Shown: positions 1 through 63,723, counted from the first letter of the stretch. The stretch: 63,723 nt of DNA from Acidobacteriota bacterium (GCA_016191015.1 JACPPM010000238.1:1-63723), one strand, 5' to 3'. A program made the numbers and translations. The notes: generated by a model not told the origin, from the sequence alone.

Positions 1-35
1 GATTCGGAGTAGACGCACACGGGCATGAGCGCAAC

Positions 36-135
36 GTCATCCTGAGGAGCCGGGCGAAGCCCGGTGACGAAGGATCTCCTCCATGGGCTACGGGAGGAGA
101 TCCTTCGGCCCGGCCGCGCCGAGCCTCAGGTTGAC
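36..135. repeat. REP-like compound palindrome (GTCATCCTGAG...GAAGGATCT...AGATCCTTCG...CTCAGGTTGAC)
   Basis: Nested inverted repeats: outer GTCATCCTGAGG/CCTCAGGTTGAC, inner GAAGGATCTCCTCC/GGAGGAGATCCTTC. Confidence 0.75.
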
Positions 136-261
136 ATGCTGGCTCTACTGCGGCCAAGTGTACTCCGAATCTCAGTGGCCACTTGGTGGTACTGGGGAAT
201 CGGCAAATCGTCGTTCCCTCCGGAAACGAGATGAGGCGTCGATCGGGGATCGTTGCTCCTC

Positions 262-462
262 ACCACGGAGAGCACGGAGATCCACGGAGCGGATTCTTGT
301 AATATCCCCACAGACTCGTCCGTGACGGGCGCATGGAATCGTCCCTTTGTGACCCTTGGCGCGCATCCCCCAACGCGACGGAGACGCAACCTTTTTGGTT
401 GCGGCTCCGATGCGTTCGGGAGTTATCTCCGTGTTTCTCCGTGCCCTCTGTGCCTCCGTGGT
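262..462. repeat. Palindromic element with 9-nt periodic arms (CACGGAG)n...(CTCCGTG)n, containing a family C hairpin
   Basis: accacggagagcacggagatccacggag at 262-289 is mirrored by ctccgtgtttctccgtgccctctgtgcctccgtggt at 427-462. Confidence 0.8.
372..416. repeat. Family C hairpin repeat (GCGGCGGAGACGCAACC-loop-GGTTGCGGCTCCGCCGC)
   Basis: Related copies at 7824-7863, 15307-15347, 39065-39103. Confidence 0.75.
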
Positions 463-522
463 TGCACGGCTTCACCCACCAATCACGCCGACGCGTCCAA
501 CCTGCAATGGAGCCGCGACCTG

Positions 523-1035
523 CTAATGCGGGTCGCCGCGCTGAGGTCCGCTTCCGGCGATGCGTCGGAGGGCTTTGGGCGGCATGTGCCAGACCAAAGT
601 CCCTCGCGACGGGCCGAGCCGCTCGGTCTGAATGAACGAAACGCCGCCTTTCTTGAATTCGACCCCGAAGCTGCTGGAGCCTCCCAGAAGGTAGGAGACA
701 AGCTCAGAGCAGTTGGGCTGGTGGCCCACGAGCATCACGCTCTCAACCTCCTCCATCTTCGCAAGCCGACCACAGACGTCATCCGGCTGGTATCCGGGAG
801 ACAGCTCGCCGAGCAGTTCGGTCCGGCGGCTGACGGATCGGGAGATGATCTCCGCCGTTTGCCGCGCGCGGACAAGGGGGCTTGAGAGGATGCGGTCGGG
901 ACACACATCGAGAATCGCCAGGGCGGCCGCTACCTCCTCGATCCTTGCGATCCCTTCGGGAGTGAGCTGCCTCTGCGAATCGCCTCCGGGCGAGGAATCC
1001 TCCGCGATTCCGTGTCTCATGATGAAGATGTCCAA
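523..1035 (-). CDS. sixA: Phosphohistidine phosphatase SixA
   Basis: RHG motif (IMRHGIAE), R-x-LT-x-EG, SSPLVRARQTA, LVGHQP. Confidence 0.9.
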   Translation of the reverse strand: MDIFIMRHGIAEDSSPGGDSQRQLTPEGIARIEEVAAALAILDVCPDRILSSPLVRARQTAEIISRSVSRRTELLGELSPGYQPDDVCGRLAKMEEVESVMLVGHQPNCSELVSYLLGGSSSFGVEFKKGGVSFIQTERLGPSRGTLVWHMPPKALRRIAGSGPQRGDPH

Positions 1036-1321
1036 CTATTTCTCCCGGCCGGCGTCCGCAGTGCCCTTCTCGATCTCCAATTCTACACCAGCGGGCGTGC
1101 AGAGCGCCGTGGTCGAAGTGGAGTAAGGGCAAAGTCGGGCCCAGATTCGGGCGATTCTGTGCCGCGAGAGAGCGCAGATTGCGCGGATTTGCGCACAGAT
1201 TGCACAGAATCGTCCAACCTCTACCCGGTGTGGAACCTCATCCTCACTCCCCTGTCGACGCAATGCTTTTCCAACATCTGTGAGTGGATCTGCGTTGTGA
1301 GCGGGCATCGGGGCGATCCAA

Positions 1322-1389
1322 ACCACCAGGACACCGAGAAGGGGAAGAAGGCCCAGGGTGATTTCCTGATGTCTTGGCGTCCTGGTGGT
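1322..1389. repeat. Palindromic element ACCACCAGGACACC...GGCGTCCTGGTGGT
   Basis: Inverted arms; related element at 59458-59546. A degenerate (GCAGATT)n pair lies just upstream at about 1171-1296. Confidence 0.65.
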
Positions 1390-1444
1390 CGGGCGGATTC
1401 GGTCCGTCCGGGCGCCACTCCTGGTTATCGTCAAGCTGCAATCA

Positions 1445-1873
1445 TCAGAGTCCCATTTCCTCCAGGATTCCCTCTTCTTCGTGCTGTGGTGCATCGGCGG
1501 AATGTTCGGCTGGGGGGCTGGATGTGGACGGTTCGCCGGCCCCCTTGCGGCCGAGCATCAGCATGCGTTGCATGATGACGTCGGTTGCGTAGGCCTTCGC
1601 GCCGCTCTTGTCTGTGTAGCTGCGAGTCGAGAGGCGGCCCTCGACAAAGACGTGTTTGCCCTTGGTAAGGTAGGCACAGACGGTTTCAGCCAGGGGCCCG
1701 AAAGCCACCACCCGGTGCCATTCGGTTTTCGTCTCGACGCCGCCGGTCTGGTTTTTCCATCTCTGGTTGGTGGCCAGGCTGAACTTGGCGAACGGCCGCC
1801 CGTTGGGCATTGATCGTCGTTCGGGCTCGCCACCGAGTCGCCCGATCAGCATCACGACATTGAGGCTGCTCAT
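1445..1873 (-). CDS. ssb: Single-stranded DNA-binding protein
   Basis: MSSLNVVMLIGRLG, FSLATN, TEWHRVV, YLTKGKHVFVEGRL; start reassigned to the ATG at 1873 (RBS GGAG upstream). Confidence 0.93.
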   Translation of the reverse strand: MSSLNVVMLIGRLGGEPERRSMPNGRPFAKFSLATNQRWKNQTGGVETKTEWHRVVAFGPLAETVCAYLTKGKHVFVEGRLSTRSYTDKSGAKAYATDVIMQRMLMLGRKGAGEPSTSSPPAEHSADAPQHEEEGILEEMGL

Positions 1874-1916
1874 TGCTTGCTTCTCCCTTCCCTGCGAACG
1901 ATGAGATACGTTAGTG

Positions 1917-2948
1917 TTATGCGCCACAGGCCTTCCGTGCGGCCGCATCGTTGGCGGGCGCACGGAGGGCGTTGGCGATTTCCATGGATGCGTTTGGATT
2001 GTCACGCAGAAACCGTCGCGTTTGCTCACGACCGTTTCCAAGCCGCGTCCCGTTCCAGGAGAACCAGAAGCCGCTTTTCTCGATGACGCCGGCCTCGACG
2101 CCCCGATCGAGGAGATCCGTTTCGATCGAAAAGCCCTCGCCGTAGAGCAGATCCACTTCGGCATCGCGAAAAGGCGGCGCCATCTTGTTCTTCACGATTT
2201 TGACCCGTGTGCGGCATCCGACGGCCGCGTCGCCATCTTTTATCGTCTGTCCGCGTTTCACCTCGATCCGGAGCGACGCATAGAACTTCAGGGCGCGGCC
2301 GCCGGTCGTGGTCTCCGGATTACCGAACATGACTCCGATTTTCTCGCGCAACTGGTTGATGAAGAGCAGGCATGTGTTGCTCCGGGAGACACCCGCGGTG
2401 AGCTTTCTCATGGCCTGGCTCATCAACCGTGCCTGGAGGCCCATCTGCGCGTCCCCCATCTCCCCCTCGATCTCCGCCCGGGGAGTCAGGGCAGCGACGG
2501 AATCGATCACGCAGAGATCGATACCCTGACTGCGTACGAGGATATCAACGATCTCGAGAGCCTGTTCACCCGAGTCCGGCTGCGAAACGTAGAGGTTCTG
2601 GCAATCGACACCCAGGGCCTTCGCATAGTCGGGGGACAACGCATGCTCGGCGTCGATGAACGCGCAGACCCCTTTTTCCTGCTGGGCGCGCGCGATGACC
2701 TGCAGAGCGAAGGTCGTCTTCCCAGATGACTCCTGCCCGAACACTTCCACGATGCGCCCTCGCGGGATCCCCCCGCAGCCGATTGCCTGATCGATCGAGA
2801 ACACTCCGGTTGAAATGACATCGATGGCGTCGGCCGTGGAGTCCTGGCCGAGGCGCATGATCGACCCCTTGCCGAACTGCTTTTCGATCTGTGCGAGCGC
2901 CGCTTCGAAGGATTTTGCCCGCACCTCCAATTCCTTCACTGACATCAT
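1917..2948 (-). CDS. recA: Recombinase RecA
   Basis: [55 protein letters not shown]. Confidence 0.98.
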
Positions 2949-3072
2949 GGTCTTTCATCCCCCTTCTTCGTAGAAATCCGGGTGGGTGTGCCGCGGGATT
3001 CCTCGGCCCTCCGCGCATCGCGAAGGGCCTCGGAATCGGCCTGAGCATCCCTGGGTCCGCCCGCCGGAGCCG

Positions 3073-3396
3073 CTACTTGGTCTGAGGCGCCGAGGCTCCT
3101 ACTGTGACTTGGCCCTTGATTTCCGCAAAGATCTTCTCCCCGACACCGCTGACCTTCATCAGGTCCTCCGGGGCTTTGAACTGTCCGTTCTTGGTTCTGA
3201 ACTCCACGATCCGCTGTGCGATCTTGTCGCCGATGCGGGGCAGGCGCGCAAGCTCAGAAGCGGGCGCGGTATTCAGGTTGATTTTCGGTGTGTCGGGCTT
3301 CGAGGCTGTGTCCGCAGTGATGTGTGGGGCCCAGATGGTGAGTGCGATCGCGAGAGCGATGACGAGGCCGAGCCTCCTGACGGTTCTTGATGCCAT
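3073..3396 (-). CDS. comEA: ComEA-family helix-hairpin-helix DNA-binding protein with signal peptide
   Basis: INLNTA..EL.RLPRIG.KIAQRIVEFR..NG.F...EDLMKVSGVGEK. Confidence 0.9.
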   Translation of the reverse strand: MASRTVRRLGLVIALAIALTIWAPHITADTASKPDTPKINLNTAPASELARLPRIGDKIAQRIVEFRTKNGQFKAPEDLMKVSGVGEKIFAEIKGQVTVGASAPQTK

Positions 3397-3580
3397 TTGT
3401 TCCTCCTTCTGTTATTCAGGTGAATGTAGGGTTCGTGTTCTCCGAATCCGTGAGCCGCCTACTGTCTGCCGCATCACCTCCTTCCGTCTTTGAACGGAGG
3501 CAACGGGCGTGCCAGGTGCGGACGGCAGCGCAGCGGCTTCGTTTTCAGTAGATTGGAGGCCTTGAGCATCCTCGCCCTGT

Positions 3581-3665
3581 GACAACAACTGTTGACAGTG
3601 TGGACCGACGGAGTGCGGAAAAGGCTGATTTCAAAGGGTGGACCGTGCTGTCAACAACCGTTGAC
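3581..3665. promoter_or_regulatory. Two palindromic candidate operators, G(A/T)CAAC-N4-GTTGAC, in the divergent comEA/TPR intergenic region
   Basis: GACAACAACTGTTGAC at 3581-3596 and GTCAACAACCGTTGAC at 3650-3665, each followed by (A/G)GTGTG(G/A)AC. Confidence 0.45.
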
Positions 3666-3703
3666 GGTGTGAACGCGAGTTGACTTTGAGGCCAAGCAAA
3701 CGT

Positions 3704-5290
3704 ATGTTTCTCGTGAAAATCGTCATGCGATGTCTGCTTGTCGTGGTTCTCCTCATTGCGGGCCCGCTCCGAGGTGCGGCCGCGACTCTGGTGCCACCCG
3801 TCCTGGTCCTGGTTCCGGAGAATCGCACGGGAAGGCTCGAACATGACTGGATCGGCATCAGCGTTTCCCGATACCTCTCCAACAAGCTGCTCCCGATGCT
3901 CGACGTCGCATCGATTACTCCGGATCGGCGGATGGCGGGATTCGAGACCATGGCAATCCCGGCCAACCGGGCGGTGACCAGAGCGACGATGTTGAAGGTG
4001 GCCGCGGAGCTGAAAGCATCGTTCGTGCTCTTCGGATCGTACGAGACGAGAGCGGACGGGGATCTGCAGGTGACGGTCACGCCGCTGGACGCGGTTCACA
4101 TGACGATCGGCAAGGCGATCTCGGTGAAGGGAAAGCCGGAGGAATTGATTTCGATCGAGAACACGATCGGTTATGGGCTGGTGAGGGAATACTTCGCAGA
4201 TCCGGATCGGCTGCGCTCACAGATTCTCGGCCGCGATGCCGGTGTGCCTGTTGCGGCATACGAGGCGTTGGCTCGGAGCTTCGGGATCACGGACCAGGAG
4301 AAGCGGCTCTATTGGCTTCGCAAGGCGGTCGCGGCGCGCGCAGGATATGGCGAGGCGGTTTTGGAGCAGGCGCAAATCCTCTACACGCGTGGCGATTATG
4401 GTGCGGTGATCAAGCTGCTGAACAGCGCGACGGCGGAGTATGCCGACAGGTTCAGTTTTCTACGGGGCATGGCCTGTTTTTCGAGCCGCGACTTCGCGCA
4501 AGCATCGGAGCTATTCTCGACGTTGGCGAACAAACCCTCGTTCAGCGAGGCGGCTCTCAACAACCTTGCGGCCGCGCGATCCGAACAGGGGGATCAGGAG
4601 CAGGCGGCGTTTCATCTCAAGAGCGCGCTGCCGCAGGCCGTCTCCGCGGCCTCGCTGTATTTCAATCTCGGCGTTGTCAGCCAGAGAGCGGGCCTCACGG
4701 AAGCCGCCATTGCAGCGTTCAAGGAGTCGGCCAGGCGTGATCCTGACGACTGGCAGGCACAGACTCTGCTGGCTCGTCTCCTCGAACAGAACGGGCAGCG
4801 CGAAGAGTCGCTTGCCGTCGTGGCGATCGCCGCGAAGCGGATGCCACACCATCCATCGGATCCGGAGACGCTCCTGCGCCCGCGGCTGCGGCCGCTTCCC
4901 GAAGGCGGCGAATCAGCGCCCCGCGAGGTACCGCCGGCGGCGGCGCGAGCTGAGGTGATCGGCTTCCACCTCGAGCGAGGGGGGATTCTCTGCGAAAAGC
5001 AGATGTGGGCCGAGGCCGTTGGCGAGCTCCGAAAAGTGCTCTATCTCGATCCCTACGACGGAAACGCGCGGTACCTGCTCGCGCGCGCCTACCTCGGCAC
5101 CGGCGACCTCGAGCACGCGCTCATCGAGGCGAGGATGTCGCTCTGGAGCCAGGAGAGCGCAGCGGCTCACATGCTGCTCGCCCATATCCTCAATCAAATG
5201 GGGCGCAACGACGAGGCGCGAGGTGAGGCGATGCGGGTGCTGCAGATCGAGCCGGAGAATGCAGAAGCGCGGGCTTTTGCGGGGGTATAG
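3704..5290 (+). CDS. Exported tetratricopeptide-repeat protein
   Basis: Signal peptide, TolB-N-like alpha/beta region, many TPR motifs (ALNNLAA, LYFNLGVV, ARYLLARAY); start uncertain (3680/3704/3725). Confidence 0.8.
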   Translation: MFLVKIVMRCLLVVVLLIAGPLRGAAATLVPPVLVLVPENRTGRLEHDWIGISVSRYLSNKLLPMLDVASITPDRRMAGFETMAIPANRAVTRATMLKVAAELKASFVLFGSYETRADGDLQVTVTPLDAVHMTIGKAISVKGKPEELISIENTIGYGLVREYFADPDRLRSQILGRDAGVPVAAYEALARSFGITDQEKRLYWLRKAVAARAGYGEAVLEQAQILYTRGDYGAVIKLLNSATAEYADRFSFLRGMACFSSRDFAQASELFSTLANKPSFSEAALNNLAAARSEQGDQEQAAFHLKSALPQAVSAASLYFNLGVVSQRAGLTEAAIAAFKESARRDPDDWQAQTLLARLLEQNGQREESLAVVAIAAKRMPHHPSDPETLLRPRLRPLPEGGESAPREVPPAAARAEVIGFHLERGGILCEKQMWAEAVGELRKVLYLDPYDGNARYLLARAYLGTGDLEHALIEARMSLWSQESAAAHMLLAHILNQMGRNDEARGEAMRVLQIEPENAEARAFAGV

Positions 5291-5292
5291 GT

Positions 5293-6654
5293 GTGAGAGA
5301 GGGGTTCAAAGTTCAAAGTTCAAAGTTCAAAGCGCCGCAGAACGGATCGCGACGTGCGCGATGGCTCGGGTTCTTCCTGGCGTGTGGCTTGGCGCTCTGC
5401 GATCCAGGTCGGGCAGCGGCCGACATTCTCGTCGTCGATATGGCTGAGATCGTCCATCCGGTGACGGCCCGGTTTCTGACGAACGCGATCGAGACGGCCG
5501 AGCGCGAGAAGGCCGCGCTCCTCATCGTGCGCCTCAACACACCCGGCGGGCTGATGGACTCGATGCGAGAGATCATCATGCGGATGCTGGACGCGCGTGT
5601 ACCGATTGCGATCTATGTGAGCCCCAGCGGTGCGAGGGCGGCGTCGGCGGGATTCCTGATTACGATCTCGGCGGATATCGCGGCGATGGCACCGGGAACG
5701 AATATGGGGGCTGCGCATCCGGTCAGCGGGATGGGCGAGAAGATCGATGAGGTGATGTCGAAGAAGATCGAGAACGACACGGTAGCCTGGATCAAGTCGA
5801 TTGCCGAGAAGCGTGGGCGCAACGCCGATCTGGCGGACAAGGCGGTACGCGAAAGCAAGTCGTACACCGAGCGGGAGTCGCTTGAAGGGAAACTGATCGA
5901 GTACGTTTGCAAGGACACCGACGATCTCATCGCTCAGCTCGACGGCAAGACCGTCAAGCGATTCGGAGGGCAGGAGATGACCCTCCATCTGAGGGGACAG
6001 GCACAGCAGCGGATCGAGATGTCGCAGAAGGAGAAGATCCTGAGCTTTCTGGCGCATCCTGAGGTGGCGTACCTATTGTTCATGGCGGCGCTGCTCGGTC
6101 TCTATTTCGAGTTCGCGACGCCAGGCGCGATCTTCCCCGGCGTGGCCGGTGGCATCTGCCTGATCCTCGCTCTGTTTGCCTTCGACGTCCTTCCGATCAA
6201 CTCGGCTGGGCTTCTGCTCATTCTTGTGGCCTTCGCTCTGTTCATCGCGGAGGTCAAGGTGCAGAGCTTCGGTGTCCTTGGCGTCGGCGGGATCATCGCA
6301 CTGGTGATTGGATCGTTGATGCTGTTCGACGCACCTGATTCATCGCTCCGTGTCCCGCCTCCCACCGTCCTGGGCGTCTCCCTGGCGGTGGCACTCATTG
6401 TGATCTTCCTCCTGCGCCTGGCGGTAAAAGCGATGGGCAGCAAGACCGTGACCGGAGAGAAGGGACTCGTCGGAGAAATCGGCACCGTGTTCCAGGATCT
6501 TCACCGTGATGGGCAGGACCCAGAGGGCAAGGTCCAGGTCCACGGCGAATTCTGGAACGCGGTCTCAGTCGAAGGCGACCTGCCGCGCAACGAGCGAGTG
6601 GAGGTCGTCGAGGTGACGGGCCTCCGGCTCATGGTCAAGAAAAAAACGACTTAG
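5293..6654 (+). CDS. nfeD: NfeD-family membrane-bound serine protease
   Basis: LNTPGGL, AASAG, MAPGTNMGAAHPV, TM block, C-terminal OB domain (GKVQVHGEFWNA); adjacent to an SPFH gene. Confidence 0.92.
   Translation: MREGFKVQSSKFKAPQNGSRRARWLGFFLACGLALCDPGRAAADILVVDMAEIVHPVTARFLTNAIETAEREKAALLIVRLNTPGGLMDSMREIIMRMLDARVPIAIYVSPSGARAASAGFLITISADIAAMAPGTNMGAAHPVSGMGEKIDEVMSKKIENDTVAWIKSIAEKRGRNADLADKAVRESKSYTERESLEGKLIEYVCKDTDDLIAQLDGKTVKRFGGQEMTLHLRGQAQQRIEMSQKEKILSFLAHPEVAYLLFMAALLGLYFEFATPGAIFPGVAGGICLILALFAFDVLPINSAGLLLILVAFALFIAEVKVQSFGVLGVGGIIALVIGSLMLFDAPDSSLRVPPPTVLGVSLAVALIVIFLLRLAVKAMGSKTVTGEKGLVGEIGTVFQDLHRDGQDPEGKVQVHGEFWNAVSVEGDLPRNERVEVVEVTGLRLMVKKKTT
5304..5331 (+). repeat. (GTTCAAA)4 heptamer tandem repeat
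   Basis: Four perfect copies; the same heptamer occurs at about 10382-10413, 10686-10700 (inverted) and 62101-62168. Confidence 0.85.
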
Positions 6655-6672
6655 TCGAAAAGGAGGAGTGCT

Positions 6673-7413
6673 ATGTCCCCAGTTGGTATTATCGTCGTGG
6701 TCGTCGTTCTTTACCTTCTCAGCTCTATCAAGATACTACCGGAGTACGAGCGCGGCGTCATTTTCCGCCTCGGGCGACTGCACAAGGTCGACAAGGGCCC
6801 CGGCCTCGTGTTCGTGTTCGCGCCTATCGACAGGATCGTGCGGGTGAGCCTGCGAACGATCGTTCTGGATGTCCCGCCGCAGGACATCATCACGCGGGAC
6901 AACGTATCGGTGAAGGTCAATGCAGTGGTCTACTTCCGCGTCATGTCCCCACGAAAGGCCATCGTGGAGGTCGAGAACTATCTCTACGCCACCTCGCAAC
7001 TCGCCCAGACGACTCTCCGCAGCGTTCTTGGCCAGGCCGAGATGGACGAGCTTCTCGCGGAGCGCGATAAACTCAACGCGACCCTGCAGTCCATTCTCGA
7101 CAAGCACACCGATCCCTGGGGAATCAAGGTATCGGCGGTCGAAGTAAAACACGTCGACCTGCCAACGGAAATGCAGCGGGCGATGGCGAAGCAGGCTGAG
7201 GCCGAGCGCGAGAGGCGGGCGAAGATTATCCACGCCGAGGGCGAGTTCAACGCGTCTCAGAAACTGGCGGATGCTGCCGAGATCATTTCGAAGAACTCCG
7301 TCACGCTCCAGCTCCGCTACATGCAGACCCTGACCGAGATCGCGACCGAGAAGAACTCGACAATCATCTTCCCACTCCCGATTGATATGATCTCGCAGTA
7401 TCTCAAGAGGTAG
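6673..7413 (+). CDS. SPFH/stomatin-like (slipin) protein
   Basis: [51 protein letters not shown]; strong AGGAGG RBS. Confidence 0.95.
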
Positions 7414-7616
7414 GGGCTAGGCCGCTTAGCGGCCCATTCTTACCAAACATGTTGTCAGGTCAAACGAGGCCGAAAGCCGGGAAACCACAGATCTCGCAGA
7501 TTTCACAGATTCAACCACGGAGTATTGACGGCTGCGAGATCGTCGCCCGGGGGAATTTGCGTAATCGGTGCAATCTGCGGTTTCCCTTCCGGTCTTCGGG
7601 CTGCCGCAACGCAGCC
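7414..7616 (+). repeat. Family B ~200-bp interspersed element (MITE-like)
   Basis: Near-identical inverted copy at 42086-42279; internal (CAGAT)n 9-mer arms at 7484-7581. Confidence 0.85.
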
Positions 7617-7649
7617 TCTCGTCGCAGGCGCTGTCCTGCGACGAGCATA

Positions 7650-7863
7650 GTGTCTAGGAAGTTGAGTGTTGACGCAAAATGGCAAGAAACTTGAGGCGGC
7701 TAAATCTTCCGAGCTCCTCTCAGGAAAGCAGGAGGGGAGGAATGCAGGAACGGAGCGGTCCTCTCGGCCGATCGGGGTGGCTCGGAAGAACGCTCTCACT
7801 CTCCACTCTTCACGCTCTCACGCGCGGCGGAGACGCAACCGATGCAGGTTGCGGCTCCGCCGC
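7650..7863 (+). repeat. Family D element followed by a family C hairpin
   Basis: 7650-7799 aligns with the reverse complement of 12313-12463 and partly with 39183-39216. Confidence 0.7.
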
Positions 7864-8064
7864 CTTAGGGTCGAACGGACCGGGATGAGGTGGTGGAGTC
7901 AGGACTCAGATGTATGTACTACAGTGCCCGAAAGCTCCACGCTCTCCGCGCCCCGGGAGGCTGGAGGGGCACTACCCGTGTCGTAAAACTTCTGGCGCCG
8001 GATGTATGAATTATGGTATTCATATTAGCGATTTGATAGGGTGCTCAGGGGAGTGGGTGAGAGT

Positions 8065-8628
8065 ATGACCGACTGGAGCGACACCGGGTATCACGAGATC
8101 CGGCTGGAGCACAAACAGCTGGCAATTGTGTTTTTCGTAGCCGTCTCGTTCGGCGTCGTTCTGTTCCTTCTCGGAGTCTGGGTGGGCCGCAAGAACCCGC
8201 CGGTGTTGGAGAGTGGGACGGAGGCGATTGAGCAGGTCGAATCGACTTCGCCCAAGCCCGCCGAGGAGAAGACGTCTCCCCCGACTTTCTTCGAGAAGAG
8301 GCCGGCGGGGGAACGGCCCACGGATGGATCGAGCGAGAGCGCGCCAACGCCGCCACCCGCAGCCTCGGCTTCGGCGCAATCCCCGGCCAAGCCGAAGGGG
8401 CACGTATACACGCTCCAGGCCGGCGCATTCAGCACCGAGGAGAACGCGAAGAAAGCGGCGATGGATTTGGAGAAAGCCGGGTATACGATCACCGTCGCCG
8501 CTCCGGATCCGAAGGACAAGAAGAAGCTCTACCGTGTGCTCGTCGGCGAGTTCGCGTCCAGGGAGGAAGCGCTCGCAGCCAAGAAGCGGCTCGAAGGCAT
8601 GGGCTTCAAGAACCTCGTACCGAAGTGA
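8065..8628 (+). CDS. SPOR-domain protein (FtsN/DedD-like architecture)
   Basis: N-terminal TM, Pro/Ser linker, YTLQAGAFS..ENA...YRVLVGEF.SREEA. Confidence 0.88.
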   Translation: MTDWSDTGYHEIRLEHKQLAIVFFVAVSFGVVLFLLGVWVGRKNPPVLESGTEAIEQVESTSPKPAEEKTSPPTFFEKRPAGERPTDGSSESAPTPPPAASASAQSPAKPKGHVYTLQAGAFSTEENAKKAAMDLEKAGYTITVAAPDPKDKKKLYRVLVGEFASREEALAAKKRLEGMGFKNLVPK

Positions 8629-10376
8629 TGCCAGGAAAACCGTCCGTGCCGACCATTCGCACTCTGCTCGATTTTATGGTCGAGCAGGGGTTGATCGGGC
8701 GTGGTGATGCCGAGCGGGTGCAGCGCGAGGATCGCGAGCATGGCGGAGGAGCCATCTTCAACCTGCTCAAGCTGAAGCTCGCCACCGCTCCCAAGCTCTT
8801 TGCGTTCGTCGAAGAGAACATGGGCCTCCTCTACTCCCTCCCCGAGGATTCGCCACCCGATCCGACGCTCCTCGATCTCATTCCTCCGAACATAGCGCAC
8901 TTTTACAAGATCGTACCGCTGAGCCTCGAGGGCAATACCCTCACCCTCGCTGCCTCCGCCGTGAGCTCCTCCCAACTCCTCCCTGCCATCGAGGAGATTA
9001 CGGGGTACAAGGTGAAGGTGATGATCACGCACCCGGCAGCGCTGAACCGTGCGCTCGACAGCTACTACGGCGCCCGCCTGGAGGCTGGTGTGGTCGACGC
9101 CACTTCGGGAGAGCGCATTTTCGTCCTGAAGGACGAGGACAAGCAGGTCCGTCCCGTCACGCTCCACATGCTCAACGAGAGCTCGGCGCCCGCCGACTGG
9201 CTGCGGACGATTCTGGCGGAAGCCGTGATGAAGCGGAGCCGTCACATCCATTTCAGGCAACACGGCGACGATGTCCATGTCTCCTTCGTGAAGGAGGGCG
9301 AGGCGTACGTCGAGTTCAAGCTCGTGCCTGCGCTGTTTCAGTCCATCGCTACCTTCATCGACTACCTCACGGGCCTGGGGGGCGCCGAGTTGCAGTCGCC
9401 GCAGGAGAAGCGGGTCAAGATCAAGATCAACGAGCGGATGATCAACCTTCAGATCAGCTCAGTGCCCCTCGAGTCCGGCCGGAGTCTCACGTTCGAGCTC
9501 TATGACGACAAGAGCTTCGAGGGGTTCTTTCAGAATCTTTTCGATGCGCGCCACGGGGAAGAGGAGTTCGTCCGGAATCTGATGCGCGAACGCAAGGGGA
9601 TGGTCCTGATCTCCGCCTCGCCCACCGCCCAGAAGAAGCTTGTCCTCTACTCGCTGCTGCGCGAAACGCTCCGCACGACACAATCGGTCTTCACGTTGGA
9701 GGAATCGGTATTTTACACGATGCCCGGGGTTCAGCAGGTCTCCACAGGTATCGCCGGCACCAAGGCCTTTTCGCGGATGCTGGAAGCCGCTCTGCGCCAG
9801 CGGCCCGAGGTCCTTGCGATCGAGACGGTGCGAGAGGCGGCGGCGATGGAGATGGTGCTGCTGAGCTGCAGCCGGTGCCTGGTCGTCTCTGTCTACACAT
9901 CTCCCGATCTGTTCGCGACACTGCGCTGGCTCGCGGATAACGGCTTCAGGTCGGCGCTACGGGCGCGGATCATCCCGGCGATCATTCAAGCGACGACTGT
10001 CGACCGCCTGTGCAAATACTGCCGGAAGGAGTGCAGGCTGGACGAGAACGAGTTGTCCAGATACGGGATGGAGGAGCACCGCGAGACCATTTTCTATTCG
10101 AACAGTGGATGCCCGTTTTGCAAGGGTGCCGGGATCCTTCACGAAGAGCCTCTCTGTGCAGTGACGCCGATCGACGATGAGCTTGTGGCACTGCTTGACC
10201 AACCGGCTCCCCGCCAAGCCATCTTGACCCGCCGGCGATTGAGCGCGCGTGCCGGAGCGCAGAGCGCGCAGAGCGCGCCGAGCTTCCCGACTCTCCTCCA
10301 AAAGGGACTGGCGCTGGCGGCGGCAGGCAAAGCAGATGTGCTGGACGTGCTCAGGAAGTGTGCGTTCCTCGCCTAA
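8625..10376 (+). CDS. GspE/PilB-family protein with degenerate ATPase motifs
   Basis: GspE N-domain (IPPNIAHFYKIVPL), tetracysteine CKYC...CPFC; Walker A reads ASPTAQKK. Confidence 0.75.
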   Translation: MMPGKPSVPTIRTLLDFMVEQGLIGRGDAERVQREDREHGGGAIFNLLKLKLATAPKLFAFVEENMGLLYSLPEDSPPDPTLLDLIPPNIAHFYKIVPLSLEGNTLTLAASAVSSSQLLPAIEEITGYKVKVMITHPAALNRALDSYYGARLEAGVVDATSGERIFVLKDEDKQVRPVTLHMLNESSAPADWLRTILAEAVMKRSRHIHFRQHGDDVHVSFVKEGEAYVEFKLVPALFQSIATFIDYLTGLGGAELQSPQEKRVKIKINERMINLQISSVPLESGRSLTFELYDDKSFEGFFQNLFDARHGEEEFVRNLMRERKGMVLISASPTAQKKLVLYSLLRETLRTTQSVFTLEESVFYTMPGVQQVSTGIAGTKAFSRMLEAALRQRPEVLAIETVREAAAMEMVLLSCSRCLVVSVYTSPDLFATLRWLADNGFRSALRARIIPAIIQATTVDRLCKYCRKECRLDENELSRYGMEEHRETIFYSNSGCPFCKGAGILHEEPLCAVTPIDDELVALLDQPAPRQAILTRRRLSARAGAQSAQSAPSFPTLLQKGLALAAAGKADVLDVLRKCAFLA

Positions 10377-10696
10377 GTCAGAGTTCAAAGCTTAAAGTTC
10401 AAAGTTCAAAGTTGGACGGGCTTGGGGGAGGCGTAGGCACGCGATCACGCACGAGAGCTCGAAATCCCGTGGATCGAGACCGAGAGCTGTTTCCGAGGCG
10501 GGGCGGCCGCTCTTGAGGTCGCAGACTGCACCCACTCCCGTTCCTACGAGGCACCAAGCGCTCACTAGTTTTCACAAGGCATGATGAAGAAGGACGAACA
10601 GGGTCTTGAGACATGTGGCCTGGGTCCCCTCCCCCGTTGCGGGTGGCGGCGACGACCGCTTCGGTTGCGGCTGGTCCGCATCGGGAACTTTGAACC

Positions 10697-12235
10697 TTGA
10701 GCTCGATGCGCTCCTCTCCCCTGCTCCGCTCCCTTGCCATGGGCGCCGCATCGGGGTTGCTGATGCTGCTCTCGATGCCACCGTTTCGGACCGGCTTGGT
10801 TGCGTGGGTCTGCCTTGTCCCGCTCCTGTTCGCGGTCCAGATCTCGCGCTCCGGATGGCAGGCGTTTCTCGGCGGCTGGACGTGCGGTCTGGTTTTTTTC
10901 GGCGGCTGCGTTTACTGGACGTCGCTGGTCATGACCATGTACGGCGGCTTGTCGCGGCCGGTCGCGTGGGCGGTCACGGGGCTGTTCGTTGCCTATCTCT
11001 CGTTGTTCCCTGCCGTCTTCGCGTGGGCGGGCTCCAGAGTGAGGGTTGGATTCCAGGCGGCGTGGCTGCCTCTGAGTCCGCTCATCTGGGTGGCCTGTGA
11101 GTACTTGAGGACGACACTTTTCACGGGCTTCCCCTGGTGCCTTCTCGGCTACAGCCAGCACGATCTTCTTGCGGCGGCGCAGGTTGCGAGTATCGGCGGG
11201 ATCTACGCGGTCTCGGCGGTCGTGGCGTTAGGCTCGGTCGTCGTAGTCACGGCGATGACTCGCCGTCAGACCTTGACGCTCGCGCTTGCCGGAATCGTGG
11301 TGGGGACAATTGCATGGGGCCGGTACGAGATGTCGCGGTATCCTGAACCGGGCCGTACTCTTCGTGTGGGGCTGGTCCAGCCTTGTACACCACCGATCAT
11401 CAGCCGGTCCGACGAAAGCGAGGCGGCGATGCGGCAGCATCTCGCTCTGACGGCTCGCCTCCACGACGTTGATCTCGTTGTCTGGCCCGAGAACTCACTG
11501 CTCCGCAACGTGTCCGAATTCGACTATTTCCGTGAGCGGCTGGTAAGGGCGTCGGCGCGGGCAGGAGCGCCAATATTGGTGAATTCGATCGAAGACACCG
11601 GCTGGGAGGTTTTCAACAGCACCGTGCTCGTCACTCCTGCGCAGCCGAAGTTCCCCCGGTACGACAAGATACATCTCGTCCCTTTCGGCGAGTACGTCCC
11701 ACTGCGAAAAGCGCTCTTCTTTGCGGGGAAGATCTTGAACGAAGTCTCGGATTTTTCGCCGGGCAGGAAGCGGGTCATCTTCGACGCAGCCGGAGTGCGG
11801 GTGGCATCGGCCATCTGCTACGAGATTATCTATCCTGGCGAGGTGGTGGCGTTCGTCCGAGGCGGCGCTGAGCTCCTCGTGACACAGTCCAACGATTCTT
11901 GGTACGGCAACACGGGGATGCCGCACCAGCACCAGGCGATGGCCGCATTCCGATCCATCGAGAATCGCCGGTACCTCGTGCGGGCCACCAACTCCGGGAT
12001 CTCGAGCGTGGTCGATGCGGCGGGCCGCACCATAGTCGCCACCGCCCTCGGCGACGTGACGGCGGTGGCAGCCGAGGTGCGTCCATCTTCCCGATTGACA
12101 CTCTACGCGCGGTCGCACGATCTTCTCGCACGCGCATGTGTGCTTCTCTCGGGGCTCCTCCTCGGGGCGACGGTGGCCCGTCGAGCCGGTCGGGAGATCG
12201 AGCCCAGTCACATCATCTCGGGTGGGTCCGGATGA
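10697..12235 (+). CDS. lnt: Apolipoprotein N-acyltransferase
   Basis: TGFPW.LLGYSQ, VVWPEN, YDKIHLVPFGEYVP, ICYEIIYP, SNDSWY, RATNSGIS. Confidence 0.95.
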   Translation: MSSMRSSPLLRSLAMGAASGLLMLLSMPPFRTGLVAWVCLVPLLFAVQISRSGWQAFLGGWTCGLVFFGGCVYWTSLVMTMYGGLSRPVAWAVTGLFVAYLSLFPAVFAWAGSRVRVGFQAAWLPLSPLIWVACEYLRTTLFTGFPWCLLGYSQHDLLAAAQVASIGGIYAVSAVVALGSVVVVTAMTRRQTLTLALAGIVVGTIAWGRYEMSRYPEPGRTLRVGLVQPCTPPIISRSDESEAAMRQHLALTARLHDVDLVVWPENSLLRNVSEFDYFRERLVRASARAGAPILVNSIEDTGWEVFNSTVLVTPAQPKFPRYDKIHLVPFGEYVPLRKALFFAGKILNEVSDFSPGRKRVIFDAAGVRVASAICYEIIYPGEVVAFVRGGAELLVTQSNDSWYGNTGMPHQHQAMAAFRSIENRRYLVRATNSGISSVVDAAGRTIVATALGDVTAVAAEVRPSSRLTLYARSHDLLARACVLLSGLLLGATVARRAGREIEPSHIISGGSG

Positions 12236-12312
12236 GGTACGGCATCAGCCGCGGACGGAGAGCGCCGACTCCCATTCCTCAGCTCTCGCCCCCCGACGCG
12301 GCGCAGCCGCGC

Positions 12313-12463
12313 GTGAGAGCGATCTTCCGAGCCACTCTGATCCGTCCGAGGCGACTGCGCCGATCCTGCACTCCTCTCCTCCTGCTTTCCTTAGAGGGAT
12401 CGGGAGGATTCAGCATTCTCAAGTATCTTGCCATTCCGTGTCAGCACTCCACTTCTTAGACAC
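12313..12463 (-). repeat. Family D element copy
   Basis: Reverse complement aligns with 7650-7799. Confidence 0.7.
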
Positions 12464-12469
12464 CAGAGA

Positions 12470-15031
12470 CTACTTCTCGTCCGTGTTGCTGCTGTACTCC
12501 GGATAGTGTTTCTCGAAACACTCCGGGCAGATACTGTGGCTGAACTCAGCTTCCGACCGATCCCGGATGTAGGTCTCGATCTGCTTCCAGTACCCGGCGT
12601 CATCGCGGACCTTCTTGCAGTGAGCGCAGATCGGGAGCAGGCCCCGCAGGATCTTCATATTCGCGACGGCTTCGTCGATCCCCCGCTGCAGTGCATCAGC
12701 CCGCAGGCGAAGCTGTCGAGTGCGGAGGCGAACGACGCCGAGGACAGCGAGGAACGCAAGGAGAGCTCCCCCGATCTGCGCCCATCTGGTCTCCCAGAGA
12801 TGGCGTGCAACGATTACCTTGAGGTGGATGGGCGGAGACCAGCCAAACTCTCCGGATCCCTCGAGTCGCGCACTGACATCGACACTCCATTCGCCGGCAC
12901 CCATGTTCTCCAATGTCATCTCTCGTGCCGCCCCGGGGGGTGACCATTCAGGCCGGAGCCTCAGCACGCGCGTCCGGTATTCGACCGGAACCAGACCCAG
13001 CCACGGAGCGGCCCACGCCAGGCGCAGCCGTCTCTGATCGGCCGCGAGGTGAGCGGCGCCATCGGGTTGCAGCGGCGGCAACTCCTGCCATTGGCACCTC
13101 AGTGGAGGCGCGGGCAGTCCTGTGATTCCCGGATCGAACCTCGCAAGCGAAGCCATGGTCCCAACCAGGACCGAGTCGTCGCGGGCCACGAGAAGGCCGC
13201 CCAGGTTGCATTCGTCTTCGATCAAGCCGGATCGGGCATCGTAAACTTTCCAACGCCCGCCACGATAGTGTCCGACCCCGGCGGAGCCGCCGGCCCAGAT
13301 TGATCCGTCTCTGGCCCGGCCGAGCGAGTAGATTGTCTGTCCGGGTATTCCATCCGCGCCGGTCAAGAGGCGCCACGTTCCGTCTCGCAGCGTCCCAATC
13401 CCGCCCATTCCTCCCACCCATATTTCGCCATCACCGGCATCGATCACACAGTTCGGCGACTGTGGAAGACCCGGTGTCGCCTCCGCCATGTGCTGTTCGA
13501 TTCCACCCGCGCGGACAATCGCGAGGCTCCGCACAGTGGCGATCCACATCTCATCCTGGTTGATCCAGGTCATCCCGCGAATATTCTTTTCGGCGAGCTG
13601 AGCGTTGATCGCATCGGCGGGCACCCACCCAGCTCCCTCGTTCACCAGGATCCCCTGGTGTGATGTCCCGGCGTACCATATGCCGCCGGGGGACTTGCAG
13701 AATGTCGTGATGAAGCCCGCGGGGAGATTCACAACTTTTCTGAATTTCTCCCCGTGACGCGATTCGTAGAGCCCGAACCTGCATCCGACCCACATCAGTC
13801 CGGGCTCGGGTTCCACGACGCAACGGACGTCATCGATGAGTCCCTCCTCTCGCCCGTAGTGGGACATTTTCTGCCCGTCCCAGTGCAGGATTCCCATGCC
13901 GAAGACGGCAGCCAGGAATCCACTTTCAGAGGTCTCGACGATACCGAAGACTGACGTCCGTTGAGGCACATCCGGAGTGGCCGGCCAGGCGGTGAGATGA
14001 GACCATTCTTCGCCGTGCCACTGTTGCAGGCCATAGCCGTTGAGACCGAACCAGATTGTTCCCTCACGATCGGCGAGAATGCAGAGGACGCTGGAGGGCC
14101 GCAGGCCGTTTCGCGGACCCCACTGGGTCCACACACCTGTTTCGCGGCCGAAGCAGACGAACCCGCCGCGTCCCGCCGCCCAGACCCTCCTGCGGCGATC
14201 TGCTGTGAGACATCGGATCAGACCGAATTCCCGCCCGGGGTTCGAGACCGAGGTCCATTCGACCGCCGGGGGGGCCGACATGCAGATCTCTCCCTCCTGT
14301 GTTCCGATCCAGCAATCCCCGCGGTCGGTCACCAGGAGGGCTGTGATCGGGGCTGGTCGGGAACCGCCTCCTGCCACCGGTGCGATCCGCGCTCCGTCGA
14401 TCCGCACGACACCATTCCTGCAGGCTACCCAGATGGACGGACTGCCGCGCCGAGATGCAACCGCGACGGCCGGACCGGGCAAGGAAGCCGCGCTCACAGG
14501 CTGCTCCCAGCCGGTTCTCATCGGTGACAGGCAGCGGAAGAGGCCCCCCTCCTGATCCACCATCCAGAGATGTCCCTCGGATGTCTCGGCGAGAGACGCC
14601 GCTCCAACCCCGGTCTTGAGGAACCTCCACCGCGTCAGATCGTATGTGAACACTCCCGGTGTTCCTCCAAGGTAGACACCGCCCCCACGCCGAGGCACCG
14701 CGGAGTAGAGGGCGCCAAAGGCGGGCAACCCGGACGGAGACGGTACTGTTGTGATCGCCGTTCCGTCGAACGTGGCGGCGCCGTCGAGTGTCGCGATCCA
14801 GAGCACTCCCTCCTCGTCTTGCGCGAGGCTCATCACGGTCGACTGCGGAAGCCCGCGGTCCGTGCGCCGTTGAAACGAGCGGAAGGCACGGACTGGGGTC
14901 GGGCTCGGGTTCTCGTCCGAAGCCAGCAAGACGCCATGGCTCGCAAGGAAAGCGAGGCAGCAGATAATTCGGGCGAAAAACATAAGCAAGAATATGAACC
15001 CGCCGATAAAAAATGCCATTCGGATCTGCAA
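12470..15031 (-). CDS. Extracellular beta-propeller (two-component regulator propeller/Y_Y_Y-like) sensor with a small C-terminal Cys/His domain
   Basis: Repeated GLP...V..LAQD.EG.LWIAT blades, TM near the C-terminus, tail LPICAHCKKVRDD.GYW...FSHSICPEC. Confidence 0.82.
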   Translation of the reverse strand: MQIRMAFFIGGFIFLLMFFARIICCLAFLASHGVLLASDENPSPTPVRAFRSFQRRTDRGLPQSTVMSLAQDEEGVLWIATLDGAATFDGTAITTVPSPSGLPAFGALYSAVPRRGGGVYLGGTPGVFTYDLTRWRFLKTGVGAASLAETSEGHLWMVDQEGGLFRCLSPMRTGWEQPVSAASLPGPAVAVASRRGSPSIWVACRNGVVRIDGARIAPVAGGGSRPAPITALLVTDRGDCWIGTQEGEICMSAPPAVEWTSVSNPGREFGLIRCLTADRRRRVWAAGRGGFVCFGRETGVWTQWGPRNGLRPSSVLCILADREGTIWFGLNGYGLQQWHGEEWSHLTAWPATPDVPQRTSVFGIVETSESGFLAAVFGMGILHWDGQKMSHYGREEGLIDDVRCVVEPEPGLMWVGCRFGLYESRHGEKFRKVVNLPAGFITTFCKSPGGIWYAGTSHQGILVNEGAGWVPADAINAQLAEKNIRGMTWINQDEMWIATVRSLAIVRAGGIEQHMAEATPGLPQSPNCVIDAGDGEIWVGGMGGIGTLRDGTWRLLTGADGIPGQTIYSLGRARDGSIWAGGSAGVGHYRGGRWKVYDARSGLIEDECNLGGLLVARDDSVLVGTMASLARFDPGITGLPAPPLRCQWQELPPLQPDGAAHLAADQRRLRLAWAAPWLGLVPVEYRTRVLRLRPEWSPPGAAREMTLENMGAGEWSVDVSARLEGSGEFGWSPPIHLKVIVARHLWETRWAQIGGALLAFLAVLGVVRLRTRQLRLRADALQRGIDEAVANMKILRGLLPICAHCKKVRDDAGYWKQIETYIRDRSEAEFSHSICPECFEKHYPEYSSNTDEK

Positions 15032-15669
15032 ATGTCAAATGAACGGCGGATCCCCAAATCCGCGGCTAGGCCGCGGATTTGGGCAATTCAAAATTCAAAA
15101 TTAAGAAACCGGAAACTGTTCGGTCAATCGTCGGGCGCGGCGTGCTCGTGTCGCTGATGAAAGCCGCCCCACACACGAGTCAACAATTCAGGCATCTCTT
15201 GACAGAAAGAGATCTCGACCGCTTCGGTGCCACGACGAGCGTTGCATCTGCGCTAGGCCCGTCACCCAGGCTTCCCCCGCTCTTGCATTTTTGATTCCTG
15301 AATCCGCGCGGCGGAGACGCAGCCTGATCGGTTGCGGCTCCGCCGCGTTGGGGAGCGCGAGAGAGACCGCAGAACGCAGTGTCTAGCGGAACCGAGCTTC
15401 GTGTTTCGCGGAGCCGCAACGCACGCTGGCGTTGGACATACCCTCCCTGGGCATGGAGATCGGGGGTCGGGATAGGTGAAGCGTTTGGAATCTGGTTTCG
15501 ATCTTGCCCAGGGCCAGCTTTGACAACTCCGGCCGAAAACCCTATGTTCAACAAATGCTCCAGGCTCAGCTTGCCGAGGATTTCCCCCCCCTCGCCCCGC
15601 GGAGCGCCTTCATTACGATCCGCAGGTCTGTTGAGATCGTAACCGAGAGCGATGACAGGTGGGTAGAGC

Positions 15670-16575
15670 GTGAGTGAGTCGGTCATCGAGGTATCGGATC
15701 TGACGCGCCGCTTCGGTGCCAAAACAGCCCTGGCCTCGGTGAGCTTGTCCATGCCGCGCGGGGCGGTGTACGGCCTCGTCGGCGCAAACGGGGCGGGCAA
15801 GACGACGCTGATCAAGCATCTTCTGGGCCTGCTACGGGCGGAGAGCGGCTCGGTGCGCGTCTTCGGCCTCGATCCCGTTGCCGATCCGGTCAGCGTCCTG
15901 TCGCGCATCGGCTACCTCTCCGAGGAAAACGACATCCCCGGCTGGATGCGCGTTGACGAGCGCATTCGCTACTCGCGCGCCTTCTATCCCGGTTGGGACG
16001 ATGTGTACGCGGAGGAGCCACGGCACACGTTCGGCCTCGACCCCATGGTGAAAATCAGGAACCTATCGAAGGGGCAGATGGCGCGGGCGGGGTTGCTCAT
16101 CGCACTGGCGCATCGCCCCGAGCTGCTCGTGCTGGATGAGCCCTCGTCCGGCCTCGATCCCATCGTTCGCCGCGACATGCTCGGCGCCGTGATTCGCACG
16201 ATCGCCCACGAAGGGCGGACAGTGCTCTTTTCGTCACACCTCGTGGGGGAGGTGGAGCAGGTCGCCGATCATGTCACGATGATCAGCCGCGGCCGCATCG
16301 CTCGGAGTGCGCCGCCGGAGGTCATCAGGGAATCTCACCGCTGCGTCACCGTCCGTTTCCCGGAGCCGCGGCATCGGCCCCCGACCGTAGCGGGCGTGAT
16401 GCGGTGGGAAAGTCAAGATCAGGAATGGACTGCTGTGGCTCGCGGCGGGTCGGGTGAGCTCGAAGTCGCCGTGGCCGGCTGGAAAGCGCGGATCGTCGCC
16501 GAGCGCTTCCCTTCCCTCGACGAGGTGTTCGTCGCCCACGCCGGGGAAGCCGCGGCGCCGGCTGAGGACGTGTAG
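15670..16575 (+). CDS. ABC transporter ATP-binding protein (ABC-2/YtrB-like)
   Basis: GANGAGKTT, LSKGQ, LLVLDEP, SSH. Confidence 0.92.
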   Translation: MSESVIEVSDLTRRFGAKTALASVSLSMPRGAVYGLVGANGAGKTTLIKHLLGLLRAESGSVRVFGLDPVADPVSVLSRIGYLSEENDIPGWMRVDERIRYSRAFYPGWDDVYAEEPRHTFGLDPMVKIRNLSKGQMARAGLLIALAHRPELLVLDEPSSGLDPIVRRDMLGAVIRTIAHEGRTVLFSSHLVGEVEQVADHVTMISRGRIARSAPPEVIRESHRCVTVRFPEPRHRPPTVAGVMRWESQDQEWTAVARGGSGELEVAVAGWKARIVAERFPSLDEVFVAHAGEAAAPAEDV

Positions 16576-16578
16576 TCC

Positions 16579-17709
16579 TTGCGCTCGCCCGCTGCCCCAT
16601 TCGCCTGGGAGTTTCGGCGGCGGCATCGCTGGGGACTGGCCGCTCTGACCCTCTACCTGGCCGTTCTCGGCACGCTCAGGCTTCTGGTTCTCGAGCCGGG
16701 AGAGCGTGTCACCCTCGATCACGACTGGAGTTTTGCGCTCGTGGTGGTCGTGCCCCTGGGCTCGACATTCATGTATTTCCTGGCGGTGTTCAGCTTCGGC
16801 CATGCAGGTGACCTGGCTGCACGCCATTCGATCTATCCCGCCCGAATGTTCACTCTTCCGCTGACGAACGCCGCGCTGGCGGGGTGGCCGATGTTGTATG
16901 GCTCGGCGGCGATGACGGTGCTGTGGCTGGTAACGAGGCTTCTCGCGGTGTGGCCGTCCGGAGTCGACATACCGGTCGTCTGGCCGGCGCTGCAGAGGGA
17001 CATCAGCGGGTGGAACCGGCTGGCCGATCGCCACGGGTTCATCGTGGTGTACCCGTCGGGTCTCGACGTTGGGGGCATAAGAGACTGGCGTGCGATACGC
17101 CCGGGGAAGGGTCTCACGAAGGATGTCCGATTCATCTCGGACCTGATCGACGACCTGGAGAAGGCCTACAACATCGACCCGACGAGGATTTACACCAACG
17201 GGCTCTCTAATGGCGGGGGCATGGCGTTCGTTCTCTCGTGCACGCTGTCCGGTCGCATCGCGGCGGTCGGAATGGTGGCGGCTGCGCACTACCTGCCGTG
17301 GAGCTGGAGCACAGACCACCGACCGGTGCCGATGATCTCCTTTCATGGGACAGCCGATTCCATTGCTCTGTACGAGGGCGGCACGTCGTGGTTGGGGCCG
17401 GAGCCGTCAGCGGACGTTTCGGAGCGGGCCGCGAACTGGGCTCGGCGGAATCGGTGCGGGCCCGACACCGTCGAATCGATGGTGGCAGCCGAGGTCACCC
17501 CCCGGGACTACGTAGACTGCGCTGGCGACGCGGCCGTCGTGCTGTTCACGATTCACGGCGGAGGCCATACGTGGCCTGGCGGCGGGCCCTTACCGGAGTG
17601 GTTCCTCGGACCCACGAGCAGCAGCGTCGACGCGACGCGTCAGATGTGGACATTCTTTCGTGAGCATCGGCTTCGGGAGGCGCAGAGTGCGGCGCGGGCG
17701 GCTCAATAG
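16579..17709 (+). CDS. Chimeric ORF: N-terminal ABC permease fragment fused to an N-truncated PHB-depolymerase/LpqC-type esterase
   Basis: TM helices up to VVWPAL, then QRDISGWNRLAD...VVYP...GLSNGG...FHGTAD...GGGHTWPGG. Confidence 0.65.
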   Translation: MRSPAAPFAWEFRRRHRWGLAALTLYLAVLGTLRLLVLEPGERVTLDHDWSFALVVVVPLGSTFMYFLAVFSFGHAGDLAARHSIYPARMFTLPLTNAALAGWPMLYGSAAMTVLWLVTRLLAVWPSGVDIPVVWPALQRDISGWNRLADRHGFIVVYPSGLDVGGIRDWRAIRPGKGLTKDVRFISDLIDDLEKAYNIDPTRIYTNGLSNGGGMAFVLSCTLSGRIAAVGMVAAAHYLPWSWSTDHRPVPMISFHGTADSIALYEGGTSWLGPEPSADVSERAANWARRNRCGPDTVESMVAAEVTPRDYVDCAGDAAVVLFTIHGGGHTWPGGGPLPEWFLGPTSSSVDATRQMWTFFREHRLREAQSAARAAQ

Positions 17710-17721
17710 CCTGGTCGGAGC

Positions 17722-20700
17722 ATGACCAAGCCCCGCGTGGGCCTGAACTCCGGCCTGTGGCCGGTCCTGCTCTTGATCGCCCCGGTCTGGACTTGGGCCG
17801 CAGGACTTTCGCTGGACGTCGAGTCGAGCTCGCTGCAGTGGCTCGATGATGGCGCTGAGATCACTCTGCAGCTCAGGAACGATTCGACTCGCGTCGTGCC
17901 CGCTCGAGTCTCTCTCGAAATCCTGGATCCAAGGGACAGGGTGGTTATTCAGGCAGAGTGCTCGATCGCCATCGCCTCGGGATCGTCACAGACGACGCTC
18001 CCCTTGGCAGGGTTTCATCTCTCCGACCACCCGCTCGTTATGGTCTACCGGCTGAGATATCGCGTTGAACCGGAGCCGGGCGATGAGACCATTCGAGGCG
18101 TGGCGGGCATCGCGGCCTTTTCGCGTCTCCAGACCCCGGATCTTTTCGACGTGCACATTATTGGATATGACACCGTCTCTGTGGGCAGCCGCCTGAAGGT
18201 CGTCGTGTCGACACTGCATCCGATAACACGCACTGCCGCTCCCGGGGTCGAGGTGGTTGGAACACTGGAGCTCTCGGCCGACTCGAAGCTGCCGAGTCGC
18301 GAGGCTCGGAGCGTGACGGACGTGGGTGGTGTGAGCTTGCTGGTCTTCGAGATACCAGCAGATCTACCGGCGGATGATGCCAGGCTCCTCGTCGAGGCCT
18401 CCCGGGGCGCCCACGCGGCCAAGGCCGAGCTCGACATCAGCGTCGCTCGTGATCCCATCATCCATCTTTACACGGACAAGGGACTCTACCAACCGGGTCA
18501 GACTCTCCACATGCGCGCCCTGGCATTCGACAGCTCCCATCGCGCCATCGCCGGCGCCGCAGTTTCCTTCAAGGTCACCGGCCCCGATGATCGACTCCTC
18601 TTCACGTTGCCGGTCAAGACGTCCCGATACGGAGTGGCGAGCACCGACTGGAGAATCCCATCGAACCCGGTCCTCGGCACCTATTCGGTCGAATTCGGGA
18701 TGGACACGGCGCGCTTTGGACATGACGCATACCGAGGTACCTCGGTTCGCGTCAGCCGCTACGACCTTCCACATTTCGCAATCACGGCGGCTCCCGATCG
18801 AACGTACTATCTGCCCGGTCAAAGCGCCGATGTGACAATCGAGGCCGACTACCTTTTCGGTCAGCCAGTCACAACGGGACAGGTCCGGCTCACTGCGGAG
18901 AAGCGGGAACGATGGAGCCCCGAGCTCAGGCGCTGGGTGACCCAGACGGCATCAGTATTTGAGGGGGTTCTCGACGACAGGGGGACCTGTACCCTTCGCC
19001 TCGATCTTGGTGCGTCTCACGATTCCCTGGCGCAGAACGAGGACGATCACTATCAGGATCTCACTTTCACGGCCTCGGTCACGGATACAAGCACGGGACG
19101 CACCGAGCGCCGATTCTTTGATGTCCGTGTCAGCAAGGAACCGATTCACTTGTACGCAATCGATCTTCCGTGGGGAGCACATGAAGGCGACCCGTTCGAC
19201 TTCTTCATTTCATCATTCGAAGCTGATGGCACGCCGGTTTCGGTCGAGATCGCGGTTCTTCAATCGAGTGCTCCGGACTGCTCGAGCGGCGTCGATGGGA
19301 CGCGGCTCATTCGAACGGTCCGCACCAACCGCTACGGGCTGGCCAAAGTCCGGGGTCTCGTCATACCTCCCTCCCCATGCCATCGACTAGTGCTCGAGTC
19401 CCATGATGAAGAAGGGAGGAAGATAGGGCACTTCGAAGAGCGACTCGTGTTCGGCACCGAGGTTCCCATTCGACTCGAAACTGATCGGACAATCCTGAGG
19501 CCTGGGGACCCGGTTTCGGTTCGAGTCTCCGGCCCCGGTTCTGCCGTCGTCGTGCAGGTTCTCCGGGATCTCGAAATTGTGAGGTCGCAAACAGCCTTAC
19601 TGAGAGATGGCCACGCGACCGCCACCTTTCCGTGGGACCCCACTTTCGAAGGCGCGCTGTACGTCGTTGCCTATCCTCCAGAGTCGACGGGCGCGTGGAG
19701 AGTGGACGGGACCAGCATTCCCATCGTCTATCCGTCCGGCAGCTCGCTCAATCTCCGAACTCGTTTGGATCGATCGACCTATCGTCCGGGGGATGAGGCG
19801 CGCGTCGTGTTCGATCTGTACCAGGGGTCACGCACTCCCGTCCCAGGCGTTCTGGGCGTTGTCGCAATCGACAAGGCCCTTCTCGAGCGCGAAGATGAGG
19901 AGCGCATTTGGCCCTCATGGACCTGGGAAGACAGCTTTGCAGGCATCTCCACCGAAAACATCCTCCGACTGGACGTGCGGCGGCCGCCTCCTGCCGATCT
20001 GGATCTTCTGGCCGAGATCCTCTTCCTCGGCAATGCCCTGCCTGCGCAGATCGGGAGTCGACGGTTCCGGACGGATGCCGCTTCTGAATTCGTCCCGTTT
20101 TTCGAAGAGAAGCTGGCATCATTTCGAGCAGCAGCGGAAATGGCAATCCTCGATCCTCCGTTGGATGAGCAGGAAGGCTTTCGCGTCCTCCGTGAAGCCG
20201 AGGCGGCGATTGCCGGAATCGTCGACCCGTGGGGGTGCCCGCACCGCTTGAGAATGGCCCCGCATGCAAATCGGCTTGTTCTGGAGGTCGAGACCGCCGG
20301 TCCGGACCAGCAGTTCGCAACAGGCGATGACTTCGTCGCTCTTACAGAGTCCTGGTATTACTTCGAAAGGCCGGGCCGGCTTATCGACCGGGCATTCGAG
20401 GAACACCATCAGCGGACGGGAGGCTTCATCCTGGACGAATCCACCCTGGCAGCGGAGGTGTCTAAGTTGGGCCTGGATCTCACGGCGATTCGAGACCCGT
20501 GGGGATGTCCCTACGAGATCGGGTTCGAGGTTAGTCAGACCCATTACCTGATCAAGGTCACCTCTGACGGGCCGGATCAGCGCCCCGCCTCGCCTGCCAA
20601 CGACGACGACATCCGCGTCTGGACCGCATCGATCGACTCCTTCCGTGGGACTCGCCAGGCAATCGAGCTGGCGTTGGATTCGGCAATGGCGGAGGGCCAG

Positions 20701-23643
20701 GCCTTCCCGGCGACACTCGCTGAATTCGAGCGTGTTCTCAACGGGGCGGGTCTTCCATTGAGCAATGTCTGCGATCCATGGGACCAGCCGGTCTCGGCTG
20801 CCTTCTCGGAGCAAGACCAGTACGGAGACGCAACGCGGATCTATGCCTACTCCGCCTACCCTGATCCGCCGAAACGTCGCATCGAGATCGAGCCGGTGAC
20901 ACAGCGTGTCGGGTGGATCAGAATGAAGAGCCAAGGCCCCGATGGCCTGCCTCAGACGCAGGACGATTGTGAGGTGGCGAGTTTTTCCCGCGTTCTTTCC
21001 GAGCAACCGGCCGGAGAGAGGCGGCGGCGGACGGATCCGCTGCCTGCGAACGCGCCAGGAGACGGCTCTATCCACGGCACCGTTCGGGATATCGACGGCC
21101 GTCCTGTAGCCGCGGTATACATCTCGGCGGCTCGCGAGGGTCTGGTGATCGGACGAGCGTCGACTCGAATCGGCGGGACATACACGCTCGAAAACCTCCC
21201 AGCAGGTCTTTACGAAGTCTGCTTCGAGCGTGCAGGATTCACGACGATCCTTGTAGATCACGTCCCCGTGAACGCGGTGGAATCCCTGAGGCTCGACGCG
21301 ACGCTCGAGGTGAGCCCGGCGGCGGAGGTCGTGACCGTCACAGCCGAGTCTCCGTCGCTCGACACGAAGCACTCAGGGGTAGGTTTGAATCAGGGACGTG
21401 ACGGGCCGCTCGCGACGTCTGCCATCGCAACGCCCCGGCTCAGACAGTTCTTCCCTGAGACTTTGGTCTGGGAACCCTCTGTCGAAACCGACGAGAGGGG
21501 CCGGGCGGAGCTCCGCTTCCGATTGGCTGACAACACCACGACCTGGAAGCTCAGGTCCACTGCTTCGACCGAGGACGGTCGCATGGTCACGATCGATCGG
21601 GACGTTCTCGCAACGCTGCCTTTCTTTGTCGAGCAGGACCCGCCTCGGACCCTGACCCAGGGAGATGAGATCTCCCTTCCAGTCGGGCTGCACAGCGACA
21701 TGATGCGTCCTGTCAATGTCGAGCTGGCGTTGAGGCCCGAGCCGTGGCTCAAGATAGTTGGGTCGCGCGTGGGTCCCGTTCAGGTGCTGCCTCGCAAGCC
21801 CAGGGTGGAGCGCCTGACGTTTCGCGCTGTCAGGCCCGTCCGGAATGCGCCCCTGCGTGTCACAGCGGCTGGTGACGGGGTCGGGGATGCTGTCGAGAAG
21901 CCAGTGACCGTTCATCCGGATGGCGAAGAGGTCGTGACGACCGAATGCCAACTCCTCTCAGGGCAGGCGATCATGCACGCCGTGGTCCCGGATGATGCGC
22001 TCCCGGGGTCGGTGGAAGCCGAGCTGGTCCTCTACCCGAACCTCATCGCGCAAGTGGCTGAGAGCGCCGAGGGGCTCCTCGAACGACCTCACGGCTGCGC
22101 GGAGCAAACGGCATCTGTCGCCTTCGTCAGTCTCTTGCTGCTCAGGAATTCTGCCCAGCAGGCCCCGGAGGCTCCGACTCTCGTGCGCGCTCGCCGATAC
22201 GTTCAGGATGGCTACGATCGCCTCCTCGATTTCCAGCAGCCGTCCGGCGGGTTCTCCTACTGGCGAGGCGGGGAGCCGGACCCGGCGCTCACCGCCTACG
22301 TCATCCGCTTCTTGACACAGGCTCAGGGCGTCGTCGTCGTCGATGTGTCGGCTCTGGAGCGAGCCCGCGATTGGCTCCTCAAGAACCAAGCCGCTGACGG
22401 GCGTTGGCCGATGCTCGCGGGCGAGGTCGAAGACCGAAACGAGACGCTGGCATTGACGGCGATGATTCTTCGAGTGATCGCCGAAACTGCAACTGGAGCC
22501 GCCGATCTCGCCGTCGGGGTGCGGCTGTCCCGAGGGCTAGTCCACCTGCGAGATCGACTCGATGAAATCCCTGAACCCTACGCCCTTGCGTCGTATTGCC
22601 TCGCGGCTCTGGCGGTCGGCGACAAGACCGCAGCATCCGCGGCCGCAAGGCTGTTGTCCGTGCTGGCACATGAGGAGGGGGGCGCGGCGTACTGGAGCCT
22701 CGAAACGAACACTCCATTCTACGGACGTGGAGTGGCTGGCAGGATCGAAACCACCGCGCTTGCTGTGCAGGCATTGGCCGGGGCTCAGGCGGCGGGGATA
22801 GCTGTCGAACGCGAAACTATCGATCGCGGCGTCCTCTTTCTCTTCCGGCACAAGGACAGGCTTGGAGTCTGGTCCTCGACACAGGCCACCGTCAATGCTC
22901 TCGAAGCGCTGCTGGCGCAACTCTCGCGGGAGAGTCCAGCCAGCGACGTGCCGGGATCATCCTCGCCGGTCGACATCGTCATCAATGGAGAGAGGCTCCA
23001 AACGGTCGATCTTGCCACCGCCGACTTCCTCGGCGGCATATCTCGCATCGACATTGCTGGAAGCCTGCACGCCGGCGAGAACAAAATCGAGATCCGAGGC
23101 GCCCGGCCAGTCCCGACGGGTCTCGCGCGCATCGCCGTCGCTAGCTACCGACCCTGGGCTCGCCCGGACGCACAATCTCGGGCTGACAGAGCTTCATCGC
23201 TCGCGCTCGCTGTGCAGTTCGACACCACCGAAGCTCAGACGGGCACCGCCATCACCTGCCACGTGAGCGCCGAGAGGATCGGATTCAAGGGGTACGGCAT
23301 GCTTCTCGCCGAGGTCGGACTCCCGCCGGGAGCGGACGTCGACCGAAGGTCGCTCGAGGAAGCACGATCTCGAAGCGACTCCTCTCTCAGCATGTACGAG
23401 ATTCAGCCGGATCACGTTGTCCTCTACCTCTGGCCCGAAGGCGGATCAGCAGAACTGACGTTCAGGTTCCGGCCCCGGTTCGCGATAAAGGCAAAGAGCG
23501 CTCCTTCATTTGTTTTCGAGTACTACAACCCGGACGCACGGGCCGTTGTTCCTCCGGTGGACTTCACCGTGCGCGGTCGTAGTGGCAAAGAAGCCGACGC
23601 AGATGGCGCCGATCGCGGAGCCGGGGCGGATACAGCCCCTTGA
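17722..23643 (+). CDS. Alpha-2-macroglobulin-family protein
   Basis: MG2 (TDKGLYQPGQ), LRQFFPETLVW, thioester GCAEQ (22093-22107), WSSTQAT, C-terminal FEYYNPD. Confidence 0.9.
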   Translation: MTKPRVGLNSGLWPVLLLIAPVWTWAAGLSLDVESSSLQWLDDGAEITLQLRNDSTRVVPARVSLEILDPRDRVVIQAECSIAIASGSSQTTLPLAGFHLSDHPLVMVYRLRYRVEPEPGDETIRGVAGIAAFSRLQTPDLFDVHIIGYDTVSVGSRLKVVVSTLHPITRTAAPGVEVVGTLELSADSKLPSREARSVTDVGGVSLLVFEIPADLPADDARLLVEASRGAHAAKAELDISVARDPIIHLYTDKGLYQPGQTLHMRALAFDSSHRAIAGAAVSFKVTGPDDRLLFTLPVKTSRYGVASTDWRIPSNPVLGTYSVEFGMDTARFGHDAYRGTSVRVSRYDLPHFAITAAPDRTYYLPGQSADVTIEADYLFGQPVTTGQVRLTAEKRERWSPELRRWVTQTASVFEGVLDDRGTCTLRLDLGASHDSLAQNEDDHYQDLTFTASVTDTSTGRTERRFFDVRVSKEPIHLYAIDLPWGAHEGDPFDFFISSFEADGTPVSVEIAVLQSSAPDCSSGVDGTRLIRTVRTNRYGLAKVRGLVIPPSPCHRLVLESHDEEGRKIGHFEERLVFGTEVPIRLETDRTILRPGDPVSVRVSGPGSAVVVQVLRDLEIVRSQTALLRDGHATATFPWDPTFEGALYVVAYPPESTGAWRVDGTSIPIVYPSGSSLNLRTRLDRSTYRPGDEARVVFDLYQGSRTPVPGVLGVVAIDKALLEREDEERIWPSWTWEDSFAGISTENILRLDVRRPPPADLDLLAEILFLGNALPAQIGSRRFRTDAASEFVPFFEEKLASFRAAAEMAILDPPLDEQEGFRVLREAEAAIAGIVDPWGCPHRLRMAPHANRLVLEVETAGPDQQFATGDDFVALTESWYYFERPGRLIDRAFEEHHQRTGGFILDESTLAAEVSKLGLDLTAIRDPWGCPYEIGFEVSQTHYLIKVTSDGPDQRPASPANDDDIRVWTASIDSFRGTRQAIELALDSAMAEGQAFPATLAEFERVLNGAGLPLSNVCDPWDQPVSAAFSEQDQYGDATRIYAYSAYPDPPKRRIEIEPVTQRVGWIRMKSQGPDGLPQTQDDCEVASFSRVLSEQPAGERRRRTDPLPANAPGDGSIHGTVRDIDGRPVAAVYISAAREGLVIGRASTRIGGTYTLENLPAGLYEVCFERAGFTTILVDHVPVNAVESLRLDATLEVSPAAEVVTVTAESPSLDTKHSGVGLNQGRDGPLATSAIATPRLRQFFPETLVWEPSVETDERGRAELRFRLADNTTTWKLRSTASTEDGRMVTIDRDVLATLPFFVEQDPPRTLTQGDEISLPVGLHSDMMRPVNVELALRPEPWLKIVGSRVGPVQVLPRKPRVERLTFRAVRPVRNAPLRVTAAGDGVGDAVEKPVTVHPDGEEVVTTECQLLSGQAIMHAVVPDDALPGSVEAELVLYPNLIAQVAESAEGLLERPHGCAEQTASVAFVSLLLLRNSAQQAPEAPTLVRARRYVQDGYDRLLDFQQPSGGFSYWRGGEPDPALTAYVIRFLTQAQGVVVVDVSALERARDWLLKNQAADGRWPMLAGEVEDRNETLALTAMILRVIAETATGAADLAVGVRLSRGLVHLRDRLDEIPEPYALASYCLAALAVGDKTAASAAARLLSVLAHEEGGAAYWSLETNTPFYGRGVAGRIETTALAVQALAGAQAAGIAVERETIDRGVLFLFRHKDRLGVWSSTQATVNALEALLAQLSRESPASDVPGSSSPVDIVINGERLQTVDLATADFLGGISRIDIAGSLHAGENKIEIRGARPVPTGLARIAVASYRPWARPDAQSRADRASSLALAVQFDTTEAQTGTAITCHVSAERIGFKGYGMLLAEVGLPPGADVDRRSLEEARSRSDSSLSMYEIQPDHVVLYLWPEGGSAELTFRFRPRFAIKAKSAPSFVFEYYNPDARAVVPPVDFTVRGRSGKEADADGADRGAGADTAP

Positions 23644-23699
23644 ATATTGCCTGAGTGGGGGCTATAGTCCGCTGCACACTGCATGTGAGAGAGAAAACG

Positions 23700-25268
23700 A
23701 TGCCATCAATCTACTTCACTGAAGAGCACGATTCGTTCCGAGCCGCCGTGCGGCGTTTTGTCGAGGAAGAGGTGGCGCCGCACGCCGATGAGTGGGAGGC
23801 AGCGCGGGCGATCCCGCGCGATGTTTTCCGGCGGATGGCAGAGCTCGGGTTTCTCGGCATCTGTTTCCCCGACGCATACGGCGGGGCGGATGCCGACATC
23901 TTCTTTGCGATCGCGTTCCTGGAGGAGCTGGCGCGCTCGCGCATGGGCGGGTTTTGCGCCGCCGTCAGTGTCCAGGAGTTCATGGCGACCCAGCACATTT
24001 TCAGACAAGGATCGGAGGAGCTCAAACGGCGTTACCTGACCCCCTCGATCACCGGGCAGCTTGTCGGAGCCCTTGCCATCACCGAGCCCGATACGGGATC
24101 GGATGTAGCGGCGATTCGCACGCGAGCAGTCCGCGACGGTGACGTGTACGTCGTGAGCGGCGCGAAAACGTTCATCACGAACGGAGCGGACGGTGACTTC
24201 TGCACGCTCGCCGTGAAGACACTGCCGGATGCGGGTGTGGAGGGGGTGAGCTTGCTGGCCGTGGATTTGAAGGCGCCGGGGGTGAGCGTCACCAGACGGC
24301 TCAGCAAGATGGGCTGGCACTCGTCGGACACAGCCGAGCTCCTCTTCGAAGAGGCGCGCGTGCCCGTTTCTCAGCGCATCGGGGAGGAGAACATGGGGTT
24401 CTACTACCTGATGGAGGCGTTTCAGCTCGAGCGCCTCGCGGGCGCGGCGATCGCTGTGGGATCGGCCGTGCTGTGCCTCGAGACTACCACGGCGTATCTC
24501 AAAACGCGGCAGGCATTTGGTAAGCCGTTGTCACGCTTCCAGGTTCTCACGCATCGGCTCGCCGGCCTCGCCGCCGAGCTCGAGGCCGCCCGCCAGCTCA
24601 CATATCAGGCGGCATGGCTCCTGCAGAACGGGCATGATCCAGTGCGTGAATGCAGCATGGCCAAGCTTGTCGCAACGGAGCTCGGCAAGCGGGTGAGCGA
24701 CGACTGCCTGCAATGCTTCGGTGGCTACGGCTTCATGGAGGAGTATCCGATCTCGCGATTCTATCGTGATGCTCGCGCCGCAACGATTGTCGCGGGAACC
24801 TCCGAAATCATGCGTGAGATCATCGCCCGGATTATGATTGAAGGAGAGCAGCCCGGGCGGGGCCGGGCCAGTGCGGGGGTGTCGGAGGGACGATCGTGCC
24901 CGGTCGAGCCTGCGGTGCGAGCCGCGATTCCGCAGGTTCCGGAGAAGACAGTCGAGGGGTTAATGCGATCGCTGCCAGGCCGGATCAGGTCTGAGAAGGT
25001 GGCGGGGTGGCGCGCGTGTTTTCATTTCAGATTGAAGGATTCGGATCACCCAGATTGGACCGTTCGGATCGAGGAAGGAATGTGCGCGGTCGAGGAGGGA
25101 TTGCAGGGAAGTCCCGACTGCCTGGTGCAGATGAAGGCCGAGACGTTTCTCGGAATCGAGACTGGTGCCACGAACCCTCAAGTTGCGTTCATGATGGGCA
25201 AGGTGAAGGTGTCCGACGTCGGACAGATGATGCGCTACGTCAAGGCGTTTAGGCCCATCTTCACCTGA
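23700..25268 (+). CDS. Acyl-CoA dehydrogenase with C-terminal SCP2 (sterol carrier) domain
   Basis: ITEPDTGSDV, KTFITNG, KMGWHSSDTAEL, GGYGFMEEY; tail AFMMGKVKVSD. Confidence 0.9.
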   Translation: MPSIYFTEEHDSFRAAVRRFVEEEVAPHADEWEAARAIPRDVFRRMAELGFLGICFPDAYGGADADIFFAIAFLEELARSRMGGFCAAVSVQEFMATQHIFRQGSEELKRRYLTPSITGQLVGALAITEPDTGSDVAAIRTRAVRDGDVYVVSGAKTFITNGADGDFCTLAVKTLPDAGVEGVSLLAVDLKAPGVSVTRRLSKMGWHSSDTAELLFEEARVPVSQRIGEENMGFYYLMEAFQLERLAGAAIAVGSAVLCLETTTAYLKTRQAFGKPLSRFQVLTHRLAGLAAELEAARQLTYQAAWLLQNGHDPVRECSMAKLVATELGKRVSDDCLQCFGGYGFMEEYPISRFYRDARAATIVAGTSEIMREIIARIMIEGEQPGRGRASAGVSEGRSCPVEPAVRAAIPQVPEKTVEGLMRSLPGRIRSEKVAGWRACFHFRLKDSDHPDWTVRIEEGMCAVEEGLQGSPDCLVQMKAETFLGIETGATNPQVAFMMGKVKVSDVGQMMRYVKAFRPIFT

Positions 25269-25439
25269 GGCTCGATACGACGGGACGATCATGACCCCTC
25301 GGAGCCTCCTGTGAGCCCAGTCACACCGACGCGGCTTCCATGGGTTATAATTCGGCTACAGTTCCACGGCATGGCTTGACGTGGAGCTGGATGGAGAGGC
25401 GGAGGGCGAGTTTTTGTCAGAGCTCGAAAGGAAAAGAAT

Positions 25440-26312
25440 ATGACGGCAGGCGGATCAGTGGGAGCCGGGGCGGTGGTGGCGATCGCATCGTGGATGCTGA
25501 TGGCATCCGCGCCCCTGGGGGCCGCAGGAAGAACCTGCGGCACCTACTCGGACCCGGCAGCGATCGAGCGAGACGAGACGTACGCACAGGCTGAGATGGC
25601 GCGGTACGGCATCGACCCGGCGGAGATGCCGGCCGGTGGCGTGATCAACGTCTACTTTCATGTCATTAACCAGGGCTCCGGTATCGCAAACGGGGATGTG
25701 CCGGATTCGATGATCTCCGCACAGATCTCAGTGCTGAACGCGGCGTTCGCCCCATACGGCTGGTCCTTCAATCTGGTCGGCACCGACCGCACCACCAATG
25801 CGAGTTGGTACAACATGGGATACGGTAGCTGGGAGGAGATCGAGGCCAAGACGGCGCTTCGCCTCGGATCCGCCGACGACCTCAATCTCTACACTGCGAA
25901 TCTGTCGGGAGGTCTGCTCGGCTGGGCCACATTCCCATCATGGTATGCCGGGAACCCGTCCGATGACGGCGTTATTCTGCTCGACGCATCACTTCCTGGC
26001 GGATCTGCCGCCCCGTACAACCTCGGTGACACAGCCACCCATGAGGTCGGTCACTGGATGGGCTTGTACCACACCTTCCAGGGTGGATGTGCACGGAGCG
26101 GGACAAACGGCGGAGACTATGTGAAGGACACGCCGGCCGAACGATCGGCGGCCTACGGCTGCCCCAAGCGCCGCAATACCTGTTCCTCTCGCGGCAGGGA
26201 CCCGATCCACAACTTCATGGACTACACCAATGACGCCTGCATGGATCGCTTCTCCTCGGGCCAGGGCAGCAGGATGAACACGCAGTGGATGCTCTACCGG
26301 GAGGGGCTGTAG
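25440..26312 (+). CDS. Zinc metalloprotease, M43 (ulilysin/pappalysin) family
   Basis: HEVGHWMGLYH zinc motif, DTPAE, Met-turn NFMDY. Confidence 0.92.
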   Translation: MTAGGSVGAGAVVAIASWMLMASAPLGAAGRTCGTYSDPAAIERDETYAQAEMARYGIDPAEMPAGGVINVYFHVINQGSGIANGDVPDSMISAQISVLNAAFAPYGWSFNLVGTDRTTNASWYNMGYGSWEEIEAKTALRLGSADDLNLYTANLSGGLLGWATFPSWYAGNPSDDGVILLDASLPGGSAAPYNLGDTATHEVGHWMGLYHTFQGGCARSGTNGGDYVKDTPAERSAAYGCPKRRNTCSSRGRDPIHNFMDYTNDACMDRFSSGQGSRMNTQWMLYREGL

Positions 26313-26404
26313 CGCACGCATGAGGTAGCCGGACGCGGACCCACTGCGGCCGAGCAGCCATTGGCCGTCAGCCATATGCGATTCGGAACGGATCACTGGC
26401 GGTA

Positions 26405-26857
26405 GTGGAGCGAGTGGGAGGGGCGGATGCGCTGTGGGCTCACACACGGTTGCATGTCTGGCCGGAGCGATACGTCCTGCTGAGCTTCCCGACCGACAGG
26501 TTCGTGACTGCATCCGAGCTCGTCACGGCGTGTGTGGGCACATTTGCCGCCATGCTCCTCGAACGCGACGAGGTTTCGCTCACCATTCCCGAGGCGGTGT
26601 GGAAAGCCTCATCGGGTGCCGTCCCGGCGAGGGCCGAGGCCGGCCCTTTTCGCGCGATCACGTTCGACCTCGACATTGATTTGAATGTCTGCGGATATCT
26701 CGCCCCAGCCGCCGTCCGGCTTGCGGAGGCCGGTGTCTCGATCGTTCCGCAATGTGCGTATTTGAAGGACCATCTGTTGGTGCACGAGCGGGATCTTCCC
26801 AAAGCGATTGAGGTGCTGACCGGCCTGATTTCCGGGAAACACGAGGCGAGCGCCTAG
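26405..26857 (+). CDS. ACT-domain protein (ACT_7-like)
   Basis: DEVSLT, FRAITFD..LN.CGYLA...LAEAGVSI...DHLLV. Confidence 0.75.
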   Translation: MERVGGADALWAHTRLHVWPERYVLLSFPTDRFVTASELVTACVGTFAAMLLERDEVSLTIPEAVWKASSGAVPARAEAGPFRAITFDLDIDLNVCGYLAPAAVRLAEAGVSIVPQCAYLKDHLLVHERDLPKAIEVLTGLISGKHEASA

Positions 26858-26951
26858 AACGGCCATCCCGCGCCCCCAGGCTCGCGCCCGGGCCAGACCG
26901 CGTCGCCGGCCGCGCAGGATGACCCGGTTGCTAGCGGAGTGCTAAGATCAC

Positions 26952-29429
26952 ATGATCGAAGGAGGAACCGCTATCGTGGATCAGGCGCATGTGAGCCCGA
27001 AGGTGCATGAGGCTCTCGCGGAGCTTCAACAGTACCTCTCCGACGCGATCGCACCCCTCGTCGTGACGGATTCGATCGCGACGCTTCTGAAGTGCCCACC
27101 GAGCCTGGTCGCCTCCGAGATCCAGGCGTGGTCTGCGAACCAGTACCGGCGACAGGGCGCCAGCGTGCCCGTGTCTGATTACCTTTACCACGCCTACCGG
27201 AAGCTCTTCCTCATGGGGGAGTTCGATCTGGTTCCCCAGGAGACATTGCGTGCCTACCTCGGCTCGCTCAAGGCGATTCTGATCGAATTTTGCCCGCCTG
27301 AGGATCGCGAGCTGCTCCTGACGAACATGAACAATCTCGGGGAAACGGAGACGGCCACAGCCGCGCCGGCGCTCTATGTCCACCGGCAGGCCGCCCCCGA
27401 GCGCGCCATGGCTTCCAGCTTGCCCACGGCTGCGCCCATCCAGGTAGTCCAGGCGGATCGCAGGCTGGGTCTCCTCCTCGATCGCATCGAGCAGCAGCTA
27501 CCGCTAGCTGCGGAACGCGCGCAGGGTGAATCGCCGGCTGGAGCGGACCTTGTGTCGCAGGTGTTGGCGATGGTGGCTGGAAGTGCCAAGAGCAGCGCCG
27601 AGCTTCAGCAGTATCGCGACCGACTGGCCCGTCTTGGAGTCAGCGCTTCGATGTCGGACATTATCCGCACATTGGGGCAGAGCCTGCCGGACTGGTCGGC
27701 GCTTCAGACTGCGCCTGCGGCGGGCGGCGCGACGCCAACACGCGACGACAGCCCGGTCGAAGCCATGCATCGGATCGTGTCGTTGGAAGAGGATCCGGTT
27801 GAGACGGCCAAGAGGCTGTTTGAAATGATCCAGTCGGCGGTCGAACAATTCAACGCGGGCGCGCTCGCGCGGGCCGCCACCATCCTCGTCCTGAGCGCAA
27901 GAATCATTGCGGAGAAGAAGTTGACGCCGTCGGTGATCGAAGGAATCCAGCTTCGGGCGCGAGCGTCCCTCGATTCGCATCGTCTCCGCCAGTTCGCAGA
28001 GGACGCGAGGCAGCACGTCCTGCTCCAGAAGGTGCTGGGCTTCTTCCCCACTCTGTCTGTGACCGCGCTTCTGGGCGAGTTGCACTCCGAGCAGACGCGC
28101 GATCGGCGCCGGTTGCTCCTAGCCCTCCTTGCCTGCCACGGCGCGGCAGCGCGTCCTGAGGTTCTGGCGCGACTGGAGGAGTCGGCCGTGGGGTTCGGAG
28201 ATGGCGACTGGCATTTCCAGAGGAATCTCCTGACTCTGCTCCGGCGTATCCCTGCACCGCTGGACATTCCGCCCGACGCGGAAATCGATCTGGCTGTTCG
28301 GTTGACGGAGCCGGGTCATCCGATCGGTCTCGTGAAGGAGGCGGTTGCGAATCTGGGGCAGCTCAAGCACGAGCGAGCGGAGAGCGTTCTCATTCAGAGA
28401 CTCGAAGGTTACGAGTATCTCATGCTGAAGCCCGACGAGGCGCCCTACAGTGTCGACGAGCTAGGGGCGATACTCGACCGCATCGCGGGCACGCTGGCTC
28501 GATCGCGCTCGACGCGCGGCCGTCGCTTCGTGCTCGATCATGCACTGAAGCGCCAGCCGAAGCTCGGCAACACGCTCGCGCGCCTGTCCGATCTCGGCGC
28601 TCAAGATCTCTCGGATGACGAGGAGGTGGTCGGAAGGCTTCTGGAGGCACTACGCGCCGAGCTTCCGCGTCGAGTCCTTGGCCTCGCGCTTCCCAAGCAC
28701 AGCCAGCGCGCGCTCAGCCTGATCGCGGCGCTCTCGGCGACGAGGACGCCCGAGGTCATGTCGAGCTTGAAGGAGATCGCCGAGCGGTTTCCGGCGGAAA
28801 AGCTGGGGCGAGCGGCGGCGAGGGCGCTGGAGGGACCCGAAGGAGCTTTCAGGATCGCCCGCACTTCCGACGCCAGCCTCTCGGGAGATCTCGGATTGTT
28901 CGGGCTGCCGGCTTTGTTGCAGAACTTGAGCAACTCCGCGGCGACGGGGACCCTCGGGCTGTTGAATCCGAGTGGCGCAACGCTGTCGACCATCGCGTTC
29001 GAGAACGGAAAGGTCACCGGGTGTCACTCCGGGCACCTCACGGGAGTGGACGCGCTGTATCAGCTCTTCGAACGGCCGGAGCCGGGCACGTTCACGTTCG
29101 CGTCGAGGAAGAGTGAGGAGGCAAGCGGCGTGGCGCCCAACGTGCCGCCCACCAACATCATCCCACTGATGCTCGAAGGCATGCGCCGCTACGACGAATT
29201 CCGGCAGGCGTGCGCCATCGTACCCGACGATGGGAAGTTCGAGGCAACCGGAGTGAAGGGGTCTGGATACGCAGGCGAACGCGACCGCGATTTGCAGCGA
29301 ACCGTGCTGAAGAGAGCAACGACCGGGGCGACAGCCCACGCGTGTGAAACCGATCTCCCGGCGGACTCCTACCGGATCCGCAGACTACTCGTGCACTGGG
29401 TCGAACAAGGGGCGCTGCGGCTGGTCTGA
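26952..29429 (+). CDS. Helical-repeat protein with C-terminal DUF4388-like domain
   Basis: HEAT-like helices; LSGDL..FGLPALLQNL....TG.L...I.FENG.V...LMLEGMRRYDE. Confidence 0.75.
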   Translation: MIEGGTAIVDQAHVSPKVHEALAELQQYLSDAIAPLVVTDSIATLLKCPPSLVASEIQAWSANQYRRQGASVPVSDYLYHAYRKLFLMGEFDLVPQETLRAYLGSLKAILIEFCPPEDRELLLTNMNNLGETETATAAPALYVHRQAAPERAMASSLPTAAPIQVVQADRRLGLLLDRIEQQLPLAAERAQGESPAGADLVSQVLAMVAGSAKSSAELQQYRDRLARLGVSASMSDIIRTLGQSLPDWSALQTAPAAGGATPTRDDSPVEAMHRIVSLEEDPVETAKRLFEMIQSAVEQFNAGALARAATILVLSARIIAEKKLTPSVIEGIQLRARASLDSHRLRQFAEDARQHVLLQKVLGFFPTLSVTALLGELHSEQTRDRRRLLLALLACHGAAARPEVLARLEESAVGFGDGDWHFQRNLLTLLRRIPAPLDIPPDAEIDLAVRLTEPGHPIGLVKEAVANLGQLKHERAESVLIQRLEGYEYLMLKPDEAPYSVDELGAILDRIAGTLARSRSTRGRRFVLDHALKRQPKLGNTLARLSDLGAQDLSDDEEVVGRLLEALRAELPRRVLGLALPKHSQRALSLIAALSATRTPEVMSSLKEIAERFPAEKLGRAAARALEGPEGAFRIARTSDASLSGDLGLFGLPALLQNLSNSAATGTLGLLNPSGATLSTIAFENGKVTGCHSGHLTGVDALYQLFERPEPGTFTFASRKSEEASGVAPNVPPTNIIPLMLEGMRRYDEFRQACAIVPDDGKFEATGVKGSGYAGERDRDLQRTVLKRATTGATAHACETDLPADSYRIRRLLVHWVEQGALRLV

Positions 29430-29471
29430 GAAGAGGACGCAGCACCTGTCGCGGCCCGGACATTCCCAATG

Positions 29472-29635
29472 TCCGTGCGAAACTACAGATGGCGCAGATT
29501 TCCGCGCGGACTACGCAGATTCTTCCGGCATTCAACCGACGAGCAACGTGCTCCTCACTCCCAGGTCGGCGCGAAGCAATCGGCGACATCTGCGAATGAA
29601 TCTGTGCAATCTGCGGTTCCCGGGACTTTGCCGTA
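29472..29635 (-). repeat. Family A ~170-bp interspersed element
   Basis: Reverse complement of the copies at 35884-36058 and 63548-63723. Confidence 0.88.
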
Positions 29636-29811
29636 CACCTGGTACTACGCTCCATAGCGCCTTCGATTTGGGCTATTCATGGCAGGCTTGGGAGAAGCTT
29701 CGATCGTGTGTCGGTCCCGCGAAGAGCGACAGTGTTCTGCCGTTGGTCACCCATGATGGCCTTTTCCTGCCCGGGTCACTGAGAAGAAGGAGGGTAACAC
29801 GGCAGCGGTGA

Positions 29812-30282
29812 TCAATACGCCCGCCGGTCGGCGCGCGCGGTCCACTCGCGAAACAGCTCCAGACAATTCCCCCTCATGAAGTCTCCTTCCACCTCCACGG
29901 GGCTGTTGCCGAGCTGTTTCATGCGCTGGTTTGGAATGGTCAGCTCGCTGAATCCACAGCCCTGCGCGTCCTCGATGCACGAGCCGAAGATGATCTTCGA
30001 GATCCTTGCCCAATGGCACGCGGCAAAACACATGGGGCAAGGCTCGCATGTCGAGTAGATCACGCTGCCGGAGAGGTCGATCGTACTCAGCCGCGCACAC
30101 GCATCGCGAATGGCGCTCACCTCGGCGTGTGCCGTGATATCGCTGCCGGACCAGACCAGATTGTGCGAACACGCCAGCACCTCGCCGGCGCTCACGATGC
30201 ACGCCCCGAAGGGGGACTGCCCCTTCCCGATCCCCTCCCGCGCTTTCGCTATCGCCATCCTCATGAATCGCTCGTCGGCCAT
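29812..30282 (-). CDS. Nucleoside/guanine deaminase (cytidine deaminase fold)
   Basis: PFGACIV, HAE, CEPCPMC. Confidence 0.9.
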   Translation of the reverse strand: MADERFMRMAIAKAREGIGKGQSPFGACIVSAGEVLACSHNLVWSGSDITAHAEVSAIRDACARLSTIDLSGSVIYSTCEPCPMCFAACHWARISKIIFGSCIEDAQGCGFSELTIPNQRMKQLGNSPVEVEGDFMRGNCLELFREWTARADRRAY

Positions 30283-30287
30283 ATTGT

Positions 30288-33200
30288 CTACTTTCCACCT
30301 CTCAGCGCGGCTGCTTTGCGTGCGATCAACAGGAAGCTCGCCTCGCGCGCCTCTTTCTCCAGCTTTTCGAGCCGACTCCGTCCCGACGCTCGCGCGCCCG
30401 CGGCGATCTCGGTTTCGCCCATGGCGAGCGTCGCGTTCAGCTCAATCGAGACGAGCCCCGCGCGCGCGGCCTCGTCGATCACGCTCTGAAGAAGCTGCAG
30501 CGATACTCCGTGATCGCCCGCGGCCGCGCGCACACCCGCCTCGGCCAGCCGCACCTGCAGTCGCACCAGGAGGTCCTGGCTCCGGTTGGTGAGGGACTTC
30601 GACTTCATCATGGCGCTTCTCGCCTCTGCGGTCTTGCCCATCGCAGCCTGGGCACGCGCCCGCGTCGCCTCGGCAAGAGCGTGCAGATCCGCAATCTTTT
30701 CGCTCTCGAATTCAGCCGCAGCGGCCGCAGCGTCCGAAGCCGCGGCAGCCAGTGCCCCCTCCTCAAACGACAGACCGGCCAGGGCTAGGCGACTGTCGGC
30801 GATCGACCCCTTCTCGGCTATCTGCGTGCGAAGCGAAAGCGCTTCTTCATGGGCGCGCCGCGCACCTGCGATGTCCCCCTGGGCCAGCAAAACCTCGCCG
30901 ATCCCGTACAGATCGAATGCGCAGTAGCTCAGAGCGCCCATCTCCCGGCACACAGCGAGGGACTGGTCGTACTGTCTTCGCGCTTCCGCCAGATCGCCTC
31001 GGACGTAGGCGATGTCGGCGAGGTTGGTCTGCGCCACGGCGATCCCTTCCTTCTCCCCTATCTCACGATAGACCGACTCAGCCTCGACGAGCATCTTTGT
31101 GGCTCCGCCCAGATCCCCCCTGGCCCGAAGCACGTTTGCGATGTTGGTGAGGCCCCCCGCGAGGCCGCTCTTGTCGCCCGCCTGGCGGTAGATGGCGAGC
31201 GATTTCTCATACGCTTTCTGCGCCTCCACCAAATCCCCGGTGGTCTTGTGGACGACGCCGATCAGATTCAGCTCCCACGCCGCGCCGAGGCGGTCGCCGA
31301 TCTCTTCGTACGTCGCCACGGATTCCTCGAGCAGAGTCATGGCCGCTGCGAGGTTTCCCCTCGAAAGGTGGACGCTGGCCACGTTGCCCAGAGCCAGAGC
31401 GATGCTGCCTTTGTCGCCCGTCTCCCGGTACGTCGCCAGAACTTGCTCAAACGCCTTCTGCGCCTCCTCGCGATGGCCCCTGTCGTCGAGCACGGTGGCA
31501 ACGTTGTTCAGCGCCCACGCCGCGCCGGCGCGGTCGCCCGCATCCAGGAAGATCTTCTGCGCCTGGCTGGCGGCCCGCGTCGCGGCGTCCAGGTCACCGA
31601 GGTTCCTCCACGCCACACCCTCGGCCAGCCGCGCGCGCGCCAGCAGCAGCCGGGCACCACGGACCTCGGCCTTCCGCGCAGCCCGCCCCGCCGCCTCCTG
31701 CTGCCGTTTGTAGTCCGACATCCCACGTGCCGCGGACGATTCCACAAGATCAATCCTCGGATCGTCCCGATCGGGAGGTGCGAGCTTCCGCAGTGTGGCC
31801 ACGGTCGCCAGAGCGGCGGGCACGTTCTCGGCCTTGATCTGCGCCTCGGCGAGACGCAGGCCGTATTCCAGATTGGACGGAGCCACCTTGAACAGCGCCT
31901 CATATGTTTCCATCGCTTCGGTCCACTGATTGGAAATGCTCCAGTAACGCGCCCCGACCACGAGGCGATCGGTGTCGGGGAGCGAATCCGAGAGCTCCAT
32001 CGCGAGCTTCGCTTCGGCGGCCGCCTTGTTCGCATACCCCTGTGCGGACCATGCTTCGGCTAGTGCGGCGTGGATGAGAGGATGATGGGGATCGGCGGTG
32101 ACGGCCACCTCGAGCAGGTCCCGGGCACCGAGTGCGTCGTAGAGTCGCAGCTTGGCGAGTCCCTCGGAGTAATATCGCGCGACGACCGGATCGGCCGGGA
32201 GAGACGATCGGAGGCGGGCCGTCTGATCTTCAGTCAGCTCGCCGGCGCCCAGTTTTCTGCGTAGCTCAACGCCGGCCTGAGCGATGATCTGGAAAAGGTC
32301 TCTCTGGCTTCCGACGGCCGGCACGGCCGCAAGCGTTTCGCCCGTCCCTGCATGCGTCAAGCGGATGTCCACGCGGAGAGACGGGCCGGCGGAATCAGCC
32401 AGTGCGACGTACGATCCGCCGACGACCAGATCGACGCCGAGGTCGGCGCGGATCCGGCCGAGCGTCTGGCGCGACGGGCTGTCAGCATCCGCCAGCGCAA
32501 GCTCGCGCGTCATTCGCGCGATGTCCTCTCCGGGGATCACGCGGACGTGGCCGCCGGCGGCGAGCTCAGTCGAGAGCATTTCCGAGAGGGCGGTCGAGAG
32601 CCACGCCGACTCAGGCTGGCCCGTGCTGTTCTTGAAGCCGAGAATCGCCACAGCCCGCAACGGGGTCGCATCCGACAGCGCATCGGGGGTGGGATGGCGG
32701 AGGCTGAGGAAGAGGAGAACGGCGGTGACGGCGGCGAGCAATGCAGCTCCCGCGACGGCAGCGGTCCCCAGCCGCGTTCGCCGGAGCGTCCGCAGAGGCC
32801 ATCGCTGAACCGGCGTCGGCGCCACGTCACCGGCCAGTGACCGCGTGACGTCGACCGCGCTCGGGAACCGCGCAGTCGGATTGCGGGCCAGGCAGCGGAG
32901 GATGGCCGACTCCCACCGCTCCGGGAGTTCCGGGACGTATGAGCGCGGCGGCGGTGGATCCGAGTGGAGACGTCTGGTGGCCGCGACGAGGGGGGTGTCG
33001 CCAGTGAAAGGCAGCTCGCCCGTGACCATCTCGTAGACGACGACACCGAGCGCATAGACATCGGCGGCGGCGGTGGCGGTCGCGCCCACGACCTGCTCGG
33101 GAGCCATGTACGCAGCAGTGCCGAGGATGGTGCCGACTCCGGTCAGAGCCGAGGCGAGGTCGCCTGCGGCGGCGGTGCGCGCGAGACCGAAATCGGTGAT

Positions 33201-33845
33201 CACGGCGCGCGTTTCGGTTTCGCCCAGGCGTGGCGGCACAAGCATCACATTTCCGGATTTGAAGTCCCGGTGGATGACGCCTGCATTGTGCGCAGCAGCG
33301 AGGCCTGCGGCGAGCTGGGCGATGATCGGGAAGGAATCGATTGGTGTCATGTGGTGGACTTTGGTGAGTCGCTCCGCGAGGCTTTCCCCCTCGAGCAGCT
33401 CCATCGTCAGGAAGGTGATCTCCTGAGGCGCGTTGGCCGACCCCTCCTTGAGGGGACACCAATGGCGGCCGATGTCGAAGATCCGACAGACGTTCGGGTG
33501 CGAGATCTTGCGCGCGAGGTTGATCTCACGCTTGAAGCGTTCGATCAGCTCCTCGCTCCGATCACCGGCAATGTCCGTCCGGATTGTCTTCAGAGCGATT
33601 CGTTCGCCGAGCTCCTGGTCGACCACTTCGAACACTTCCCCCATCCCGCCCCGCCCGAGAACACGGATCACGCGGTAGCGCCCGGCCACAAGCTCGCCAG
33701 GTTCGAAAACCGGCGCCCGGCGCCCAGGAGAGACGGCCGGCCCACCCACGGGCGAACCCACGGGCTCCGGCAGCGGGCCTACCTCATCGCGCCACGGTAC
33801 GGTGGCCTCGGGGTTCAGATGCGGCTCTCCCTTCTCCTTAGCCAC
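30288..33845 (-). CDS. Hanks-type Ser/Thr protein kinase with TM and extracellular TPR region
   Basis: GRGGMGEV, ALK, HRDFKSGN, DFG, GTAAYMAPE, TM, many TPRs. Confidence 0.93.
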   Translation of the reverse strand: MAKEKGEPHLNPEATVPWRDEVGPLPEPVGSPVGGPAVSPGRRAPVFEPGELVAGRYRVIRVLGRGGMGEVFEVVDQELGERIALKTIRTDIAGDRSEELIERFKREINLARKISHPNVCRIFDIGRHWCPLKEGSANAPQEITFLTMELLEGESLAERLTKVHHMTPIDSFPIIAQLAAGLAAAHNAGVIHRDFKSGNVMLVPPRLGETETRAVITDFGLARTAAAGDLASALTGVGTILGTAAYMAPEQVVGATATAAADVYALGVVVYEMVTGELPFTGDTPLVAATRRLHSDPPPPRSYVPELPERWESAILRCLARNPTARFPSAVDVTRSLAGDVAPTPVQRWPLRTLRRTRLGTAAVAGAALLAAVTAVLLFLSLRHPTPDALSDATPLRAVAILGFKNSTGQPESAWLSTALSEMLSTELAAGGHVRVIPGEDIARMTRELALADADSPSRQTLGRIRADLGVDLVVGGSYVALADSAGPSLRVDIRLTHAGTGETLAAVPAVGSQRDLFQIIAQAGVELRRKLGAGELTEDQTARLRSSLPADPVVARYYSEGLAKLRLYDALGARDLLEVAVTADPHHPLIHAALAEAWSAQGYANKAAAEAKLAMELSDSLPDTDRLVVGARYWSISNQWTEAMETYEALFKVAPSNLEYGLRLAEAQIKAENVPAALATVATLRKLAPPDRDDPRIDLVESSAARGMSDYKRQQEAAGRAARKAEVRGARLLLARARLAEGVAWRNLGDLDAATRAASQAQKIFLDAGDRAGAAWALNNVATVLDDRGHREEAQKAFEQVLATYRETGDKGSIALALGNVASVHLSRGNLAAAMTLLEESVATYEEIGDRLGAAWELNLIGVVHKTTGDLVEAQKAYEKSLAIYRQAGDKSGLAGGLTNIANVLRARGDLGGATKMLVEAESVYREIGEKEGIAVAQTNLADIAYVRGDLAEARRQYDQSLAVCREMGALSYCAFDLYGIGEVLLAQGDIAGARRAHEEALSLRTQIAEKGSIADSRLALAGLSFEEGALAAAASDAAAAAAEFESEKIADLHALAEATRARAQAAMGKTAEARSAMMKSKSLTNRSQDLLVRLQVRLAEAGVRAAAGDHGVSLQLLQSVIDEAARAGLVSIELNATLAMGETEIAAGARASGRSRLEKLEKEAREASFLLIARKAAALRGGK

Positions 33846-33929
33846 GCCCAGGAGCCACCCTCATCTCCTGTCCCCGTCAGTCTGGCATTCTGCATCTTGC
33901 ATTGTGGCTGCTCAGGTCAGGTAGGGCAC

Positions 33930-34028
33930 ACCACAAAATGCGCAAAATGCGCAGAAGTCACAAATGTTCAATACCTCTTCATCATCCATTCCTTCTGTGC
34001 CTTTTGCGCGTTCTGTGCCTTCTGTGGT
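33930..34028. repeat. Palindromic element with 9-nt periodic arms (ACCACAAAATGCGCAAAATGCGCAGAAG...CTTCTGTGCCTTCTGTGGT)
   Basis: Inverted arms visible directly. Confidence 0.75.
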
Positions 34029-34065
34029 TAGCCTGCCTGAGTAGTTACTTTGCATTTCTCATTTT

Positions 34066-35769
34066 TCATTTGGCCGTCGGGCCCGCCCACTCCGGGACCT
34101 CATACACCGACTTGCCCTCAAACAGTGTGCACAGCACCTTCACCTCACTGATCTCGGCCGGCGAAATCTCGAACAGATTCCTCGACAACACGATCAGGTC
34201 GGCTGATTTTCCCGCCTCGATGGACCCCGTTTCCTTCTCTCTGAAACTGGCGAAGGCGCTGCCGATGGTGTAGGCGGCGAGGGCTGTCTGGAGGTCGAGG
34301 CGCTCCTCGGGGTAGAACGGCCGATCGCTCGCGCGCGGCCCTTCCGGATCCTGCCGCGTCACCGCGACTTCGATTCCTTCGAGCGGATTCACGGATGATA
34401 CCGACCAGTCGCTGCCCATCGCCATCAGAGCGCCGGTCTGATGGATGCTCCCGAGCGGATACACCCATCGCATTCGATCCGGGCCGAGCTTCGGGACTGT
34501 CAGCTCGGTGATGTAACTGTCTGCGTAGGCCCAGATCGGCTGGAATACCGGGATGACGGGGATCCTTGCAAAACGCGGGATGTCGGCGGGATCGATCAGC
34601 TCGAGGTGGGCGATCAGCGGCCTCGCGTCGCGCGGGCCATTGGCGCGGCGAGCCTCCTCGAGGGCGGTGAGGGAAGCGCGGATGGCACGGTCGCCGATCG
34701 CGTGGAAGTGGACCTGGAACTGCTCGCGATCGAGCCACGCGACGAGCGGATTCAGCTTCTCGGGCTCCCAATTGAGAGAGCCGGCGTCGCCGTCCCGCCC
34801 GAGATACGGTTTTAGGAGGGCCGCCGTTGCCGGTTCGATGACGCCGTCTTCGAAGATCTTGACAGCGGTTGCCTGGAAGTACTTGCCGTGGTACTGGCGG
34901 CGGAGCCTCTTCAGCCTCTCGATCTGCTCGACCGGCTGCATCGGATCGGCATAGAGGGCCGTGATCGCCCGGACTGTGAGGCCCCCCGTACGCTCGACCT
35001 CCGCGTACGCCTTCAATTCATCCTCCGTCACGCTGGCATCGTGGAACCCGGTGATGCCGAAGCCGTTCATGATCCGGACGGCCCTTCTCAGCCCGACCAC
35101 ACGCTCTTCGAGGGTGGAGGCGGGGGCCATCTTATAGACAAGGTCGATCGCGCTTTCGCGGAGTGTCCCTGTCGGCTCGCCGCCCGCACTTCGCTCAATT
35201 CTCCCGTCCTCCGGGTCGGTCGTGCTTCGCGTGACTCCCGCGATTTCCAGCGCCTTGGAGTTCGCCCATGCCGAGTGTCCGTCGGCTGAAGTCAGGAGTA
35301 CGGGGCGATCCGGCACGATCGCGTCCAGCCACTCTTTGCGCGGGTTGGCGTCGCGAAACGTGGGGAGCTGCCAGTTGCTGCCGAGGACCCAGGCGAGCGC
35401 AGGGTGCTCAGCGGCATACTGCTTCACTGTCGCGAGAATCCCTTCCAAGGTGCTCGCGTCGGTCAGAGCGCACTGGCCAAGCTCGACTCCGGCGCTGAGC
35501 GGGTGAACGTGGGCATCGATGAAGGAAGGCATGACGAAGCGGCCCGCGAGATCGATCGTGCGCGTGCCGTCGGCGATCCACGATCGCACGCCCGAGTCGT
35601 CACCGACGTACACGATCTGCCCGTCCGTGATCGCGATCGAGTCGGCCCAGGATCGCGCAGCATCCATCGTATAGATCTTCCCGTGCTGCAGGACCAGATC
35701 GGCCTTCGAGGTCGACACGCCGGCGGCCACGAGCCCCGGAAACAGCAGTAGCGTGATGAGGGATTTCAC
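34066..35769 (-). CDS. Amidohydrolase (YtcJ-like family 3), exported
   Basis: PSFIDAHVH, HSAWANSKAL, KIFEDG, HAIGDRA, GSDWSV, GSIEAGKSAD; start set at GTG 35769, before the signal peptide. Confidence 0.9.
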   Translation of the reverse strand: MKSLITLLLFPGLVAAGVSTSKADLVLQHGKIYTMDAARSWADSIAITDGQIVYVGDDSGVRSWIADGTRTIDLAGRFVMPSFIDAHVHPLSAGVELGQCALTDASTLEGILATVKQYAAEHPALAWVLGSNWQLPTFRDANPRKEWLDAIVPDRPVLLTSADGHSAWANSKALEIAGVTRSTTDPEDGRIERSAGGEPTGTLRESAIDLVYKMAPASTLEERVVGLRRAVRIMNGFGITGFHDASVTEDELKAYAEVERTGGLTVRAITALYADPMQPVEQIERLKRLRRQYHGKYFQATAVKIFEDGVIEPATAALLKPYLGRDGDAGSLNWEPEKLNPLVAWLDREQFQVHFHAIGDRAIRASLTALEEARRANGPRDARPLIAHLELIDPADIPRFARIPVIPVFQPIWAYADSYITELTVPKLGPDRMRWVYPLGSIHQTGALMAMGSDWSVSSVNPLEGIEVAVTRQDPEGPRASDRPFYPEERLDLQTALAAYTIGSAFASFREKETGSIEAGKSADLIVLSRNLFEISPAEISEVKVLCTLFEGKSVYEVPEWAGPTAK

Positions 35770-35883
35770 AGAGCACAACTCCTGATTTGGTGTCGTCGAC
35801 ACGCGATCCAGTTTATCCATTTCGGGGGTCGGGCGATAGGGTGGCCGGACGACCCCAGGGGTTCCGCGGCGCCGGAGGCGCGA

Positions 35884-36058
35884 CAAGACTACGGCAAAGC
35901 CCGGAAACCGCAGATTTCACAGATTGACTCGCAGATGTCGCCGATTGCTTCGCCCCGACCCGAGAGTGAGGAGCAAGTTGCTCGTCGGTTGAATGCTGGA
36001 AGAATCTGCGTAATCTGCGCGGAAATCTGCGCCATCTGCGGTTTTGCACGGAACGGCC
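35884..36058 (+). repeat. Family A element
   Basis: Near-identical to 63548-63723; (CAGAT)n/(ATCTG)n 9-nt periodic inverted arms. Confidence 0.9.
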
Positions 36059-36169
36059 TCGCCCGAGTCGGCGCCTCGACTTTGCCGCAGCCCTGGGAGG
36101 CGCGAAAGAACCCCTGGACTATGGCGCGCTCGATTGACCTCCTGTGGATCGGCTCCTATACTGGTCGGC

Positions 36170-37816
36170 ATGACACTCCCCCTCGGGTCTCGAGGGACGG
36201 CGTTGCTGCGCCGCGTCAATTCCGGACCGCGGTGGCGCGTGCCCCTCGCACTGCTCGGGCTCGTCGTCTCTACACCTCTGACCTGCTGTCGTTCTCAGGA
36301 TCATCGCGAGACGACATCGCCGCCATCGCTGGTGATCGCTTACAAGAGCACGGTTGCCAGCATGGACCCGATCACCGAAAACACGGTCATCTCCAATTCG
36401 ATCTATTGCAACGTCTTCGAGCCGCTGGTGTTTCGAGACGAGAGAATGAGGATCCGGCCACTGCTTGCTGTCACCTGGCTGAATCCCGACGACCGGACCT
36501 GGGTGTTCAAGCTTCGGGCCGGCGTTCGGTTCCACGACGGATCGCCGTTGAGGGCGGAGGATGTTCGCTACAGTCTCGAGCGCGCCCGAAACGACAGCTC
36601 ATCCACGCTCGCGGGATCTCTGACGACCCTGGAGAGTGTCGATGTCATCGACGAGGGCACGGTGCGCATTGTGACGAAGAAGCCGTACAGCATGCTACTC
36701 GGCCGCCTCGTGGACATCTGGATTCTCCCGGCGCCGCGTTCTGTGAACGAGCCTTCGACGGACGCACCTCCGGGGACTGGACCCTATCGCCTGAAGAGCT
36801 GGAAGCAGAATGATTCCGTCCTGCTCGAAGCGAACCCTACCTACTGGGGAGCGAGGCCCTCAGTGCAACGCGCGCGCTTCGTCGCGATACCTGACGCCCG
36901 CACACGGCTCGAGGGCCTCAAACAGGGGAAGATCTCCATTCTGCCGAGTCTCGAACCGGTTGCGTTCGGCGACGCGGATCTTCTCGATCGTCGGCGATTC
37001 CGGCTGCAGAGCTCCCCCGGGCTCCTGGTCATCTATCTCGGGATGAAACTGAGAAGAGAGAACCAGGTCGGGTCAGAGACAGTAGTCAACCCCTTCTTCG
37101 ATCGCCGCGTGAGGGAGGCGGTTCAAAGGGCTATCGACGTCGACCACATCGTCGACAATATCCTGCAGCGCAACGCGATCCCGGCGACGCAGATCGTCGC
37201 TCCCGGGCTTTTCGGGTACTGCGACGAGGTCAGGCGACCGCCCTACGATCCCGAAGGCGCCAAGAAGCTGCTCAGAGAGGCTGGATATGGGCGCGGCTTC
37301 GCGGTGCGGCTGGATCTCACGGACAACCGCTATCGCAATGACCTTGAGATCGGCAAGGCCATCGCCAACGATCTCGGAAAGGTCGGGATCCGGGTCTCGC
37401 TGAACCCCATGCCGATCGGGGCGCTCAACGAGAGCCTTCGCGCCCACACATCCTCCTTCTTCATGCGAGGATGGTCGCTGCCGAGCGCGGATGCGAGCGG
37501 GGCATTCGATTTCTGCGTGCACACGGCGGACCCTCGGGGAGGGTACGGCTCCGAGAACAGTGGAGGATATAGTAATCCGGAGGTAGATCGGCTGATCGAG
37601 CGCAGTGCGGAGACGATGCAACCAAAGCAGCGCCTGCAGCTACTCGAACATACGATGAAGCTAGTCATGCATGACCTCCCTTACGTCCCGCTCCATGTCG
37701 AGAACAACGTGGCGGCGAGTCTGGCCGAGGTTGAGTGGCGGAACCGCCCAGACGAGTTCATCTACGTGCAGAGTATTAGGTTCCGGCACGTTTCCGCCGG
37801 CGTCCCGCCTCGCTAG
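36170..37816 (+). CDS. ABC transporter substrate-binding protein, family 5 (peptide/nickel)
   Basis: VFEPLV, LRAGVRFHDGSPL.AEDV.YSL, GTGPY, RVREAV, YSNPEVD; start uncertain. Confidence 0.9.
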   Translation: MTLPLGSRGTALLRRVNSGPRWRVPLALLGLVVSTPLTCCRSQDHRETTSPPSLVIAYKSTVASMDPITENTVISNSIYCNVFEPLVFRDERMRIRPLLAVTWLNPDDRTWVFKLRAGVRFHDGSPLRAEDVRYSLERARNDSSSTLAGSLTTLESVDVIDEGTVRIVTKKPYSMLLGRLVDIWILPAPRSVNEPSTDAPPGTGPYRLKSWKQNDSVLLEANPTYWGARPSVQRARFVAIPDARTRLEGLKQGKISILPSLEPVAFGDADLLDRRRFRLQSSPGLLVIYLGMKLRRENQVGSETVVNPFFDRRVREAVQRAIDVDHIVDNILQRNAIPATQIVAPGLFGYCDEVRRPPYDPEGAKKLLREAGYGRGFAVRLDLTDNRYRNDLEIGKAIANDLGKVGIRVSLNPMPIGALNESLRAHTSSFFMRGWSLPSADASGAFDFCVHTADPRGGYGSENSGGYSNPEVDRLIERSAETMQPKQRLQLLEHTMKLVMHDLPYVPLHVENNVAASLAEVEWRNRPDEFIYVQSIRFRHVSAGVPPR

Positions 37817-38007
37817 GTGGGGGTCAGCCTCGGCAACCCCGCCGTCCCTCGCCGCGGTCAACGTCTGTCCCGATGGACGGCCCGAGTCGGGTCCGACCAA
37901 GTGTTTTCATGAGCTTGGGAATTGGCATGTTCTTCGCTTCGTGTGGTGTGCAGGCCGACCTGAGGCAGATGGATTAGATGCAATCAAGGAAGAGAGGGAG
38001 AAAAGTC

Positions 38008-38568
38008 ATGAGAAACTTGATGGAAATGGCAGGAAGGGGACGAATGGGTCGTTGTGCCGGCATGATCCTTGCGGGGATGCTGGGCGCGGCGTATGTCGCG
38101 GCGGAGGAGAAGCCGGTGGTGCAAGAGGAGGCGACTCTTGTGAAAGCCATCCCGGTTCGGGAGGCGGTGTTCCTCCAGAATCGCGAATCGGGCGCTAATC
38201 CTTTGCGGGAACAGAGCAGCGGGCTTGTCCCGGTGGTGGCGGTCGACAGCGCGCTCACCGAGATGCGAATCGGGGTGGACTCGCTCGAGGCACGCGGTGC
38301 GCTTGGGTTTGTCGTGCAGGCAGGCCAGACTCTTCATGTAAGCGTCGAACACGGTCAATCCTCCTGGTTCCAAGTTGTGACCCTGAACCGATACGGCACG
38401 CTGCAAGCTGGGATGTACCAGAACATCCAGCAACTGGGTCGCGCGCCGGAGGCGAGCTTCGCGAACACCACGCAGAAAGCGCAGGCTGTCTACGTGCTGG
38501 TGAGGTATCCGGACTTCGTCTACCAGAGCGGAGGAGAGTACCTTCTGAAAATCAGCCGGTCCAATTGA
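38008..38568 (+). CDS. Hypothetical exported protein (PPC-like beta domain)
   Basis: Signal peptide; C-terminal 'YVLVR...GEYLLKI' PPC-like pattern. Confidence 0.55.
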   Translation: MRNLMEMAGRGRMGRCAGMILAGMLGAAYVAAEEKPVVQEEATLVKAIPVREAVFLQNRESGANPLREQSSGLVPVVAVDSALTEMRIGVDSLEARGALGFVVQAGQTLHVSVEHGQSSWFQVVTLNRYGTLQAGMYQNIQQLGRAPEASFANTTQKAQAVYVLVRYPDFVYQSGGEYLLKISRSN

Positions 38569-38817
38569 ACCGCGGGATCCAGAAGTATCGGACCACGGAT
38601 CGGGCGTAGAAGGGTTCGGAGGAAGCCCCGGACGGGCACGAAGCCGGCCGGGGCACCTCCATAATGCGAGGCGGGGGCATGCGGACGTGCTCCGGGATCG
38701 GCTCATCGTCTCTTTCAAGGCACCGTCCAACCACAGTTGACAGCAGATTGAGAATCGAGCCCCAAAGGATGACCGACAGACGGGTAATAGTAGAGAGTGA
38801 CAGCAGGAGGAGAGTGG

Positions 38818-39063
38818 ATGTTGTTGAGGAGATTGGAGACCAAGGTCAAGCTCGCGGCTCCGGGTGAAGGTGGATTTGGCTTCGTCACGTGCGCGCATTG
38901 CGGTGCGCGGATCACCGAAGGCCAGACGGTGCGACTGTGGTTTGTGGAGGCCGTGAACGGAGGGTGGAAACTGAGACCTGTGTGCGATTGGTGTGATCAG
39001 ACGGTCGTACCGACCGGGGACGACGGGCCGAGGCCGCGTGCGGCGACTCCCAGGTTCTCCTGA
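38818..39063 (+). CDS. Small hypothetical protein with CxxC...CxxC (possible Zn ribbon)
   Basis: CAHC and CDWC motifs; GGAG RBS. Confidence 0.45.
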   Translation: MLLRRLETKVKLAAPGEGGFGFVTCAHCGARITEGQTVRLWFVEAVNGGWKLRPVCDWCDQTVVPTGDDGPRPRAATPRFS

Positions 39064-39365
39064 CGCGGCGGAGACGCAACCTCTTTGGTTGCGTTTCCGC
39101 CGCTCGTGAGAGCGTCCGGCGCGCTGCGCGCGCCTGGAGCGTGGGAGCGATTCGTGCCTCCCTGGGCATCTGAGGCGATCGGTCCGTTCCTGCGTTCCTC
39201 CCCCCCGCTTTCCTGAAAGAACTCCGGTGGATCTCGCTCGGGGCCCGGGAACGCCGATGCCGCGACAGCGACGATTCGAACAGACCGGACTTCCCCCAAT
39301 CCCGCACCCGAGGTGATGTTCCTCGACTTTGGACTTCGGACTCCCTCCTGCTATATTGCCGTGGG

Positions 39366-41363
39366 ATGAGGCGCGTGCAGGTGGCAGGAAAGTCGGAGCT
39401 GGAGCTCCCACCGCTCTCGACGAAAGCGATGGCGCCTCCCAGCGGGAGAGTCGCTCGATGGCTCTTCGCCGGCGGGAGGATTGACGAAGCGGCACACCAG
39501 GCGGAGGGCCACGAATGGTATCAGGTGCTTTGGCTGACGGGCGTGGACTACTTCTCGACGCTCGGCTACCAACCCGGAATCGCGCTTCTCGCCGCCGGGG
39601 TGCTGTCGCCGGTTGCCACGGTGATCCTCGTGGCCGTGACTCTGTTCGGGGCACTCCCGGTCTACGCGCAGGTCGCCCGCCGGTCCTATGCCGGACAGGG
39701 GTCGATCGCGATGCTGGAGAACCTGCTGCCGGGTTGGAGCGGCAAGATTCTGGTGCTCATTCTGCTGGGCTTCGCCAGCACGGATTTCGTGATCACGATG
39801 ACGCTCTCGGCTGCCGACGCCGCCCAGCACGCAATCGAGAACCCGCTGCTCCATCCGCTGCTCGGCGACACGCGACTCCTTCTGACGATGAGCTCACTGG
39901 CCGTTCTGGCGCTCGTCTTCATCATCGGCTTCTCCGAGGCCATTGGGTTGGCAGCGCTCATCGCGATCCCTTACATCCTTCTGAACATCGTGGTGCTCGC
40001 GCGGGCGGCGATGGAGGTCCTCAGGCACCCCGAATTGCTGAACGGATGGCAGATCGACCTGGCGGCTCACGGTGACTGGACGATGCTCATGATTGCGGCC
40101 GGCCTGATCTTCCCGAAATTGGCGCTGGGGATGAGCGGCTTCGAGACGGGCGTGTCGGTGATGCCGCAGGTGGCCGGCGGCAAGGGAGCCGCTCCTGGGG
40201 AAGCCCCCCTGGGTCGGATCCGGGCGACGCAGAAGCTATTGGCCAGCGCGGCGCTGATCATGAGTGCCCTGCTGGTAGCATCCAGCTTCCTCACCACGGT
40301 GCTGATCCCCGAGCATGACTACGCGATCGGTGGACCCGCGAGCGGTCGGGCCCTGGCCTACCTCGCCCACAAGCTCCTCGGCACGTTTTTTGGCACGATC
40401 TACGACATCTCCACGATCGCGATCCTCTGGTTTGCGGGGGCCTCAGCTATGGCCGGAATGCTCAACCTGATCCCCCGCTACCTCCCGCGCTACGGGATGG
40501 CCCCCCGGTGGGTCGCCTACGCGCGGCCTCTCGTCGTCGTGTTGTTTCTCGCGGATGTGGTTGTGACATGGGCGTTCGACGCGAGCGTTGAGGCGCAGGG
40601 TGGCGCCTATGCCACCGGCGTCCTGGTCCTGATGCTCTCGGCGGCCATTGCCGTGTCCCTCGCTCTCTGGCACGAATCCTCCGTCGCTGCATCGCCACGC
40701 GCGATCGGCACGAAGCTGCTCAGCGCCTCCTTCTGGCTCATCAGTCTGGTCTTCGCCTACACGCTCGTGGACAACGTCATCGAGAGGACGGACGGAGTCA
40801 TCATCGCGAGTGTCTTCATTGTCGTGATTCTTGTCCTGAGCGCGGCCAGCCGGTATCTGCGATCCACTGAGCTGCGTGTCGAGCACATGACATTCGTGGA
40901 CGCGGAATCCAAGGAGCTCTGGCCGCTGGTCCGAGGGAAGAAAGTCCATCTCGTTCCGTTGAAAACGGCGGCGGCGGACGATCGCGAGCGCAAGCGACGG
41001 GAGATTCAGAAACACTACAACGTCCGCGGACCGTTCGCTTTCGTCCACGTGCATCTCCTCGACAACCGCAGCGACTTCCTCTCTCCCCTCCACCTCAAGA
41101 TCCGCCGCCACGACGACGATTTCATCCTCGACATCTACGGCGCCAACGCAGTGGCCAACAGCCTGGCCTACCTCAGCGAACAGATTGACCCCAAGAGTCT
41201 CTTCCTGGGCCTCACTCGACAGAACCTGATGACCCAATCGTTGAAATACCTGCTGTGGGGTGAGGGTGAGGTCGGGATCTCCGTTTACACGATCCTCATC
41301 CGGTACTGGGACTGGACGCCGGAGGACGATGTGCGGCCGCGGATCTTTCTGATGAGCGAGTAG
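39366..41363 (+). CDS. APC-family amino acid/cation transporter
   Basis: LTGVDYFSTLGYQPGIA, GFETGV, QGGAYATGVL, ~12 TMs plus cytoplasmic tail. Confidence 0.88.
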   Translation: MRRVQVAGKSELELPPLSTKAMAPPSGRVARWLFAGGRIDEAAHQAEGHEWYQVLWLTGVDYFSTLGYQPGIALLAAGVLSPVATVILVAVTLFGALPVYAQVARRSYAGQGSIAMLENLLPGWSGKILVLILLGFASTDFVITMTLSAADAAQHAIENPLLHPLLGDTRLLLTMSSLAVLALVFIIGFSEAIGLAALIAIPYILLNIVVLARAAMEVLRHPELLNGWQIDLAAHGDWTMLMIAAGLIFPKLALGMSGFETGVSVMPQVAGGKGAAPGEAPLGRIRATQKLLASAALIMSALLVASSFLTTVLIPEHDYAIGGPASGRALAYLAHKLLGTFFGTIYDISTIAILWFAGASAMAGMLNLIPRYLPRYGMAPRWVAYARPLVVVLFLADVVVTWAFDASVEAQGGAYATGVLVLMLSAAIAVSLALWHESSVAASPRAIGTKLLSASFWLISLVFAYTLVDNVIERTDGVIIASVFIVVILVLSAASRYLRSTELRVEHMTFVDAESKELWPLVRGKKVHLVPLKTAAADDRERKRREIQKHYNVRGPFAFVHVHLLDNRSDFLSPLHLKIRRHDDDFILDIYGANAVANSLAYLSEQIDPKSLFLGLTRQNLMTQSLKYLLWGEGEVGISVYTILIRYWDWTPEDDVRPRIFLMSE

Positions 41364-41425
41364 GGCGCTGTCGTTTGACATTGGATCGACCGTCCGTTAC
41401 TTTCAACAGCGAGCAATCAATAAGG

Positions 41426-42022
41426 ATGAATACGACAATGGAGCAAGAGATCAAGATCAAGGGCGAGATCGCAGGCGACCCGGACGTCTGCAAGTTTACC
41501 GTCGACCGTCCGGTTTACGCAGGCGGGTCAGCGTACTTCGGGAGCCGGGAGATGACGCAGCAGTCACCCCTGGCGAAGAGGCTTTTCGAGATACCCCAGA
41601 TCCAGAGCGTGCTCATAGCCGGCGATCACGTCATCGTCACGAAATCCGGATATGAGCCGTGGCAGACCTTTGGAAAACTGATCGGGACGACGATCCGCGA
41701 GCATTTGGCAACGGGCGAGGAGGCGGTCAGCGAGGAGTTCAGACGGGGATTGCCGTCCGAAGAGGACCTGCGAAAAAAGGTTCGCCAGGTGCTTGACGAC
41801 GAAATCAACCCTGCCGTGGCGATGCACGGGGGGTACGTGGACCTCGTCGACGTGAAGAACAACTCGATCTACATCCAGTTTCAGGGCGGCTGTCACGGCT
41901 GCGCATCTGCCAGCATGACGCTCAAGATGGGGATCGAAAAGGCCATCCGGCAGCACCTCCCGGAGATCGGCGAGATCCTGGACGCGACCGATCACGCGAG
42001 CGGCGCGAACCCGTACTACTGA
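41426..42022 (+). CDS. NifU/Nfu-family Fe-S carrier protein
   Basis: Nfu N-domain (SPLAKRLF) plus INPAVAMHGG...GGCHGC. Confidence 0.92.
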   Translation: MNTTMEQEIKIKGEIAGDPDVCKFTVDRPVYAGGSAYFGSREMTQQSPLAKRLFEIPQIQSVLIAGDHVIVTKSGYEPWQTFGKLIGTTIREHLATGEEAVSEEFRRGLPSEEDLRKKVRQVLDDEINPAVAMHGGYVDLVDVKNNSIYIQFQGGCHGCASASMTLKMGIEKAIRQHLPEIGEILDATDHASGANPYY

Positions 42023-42085
42023 GGGCCACGCAGCAACGCTGACGTGTTCCTCGCGTCGGTGTGCAGGGGAGAGCGTCGAGCGAGC

Positions 42086-42279
42086 GGCCGCGTTGCGGCA
42101 GCCCGAAAACCGGAAGGGAAACCGCAGATTGCACCGATTACGCAGATTCCCCCGGGCGACGATCTCGCAACCGTCAATACTCCGAGGTTGAATCTGTGAA
42201 ATCTGTGGTTTCCCGGCTTTCGGCCTCGTTTGACCTGACAACATGTTGGTAAGAATGGGCCGCTGAGCGGCCTAGCCCC
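42086..42279 (-). repeat. Family B element copy
   Basis: Reverse complement of 7414-7616, lacking one 9-nt unit. Confidence 0.85.
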
Positions 42280-42299
42280 CTCGGAAAGGAGCTGCGATC

Positions 42300-44771
42300 A
42301 TGATTCAGGAACTCCCAGCCGACCGACTGCGCCGAACGGTGGACCCGGGCTCCCTCGGCATCAGCACTACGCAGGATCTGAAACCCCTGGAAGGCATCAT
42401 CGGCCAGCGGCGCGCGCTCTCGGCGCTGCGCTTCGGGCTGGGCATTCAGGAGATCGGGTTCAATATCTACGTCGCGGGCCCGGCCGGCATCGGCAAGATG
42501 ACGGCAGTCAGGTCGTTTTTGGAGGAGGAGGCCCGACGGAAGGAGACGCCCGCCGACTGCTGCTATCTCTACAATTTCGAGGATCCGTACCAGCCCCGTG
42601 CCTGCCGCCTCCGCCCCGGCGAAGGTCGTCAATTGCAGCAGGACATGAAGAGCCTGATCGACCATGTCAAGGCCGAGGTGCCGAAGGCTTTCGAGAGTGA
42701 GGAGTACGCCGCCAAGCAGGATGAGATTGTGAAGGGCGTCGAGAAGGAGCGTACACAGATCCTGGAGCAGCTGGCGGAGAAGGCGACGAAAGGAGGGCTT
42801 GCGATCCAGACGACGCCATTCGGTGTCGTGGTGGTGCCGGTGCTCGGAGGGCGCCCGTTGACTGACAATGAGCTGCGAGGGCTTCCTGAGCAGGCGCGTA
42901 CAGACCTCGAGAAGCGACGCGATGCGCTGCAGGACGAGTTGAAAGCTGCGCTGAAGCAGGTGCGGGAGTTGGAGCGAGGGGCGCGCGAAAAGCTGAACGC
43001 GCTCGACAAGCAGATCACGCTCTTCATCATCGAGGGGCTCATCGACGACTTGCTTGAAAAGTACGCGGAGACGTCACAGGTCGTCGAATACCTGCGATCC
43101 GTACAGGAGAACCTGCTCGAAAATATCCAGGCGCTCAAGACCGGCACCGCTTCGACGCCGTCACCACAGGTGCCGGCTCAGGCACCACCCCAGCCACCCG
43201 ACGCGACGCTCAAGCGCTATGAGGTCAACGTGTTCGTCGACAACGCCAGGCGTGAGGGAGCGCCGGTCGTGGTCGAATTGAATCCGACCTATAACAACCT
43301 TTTCGGCCGCGTCGAAAAAGAGACCATGATGGGGATGCTCTATACCGATTTCACGATGATCAAGCCCGGGTCACTCCATATGGCCAACGGCGGGTATCTC
43401 GTCCTGCGCATGGAGGATATCCTGAAGAACTACTTCTGCTGGGACGACCTGAAGCGCGCGTTGCGCAGTCGCGAAGTCCGGATTGAGGAACCCGCGGAGC
43501 GGCTCGGGTTCCTCGTCACCAAGACCCTTCGTCCCCAACCTGTGGCCCTCGATGTCAAGGTCATCATCGTTGGACGCTCGCTGTTCTACTACCTGCTCCA
43601 CGCCTACGACGAGGAGTTCCCGGAGCTGTTCAAGGTCAAGGCTGACTTCGATACACGGACTGACTGGAGTGACGGGAACATCCGGGATTTCCTCTCCTTC
43701 TTGCGCACACTCTGCGGCAAAGAGAACCTGAAGGACCTGGATGCGGGCGCAGCCGCGAAGCTTCTCGAGCAGGCTGCGCGGATCGCCGAGGATCAGGAAA
43801 AACTTTCAATGCACTTCGGGGCCGTCGCCGATCTGGTGCGAGAGGCACATTTCTGGGCCAAGCACGACGAATCGCCGCACATAACCACGACACACGTGCA
43901 GAAGGCGATCGACGAAAAGATCTACCGCTCGAATCTCATCCAGGAGCGTATCCAGGAGATGATCGCGCGGGGAACGATCCTGGTAGACACACGGGGCACG
44001 GCGTCGGGGCAGGTCAACGGCCTCTCGGTCTACAACCTTGGGGACTACGAGTTCGGGAGACCGAGCCGAATCACGGCCAGCGCGGTGCCGGGGCGCGAGG
44101 GGGTTGTGGACATCGAGCGCGAGGTGCAGATGGGAGGGCCGATCCACACCAAGGGGGTGCTCATCCTGAGCGGCTACCTCGCCCAACACTACGCCCGCGA
44201 CAAGGTGCTCACCCTCGCCGCCCGCTTGGTGTTCGAACAGAGCTACGAAGGGGTGGAAGGCGACAGTGCATCGTCGACCGAGCTGTATGCGCTGTTGTCG
44301 GCCCTGTCCGGGCTCCCGGTTCGACAAGGAATCGCGGTGACGGGATCGGTGAACCAGCGCGGCGAGGTGCAGGCGATCGGCGGGGTGAACCAGAAGATCG
44401 AGGGGTTTTACGACGTCTGTAGAACAAATGGGCTGGCCGGCGACCAGGGGGTGATGATTCCGAAAAGCAACGCTGCGAACCTGATGTTGCGAGAAGACGT
44501 CGTGGACGCCGTGCGCAGCGGCGCGTTCCACATCTGGCCGGTCGCCACTATCGACGAAGGCATCGAGGTCTTGACGGGCGTCCCCGCGGGCGTGCGAGGA
44601 GAGGACGGGAAGTTCCCCGTCGGGACGGTCGGAGCTCTGGTCGAGAAACGCCTCCTGGAGTTCACCGAATCGGTGCGGAGCCTTGGGACAGGCGCGGACA
44701 AGGGAGCGAAGAAGTCACAGGGGATGGGGGTGAAGCGACCTGAGGCAGGGCGGCGAAACAGGGCGGAGTGA
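42300..44771 (+). CDS. LonC/LonB-type protease (AAA_32 plus Lon protease domain)
   Basis: IIGQRRAL, GPAGIGK, IKPGSLHMANGGYL, FEQSY.GVEGDSAS, GGVNQKIEGF. Confidence 0.92.
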   Translation: MIQELPADRLRRTVDPGSLGISTTQDLKPLEGIIGQRRALSALRFGLGIQEIGFNIYVAGPAGIGKMTAVRSFLEEEARRKETPADCCYLYNFEDPYQPRACRLRPGEGRQLQQDMKSLIDHVKAEVPKAFESEEYAAKQDEIVKGVEKERTQILEQLAEKATKGGLAIQTTPFGVVVVPVLGGRPLTDNELRGLPEQARTDLEKRRDALQDELKAALKQVRELERGAREKLNALDKQITLFIIEGLIDDLLEKYAETSQVVEYLRSVQENLLENIQALKTGTASTPSPQVPAQAPPQPPDATLKRYEVNVFVDNARREGAPVVVELNPTYNNLFGRVEKETMMGMLYTDFTMIKPGSLHMANGGYLVLRMEDILKNYFCWDDLKRALRSREVRIEEPAERLGFLVTKTLRPQPVALDVKVIIVGRSLFYYLLHAYDEEFPELFKVKADFDTRTDWSDGNIRDFLSFLRTLCGKENLKDLDAGAAAKLLEQAARIAEDQEKLSMHFGAVADLVREAHFWAKHDESPHITTTHVQKAIDEKIYRSNLIQERIQEMIARGTILVDTRGTASGQVNGLSVYNLGDYEFGRPSRITASAVPGREGVVDIEREVQMGGPIHTKGVLILSGYLAQHYARDKVLTLAARLVFEQSYEGVEGDSASSTELYALLSALSGLPVRQGIAVTGSVNQRGEVQAIGGVNQKIEGFYDVCRTNGLAGDQGVMIPKSNAANLMLREDVVDAVRSGAFHIWPVATIDEGIEVLTGVPAGVRGEDGKFPVGTVGALVEKRLLEFTESVRSLGTGADKGAKKSQGMGVKRPEAGRRNRAE

Positions 44772-44828
44772 GGAGAGCCCTCCAGGGGGACGGTACAGTA
44801 CCGCTGTTCAACCCATCACCGATCCGGT

Positions 44829-46802
44829 TCACTGACGCCGGGCGGGATCGTTCGCGATTTCCTGGCGGACGAGGTTCTCGGCGCCGCCGAGCGCCACGAG
44901 GCGCTGCATAGCCGGCAAGAGCGGCGGGATCCGCCATGTGCGATCGGCGACTCGGATGGTGGCTTCGGCGAAATCGATGATCGCGTCGAGGCCGGTCACG
45001 ATGGTCTTCTCGGTTATTGCGCGGTCGGCAAAGCGGCGGGCGATCTCATCGGCGAATTCGGGGCAGTCCAGACAGATGTAACCGTTGTTGAACGCGTTGC
45101 GCGAGTACGTCTGGCTAAAGCTGGCTGCAATGATCAGCCGGACGCCGCGGAACTTGAGCGCCGTTGCGGCCTGCTCCCGCGAAGATCCCGTTCCAAAGTT
45201 CCGCCCGCCGACGAGGATGTCTCCCGCCTGCACCTTCTGCTGGAATTCCGGATCGTAGTTCAGCATGGCGACGCGAGCCATCTCGTCCGGCGTCAACTTG
45301 TCCTTGTACGTGTAGTCCTTGCCGTAAATGCCGTCGGTGTTGAGGTTGTCCTTCGGGACGAAAAGGATTCGCCCACGGATCGCCGTCGGGAACCCGTCGA
45401 CAACGGAAACCGAAGCCTTCCCGCCCGCCGCGACCGGCCGCTTCCTCACCTCGATCGTGCCCCGCGGATGCCGGTTCCCGAACGGGCGAGGGCCGCAGAT
45501 TCGCCCAGCCAGAGCCGAAGCCGCCACCACGGCCGGGCTGGCCAGGTAGACGTCGGCCTTGGAAGATCCCATCCGTCCTTTGAAGTTGCGGTTGGTCGCG
45601 GAGATGCCGACCTCACCATCCTCGAGCAGCCCTTCTCCCAGGCCGATGCACGCGCCGCAGCCGGGAGGCAGTGCAGTGGCTCCCGCCTCGAGCAGCACGG
45701 CCCAGTAACCGCACCGCCGGGCCTCGACCTCGATCTCCGCGCTCGCGGCCGCGATGTACAGCCTCACGCCCGCCGCGATCTTCTTTCCGGCCATGACCGA
45801 CGCGGCTTCAGCGAAATCACCGAGCCGGCCGTTGACACAGCTCAGCAGATAGGCCCTCTGGATCCGGATGTCGCGGCTCTCGATGTCGGCCAGCCGCGTG
45901 ATGGTCTTTACCTCGTTCGGTCCGGCAACATGCGGCGTGAGCGACGAAAGATCGAACGTAATCGCCTTCGAGTAGTGCGCTCCGGGATCCGCGCGCGGGG
46001 GGTCGCTTTCGATGGCGGCGATACTCGCTTCGGTGAGTCGGCTCGTTCCCTGAGCCTCCAAGATGCGCGCCCGCTGCCTCAAATACGCCGCCGTCACAGC
46101 GTCGAACGGGAAGCAGCCCGCGAGCGCCCCCCACTCGGTCGTCATATTGGAAATCGTCATTCTCTGTTCCATGGCGAGACTCGCGACCCCCTCGCCATCG
46201 AACTCGATCGCGCAGTTCAGGACGTCGTCGTTCGCGAAGTGGCCGCAGAGAGCAATGATCAGGTCCTTGCCGGTCACCGCCTGCGGGAGGCGGCCGGAAA
46301 GCTGCACCTTTACGATCTCCGGCACCTGCCACCACGTCTTACCTGTCGCCCAGATAGCCGCCGCATCGGTCCGCACGACGGGGGTGCCGACGGCGCCAAC
46401 CGCCCCATAGAGGTTCGAATGGGAGTCCGATGCGACGACAAAGGAGCCGGGACGGACAAACCCCTGCTCAACCATGATCTGGTGCCCGATCCCGCTTCCA
46501 GCGGGGAAGAACGCAATCCCGTGCTGTCGCGCGAACTCCTCAATCTTGCGGTACTTCTCGAGGTTCTCGTCGCTTCGATTCTGCACATCATGGTCGAGGC
46601 AGATGACGGGTTGATCGGGGTTTCGGATGGACGTGGCTCCGATCGACCTGAATTTGGGAATGACGGCGCCCGTGTTGTCATGCGTCATGACGTGCTCCGG
46701 GCGGATGGCCACGAAGTCGAGTGCGTGGACCTCGAATCCCTCCGGTAGATCGACCGCGTACCTCTGCGTGACCTTCTCGACGAGCGTTTGCGCCACCAGC
46801 AT
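44829..46802 (-). CDS. lysF: Single-chain homoaconitase (Lys4/LysF-like)
   Basis: QTLVEK, HDN, DHDVQN, GIGHQ, ASDSHSN, RTDAAAIWATGKTWWQ, SCVN, CGAC, TNRNFKGRMG, fused swivel domain NFGTGSSREQA. Confidence 0.8.
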   Translation of the reverse strand: MLVAQTLVEKVTQRYAVDLPEGFEVHALDFVAIRPEHVMTHDNTGAVIPKFRSIGATSIRNPDQPVICLDHDVQNRSDENLEKYRKIEEFARQHGIAFFPAGSGIGHQIMVEQGFVRPGSFVVASDSHSNLYGAVGAVGTPVVRTDAAAIWATGKTWWQVPEIVKVQLSGRLPQAVTGKDLIIALCGHFANDDVLNCAIEFDGEGVASLAMEQRMTISNMTTEWGALAGCFPFDAVTAAYLRQRARILEAQGTSRLTEASIAAIESDPPRADPGAHYSKAITFDLSSLTPHVAGPNEVKTITRLADIESRDIRIQRAYLLSCVNGRLGDFAEAASVMAGKKIAAGVRLYIAAASAEIEVEARRCGYWAVLLEAGATALPPGCGACIGLGEGLLEDGEVGISATNRNFKGRMGSSKADVYLASPAVVAASALAGRICGPRPFGNRHPRGTIEVRKRPVAAGGKASVSVVDGFPTAIRGRILFVPKDNLNTDGIYGKDYTYKDKLTPDEMARVAMLNYDPEFQQKVQAGDILVGGRNFGTGSSREQAATALKFRGVRLIIAASFSQTYSRNAFNNGYICLDCPEFADEIARRFADRAITEKTIVTGLDAIIDFAEATIRVADRTWRIPPLLPAMQRLVALGGAENLVRQEIANDPARRQ

Positions 46803-46894
46803 CCTCCCAGTCCAAAGCGAGGTTACATCATACCAGAGGAGGGCCCGCCGATGGCCGGCGGCTCGGTTCTGACGCAGCTCGGTTCGCCGCGTTT

Positions 46895-46924
46895 TTGACA
46901 TCCCCGAACGGAATATGCGATAAT
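46895..46924 (+). promoter_or_regulatory. Putative sigma70 promoter for the oxidoreductase operon
   Basis: TTGACA-18 nt-GATAAT with a TG extension. Confidence 0.45.
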
Positions 46925-47051
46925 ACCCTCTTGTTTAGCCGACGGGGGTCGCAGCAAAGGTGGATGAGGCGCACAGCGCGATAAGCCGGGTGTGCCGTCA
47001 TCCAGGGGATGTAGGGCGCCCGTCCAATCCTGACTCGATGGAGGTTCTTAC

Positions 47052-47342
47052 ATGAGCGACGACGCTCCGTCCAAGAAAGCCAAAGGTACGGTTTTCGTGC
47101 GGAAGGAGATTTGCAAGGGGTGCTCCTATTGCATTGATTTTTGTCCGCCCCATTGCCTGGCCTTTTCCGATGACTACAACGCGAAGGGCTACCACTACCC
47201 GGTGCTCTCGCCCGCCGAGGATTGTACGGGCTGCGATCTGTGCGGCCTGTACTGCCCCGATTTCGCGATTTTCGGAGTCAAGTACGAGGACATCGAAAAA
47301 TTGCGACAGGATGCTGCCACGCCGGTACGTGTATCGGCATAG
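47052..47342 (+). CDS. 2x[4Fe-4S] ferredoxin subunit (delta) of 2-oxoacid:ferredoxin oxidoreductase
   Basis: CKGCSYCIDFCP, CTGCDLCGLYCPDFAI. Confidence 0.92.
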   Translation: MSDDAPSKKAKGTVFVRKEICKGCSYCIDFCPPHCLAFSDDYNAKGYHYPVLSPAEDCTGCDLCGLYCPDFAIFGVKYEDIEKLRQDAATPVRVSA

Positions 47343-47380
47343 CGGCGCCTGTAATCATAATTCATCCTACGGAGGAAGCT

Positions 47381-48538
47381 TTGAAAGCGGATCCGAGTGG
47401 CGTATTGGTGGGCACGCATTTCATCGACGGCGATCACGCCGCCTGTGAAGGTGCTCTGGCGGCCGGCTGCCGATTTGTAGCCGGCTATCCGATCACGCCG
47501 TCGACGGAGGTGGTCGAGCGGTTTGCGGCTCGCATTCCCCTGGTCGGCGGTGTGTTCATTCAGCTGGAAGACGAAATCGCGTCGTCGATTGCGATCCAGG
47601 GGGCGGTCTGGGGCGGCAAGAAGGTCATGACAGTCACCTCCGGCCCGGGACTCTCGCTCATGATGGAACATATCGGGCTGGCGGCGATCACCGAATGTCC
47701 GTGCGTCTTCGTCGACGTGCAGCGGGGCGGGCCCTCGACGGGTCTGCCGACTCTGCCGGCGCAGGCCGACATGATGCAGGTGAAGTGGGGCTCGCATGGC
47801 GACTACGAGCCCATCGCGTTGTCGCCGAATTCTCCGCAGGAGTGCTTCGACCTGATGATCAAAGCATTCAACCTCGCCGAGATGTACCGAGTGCCGGTCT
47901 TCTTCATGATGGATGAGGTCGTCGGGCACATGACCGAAAGGGTCGTGATTCCGCCGGCGGACCAGATTGAGGTGGTCGAGAGACGGTGGACGGCGAAGAA
48001 GCCTGCGGAGTACCGGCCTTACGAGACGAACGGCAACATGGTGCCGGACATGGTGAAGGCCGGAGACGGGTATCGCATCCACATCACCGGACTGACGCAC
48101 GACGAACGTGGCTACCCGTCGATGACGCCGGCGACGCAGGATAAGCTCGTCCGCCGGCTTCTCAACAAGATCCGCCTGAACGCCGACAAGCTGCTCGACG
48201 TCCGCGAGGAGCACACCGAAGATGCTGATGTGACGGTGATATCGTTCGGCATCACGTCGCGCGTTGCGACCGCTGCCGTCGACGATGCGCGCGCGCAAGG
48301 TCTGAAAGTTGGCCACGCGCGGCTTGTGATCACGTGGCCGTTTCCGGCCGCGCGAATAGCGGCCCTCGCCGAGCGCACGAAGGTGTTCCTGGTCCCGGAG
48401 CTCAATATGGGACAGATGGTGCAGGAGGTCGAGCGCGCTGTGGCTGGCAGAGCAAAGGTCGTGTCGATCCCACACGCGGGTGGGACGGTGCACGAGCCCG
48501 AAACGATACTGGCGAAGATCATGGAGGCGGCGAGATGA
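47381..48538 (+). CDS. 2-oxoacid:acceptor oxidoreductase alpha subunit
   Basis: GYPITPSTE, EDEIAS, TSGPGLSLM, QRGGPSTGLPT; TTG start after GGAGG. Confidence 0.93.
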   Translation: MKADPSGVLVGTHFIDGDHAACEGALAAGCRFVAGYPITPSTEVVERFAARIPLVGGVFIQLEDEIASSIAIQGAVWGGKKVMTVTSGPGLSLMMEHIGLAAITECPCVFVDVQRGGPSTGLPTLPAQADMMQVKWGSHGDYEPIALSPNSPQECFDLMIKAFNLAEMYRVPVFFMMDEVVGHMTERVVIPPADQIEVVERRWTAKKPAEYRPYETNGNMVPDMVKAGDGYRIHITGLTHDERGYPSMTPATQDKLVRRLLNKIRLNADKLLDVREEHTEDADVTVISFGITSRVATAAVDDARAQGLKVGHARLVITWPFPAARIAALAERTKVFLVPELNMGQMVQEVERAVAGRAKVVSIPHAGGTVHEPETILAKIMEAAR

Positions 48539-49425
48539 GCACTGAACAAGCCGTTCTGGACGGCCTCGAAATAGACAATCCGGTGATGCCGTATCTGCGG
48601 AAGGACCGGATTCCGCACATCTGGTGCCCGGGCTGCGGCATCGGGACGACGGTCAACTGTTTCGCGCGCGCGCTCGGCGAAAGCGGGCTCGATCTCGACA
48701 AGGTAGCGGTGGTTTCAGGCATCGGGTGCACGGGGCGTGTCGCAGGCTACATGAACCTCGACTCATTCCACACGACCCACGGTCGCCCGATCCCGTTCGC
48801 CACGGGCTTGAAGCTTGCCAACCCCGAGCTGAAAGTCGTTGTGTATTCGGGGGATGGCGATCTATTTGCCATCGGCGGAAACCACTTTTTCCACGCCGCT
48901 CGGCGCAACATGGACCTGATGGTTGTCTGCATCAATAACCACACCTACGGCATGACCGGCGGGCAGCTCGCTCCGACGACCCCGATGGGGGCCACGCAGA
49001 CGACGATGCCGTATGGGAACTTCGAGCAGCCGTTCAACCTGCCTTTCATTGCCGACGCATGCGGGGCTGTGTACGTGGCGAGATGGACCGTCTACCACGT
49101 GAAGCAGATCACGCGCGCGATGAAAGAGGGGCTCTCCAAGCGCGGGTTCGCTTTCATCGAGATCATCTCGCCCTGCCCTACCCTTTACTCACGTCGCAAT
49201 CGCCTCGGCGACGGCGTCGACATGGTGAAGTACTACAAGGAAAAGAGCGTGATCAAGAACGGGGCGAACACGAAGGAAGTCGATCTCTCGTTCCAGGGCG
49301 AAATCACAGTCGGCAAGTTCGTGGATCGTGAGCGCACGACGTGGCTGGACGGGATGAACGATCATTTCTCGAAGGTCTTTGGGAGCAAGTTCAAGAAATA
49401 CGGAGTCCATCATGTCGAAGATTGA
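48535..49425 (+). CDS. 2-oxoacid:acceptor oxidoreductase beta (TPP-binding) subunit
   Basis: WCPGCG, SGIGC, GDGD..AIGGNH, YGMTGGQ, SPCPT. Confidence 0.93.
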   Translation: MSTEQAVLDGLEIDNPVMPYLRKDRIPHIWCPGCGIGTTVNCFARALGESGLDLDKVAVVSGIGCTGRVAGYMNLDSFHTTHGRPIPFATGLKLANPELKVVVYSGDGDLFAIGGNHFFHAARRNMDLMVVCINNHTYGMTGGQLAPTTPMGATQTTMPYGNFEQPFNLPFIADACGAVYVARWTVYHVKQITRAMKEGLSKRGFAFIEIISPCPTLYSRRNRLGDGVDMVKYYKEKSVIKNGANTKEVDLSFQGEITVGKFVDRERTTWLDGMNDHFSKVFGSKFKKYGVHHVED

Positions 49426-50011
49426 TATTCGCGTCGGCGGTCTGGGCGGGCAGGGTGTCATCCTGTGCGCCAGCATCATTGGGAAGGCGGCTGCGATTCA
49501 CGACAACAAGCACGCCACGCTGATCCAGTCGTTCGGGCCCGAGGCGCGGGGGAGCGCCTGTAGCGCGCAGGTCATGATCGACGATCATCCGATCGGCTAC
49601 CCGTACGTGAAAAGCCTGGACGTTCTGGTTGTCATGTCGCGAGACGCCTACAAGCAGTTCGTCACCCAGCTCAAGCCGGGTGGCATCCTGCTCTACGAAG
49701 AAGAGCTCGTCACGCCCGGCGCGATGCCTCCGGGTGTCAGTGCCTACGCCATACCGGCCACACGGTTCGCCGAGCAGCTCGGCCGGCGCCTCGTGCTCAA
49801 CATCGTCATGGTCGGGTTCTTCGCAGGCGTCACGGGCCTCCTCTCTGAGCAGGCCGTGGAGAAGGCCGTCCTCAGCTCGGTGCCGAAAGGGACGGAGGAC
49901 CTGAACTTGCGAGCCTACCGCAAGGGGTTTGAGTACGGGCGGGAGCAGGTTGAGTCCCGCAGGCTGGAGTCGGCCGCAAACGGGCAGACGCAGCAGAGCT
50001 TCGCGATCTGA
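49412..50011 (+). CDS. 2-oxoacid:acceptor oxidoreductase gamma subunit
   Basis: GLGGQG, SFGPEARGSAC, NIVMVG. Confidence 0.92.
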   Translation: MSKIDIRVGGLGGQGVILCASIIGKAAAIHDNKHATLIQSFGPEARGSACSAQVMIDDHPIGYPYVKSLDVLVVMSRDAYKQFVTQLKPGGILLYEEELVTPGAMPPGVSAYAIPATRFAEQLGRRLVLNIVMVGFFAGVTGLLSEQAVEKAVLSSVPKGTEDLNLRAYRKGFEYGREQVESRRLESAANGQTQQSFAI

Positions 50012-50027
50012 ACGGAGGTCAGCGCCT

Positions 50028-50627
50028 ATGAACCTGGAAGAATATCCGATCACGCTCACGCTCAAGGACGGATTGCACGTCACGATCAGGCCGATGACCG
50101 CCTCCGACGGGCCGGCATTGCTGGAGTTTTTCCGCAGCCTGCCTGAGGAGGACCGGCAGTTCCTCCGCGAGGACGTCACGCAGCAGGAGGTCGTCGCCAG
50201 GTTCGTCGCGAACTTGGACTACGATACCGTGCTGCCGCTTCTCGCCATCAACGAAGGCAAGATTGTCGGGGATGCGACGCTGCACCGGACACACCGGGGA
50301 TGGTCGTCTCACGTGGGAGAAATCCGCGTCGTTGTCGCGCGAGCCTTCCAGCGCAACGGTCTCGGCACGACCCTCGCCAAGTACCTCGTCCGCCATGCCA
50401 TCTCCGTCGGGCTCGACAAGATGGTCGGCGAAGTCATCGACAACCAGGTCGGCGCGCGGCGTGCCTTCGAGCGGCTCGGGTTCCATCCCGAAGCCGTGCT
50501 GAAGGGGCATGTCAAGGACATCCACGGCATGAAGCGCGACCTGGTCATCCTGGCCAACGACGTCAGCCATATCTGGGAGAAGATGGAAGCGATGGTCGCG
50601 GACTTCTCGCCGACGTTCGGCGGGTAG
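50028..50627 (+). CDS. GNAT-family N-acetyltransferase
   Basis: LKDG..V.IRP...D, FQRNGLGT motif A, FERLGF. Confidence 0.9.
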   Translation: MNLEEYPITLTLKDGLHVTIRPMTASDGPALLEFFRSLPEEDRQFLREDVTQQEVVARFVANLDYDTVLPLLAINEGKIVGDATLHRTHRGWSSHVGEIRVVVARAFQRNGLGTTLAKYLVRHAISVGLDKMVGEVIDNQVGARRAFERLGFHPEAVLKGHVKDIHGMKRDLVILANDVSHIWEKMEAMVADFSPTFGG

Positions 50628-50629
50628 CC
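50232..50629 (+). repeat. Left direct repeat (GNAT 3' end), island boundary
   Basis: 398 bp, colinear with 59028-59425. Confidence 0.9.
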
Positions 50630-50691
50630 CGGGCAACGCAGCCTGCGGAATTCCAATAGCCCGACCTTCGGTATCGCTCGGCTGGGCGTGT

Positions 50692-51074
50692 GATGCCGGG
50701 TCGAGCTGAAGTCACGCGAGGTCGATCTCTTCTCGATAGAGGCGCCATCTCTCAGCACATTCGCGTGCGTCGATGCTCGCGCAAGGAGCCCATTCTCGAG
50801 CTCGTCGGGCTAGATGAGCTTGTATGGAATGACCACAAACGACCACTTCTGAGGCGGAAAGTCCTTCGAGTTGCGCGTGACGAGACGGAGGCCGTTCATC
50901 TGAGCAAGGGCAGCCTGGAAGGCGTCGGGCAGCCTCCAACGAGTCTCGCGACGTAGACGGGCGGCGAGGTCAGCGACCGTCTTGTCGATCACGCGCGCCG
51001 TCTCCGCCATCGTGTCTGTCCCATGAGTAATCACGATCCGCTCCTCGTCCGCCTGCCGGCAGTTCTCCAGGATG
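50692..51074 (-). pseudogene. Mosaic relic: asparaginase fragment + PIN 3' end + STAND-gene 3' end
   Basis: 50986-51074 matches 59823-59911; 50819-50990 matches 56071-56242; 50692-50817 matches 52324-52449. Confidence 0.85.
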
Positions 51075-51110
51075 GGCAGTTACTAGCATTCAAGCTGTCC
51101 AACGCAGAAG

Positions 51111-51935
51111 TCATGATGGGAGGGTGCGGCGGCGCAGTTTCTTGAGAGGTTCATAGCCCTGAGCAATTCGCATGCGGTTGATTGCTTCAGCGGTAGCTTC
51201 GTAGTGTTCGACTTCAGACTGCGGTGCCTTGTTCCACATGTCCTGCAGGCAATGCCAGGCCCTTGCCCCTCTTGTGGTTGGCAGATGCCAGTAGTCAACT
51301 TCGTTCATAACACCAGCCTTGTTTGCCCGTTCCTTTTCAGAGCATTCGAGATGACGAATCGCAGGAGATTTCCCATCTGGAGAAACGGGGTTGTGGCTGG
51401 GATCATTTAGTAAGGAGACCACCGACGGATGTAACAAGATTCGAAGTCCTTTAATCCCGCACGTTTCGGCGGCATGAGCGCGCACGACAGCGGTCCCCAG
51501 AAATTCGGTAGCGTGATTCCCGCCATCAAGGCTGACCTCAGAGCTAAATCTGAGTGCAGCAAACGATCCATATGCGATCCCCATTCGTATTGGGATCTGT
51601 TGCGTAAGCATGGAATGCATTAAATCCACGCCGATGTTAGCTGCATCAGAGAACTGCGTCGTGGCAATAAAAGCGGAATCAGAGAAGGTGATGGCTGTCA
51701 GCGGGTGCCGCGTGCTCGCCAAATTGAGCCCCATCTTCAAGGAGTAATGGAAGCCTGAAAAGGTCTGGGACAATTGGTTTCGGGAAGCCGCCATGAACTT
51801 GTCGATCGACTCCAGCGTGAACGAAGGAAGCCTTTCAGGCGCCTTAAGATACTCCAGGTCAATCGGATTGGACTCTGTTAGAGCTTTGAACCCTAGTATA
51901 TCGACGAACAAAACGACCTCATTTTCCGACCTCAT
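51111..51935 (-). CDS. Class III nucleotide cyclase-like protein
   Basis: VLFVDILGF, FSDSAF, IRMGIAYG, GTAVVRAH..E pattern; more AT-rich codons than the backbone. Confidence 0.65.
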   Translation of the reverse strand: MRSENEVVLFVDILGFKALTESNPIDLEYLKAPERLPSFTLESIDKFMAASRNQLSQTFSGFHYSLKMGLNLASTRHPLTAITFSDSAFIATTQFSDAANIGVDLMHSMLTQQIPIRMGIAYGSFAALRFSSEVSLDGGNHATEFLGTAVVRAHAAETCGIKGLRILLHPSVVSLLNDPSHNPVSPDGKSPAIRHLECSEKERANKAGVMNEVDYWHLPTTRGARAWHCLQDMWNKAPQSEVEHYEATAEAINRMRIAQGYEPLKKLRRRTLPS

Positions 51936-52351
51936 CGCATCCCCATCAAGGGCTCGGGACCGCGTCTTGACATCTCATTTGGTCGAGAGGCTTGTGTGGG
52001 ATCGCCGAGGTCTGCGGGCAAACGGCGGAGTTCGAGGCCCAGGGCTCGGTCATGTAATGCGTCCGACTCAATGATATTGCACGCCATGGTAACCGCCGAT
52101 GGACTTCGTCCGAGCAGCCTGGCAATCTCCACTGATCTCAGACCCGAATACAAACGCATCGCATAGCGAAGCGGCCGGGCTTGCCTGCGCTCGGGCATTC
52201 CCGGGAAACTCTTCTCCACTGCTACCTGTACTTCTGCAAGGTTTGTCCGTCTCATGCGATCCATAGGGACCGACGTCTCGTCAACTCGAGATGAAAAGTC
52301 AGGACGCGGTCCGCAGCTCACGCGATGCCGAGTCCTGCGGAGGTCACTCAA
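51932..52351 (-). CDS. Small HTH protein or remnant (DnaA-C-like HTH)
   Basis: SGLRSVEIARLLGRSPSAVTMA HTH; overlaps both neighbours. Confidence 0.4.
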   Translation of the reverse strand: MSDLRRTRHRVSCGPRPDFSSRVDETSVPMDRMRRTNLAEVQVAVEKSFPGMPERRQARPLRYAMRLYSGLRSVEIARLLGRSPSAVTMACNIIESDALHDRALGLELRRLPADLGDPTQASRPNEMSRRGPEPLMGMR

Positions 52352-55300
52352 GGTCGATCTCTTCTTGATAGAGGCGCCACCTCTCAGCAGATTCGCGTGC
52401 GTCGTGGGTCGCGCGTAGAGCCCATTCTCGAACTCGTCGAAGAGGATGACTCAGGAATCTCTTGGCGGATTCCTCGGCCTCGCGGTAGCGACCGGCGATG
52501 TCGCCGGCCAGTCCACCGACGTACCATGAGCCCGCGCAGAACTCATCAAATACGCTTTCATCGTCTTCGAACTCCGTCAGAACAAACTCCGTGAGGGGTG
52601 GTACGAACATCTGACCATCAGGTGTGGAACGAGGTGCAGGGAGGAATCGAGCGATCTTCTGTGCACCCCGACGGCCATTGGACCGAAGCCAGTTCATGGT
52701 GTTCTCGTGAGGTATCGCCGAGAACAGCGAGCGTCCGTGCGTGATATCGAGACGCCTACCATGTCTTGAGCTCAGGAGTAGGCGACCGACTTCCCGCATG
52801 ACTTCATCCGGATTAGCTCTCGCCAGTACGACTGAAACCTTTTCCGCGTCGTCGGACAGCGCATATTCTCCTTCAAAGAGACCTTTGACGGCCGCGCGAA
52901 TGGTCCGGGTGGGCTCGGCCCCCATCAACTCCTTGAGCACCACCAGCCAGTGAAGGCACTCCTCCGCCGTGACGAATCCGCCCGCCTCAATTAGTTTCCA
53001 GATCAGGATTCGCGTTTGCCTGTGGGCCACCACTGGTGCCTCCCCGCTTCGCTTCTTCTGCTCGATCCGGGCCGTGAGCGATTCCAAGGCAAGTTGGCGA
53101 GCAAGCTCATCCTTCCCCTTCGTCGCAGCATCTACCAATCGGCCGAACAGCTCACGAAACTCGCGATCGCCAATTGAATGGCCGATCCAGCCCCGCAGAA
53201 GATTTCCCAAATGAATTGGCGTCAGCAGGCCCTTGTCGTAGAGTCGTAGAGCACGAGACACTGGACTTGCCGCGTCGCCGATGCCAATCGACAAATCGAA
53301 AGCCGCGCGGGGGGCCACGACTTCCATCTCGTCCAGTCCCGCGGACAATCGACCGGTCAGATGCGGCCGCGAATCCATCAGTCCCATTACGTAGCCTTTG
53401 GCGAATTCGATGCGGGAGTGATGCCTGGTAGCCTCCAGGACCACGTCGAGGAATCGGGCATCTTCGTCGAGCTCGCCCAACTCTCGACCAAAAGTCTCGG
53501 CGCTTCGGGCCTGATCCGAAAAGAGCCATTCCACATCATTGAGGAGCGATGTCGGGGATTGCTGATACTTGGTTGCGAGCGCTCTGATCTCTGCCAACCA
53601 AGACTCCTCACCGGCCGAAGTGGAGTCACGATGGGAGGCCTTTCCCACGAGCACCCGAAGTCGGCCGTGGAGGTCCCGCGGAATCAACGAATCGATCCAT
53701 TGTCTGACCTGTAGAACATATGCCTCCGCCTGTTCCGGCTTTTCAGAATCCCTGTCAACGTCGTACTGCACGAATTCCTCTCCAACCTCGAGCAGGCTCG
53801 CCCGCAATTCGTCGGAGATGTTTCTTGCTTCGAACATTGCAACCACATCGTCGAGATATCCAGCGCGCAGCAAGTGTCTCAGCCTCGAGATCACGATTCG
53901 ATGCGACCCCGTAACAAGGAGGCTGTCTTCACCATGGCTGAGTTCTCGAAGCAACTGTACGGCTTGTTCCAGGCACTCGCGTTCCTCCGAAAGCGTAGAC
54001 GGCCTCCAGTCTGGCGGTGGGATCGTACCAGCCACGAGAGTCGGCGATGGGTGCCCCACCGCGAGTTCCTCGAAAATCCCATCCAGAGCATCTAGCGCAA
54101 GAGATACAACCTCTCTCCGCTCGGAGAGGAGCCTAACCTTGAGGGGCTCCATCCTCCTCCGAAATGGAGTCGGTGTGCCTGAAAGGTGGATTCTGAAAAG
54201 CTCCGTCCAGATTCTCCTCGCGTTATTCGCGATATTCGGCTCAGTCTCCTCAACTGCCAGCTCGAGCAGAACGGATTCCACTTCATCGAACATTTCCTGC
54301 AGATGACCGAGATCCTGCAGGAGCCAGACGAGCTTGCGCCGCGGATTTCTCCCGTTCTCGGCTTGCGAGAGAAGATTCAGCGTCCCTTCCCGCGAAGCTT
54401 TGTGCACGAGGTTTCGCAGAATGGACAGATAAGGCTTGGGATCGATCCGTGCGAGAGCGATTATTCGATCTGTTGTTGCTGTGTCTGCCAAACTCTGAGG
54501 TTGAAGTGTCGTAGCCCATTGGAGGAAGTAAGACGATACCGAACCGCGCACCTCTGGGCTGGCATCCCTTTGCACCCTATCGAGGAAGGATGGCAGAAGG
54601 CGCGGGGGTATCCGCATGAGGAAGGCGGCAGGATCATATTCGGCGCGGGTCTTCCACGCCGAGGCAAGAAGCGCGCGAGCGGCCACGGCAGGGGCCACTC
54701 GGAAGTATCGACCGACTTTTCTCACGACACCACCGTTGCTCTCCAGCCGGTTGGCCATCTCAATCAGCTCGTCCTTGTCCATTCCGACCCAATAGGACAG
54801 AAGGACTATTTCCTCCTGAGCCGGGCCTTTGAATGCGACCTTCATCTGCAGGGACAAAGCCTCCGCAACTTTCGACTCCTGCTGTGTGAGGCGGACTGCA
54901 AGATAATCAGGAACAGATGACGGAACCGCCCCTTTGCCCGAGGCCACGGTCGTCTGCCGATCGTTCGCGCACATATCGGCCGCAAAGCGGATGTTGTCGC
55001 CGGCCAGTTTCAGATAGGCCAACCTGCGTTCAGCAGGAACGCCCGGGAAGTTCCGATCGAGTATGTCCGTGATGACTTGCGATGGGAGAGGATCAATCCA
55101 GATGGCGTCATCGGGGCAGGCCTGTCTGGACGCGCTATCGACAAGGATTGCCCTGATCCTGTGCTCGTGTCCCTGAATCAACTGGGCCGCCGCCACACGG
55201 GTCTCGGTATCGCAATCATCAACCACAAGAATGGCGGTGACGGACTGATCCACGAGCAGCGTTCTTGCCACTCTGCCGACGTCTTCGGAATCGACATAAA

Positions 55301-56057
55301 GGACCGTGCCATCAGCACCGGGGATTTTAGACAGGCACTCGCAGAGAAAGCGTCTCTTTCCTGACCCACTCGCGCCCCTCAGGACCAAGATACTGTGTTT
55401 GCAGGACACCGAGAACGCAATGTGATTCATAATCGCCGTCTCGACTTCCATCCGTGCCTGAACGTCGATGTAGAGAGGCGTATTCCCAATCACGGACTTC
55501 GCCCGTATCCGAAGTGGGAGGGCGGCGCCGGCCAATTCCGGCCGGAAGAACTCTACTACCAAGGAAGGGAATCGAGAGGCCCACGCCGCCAGGTCGTCGG
55601 CGCTGACGACGAGTGGATCGGGCGCGGCTGGATTCAGTTTTCTCGCCTCGATGCGTAGAAGAGCCTCCCAATTGGCTTTCTTTGGCGCTGCAATGGAGTC
55701 GCACACACAGAGACGATACGCGCCTCCTTGCAGAAGATTGGACTTGACGAAGGGGTTCTGCAGTTCCCTCAAGAGCTGTGCTTTACGGACGTCGACTGCA
55801 GCCCGTGCTTTGTATTGCCAGACGCTCGGCACCCCGAACCGCCCGGTAGGATCATTCGGAATGGGGGCCTTGACCAGAGTGTCGACTCCTCCGTCGGGCT
55901 GGTTCGTTTGGATATTGGTGTGAACAAAAGCGTCTGGGAGTCCTCCAGCGAACGCTTGCGACCGAATGAGGGAATCGACAAATTTGGTGAACTTGTCGCC
56001 ACCAGGCGAACGGGTGTGGTTGATCACATCCCGAGCGTCTACGCTCCACAAACTCAT
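52344..56057 (-). CDS. Large protein: N-terminal restriction-endonuclease-like domain + STAND-like NTPase + helical repeats
   Basis: PDGGVD...WQYK nuclease-like motif; GASGSGKR Walker A; ILVVDD Walker B; long helical C-terminus. Confidence 0.7.
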   Translation of the reverse strand: MSLWSVDARDVINHTRSPGGDKFTKFVDSLIRSQAFAGGLPDAFVHTNIQTNQPDGGVDTLVKAPIPNDPTGRFGVPSVWQYKARAAVDVRKAQLLRELQNPFVKSNLLQGGAYRLCVCDSIAAPKKANWEALLRIEARKLNPAAPDPLVVSADDLAAWASRFPSLVVEFFRPELAGAALPLRIRAKSVIGNTPLYIDVQARMEVETAIMNHIAFSVSCKHSILVLRGASGSGKRRFLCECLSKIPGADGTVLYVDSEDVGRVARTLLVDQSVTAILVVDDCDTETRVAAAQLIQGHEHRIRAILVDSASRQACPDDAIWIDPLPSQVITDILDRNFPGVPAERRLAYLKLAGDNIRFAADMCANDRQTTVASGKGAVPSSVPDYLAVRLTQQESKVAEALSLQMKVAFKGPAQEEIVLLSYWVGMDKDELIEMANRLESNGGVVRKVGRYFRVAPAVAARALLASAWKTRAEYDPAAFLMRIPPRLLPSFLDRVQRDASPEVRGSVSSYFLQWATTLQPQSLADTATTDRIIALARIDPKPYLSILRNLVHKASREGTLNLLSQAENGRNPRRKLVWLLQDLGHLQEMFDEVESVLLELAVEETEPNIANNARRIWTELFRIHLSGTPTPFRRRMEPLKVRLLSERREVVSLALDALDGIFEELAVGHPSPTLVAGTIPPPDWRPSTLSEERECLEQAVQLLRELSHGEDSLLVTGSHRIVISRLRHLLRAGYLDDVVAMFEARNISDELRASLLEVGEEFVQYDVDRDSEKPEQAEAYVLQVRQWIDSLIPRDLHGRLRVLVGKASHRDSTSAGEESWLAEIRALATKYQQSPTSLLNDVEWLFSDQARSAETFGRELGELDEDARFLDVVLEATRHHSRIEFAKGYVMGLMDSRPHLTGRLSAGLDEMEVVAPRAAFDLSIGIGDAASPVSRALRLYDKGLLTPIHLGNLLRGWIGHSIGDREFRELFGRLVDAATKGKDELARQLALESLTARIEQKKRSGEAPVVAHRQTRILIWKLIEAGGFVTAEECLHWLVVLKELMGAEPTRTIRAAVKGLFEGEYALSDDAEKVSVVLARANPDEVMREVGRLLLSSRHGRRLDITHGRSLFSAIPHENTMNWLRSNGRRGAQKIARFLPAPRSTPDGQMFVPPLTEFVLTEFEDDESVFDEFCAGSWYVGGLAGDIAGRYREAEESAKRFLSHPLRRVREWALRATHDARESAERWRLYQEEIDLE

Positions 56058-56061
56058 TGGG

Positions 56062-56448
56062 CTATTTGACCTTGTACGGAATGAGCACGAACGGCCATTT
56101 CTGAGGCGGAAAGTCCTTCGAGTTGCGCGTGACGAGACGGAGGCCGTTCATCTGAGCAAGGGCAGCCTGGAAGGCGTCGGGCAGCCTCCAACGAGTCTCG
56201 CGACGTAGACGGGCGGCGAGGTCAGCAACCGTTTTGTCGATCGGGAGCGTCGGAAAGCAATCCAGGAGTCGCCGGGCCGCTGTTGAGCCTAGCGCGTCGA
56301 ACCCTGAGAGGACCTCCGCGCGTGTGATAACGGAGATTACCGCATCATTGTGAGTGCGCGCCAAGTACTGCGTGGCTTGTGGGACGTCGTTGAAATGATC
56401 GATGAGGATGACTGAGTCCAAGAGGAACTTCACCGACGCCCCTGCCAT
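56062..56448 (-). CDS. vapC: PIN-domain (VapC-like) toxin
   Basis: LLDSVILID, ITRAEVL, LPDAFQAA, LVTRNSKDF. Confidence 0.9.
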   Translation of the reverse strand: MAGASVKFLLDSVILIDHFNDVPQATQYLARTHNDAVISVITRAEVLSGFDALGSTAARRLLDCFPTLPIDKTVADLAARLRRETRWRLPDAFQAALAQMNGLRLVTRNSKDFPPQKWPFVLIPYKVK

Positions 56449-56672
56449 TCCCGTCGACGCATACGCTGGTAGTCGAGACCGTCTCCCTTGCGCCAGATGC
56501 CACTAGTTTGGCGGAGGATTTCTTTGAAATCTGGAGATTCGGCACTCCACTCACGCCTGAGCCGGCGCACGGCATCCCGCACAATCTGCGTCATGGGAAC
56601 GTCTCGTTCCTTGGCCATCCGGTCCAGCCACTCCTTGTCTTGTGGGTCGAGGCTCACAATTGTTCGCGTCAT
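56430..56672 (-). CDS. Ribbon-helix-helix (CopG-like) antitoxin
   Basis: MTRTIVSL...WLD..A....MTQIVRDAV; overlaps the PIN gene; GATATCA repeats at 56694-56720 upstream. Confidence 0.85.
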   Translation of the reverse strand: MTRTIVSLDPQDKEWLDRMAKERDVPMTQIVRDAVRRLRREWSAESPDFKEILRQTSGIWRKGDGLDYQRMRRREWQGRR

Positions 56673-56861
56673 CCTTCGGGCGTCCTCCTCAACGATATCA
56701 ACCTCATCATAATGATATCATGAAGAGGCCTGAACCGGAACGGTGGGGCGGGACCGTGGAATCGTATCTCTATTCACTCTACGACTACGAGCGGTGACTT
56801 GCGCGCTCTGACGACACGTTGGCAAAGAACAGGCCGCTCGGCGGCCTAGCCGAGCGGCTCG

Positions 56862-57053
56862 AAGATTGATGAGCTATTGACAGGTAGCACCAACGGCGGG
56901 GAACCGCCTACGATTCGTCATGCGACGCTGTTCGATCGCCTCCGCCGCCTCGACGAGGAAATCGAGGGCCGCAAGGATCTCGACGCCGTCATCACCTTCC
57001 TTGACGCCTTCCTCGCTAGAAAGCAATTCCAGCGCATGGCCGCCTCTGCCTGA
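56862..57053 (+). pseudogene. 3' remnant of an XRE-family regulator
   Basis: Frame reads KIDELLTG...LFDRLRRLDEE...DAVITFLDAFLARKQFQRMAASA*; no start codon. Confidence 0.5.
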
Positions 57054-57192
57054 TACCCCATCTGTCATCCGGAAAACTAGCATCCAGCGAGACGGTCCGC
57101 CCCATCGCCGGCAGAGCCTGAGCCGGAGCCCCGCCGGCGCGGTACGCCCTCCGGAAAGCTAGCGATACGGTCCGCCATATTTCCTCTTTCCC

Positions 57193-57693
57193 TTACAGCC
57201 ACCCGCCAATGACCAGGATAGCAATGGCGATCAGGGCCAGTGTGATCACCCAAAGCAGTACATGAGGAATCCAAGAGATACCAGCGAAGGCGGAGTGTAG
57301 CACCCTCCTGAATCTGCTATTCGGCGATCCTAGCGCGTGTGCGTATATGTGGGCGAAGACGGCCGTCAAACATAAGAGAGCGAGAATCCTGAATATCGGA
57401 TCAATCTGGACTCTGATACTGAGGGCAGGCCAACCAACGAAGATGTTGAAGACCGCGGTTGCACAGTGGAAAGCGATGCGTCGGAGGGCCGTCATGGGAA
57501 GCCATCCACATCCCTGTCCAACGGAGCGTGAGCCGATTTCAAAGATGATGACCGCGATGGCCCAAGCAAACAGAGGCAATGCGCAAGGGGGACCGCTGGC
57601 ATACCTTCCAAATGCCTCGGATGCAAGCAACATCGCAAAGTTCGAAAGAAACCAAGCAAGGTATGGACAAAAGTGCATCGTTGCCATCCTCAC
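57193..57693 (-). CDS. Multi-TM protein, candidate RHS immunity protein
   Basis: Starts 8 nt after the RHS stop; hydrophobic. Confidence 0.55.
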   Translation of the reverse strand: MRMATMHFCPYLAWFLSNFAMLLASEAFGRYASGPPCALPLFAWAIAVIIFEIGSRSVGQGCGWLPMTALRRIAFHCATAVFNIFVGWPALSIRVQIDPIFRILALLCLTAVFAHIYAHALGSPNSRFRRVLHSAFAGISWIPHVLLWVITLALIAIAILVIGGWL

Positions 57694-57701
57694 GCAACGG
57701 C

Positions 57702-59027
57702 TTAGAGAGGAGACCAGTCAGAATCGGTGAACGGGGCTAGTCGGCATCCACCGAGGCAGTTGTCGACAGCAATCGGCGGTGTGTCTGGTTCATTGCAGCA
57801 CTTGTCTTTCGGCACCAGCTTCACGAACGCATGCGGGATGATACGTCGTTTCGTGAAAGTACTGCTCACGGATGGCCAGCCAGCGTAGATGACCTCCGGG
57901 TCCCAGCACTTCAATTGCCCGTTCAGCGCATCTACAAGGCCGCTAGCATTGTACTCGCATCCATATCCAGCGCCCTTGAATAGATCTCCGCTGCACGCCT
58001 GAGCACTGAAGGTCCTGCCCCTGGTCCTCTCGCAAATGGAGAGGGCCACGAAAAGCTCTCTCGTCCTATCAAGAGCCGTGCAGCAAAGGCCGAAGGGATC
58101 CAGAGAATCAGCCGGACTGTTCCGAACGTATCGGTAATGATTGACATCAGACTTGAAATCCAAGGGATCCTCCGCCGTGAACCGCCCGCTGTGCGGGTCA
58201 TAGTATCTCGCGCGATAGAAATACGTGCCAGTCTCCGGATCCCACTCGCGCGATGTGTATCGGTAGGCGTCATTCCAGCCTGTGCTCGACGACGGTAGTA
58301 ACTGGCCGAAGGAGTCGTAGTTGAACGTGGCGACGATGTTGAAAGCGGCGGTGTTGTCGTCGCGGATGTGGCGGATGGTTCCGAGGCCGTCGGCCAGGTA
58401 GTAGTACAGCCGGCTGTCGGCGCCGGCGGTGGCGATCGGTTCGTCGATTCCGGGGCCGTGGGCGTAGGTGCGTTGGACTTGCCCGTCGGGGGCGAGCTCG
58501 GCCCAGATGTCTTCGCCGTGGTAGATGTAGCGCGTGAGAAGGCCGTTGACACTCTTGGCGATCCGGCGCCCGAGGGCGTCGTAGTAGTAGTCGGCCGAGG
58601 TCAACAGGTTACTACCGATGTCGTACTTCCGGTAGGCTGTCATCCGATTCTCGCTATTGAAGACGTACTCATGGCGCTCGCCATTCACCTTGCTGATCTT
58701 GCCTGTGCAGTTTCCGTCGGCGTCGTAGCTGTACGTGAATTCCGCGTCATCGAGAAGCTGGTTGGCTGCGTTGTAAACGTAGCTGGAAGACAGATGTGAG
58801 CTGAGGCGGTTACCCACCGGGTCGTAGGTGAAGCTTTCCGAGGGGTCGAGCGGGTGGGTCGCGCTCACCACCTGGTACTTGTCGTCATACCCGTAGGCGT
58901 GGCGTCCCTGGTCATCATCCATCGCGACCCGATTTCCCGCTGCGTCGTACTCATACGCGTACCGCCGCTGCACGAATCCCCCCGCATCCCGGTGAGCAAG
59001 CTCGAGTAGCTCGCCCGCGAGGTCGTA
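57702..59027 (-). pseudogene. 5'-truncated (orphan) RHS/YD-repeat toxin with C-terminal toxin domain
   Basis: YD repeats, YYRARYYDP..GRF...DP, DPFGL autocleavage motif; truncated by the GNAT duplicate (internal ATG at 58922). Confidence 0.85.
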
Positions 59028-59425
59028 CTGCCGCTTCTCGCCATCAATGAAGGCAAGATTGTCGGGGACGCGACGCTGCACCGGACACACCGGGGATGGT
59101 CGTCTCACGTGAGAGAAATCCGCGTGGTTGTCGCGCGAGCCTTCCAGCGCAACGGACTCGGCACGACCCTCGCCAAGTACCTCGTCCGCCATGCCATCTC
59201 CGTCGGGCTGGACGAGATGGTCGGCGAAGTCATCGACAACCAGGTCGGCGCGCGCCGCGCATTCGAGCGGCTCGGGTTCCATCCCGAAGCCGTGCTGAAG
59301 GGACATGTCAAGGACATCCACGGCATGAAGCGCGACCTGGTCATCCTGGCCAACGACGTCAGCCACATCTGGGAGAAGATGGAAGCGATGGTCGCGGACT
59401 TCTCGCCGACATTCGGGGGGTAGCC
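59028..59425 (+). pseudogene. Second copy of the GNAT 3' end (right direct repeat)
   Basis: About 14 substitutions against 50232-50629 by manual alignment; lacks the 5' third of the gene. Confidence 0.9.
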
Positions 59426-59457
59426 GGCCAGCACCGCTCGGTGCCCTATTCCGCAAT

Positions 59458-59546
59458 ACCACCAGGTCACCAAGGCACCAAGAAACCACCAAGGGGCTTC
59501 TTCTCCCACCTCTTGGTGCGGCTTGGTGTCCTGGAGTCTTGGTGGT
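59458..59546. repeat. Palindromic element with ~8-nt periodic (CACCAAG)n/(CTTGGTG)n arms
   Basis: Inverted arms with ACCAC...GTGGT termini. Confidence 0.75.
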
Positions 59547-59610
59547 TTGGACGGCCAGTTTTCCTTCCCGCCGCTGACGACATGTTGCCAGGAATAGGGC
59601 GATCAGCCGG

Positions 59611-60099
59611 CTAACGAACCCGCTCGAAGATTCCCTCCGACTTGTTCTTGCGCACGTTGTCCCATCGGAAGTAGCAGGCGTTCATGGCGATGTAGGCGCC
59701 ATGGGGCAGAATCTGTGCGAATGACAGGGCGCTCCCCAGATTGAACAGCCCATCCGAGCTGCCGAAGGCGTAGGGCACCATCGCTCCCGTGAGGACGATT
59801 GTCTTTGCAAGGTTCGCCTCGCCGATCAGGCGGACGGTCTCCGCCATGGTGTCGGTGCCATGAGTGATTACTATCCGGTCCTCCTCTGCCTGCCGGCAGT
59901 TTTCCAGGATGAGGTGGCGGTCGGCGTCACTCATTTCCAGGCTGTCGACCATCATCAGCGTCCTGACCTTCACCTGATGCCGGCACCGTCCGAGACGCAA
60001 CATCTCGTGGACATGGGTATCCTTGAAGTATAGCCGTCCGCCGATCTCGTCGTACTCCTTGTCGAACGTTCCGCCCGTGATGAAAAGCCTGATCAGCAT
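59611..60099 (-). CDS. Short asparaginase-domain protein
   Basis: ITGGTFDK, THGTDTM, LTGAM.P, SDGLFNLG. Confidence 0.9.
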   Translation of the reverse strand: MLIRLFITGGTFDKEYDEIGGRLYFKDTHVHEMLRLGRCRHQVKVRTLMMVDSLEMSDADRHLILENCRQAEEDRIVITHGTDTMAETVRLIGEANLAKTIVLTGAMVPYAFGSSDGLFNLGSALSFAQILPHGAYIAMNACYFRWDNVRKNKSEGIFERVR

Positions 60100-60275
60100 G
60101 ACAGCTCCTTCGCTCGCCTTCGCGCCTCAGCTTATCAGATCTCCCGGGCGCCCGAGAATGTGCGTGCAGAACGTCCTCCGTTGGACGAGGTCACCTGCAG
60201 CGGCCCGGGCGGCTGCTCCCGGCAGTTGCCCGTCCCCCCCGCGCGCTGGTAGACTCCATTCATGCGAGGGAGGGG

Positions 60276-60830
60276 ATGATGTCCACCGTCACGCGGCCAC
60301 GCGCGACGATCGCCGATTACGAACGGCTCCCCGAGGGCGCGCCTTATCAACTGATCGATGGGGAGCTCATCATGACGCCATCGCCGGCTCCGTTTCACCA
60401 GATCGTTTCGGCCCGTCTTGAATTCGCATTGATGGGATTCGTGATCGAACGAGGCCTCGGGACCGTGCTCGATGCCCCGATCGACATCGTCCTCTCGGAG
60501 GGCGATGTCTATCAACCCGACATTATTTTCATCCGCAGCGAGCGTCGCGCGATCATCGGCGAGAAGAACATCCAGGGGGCGCCAGATCTTGTCGTTGAAA
60601 TCCTGTCCCCGTCGACGGCCTACTATGATCTGCGGACGAAAAGGGATATCTACGAGAAGGCGGGCGTTCAGGAGTACTGGGTCGTGGATCCGATGGGGCG
60701 CCAGGTCGAGGTGTTCGCGAATCGCGACGGGCTCTTTTCTCTCGCGGGGCAGTGCCGCGGTGAAGGCCGCATCGAATCGCAGATATTGCCCGGATTCTCG
60801 GTGGATATCGCAAGCCTGTTCCAGCAGTGA
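60276..60830 (+). CDS. Uma2-family endonuclease
   Basis: LIDGEL...P...HQ, QPDI, PDLVVEILSPST, K..Y...GV.EYWVVDP. Confidence 0.92.
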   Translation: MMSTVTRPRATIADYERLPEGAPYQLIDGELIMTPSPAPFHQIVSARLEFALMGFVIERGLGTVLDAPIDIVLSEGDVYQPDIIFIRSERRAIIGEKNIQGAPDLVVEILSPSTAYYDLRTKRDIYEKAGVQEYWVVDPMGRQVEVFANRDGLFSLAGQCRGEGRIESQILPGFSVDIASLFQQ

Positions 60831-60882
60831 GGGCGGCGTCCCGCCAGGTGAGATGCGAAACAACTGGTAGAATGCCCTCCTG

Positions 60883-62088
60883 ATGATCGCCGGCATCGCG
60901 ATTTTCCTCGGCACCTATCTCGTCCTGGCCGTGGGGCGCCTGCCGCCGTTCCGCATGGATCGCACCGGCGCCGCGGTGATCGGAGCCAGCCTGATGGTCG
61001 GGCTGAACGTGCTCACATTGGAAGAGGCGTATGCGGCGGTGAACCATGACACGATCCTGCTCCTCTTCGGCATGATGATCGTCGTTGCGAACCTGCGGTT
61101 GTCGGGCGTTTTCGCTGCGATCAGTGAGTGGGTGGTCGAGCACACTCGGGGGCCAGTGACACTTCTGGCGGCGATCGTGATCGTGGCAGGGATCTTTTCA
61201 GCTTTCTTCGTCAACGACACAATCTGCATCGTGCTCACACCGCTGGTGCTCGAGATTACGAGATCTTCCGGCCGGAATCCGGTGCCGTACCTGCTGGCCG
61301 TGGCGATGGGATCGAACATCGGGAGTGTCGCGACGATCACTGGCAACCCACAAAACATGATGATCGGCAGCTTCTCGGGGATCTCGTACGGGCATTTCTT
61401 CGCGAGACTCGCACCTGTGGCCGGCATCGGGCTCCTCGCCACCGTCGCAGTTCTCTGGATCTTCTACCGGCGTCAGCTCCGGATCGAGGGGCAAGTGACG
61501 CCACGACATCGGGTGATACGGATCAACCGGATGTTGATGTACAAATCGGTGGTCGCGTCGATTGGCATGATCGTCTTGTTCTTCGGCGGGTGGCCGGTCC
61601 CCAAGGTGGCCCTCGTCACCGGAGGTTTGCTGCTGATCACCCGCCGGGTCAAGCCACAGAAGATCTACCGGGAGATCGACTGGCCGCTTCTCGTGCTGTT
61701 CATCGGGCTCTTCATTGTCATCGCGGGGGTGGAAAAGGCGGCACTAACGGAGGAAATGGAGCAGATCGTCGCGCAGTTCAGGCTCGAGAGCGTGGCCATG
61801 TTGAGTGTCGCGGCGGCGGTGCTTTCGAATCTCGTCAGCAACGTCCCTGCCGTGCTCGTCTTCAAGCCTTTTATCAGACACCTCACCGACCCGGACGCCG
61901 CCTGGCTGACGCTCGCGATGTCGTCGACTCTTGCCGGCAATCTCACGGTCCTCGGCTCGATCGCAAACTTGATCGTCGTGCAGCGAGCCCGCCGTGAGGG
62001 TGTCGAGATATCTTTCGCCGAGTACCTCAAGAGCGGCGCGATCGTGACGGCGGTCACGATCGCGATCGGCGTCCTATTCCTCCGCTGA
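60883..62088 (+). CDS. ArsB/NhaD-family anion transporter
   Basis: LLFGMMI, AFFVND, SNIGSVATITGNPQN, SNLVSNVPA, STLAGN. Confidence 0.9.
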   Translation: MIAGIAIFLGTYLVLAVGRLPPFRMDRTGAAVIGASLMVGLNVLTLEEAYAAVNHDTILLLFGMMIVVANLRLSGVFAAISEWVVEHTRGPVTLLAAIVIVAGIFSAFFVNDTICIVLTPLVLEITRSSGRNPVPYLLAVAMGSNIGSVATITGNPQNMMIGSFSGISYGHFFARLAPVAGIGLLATVAVLWIFYRRQLRIEGQVTPRHRVIRINRMLMYKSVVASIGMIVLFFGGWPVPKVALVTGGLLLITRRVKPQKIYREIDWPLLVLFIGLFIVIAGVEKAALTEEMEQIVAQFRLESVAMLSVAAAVLSNLVSNVPAVLVFKPFIRHLTDPDAAWLTLAMSSTLAGNLTVLGSIANLIVVQRARREGVEISFAEYLKSGAIVTAVTIAIGVLFLR

Positions 62089-62100
62089 GAGCAAGGATCG

Positions 62101-62168
62101 AGTTCAAAGTCTAAAGTTCAAAGTTCAAGAACGCTGTGCGAGCCACCGGTGCTTTTGAACTTTGAACT
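62101..62168. repeat. Palindromic element with heptamer arms (AGTTCAA)n...(TTGAACT)n
   Basis: Between convergent genes; may also act as a terminator. Confidence 0.7.
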
Positions 62169-62177
62169 ACTACCCTC

Positions 62178-62966
62178 TCAGCGAGTCCCGCCCGACTCTG
62201 AGTACTGCGCGGTCACCTGAACAACCTTGTCCACGGGAATGACACTGACATCGACCGTCCGCTTGCCATCCTCGGTCCTGGCGTTGATGTGGCCCATCGC
62301 CAGAACGCCGGCTTGAACATTCGACTTCTCGACAGTGAAGCCTGAGGCCTTGAGCTCTGTTTCGAAATACTCCAGCACTTTCTCGGCGGAGTCACTTGTC
62401 TGGAACGAGTAGTTGCCGTAGAGCTCGTCCTCACCCGTCTTCGAGAGAGTGCTCATCGGTGTGACGCCCGGATACGAGGGAACCCATGATGGTAACGGTT
62501 CGCCACTGGCGCTCCCGACGGTCATGGTGCCCTCGTCGGAGGTCACCTTGAGTCCCCCTCCCTGGCCTTCTCCGCCGCTGCCTTCGAAGGTCACCTCTTT
62601 GCCCTTCTCGTCTGTGAACTTCAGCTTGCCCTCACTGATGGCCTTCGCATCCATCGTGATCACTTGGCCTGTCTTCGTGTTGCGGACAGTCAGAGTCCCG
62701 TTCTCCTGGTCCTCCGACACGACCTCGAGCTCCGGTGAGGCCGCCACAATCATCTTGGCTGTAAAGATGGCCGGATTCTTGTTGGCCTCCTCGGCGTAGT
62801 TCTTGATCTTGTGCGCTCCCCACCAAAAGACTCCGCCGATCACAATGGTCCCGATGACGACCAAACCCCCGCATCCAATGAGGATCCAGACTAGAGGACT
62901 GGTCCCTTTCTTTGGAGGTGATGCGGGAGTGGCAGGGGGCTGCGGTTGAGGTGCGCTCGTCGCCAT
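62178..62966 (-). CDS. Hypothetical membrane-anchored protein
   Basis: KK..PLVWILIGCGGL TM, LPSWVPSYPG; AGGAG RBS. Confidence 0.75.
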   Translation of the reverse strand: MATSAPQPQPPATPASPPKKGTSPLVWILIGCGGLVVIGTIVIGGVFWWGAHKIKNYAEEANKNPAIFTAKMIVAASPELEVVSEDQENGTLTVRNTKTGQVITMDAKAISEGKLKFTDEKGKEVTFEGSGGEGQGGGLKVTSDEGTMTVGSASGEPLPSWVPSYPGVTPMSTLSKTGEDELYGNYSFQTSDSAEKVLEYFETELKASGFTVEKSNVQAGVLAMGHINARTEDGKRTVDVSVIPVDKVVQVTAQYSESGGTR

Positions 62967-62986
62967 GTAAATCTTCTCCTTGTTTT

Positions 62987-63063
62987 TGGAGCGCCCGGAG
63001 GGAATCGAACCCCCGGCCTACAGATTCGAAGTCTGTCGCTCTATCCGATTGAGCTACGGGCGC
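62987..63063 (-). tRNA. tRNA-Arg(UCG)
   Basis: GCGCCCGTAGCTCAATCGGATAGAGCG-ACAGA-CTTCGAA-TCTGT...GGTTCGATTCC...CGGGCGCTCCA; CCA is encoded. Confidence 0.95.
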
Positions 63064-63297
63064 ATACCTGTCTCAATATACGCGAGGTTGGCGCGCGCTT
63101 CAACCGGCGAAAAAAATCGGTGTGGGAATCCGAAACAATCTGGTCCAGGGATCATTCACATCGATTCGTGGGGGTGCCCATACCCGAGGTGGCCGATCCC
63201 GGGTAAGGGTAGGCGCGTGGGACTGGCGACCGGTAGCTGCACTCAGCACCCAGCACGCAGAACCGGCACGATCGAGTGATGCAGATCACCACTAAGT

Positions 63298-63327
63298 TTG
63301 ACAACGATTGATGCCGATTCATAGAAT
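63298..63327 (+). promoter_or_regulatory. Putative sigma70 promoter
   Basis: TTGACA-18 nt-TAGAAT upstream of an AAGGAGG RBS. Confidence 0.55.
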
Positions 63328-63345
63328 GAGAGAAGGAGGTGCAAG

Positions 63346-63489
63346 TTGAAGTTTGAGGACTATGGCAAGGCGATCCTTGTGCTTGCCGCCGTGACATCCG
63401 CGTTTGCATTGGGCTTCTTCCTGGGGACCGAGACCGAGAAGGCGAAGATCCCGGAGTACCAGGAAGATAACTACGAAGAGCTCGCCTAG
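63346..63489 (+). CDS. 47-aa single-TM small protein (not in the ORF track)
   Basis: TTG start after AAGGAGGTG; MKFEDYGKAILVLAAVTSAFALGFFLGTETEKAKIPEYQEDNYEELA. Confidence 0.7.
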   Translation: MKFEDYGKAILVLAAVTSAFALGFFLGTETEKAKIPEYQEDNYEELA

Positions 63490-63547
63490 ACCCATCCTGC
63501 GGTCGCGCAGATTCCAGCGCCCTCCTATCTGCTGATGGCGTTTAGCC

Positions 63548-63723
63548 CAAGACTACGGCAAAGTCCCGGAAACCACAGATTTCACAGATTGACTCGCAGA
63601 TGTCGCCGATTGCTTCGCGCCGACCCGAGAGTGAGGAGCAAGTTGCTCGTCGGTTGAATGCTGGAAGTATCTGCGTAATCTGCGCGGAAATCTGCGCCAT
63701 CTGCGGTTTCGCACGGAACGGCC
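63548..63723 (+). repeat. Family A element (runs to the window end)
   Basis: Near-identical to 35884-36058. Confidence 0.9.

Follow-up and report, generated by a model that had tools for sequence, protein, structure and literature searches.

The window analysed here, 63,723 nucleotides from an Acidobacteriota bacterium, contains five open reading frames on the minus strand: an RHH antitoxin gene, a PIN toxin gene, a gene for a large STAND NTPase, a small HTH ORF and a gene with a class III cyclase fold (Table 1). The initial annotation described the five as coupled end to end, and direct reading of the sequence bears out both its coordinates and its junctions, with one qualification. The RHH and PIN genes overlap by 19 nt, the TAG stop codon of the PIN gene is followed after 4 nt (CCCA) by the ATG of the STAND gene, and a single ATGA holds both the stop of the 139-aa HTH ORF and the start of the cyclase-like gene. 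This last 4-nt overlap had been reported and stands; the 8-nt overlap reported between the STAND gene and the HTH ORF holds only if the latter begins at TTG 52351, and the public gene call begins at Met30 (110 aa), leaving a gap of ~79 nt after the STAND gene. No terminator-like site was found between the five genes in a scan of the region. Because of their tight spacing we infer that all five are probably co-transcribed at this locus, in what appears to be a local arrangement. A hairpin upstream of the RHH gene likely marks the 5′ limit of the transcription unit, as a pattern match only, since the region holds 5 terminator-like sites against a mean of 5.2 in shuffled sequences. Just upstream of the RHH start, an AT-rich stretch is a candidate promoter or operator; a promoter scan gave no match at this stretch, and its TGATATC pair is without statistical support. 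The overlaps and the 4-nt gap, with no terminator-like site inside, give the locus the look of an operon, which is not what a mosaic of separate modules would lead one to expect. The same arrangement is found on public contigs from four runs of one study, two of which are possibly the source of the assembly, and one public contig of 4728 nt covers positions 51401-56128.

Table 1. Features at and around the five-gene locus, with positions counted from the first nucleotide of the window.
Feature	Position	Strand	Details and basis
RHH (CopG/VapB-like) antitoxin gene	56430..56672	-	80 aa; ORF call and Pfam RHH_1
PIN-domain (VapC-like) toxin gene	56062..56448	-	128 aa; Pfam PIN
Avs-type STAND NTPase gene	52344..56057	-	1237 aa; PADLOC PD-Lambda-4_A
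Predicted nuclease effector domain (Mrr/restriction-endonuclease-like), residues ~1-175	55533..56057	-	Model, fold match, invariant residues
P-loop NTPase core, residues ~200-420	54798..55460	-	Walker A G228-K234, Walker B D280; limits approximate
Small HTH ORF	51932..52351	-	139 aa with the TTG start; 110 aa if ATG 52264 is the start
Orphan class III cyclase-fold gene	51111..51935	-	274 aa; homologues and fold match
Terminator-like hairpin upstream of RHH gene	56833..56858	-	10-bp stem, 9 G-C pairs, T-rich tail; pattern match
AT-rich stretch just upstream of RHH start (candidate promoter/operator)	56694..56723	-	Two TGATATC copies 20 nt apart; read directly
Remnant of another, diverged copy of the PIN-STAND-HTH junctions, joined to an asparaginase-like fragment	50675..51074	-	Repeats

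The proposal that the genes lie in a variable island is borne out by a dip in GC content (0.53-0.59 at the island and 0.60-0.66 in the flanks) and by duplicated fragments in the flank. Positions 50801-51000 repeat 56053-56252 at 92% nucleotide identity, 50675-50807 repeat 52307-52439 at 81% and 50978-51074 repeat 59815-59911 at 82%, and 50718-50822 encodes a match to residues 1202-1236 of the STAND protein (69%, E 3.2e-7). The resulting remnant (81-92% nucleotide identity) retains both the PIN-to-STAND and the STAND-to-HTH junctions, indicating that this part of the cluster existed in two diverged copies and was not a one-off. The cyclase-like gene is absent from the remnant. That both junctions were kept in a diverged copy is again not what a mosaic would suggest.

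The RHH-PIN pair appears from its sequence to be an ordinary VapBC-type type II toxin-antitoxin module, as had been proposed. The antitoxin gene overlaps the toxin gene as in other such modules, and both products lie above their Pfam thresholds (RHH_1, E 5.2e-6, 26.6 bits with a cut-off of 20.5; PIN, E 5.1e-12, 46.9 bits with a cut-off of 23.6), whereas the NCBIfam VapC equivalog models match the PIN protein below their cut-offs. The pair is otherwise unusual only in that a large defence gene begins 4 nt after it. By analogy with known VapBC modules, the RHH protein probably acts as a repressor of the promoter immediately before its gene.

We read the STAND protein as an Avs-type sensor-nuclease encoded by a single gene and related, at some distance, to Avs8A/PD-lambda-4A. 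Its best and only PADLOC family match is PD-Lambda-4_A (E 4.1e-22, residues 38-664), which is also matched by all 10 of the close relatives scanned (best 2.7e-35), and HMMER identified 1837 relatives that are colinear at ~1230 aa. The N-terminal domain is predicted to have the fold, and the activity, of a PD-(D/E)xK restriction-endonuclease-like nuclease. In VIA-align its model (pLDDT 88.2) reaches Z 8.2-8.8 to PD-(D/E)xK nucleases, on a scale where the tool counts Z 8 as middling, and model residues 3-175 superpose on residues 1-177 of the Avs4 N terminus (8dgf_A; Z 8.4, rmsd 3.5, 139 aligned); Foldseek matches to the domain are weak (best E 0.02). The DGGVD...QYK motif noted earlier in this domain is real and conserved, D55, G57, D59, Q81 and K83 being the same in all 25 N-terminal sequences compared. 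The P-loop and Walker B motif that had also been recognised proved equally constant, G228, G233, K234 and D280, as well as R302, being unchanged in all 41 full-length relatives aligned. Pfam nSTAND_NTPase5 matches residues 201-298 below its cut-off (E 1.4e-4), and AAA_16 is matched by 8 of 10 relatives. The NTPase core is followed by a C-terminal region of ~800 aa, colinear in relatives, which by analogy is presumed to be the sensor. Pfam repeat families gave no match to the STAND protein, the solved structures gave no sequence-level match (best E 0.037), and no cyclic-nucleotide-binding domain was detected in it or its four neighbours with Pfam, PADLOC or NCBIfam.

Both a STAND P-loop core with Walker A and B motifs and an N-terminal effector domain, features of Avs/AVAST proteins, are present, and the order of effector, NTPase and long C-terminal region, together with the PADLOC match, fits the Avs/NLR-like layout suggested at the outset. 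In Avs8 (PD-lambda-4), the Avs8A component joins an Mrr nuclease to a STAND NTPase and is a sensor of HK97-fold major capsid proteins. It is reported to give defence by itself, with Avs8B dispensable (10.1101/2025.07.02.662641). The protein described here shares with Avs8A the order of a restriction-endonuclease-like nuclease, a P-loop NTPase and a long C-terminal region, and is similar in length (1237 aa vs 1283 positions in the model). It differs in its C-terminal half, the presumed sensor, which is unaligned in a comparison made via the PADLOC model: the alignment covers only model positions 34-684 of 1283. PD-Lambda-4_B (Avs8B) is absent, the four neighbouring proteins matching no PADLOC model at E<=0.1. 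The PADLOC search for an already named system, which the initial annotation had suggested, has thus yielded a match to PD-Lambda-4_A but not a full match to the system. To Avs4 (AVAST type 4, 8dgf) the protein is linked by the superposed nuclease and the logic of effector, STAND and sensor, but the likeness is at the level of fold only, and the sensor and portal target of Avs4 are not to be assumed for it. The architecture is what we observe; for the steps of activation, which we infer by analogy, we envision that the C-terminal region would bind a phage protein, that NTP-dependent oligomerisation would then join the N-terminal PD-(D/E)xK domains, and that the joined domains would cut DNA and abort the infection.

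The small ORF between the STAND and cyclase-like genes had been called an HTH protein, a call that Pfam supports weakly (Sigma70_r4_2, E 0.015, below threshold) but that paralogues in the same genome do support. Six weaker paralogous matches lie in that genome, and one of the paralogues is part of a 311-aa protein with a Pfam Y1_Tnp domain (E 3e-10), whose residues 234-295 are 39% identical to the ORF across 62 aa (E 1e-8); a word-based search found no homologue in other genomes. The ORF is a free-standing, transposase-derived copy of the C-terminal, presumably DNA-binding module found in an IS200-like (Y1) transposase family of the host genome, and it probably marks a mobile-element junction.

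The last gene was proposed to encode a class III cyclase-like protein, and the fold match (Z 16.7) and both metal-binding aspartates uphold this. The protein has 386 homologues at E<=0.001 (53-70% identical among 120 matches listed), in a family spread patchily over many phyla at high identity. Foldseek returned 134 matches at E<=1e-3, and the best 25 rows of the fold list are of class III cyclase type, including Pycsar cyclases and 6yii, a class III cyclase-like ATP-binding protein (Z 12.3). The Z of 16.7 is to the Rv1900c CHD (1ybt; rmsd 3.4, 158 of 167 residues aligned). D12 lies in F-x-D-x-x-G-F and corresponds, when aligned, to the first Asp of Rv1625c-type cyclases; D86 lies in F-S-D-S. 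Both are present in all 42 cyclase-like sequences compared, and many other positions are likewise invariant. By sequence the relationship is faint: Pfam PF00211 gave no match at E<=0.1, and the family profile aligns weakly to PDB cyclases (E 0.17-1.9). In these weak alignments the canonical substrate-specifying and transition-state residues, which we take to be the base-reading Lys/Asp and the Asn/Arg, respectively, are not evident. A symmetric homodimer is predicted with a score of 0.74, where the best of 3 controls scored 0.02; the runs agree on at least 82% of contacts, partner pLDDT is at least 81, and in the model residues 78-86 of one copy contact residues 137-148 of the other. Of proteins solved as pairs, 20 of 30 reach this mark, as do 1 of 23 solved as single chains, and because cyclase dimers have already been solved the result here may stem from structures familiar to the predictor. 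We conclude that the gene probably encodes a class III cyclase-fold enzyme, predicted to be homodimeric, with what the alignments suggest is a non-canonical substrate pocket.

The protein shares with canonical class III cyclases (Rv1900c, 1ybt; mammalian AC, 1cs4; Cya2, 2w01) the fold of residues 1-218 (Z 15-16.7), the two metal Asp and a predicted symmetric dimer with a composite interface, but has an extra conserved C-terminal helical part of ~60-90 aa and is without a sensor domain. Its likeness to Pycsar lies in the fold of the solved cyclases (7r65, Z 14.2; 8jsz, Z 13.4; 8jsf, Z 12.3) and in its defence-island location, although the canonical cyclases outscore PycC in the fold match. The protein matches no PADLOC model at E<=0.1, PycC-type models included, and no cNMP-binding effector of the PycTM/PycTIR type was found beside the gene here or in 50 neighbouring ORFs from 23 of 24 related loci.

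To what extent these genes belong together can be judged from their relatives. Among 24 genome loci with cyclase homologues (at least 1.2 kb of upstream sequence in 21 and 8 kb in 14), tblastn at E<=1e-3 detected a relative of the STAND, HTH, PIN or RHH protein in 0, as did a profile HMM for the STAND protein at E<=1. At 35 loci with STAND homologues, 6 genomic and 29 metagenomic, relatives of the other four genes were likewise found in 0 (tblastn, E<=1e-2), and the cyclase profile matched in 0; at least 1.25 kb of downstream sequence, enough for the HTH ORF and cyclase gene, is present in 15 of the 35, and at least 0.65 kb upstream in 28. Even the nearest STAND relatives found share no more than 35-38% identity, and the survey thus covers distant relatives of the locus. 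Clustering of STAND-locus neighbours gave no common family except at L043-L045, which represent one genomic context, and a STAND copy on a cyanobacterial plasmid (34.6% identity) stands by itself, flanked by type I R-M and integrase genes. The initial annotation had proposed the STAND protein, cyclase and VapBC pair as one undescribed system and had named beforehand the failure of cyclase and STAND homologues to co-occur as grounds for giving it up; with the pairing at 0 of 24 and 0 of 35 loci, that proposal is not supported.

The cyclase-like gene has no conserved partner across the 24 loci. Its neighbours match PADLOC models in 13, the systems differing from locus to locus. LmuB-like ATPases adjoin it in 5 (upstream in L004, L012 and L016, downstream in L011 and L021), REase_III lies directly upstream in 2 (L006 and L019), and a co-oriented upstream ORF ends less than 200 bp away in 10. 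At other loci the nearest genes are of housekeeping type (aminotransferase, FAD hydroxylase, PEP mutase, aldo-keto reductase), and in 4 (L020, L021, L023 and L024) the cyclase-like copy is broken. Across these unrelated partners the homologues remain 47-68% identical, and thus give no sign of co-evolution with a partner.

We favor as probable a model in which mobile modules, each independent of the others, lie packed together as a mosaic within a variable defence island and did not co-evolve as one system. STAND homologues appear from their genomic contexts to stand alone, as Avs genes do, and what is new here is an additional protein of the Avs kind together with an uncharacterised cyclase-fold gene. 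An integrated, lineage-specific system, in which a nucleotide signal from the cyclase acts on the STAND nuclease or is itself under that nuclease's control, with VapBC as regulator or back-up effector, would account for the tight gene coupling with no terminator-like site inside, the defence-related folds in all parts and the recurrence of PIN-STAND-HTH junctions in the diverged remnant. We nevertheless consider such a system very unlikely: the pairings were found at none of the 24 and 35 related loci, the STAND protein and its neighbours have no detected cyclic-nucleotide-binding domain, Avs8A is reported to work alone, a paralogue of an IS200-family module lies between the STAND and cyclase genes, and the remnant is without the cyclase.

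The cyclase-like genes form a conserved orphan family whose members often close defence operons of unrelated kinds at the 3′ end and, under the mosaic model, would act independently. We raise the tentative possibility, well short of an even chance, that these proteins are self-contained enzymes of immunity, or accessories to it, of a kind not yet described: homodimeric class III-type nucleotidyl transferases with a re-modelled substrate pocket, encoded last in operons of many different defence systems (Lamassu-like, type III R-M, Avs), whose novel nucleotide product would signal infection or counter phage interference, and that, separately, the STAND protein belongs to an Avs family with a sensor and trigger unlike those of Avs8. 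Since in 10 of 24 loci a co-oriented gene immediately precedes it, the cyclase-like gene could instead be a promiscuous partner, neither fully autonomous nor tied to STAND, serving varied sensors (Lamassu-type SMC ATPases, type III restriction enzymes, STAND) and needing the upstream system. The adjoining LmuB-like ATPases, the upstream REase_III genes and the gene's last place in the cluster here accord with this idea, which the identity kept across partners with nothing in common and the housekeeping-type neighbours elsewhere render improbable. To the notion that the gene product is an ordinary enzyme of signalling or metabolism, or a pseudo-cyclase that binds nucleotides but is inactive, and that the gene has no defence role and reaches islands only through mobility, we give hardly any credence. 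The broken copies, the failure of PF00211 and PADLOC models to match, the canonical Lys/Asp and Asn/Arg not evident in alignments and the presence of ATP-binding 6yii in the fold list are in keeping with it, but set against these are the defence-model matches among neighbours at 13 loci, the patchy spread over many phyla at high identity and the invariance of both metal Asp along with many other positions.

We conclude that the five-gene combination at this locus is real but local, and that the locus is a defence-island mosaic, ordinary except for an Avs-kind protein and a cyclase-fold family not yet characterised. The ORF listing recovers the five minus-strand genes that the initial annotation had described (see table), and reading the DNA directly upheld their junctions: RHH and PIN overlap by 19 nt, the large gene has its ATG 4 nt after the PIN stop, and the last two genes have an ATGA overlap in common. 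The 8-nt overlap between the large gene and the 139-aa ORF is present if a TTG start is used and disappears with the start in the public call, which lies 29 codons downstream and gives a product of 110 aa. GC content is 0.53-0.59 over 51-58 kb, against 0.60-0.66 in the surroundings. A groundwater study with public contigs has the arrangement in four of its runs, including one contig of 4728 nt that starts within the last gene and extends into the 3' part of PIN; since the assembly may itself derive from two of the four runs, these contigs count for little as independent support.

Genes of the cluster in the window, and defence genes neighbouring cyclase-like homologues in fetched loci (L0xx)
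Feature	Location	Strand	Source
RHH	56430-56672	-	ORF listing
PIN	56062-56448	-	ORF listing
Large gene, 1237 aa	52344-56057	-	ORF listing
139-aa ORF	51932-52351	-	ORF listing
274-aa ORF	51111-51935	-	ORF listing
LmuB-like SMC ATPases	directly upstream, L004:5499-7871, L012:926-3067, L016:4890-7943; downstream, L011:3627-6674, L021:8942-10981		PADLOC
Type III restriction enzymes	L006, L019, directly upstream		PADLOC
Type IIG enzyme	L008		PADLOC
DrmD + KwaA	L004		PADLOC
HmaA	L005		PADLOC
PDC-S06	L003		PADLOC
PDC-S02	L006		PADLOC
ThsA-like SIR2	L014		PADLOC
Viperin-like radical SAM protein	L023		PADLOC
PDC-S07, weak match	L018		PADLOC

The initial annotation had proposed that the five genes form one undescribed anti-phage system, and had made co-occurrence of the STAND and cyclase-like genes its test. 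By that test the proposal fails. Among 24 genome loci with a cyclase-like homologue, drawn from many phyla at 47-68% identity and extending at least 1.2 kb upstream in 21 cases and 8 kb upstream in 14, none contained a relative of the STAND, HTH, PIN or RHH genes (tblastn E<=1e-3) or a relative by the STAND family profile (E<=1). The STAND gene is sporadic in its phylum (6 of 400 other genomes); 35 loci with a homologue, six from these genomes and 29 from metagenome contigs, with at least 650 bp upstream in 28 and at least 1250 bp downstream in 15, held no relative of the RHH, PIN, HTH or cyclase-like genes (tblastn E<=1e-2) and no match to the cyclase profile. Clustering of all neighbours revealed no shared family except in L043-L045, STAND-homologue loci that represent one genomic context. 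A Pfam scan of 149 neighbouring ORFs from 33 STAND loci (L044 and L045, which repeat the L043 context, and four short ORFs were omitted) found housekeeping and mobile-element genes (transposases, integrases, a resolvase, conjugation genes), scattered unrelated toxin-antitoxin parts (MazE, RelE, PemK, another PIN) and a few other defence genes (a CAP12/Pycsar-type TIR, Mrr_cat, an NB-ARC-TPR protein). On a cyanobacterial plasmid, a full-length homologue annotated 'hypothetical protein' is a lone gene flanked by type I R-M and integrase genes. The lack of shared partners and this lone plasmid copy argue that the STAND homologues are single-gene units, as expected for Avs. Literature searches, which were not exhaustive, gave no report of an Avs-VapBC-cyclase combination. 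The case shows that genes packed tightly in a defence island can look like an operon-encoded system, and that comparative context tells the modules apart.

The L043 context contains a cyclase of another kind. About 2 kb downstream of the STAND homologue, past a DDE transposase, a 1139-aa protein (L043:6489-9905) combines zinc ribbons, canonical Guanylate_cyc (PF00211, E 7e-20), AAA_16 and TPR repeats. The profile of the orphan cyclase-fold family does not match this protein, which is unrelated to that family.

The large protein was thought to carry an N-terminal nuclease and a P-loop, and both are borne out. Residues D55, G57, D59, Q81 and K83 are invariant in 25 N-terminal sequences, and G228, G233, K234, D280 and R302 in 41 full-length ones. 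Foldseek with a model of residues 1-200 (pLDDT 88) gave weak matches, none at E<=1e-3, and a family sequence profile found nothing significant in the PDB (best E 0.037). VIA-align against structure representatives placed only PD-(D/E)xK nucleases in its top rows, including LlaBIII (type ISP), FokI and Can2/Card1, at Z 8.2-8.8, with the Avs4 N-terminal nuclease (8dgf_A residues 1-177) at Z 8.4; values near 8 are middling by the program's own warning, and it is the invariance of the D...D...QxK residues that makes the assignment convincing. A word-indexed search returned a single distant relative. An exhaustive HMMER search with residues 1-1200 returned 1837 cluster representatives at E<=1e-3 and 455 at E<=1e-30, colinear across ~1230 residues at 27-38% identity, and this rules out the idea that the protein is an orphan. 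The family had no relative in the viral contigs scanned.

PADLOC matched the large protein to one family, PD-Lambda-4_A (E 4.1e-22), over residues 38-664 and model positions 34-684 of 1283, and matched all 10 of the closest relatives scanned to the same family. PD-lambda-4 has been renamed Avs8, and the available text of two reports describes Avs8A as an Mrr nuclease-STAND NTPase that binds HK97-fold major capsid proteins and protects alone, Avs8B being dispensable (10.1101/2025.07.02.662641; 10.64898/2026.01.04.697583). In contrast to Avs8, the sensor half of the window protein is unmatched and the window has no B gene; for these reasons we judge from its sequence that it is not a full Avs8 member. 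Current PADLOC models cover the family only in part, and one member is labelled 'hypothetical protein' in RefSeq. The 2026 survey, as far as its available text goes, reports 589 STAND clades and 684 sensor structural clusters, and cloned representatives of 30 more sensor clusters besides Avs7 (10.64898/2026.01.04.697583). The present family is probably already in that catalogue, yet uncharacterised. Its domain architecture, conserved catalytic residues, family relations and lack of conserved partners are shown by these data. The protein has the architectural features of an Avs that could be tested, and by analogy it may work like one. We envision, from Avs8, Avs4 and Avs7, a scenario in which a phage protein would bind the C-terminal region, oligomerisation with NTP would follow, and the activated nuclease domain would cut DNA. 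The resulting lead is a large Avs-type sensor-nuclease family.

The last gene of the cluster had been called class III cyclase-like, and predicted structure supports this at the level of the fold. The 274-aa protein has no match in Pfam, NCBIfam or PADLOC and a weak one in PHROGs (phrog_23933, an unnamed family, E 6.4e-5), with 386 homologues at E<=0.001 (identity 53-70% among the 120 matches listed). Its model (pLDDT 70.6) gave 134 Foldseek matches at E<=1e-3, all cyclases among the matches listed, and aligned to Rv1900c at Z 16.7 in VIA-align. All of the best 25 rows there belong to proteins of the class III cyclase type; three are Pycsar cyclases (Z 12.3-14.2), one is a cyclase-like ATP-binding protein, and GGDEF domains rank next. 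The metal-binding Asp pair, D12 and D86, is invariant in 42 of 42 sequences; the residues that would be expected for base reading and the transition state are not evident in alignments with solved cyclases. A homodimer was predicted with a score of 0.74 against 0.02 for the best of three controls; partner pLDDT was at least 81, and the runs agreed on at least 82% of contacts. Among proteins with solved structures, 20 of 30 determined as pairs attain this mark, compared with 1 of 23 determined as single chains. Since cyclase dimers have already been solved, this pass may reflect likeness only. In the model, the D86 segment of one copy would pack next to its partner's invariant D137-H141 segment, and such a dimer would act on a nucleotide using two metal ions. 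By the tests available, the gene is not Pycsar.

The neighbourhoods of the cyclase-like homologues are varied and often defensive. In a scan of 50 neighbouring ORFs from 23 of the 24 loci, PADLOC models of different systems were matched in 13 of the 24. In other loci the genes nearby are ordinary metabolic ones. The cyclase-like gene follows the end of a co-oriented ORF by no more than 200 bp in 10 loci, and the copy is broken or partial in 4. The family therefore appears to be conserved and mobile, to stand alone, and to land preferentially at the 3' ends of defence operons. No relative was found in viral contig scans or a plasmid collection, and no paper on the family turned up in our literature searches, which were not exhaustive. 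The family, conserved and without a Pfam model, is a second lead; if it makes a nucleotide product, it would be a new enzyme in bacterial nucleotide-based immunity.

Five of the 24 loci carry an LmuB-like gene by the cyclase-fold gene, and in three of these the order is unknown gene, LmuB-like, cyclase-like. The cyclase-fold protein could be one component of a Lamassu/ABC-3C variant.

The 139-aa ORF shows a weak HTH signal in Pfam, and its HTH call stands on this and on transposase-family HTH paralogues; a strong domain match was not found. A word search returned no homologues, and a language-model look-up pointed, as a lead only, to small DnaA_C-like proteins (score 0.91). There are six paralogous matches in its own genome. 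One corresponds to residues 234-295 of a 311-aa protein (39% over 62 aa, E 1e-8) that bears an IS200-like Y1 transposase domain, and we read the ORF, from its sequence, as a probable solo copy or remnant of this transposase family's HTH module. The module family (L072:820-1752, the 311-aa protein; L071:1513-1731; L074:182-403; L075, L076 and L073) includes solo ORFs of 73-74 aa and one copy with internal stop codons. Such a multi-copy family, solo copies included, suggests a Y1_Tnp element family that is active or recently so.

RHH_1 and PIN both pass their Pfam thresholds, so the pair appears to be an ordinary VapBC-type one; the PIN protein also matches the unnamed family phrog_13721 in PHROGs (E 7.3e-8). 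Regulators of the CapK/CapS type are described, in the available text of PMC13373217, as sitting upstream of immune operons. A dedicated STAND regulator of this kind is rejected here: a related pair accompanies none of the 35 STAND homologues, which reduces the idea to a possible local effect on the promoter. Between a terminator-like hairpin at 56833-56858 and the RHH start lie two TGATATC copies, 20 nt apart. Transcription probably starts in this interval, and the RHH-PIN complex may repress the promoter and possibly, along with it, the downstream genes.

Directly downstream of the last gene is a scar (50675-51074) in which an asparaginase-like fragment is in-frame with the last ~60 codons of a second PIN (92% nucleotide identity), followed by the last ~35 codons of a second STAND gene (81% nucleotide; 69% protein) and the first ~45 nt of an HTH ORF. 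A diverged PIN-STAND-HTH set was present once and has since lost nearly the whole STAND gene. This remnant shows that the PIN-STAND-HTH order predates the present copy; the cyclase gene is not part of it. At 59.0-60.1 kb lie a second, partial GNAT gene (96% identity) and a full asparaginase-like gene. The scar and the duplicated flanks therefore point to several recombination events at the locus.

The order across the island is GNAT, scar, asparaginase fragment, island, partial GNAT, asparaginase, with duplications of GNAT (50228-50527 vs 59024-59323, 96%) and of the asparaginase-like gene (50978-51074 vs 59815-59911, 82%), a pattern expected if homologous recombination brought in a segment in which both flanks were present as diverged copies. 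At the PIN/asparaginase junction ~23 nt are common to both parents.

A search for the empty site found the asparaginase-like gene in 7 of 20 relatives. In the two same-family genomes the 10 kb on either side of it contain none of the other ORFs from window 38-63.7 kb, so synteny does not set the island borders. At 57702-59492 (-) is an orphan RHS C-terminal piece with YD repeats and an RHS-associated core domain (TIGR03696, E 8.5e-20), a C-terminal tip of ~125 aa without an assigned domain, and a match to the unnamed family phrog_10385 in PHROGs (E 2.1e-12); no full-length rhs gene is next to it. The first ~150 codons of the listed ORF are probably not real because they are antisense to the partial GNAT gene. 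Next after this piece, a 166-aa ORF with hydrophobic stretches (57193-57693, -) could be its immunity gene. By the asparaginase-like gene, within a longer antisense ORF listing, lies a 184-aa ORF (60276-60830, +). In a metagenome locus (L051:11294-12295, -; L051:10219-10869, -), ~1.6 kb that includes a Fic-domain gene separates a STAND homologue at 35% identity from a full-length asparaginase gene, an echo of the window flank that may be chance or a shared insertion hotspot.
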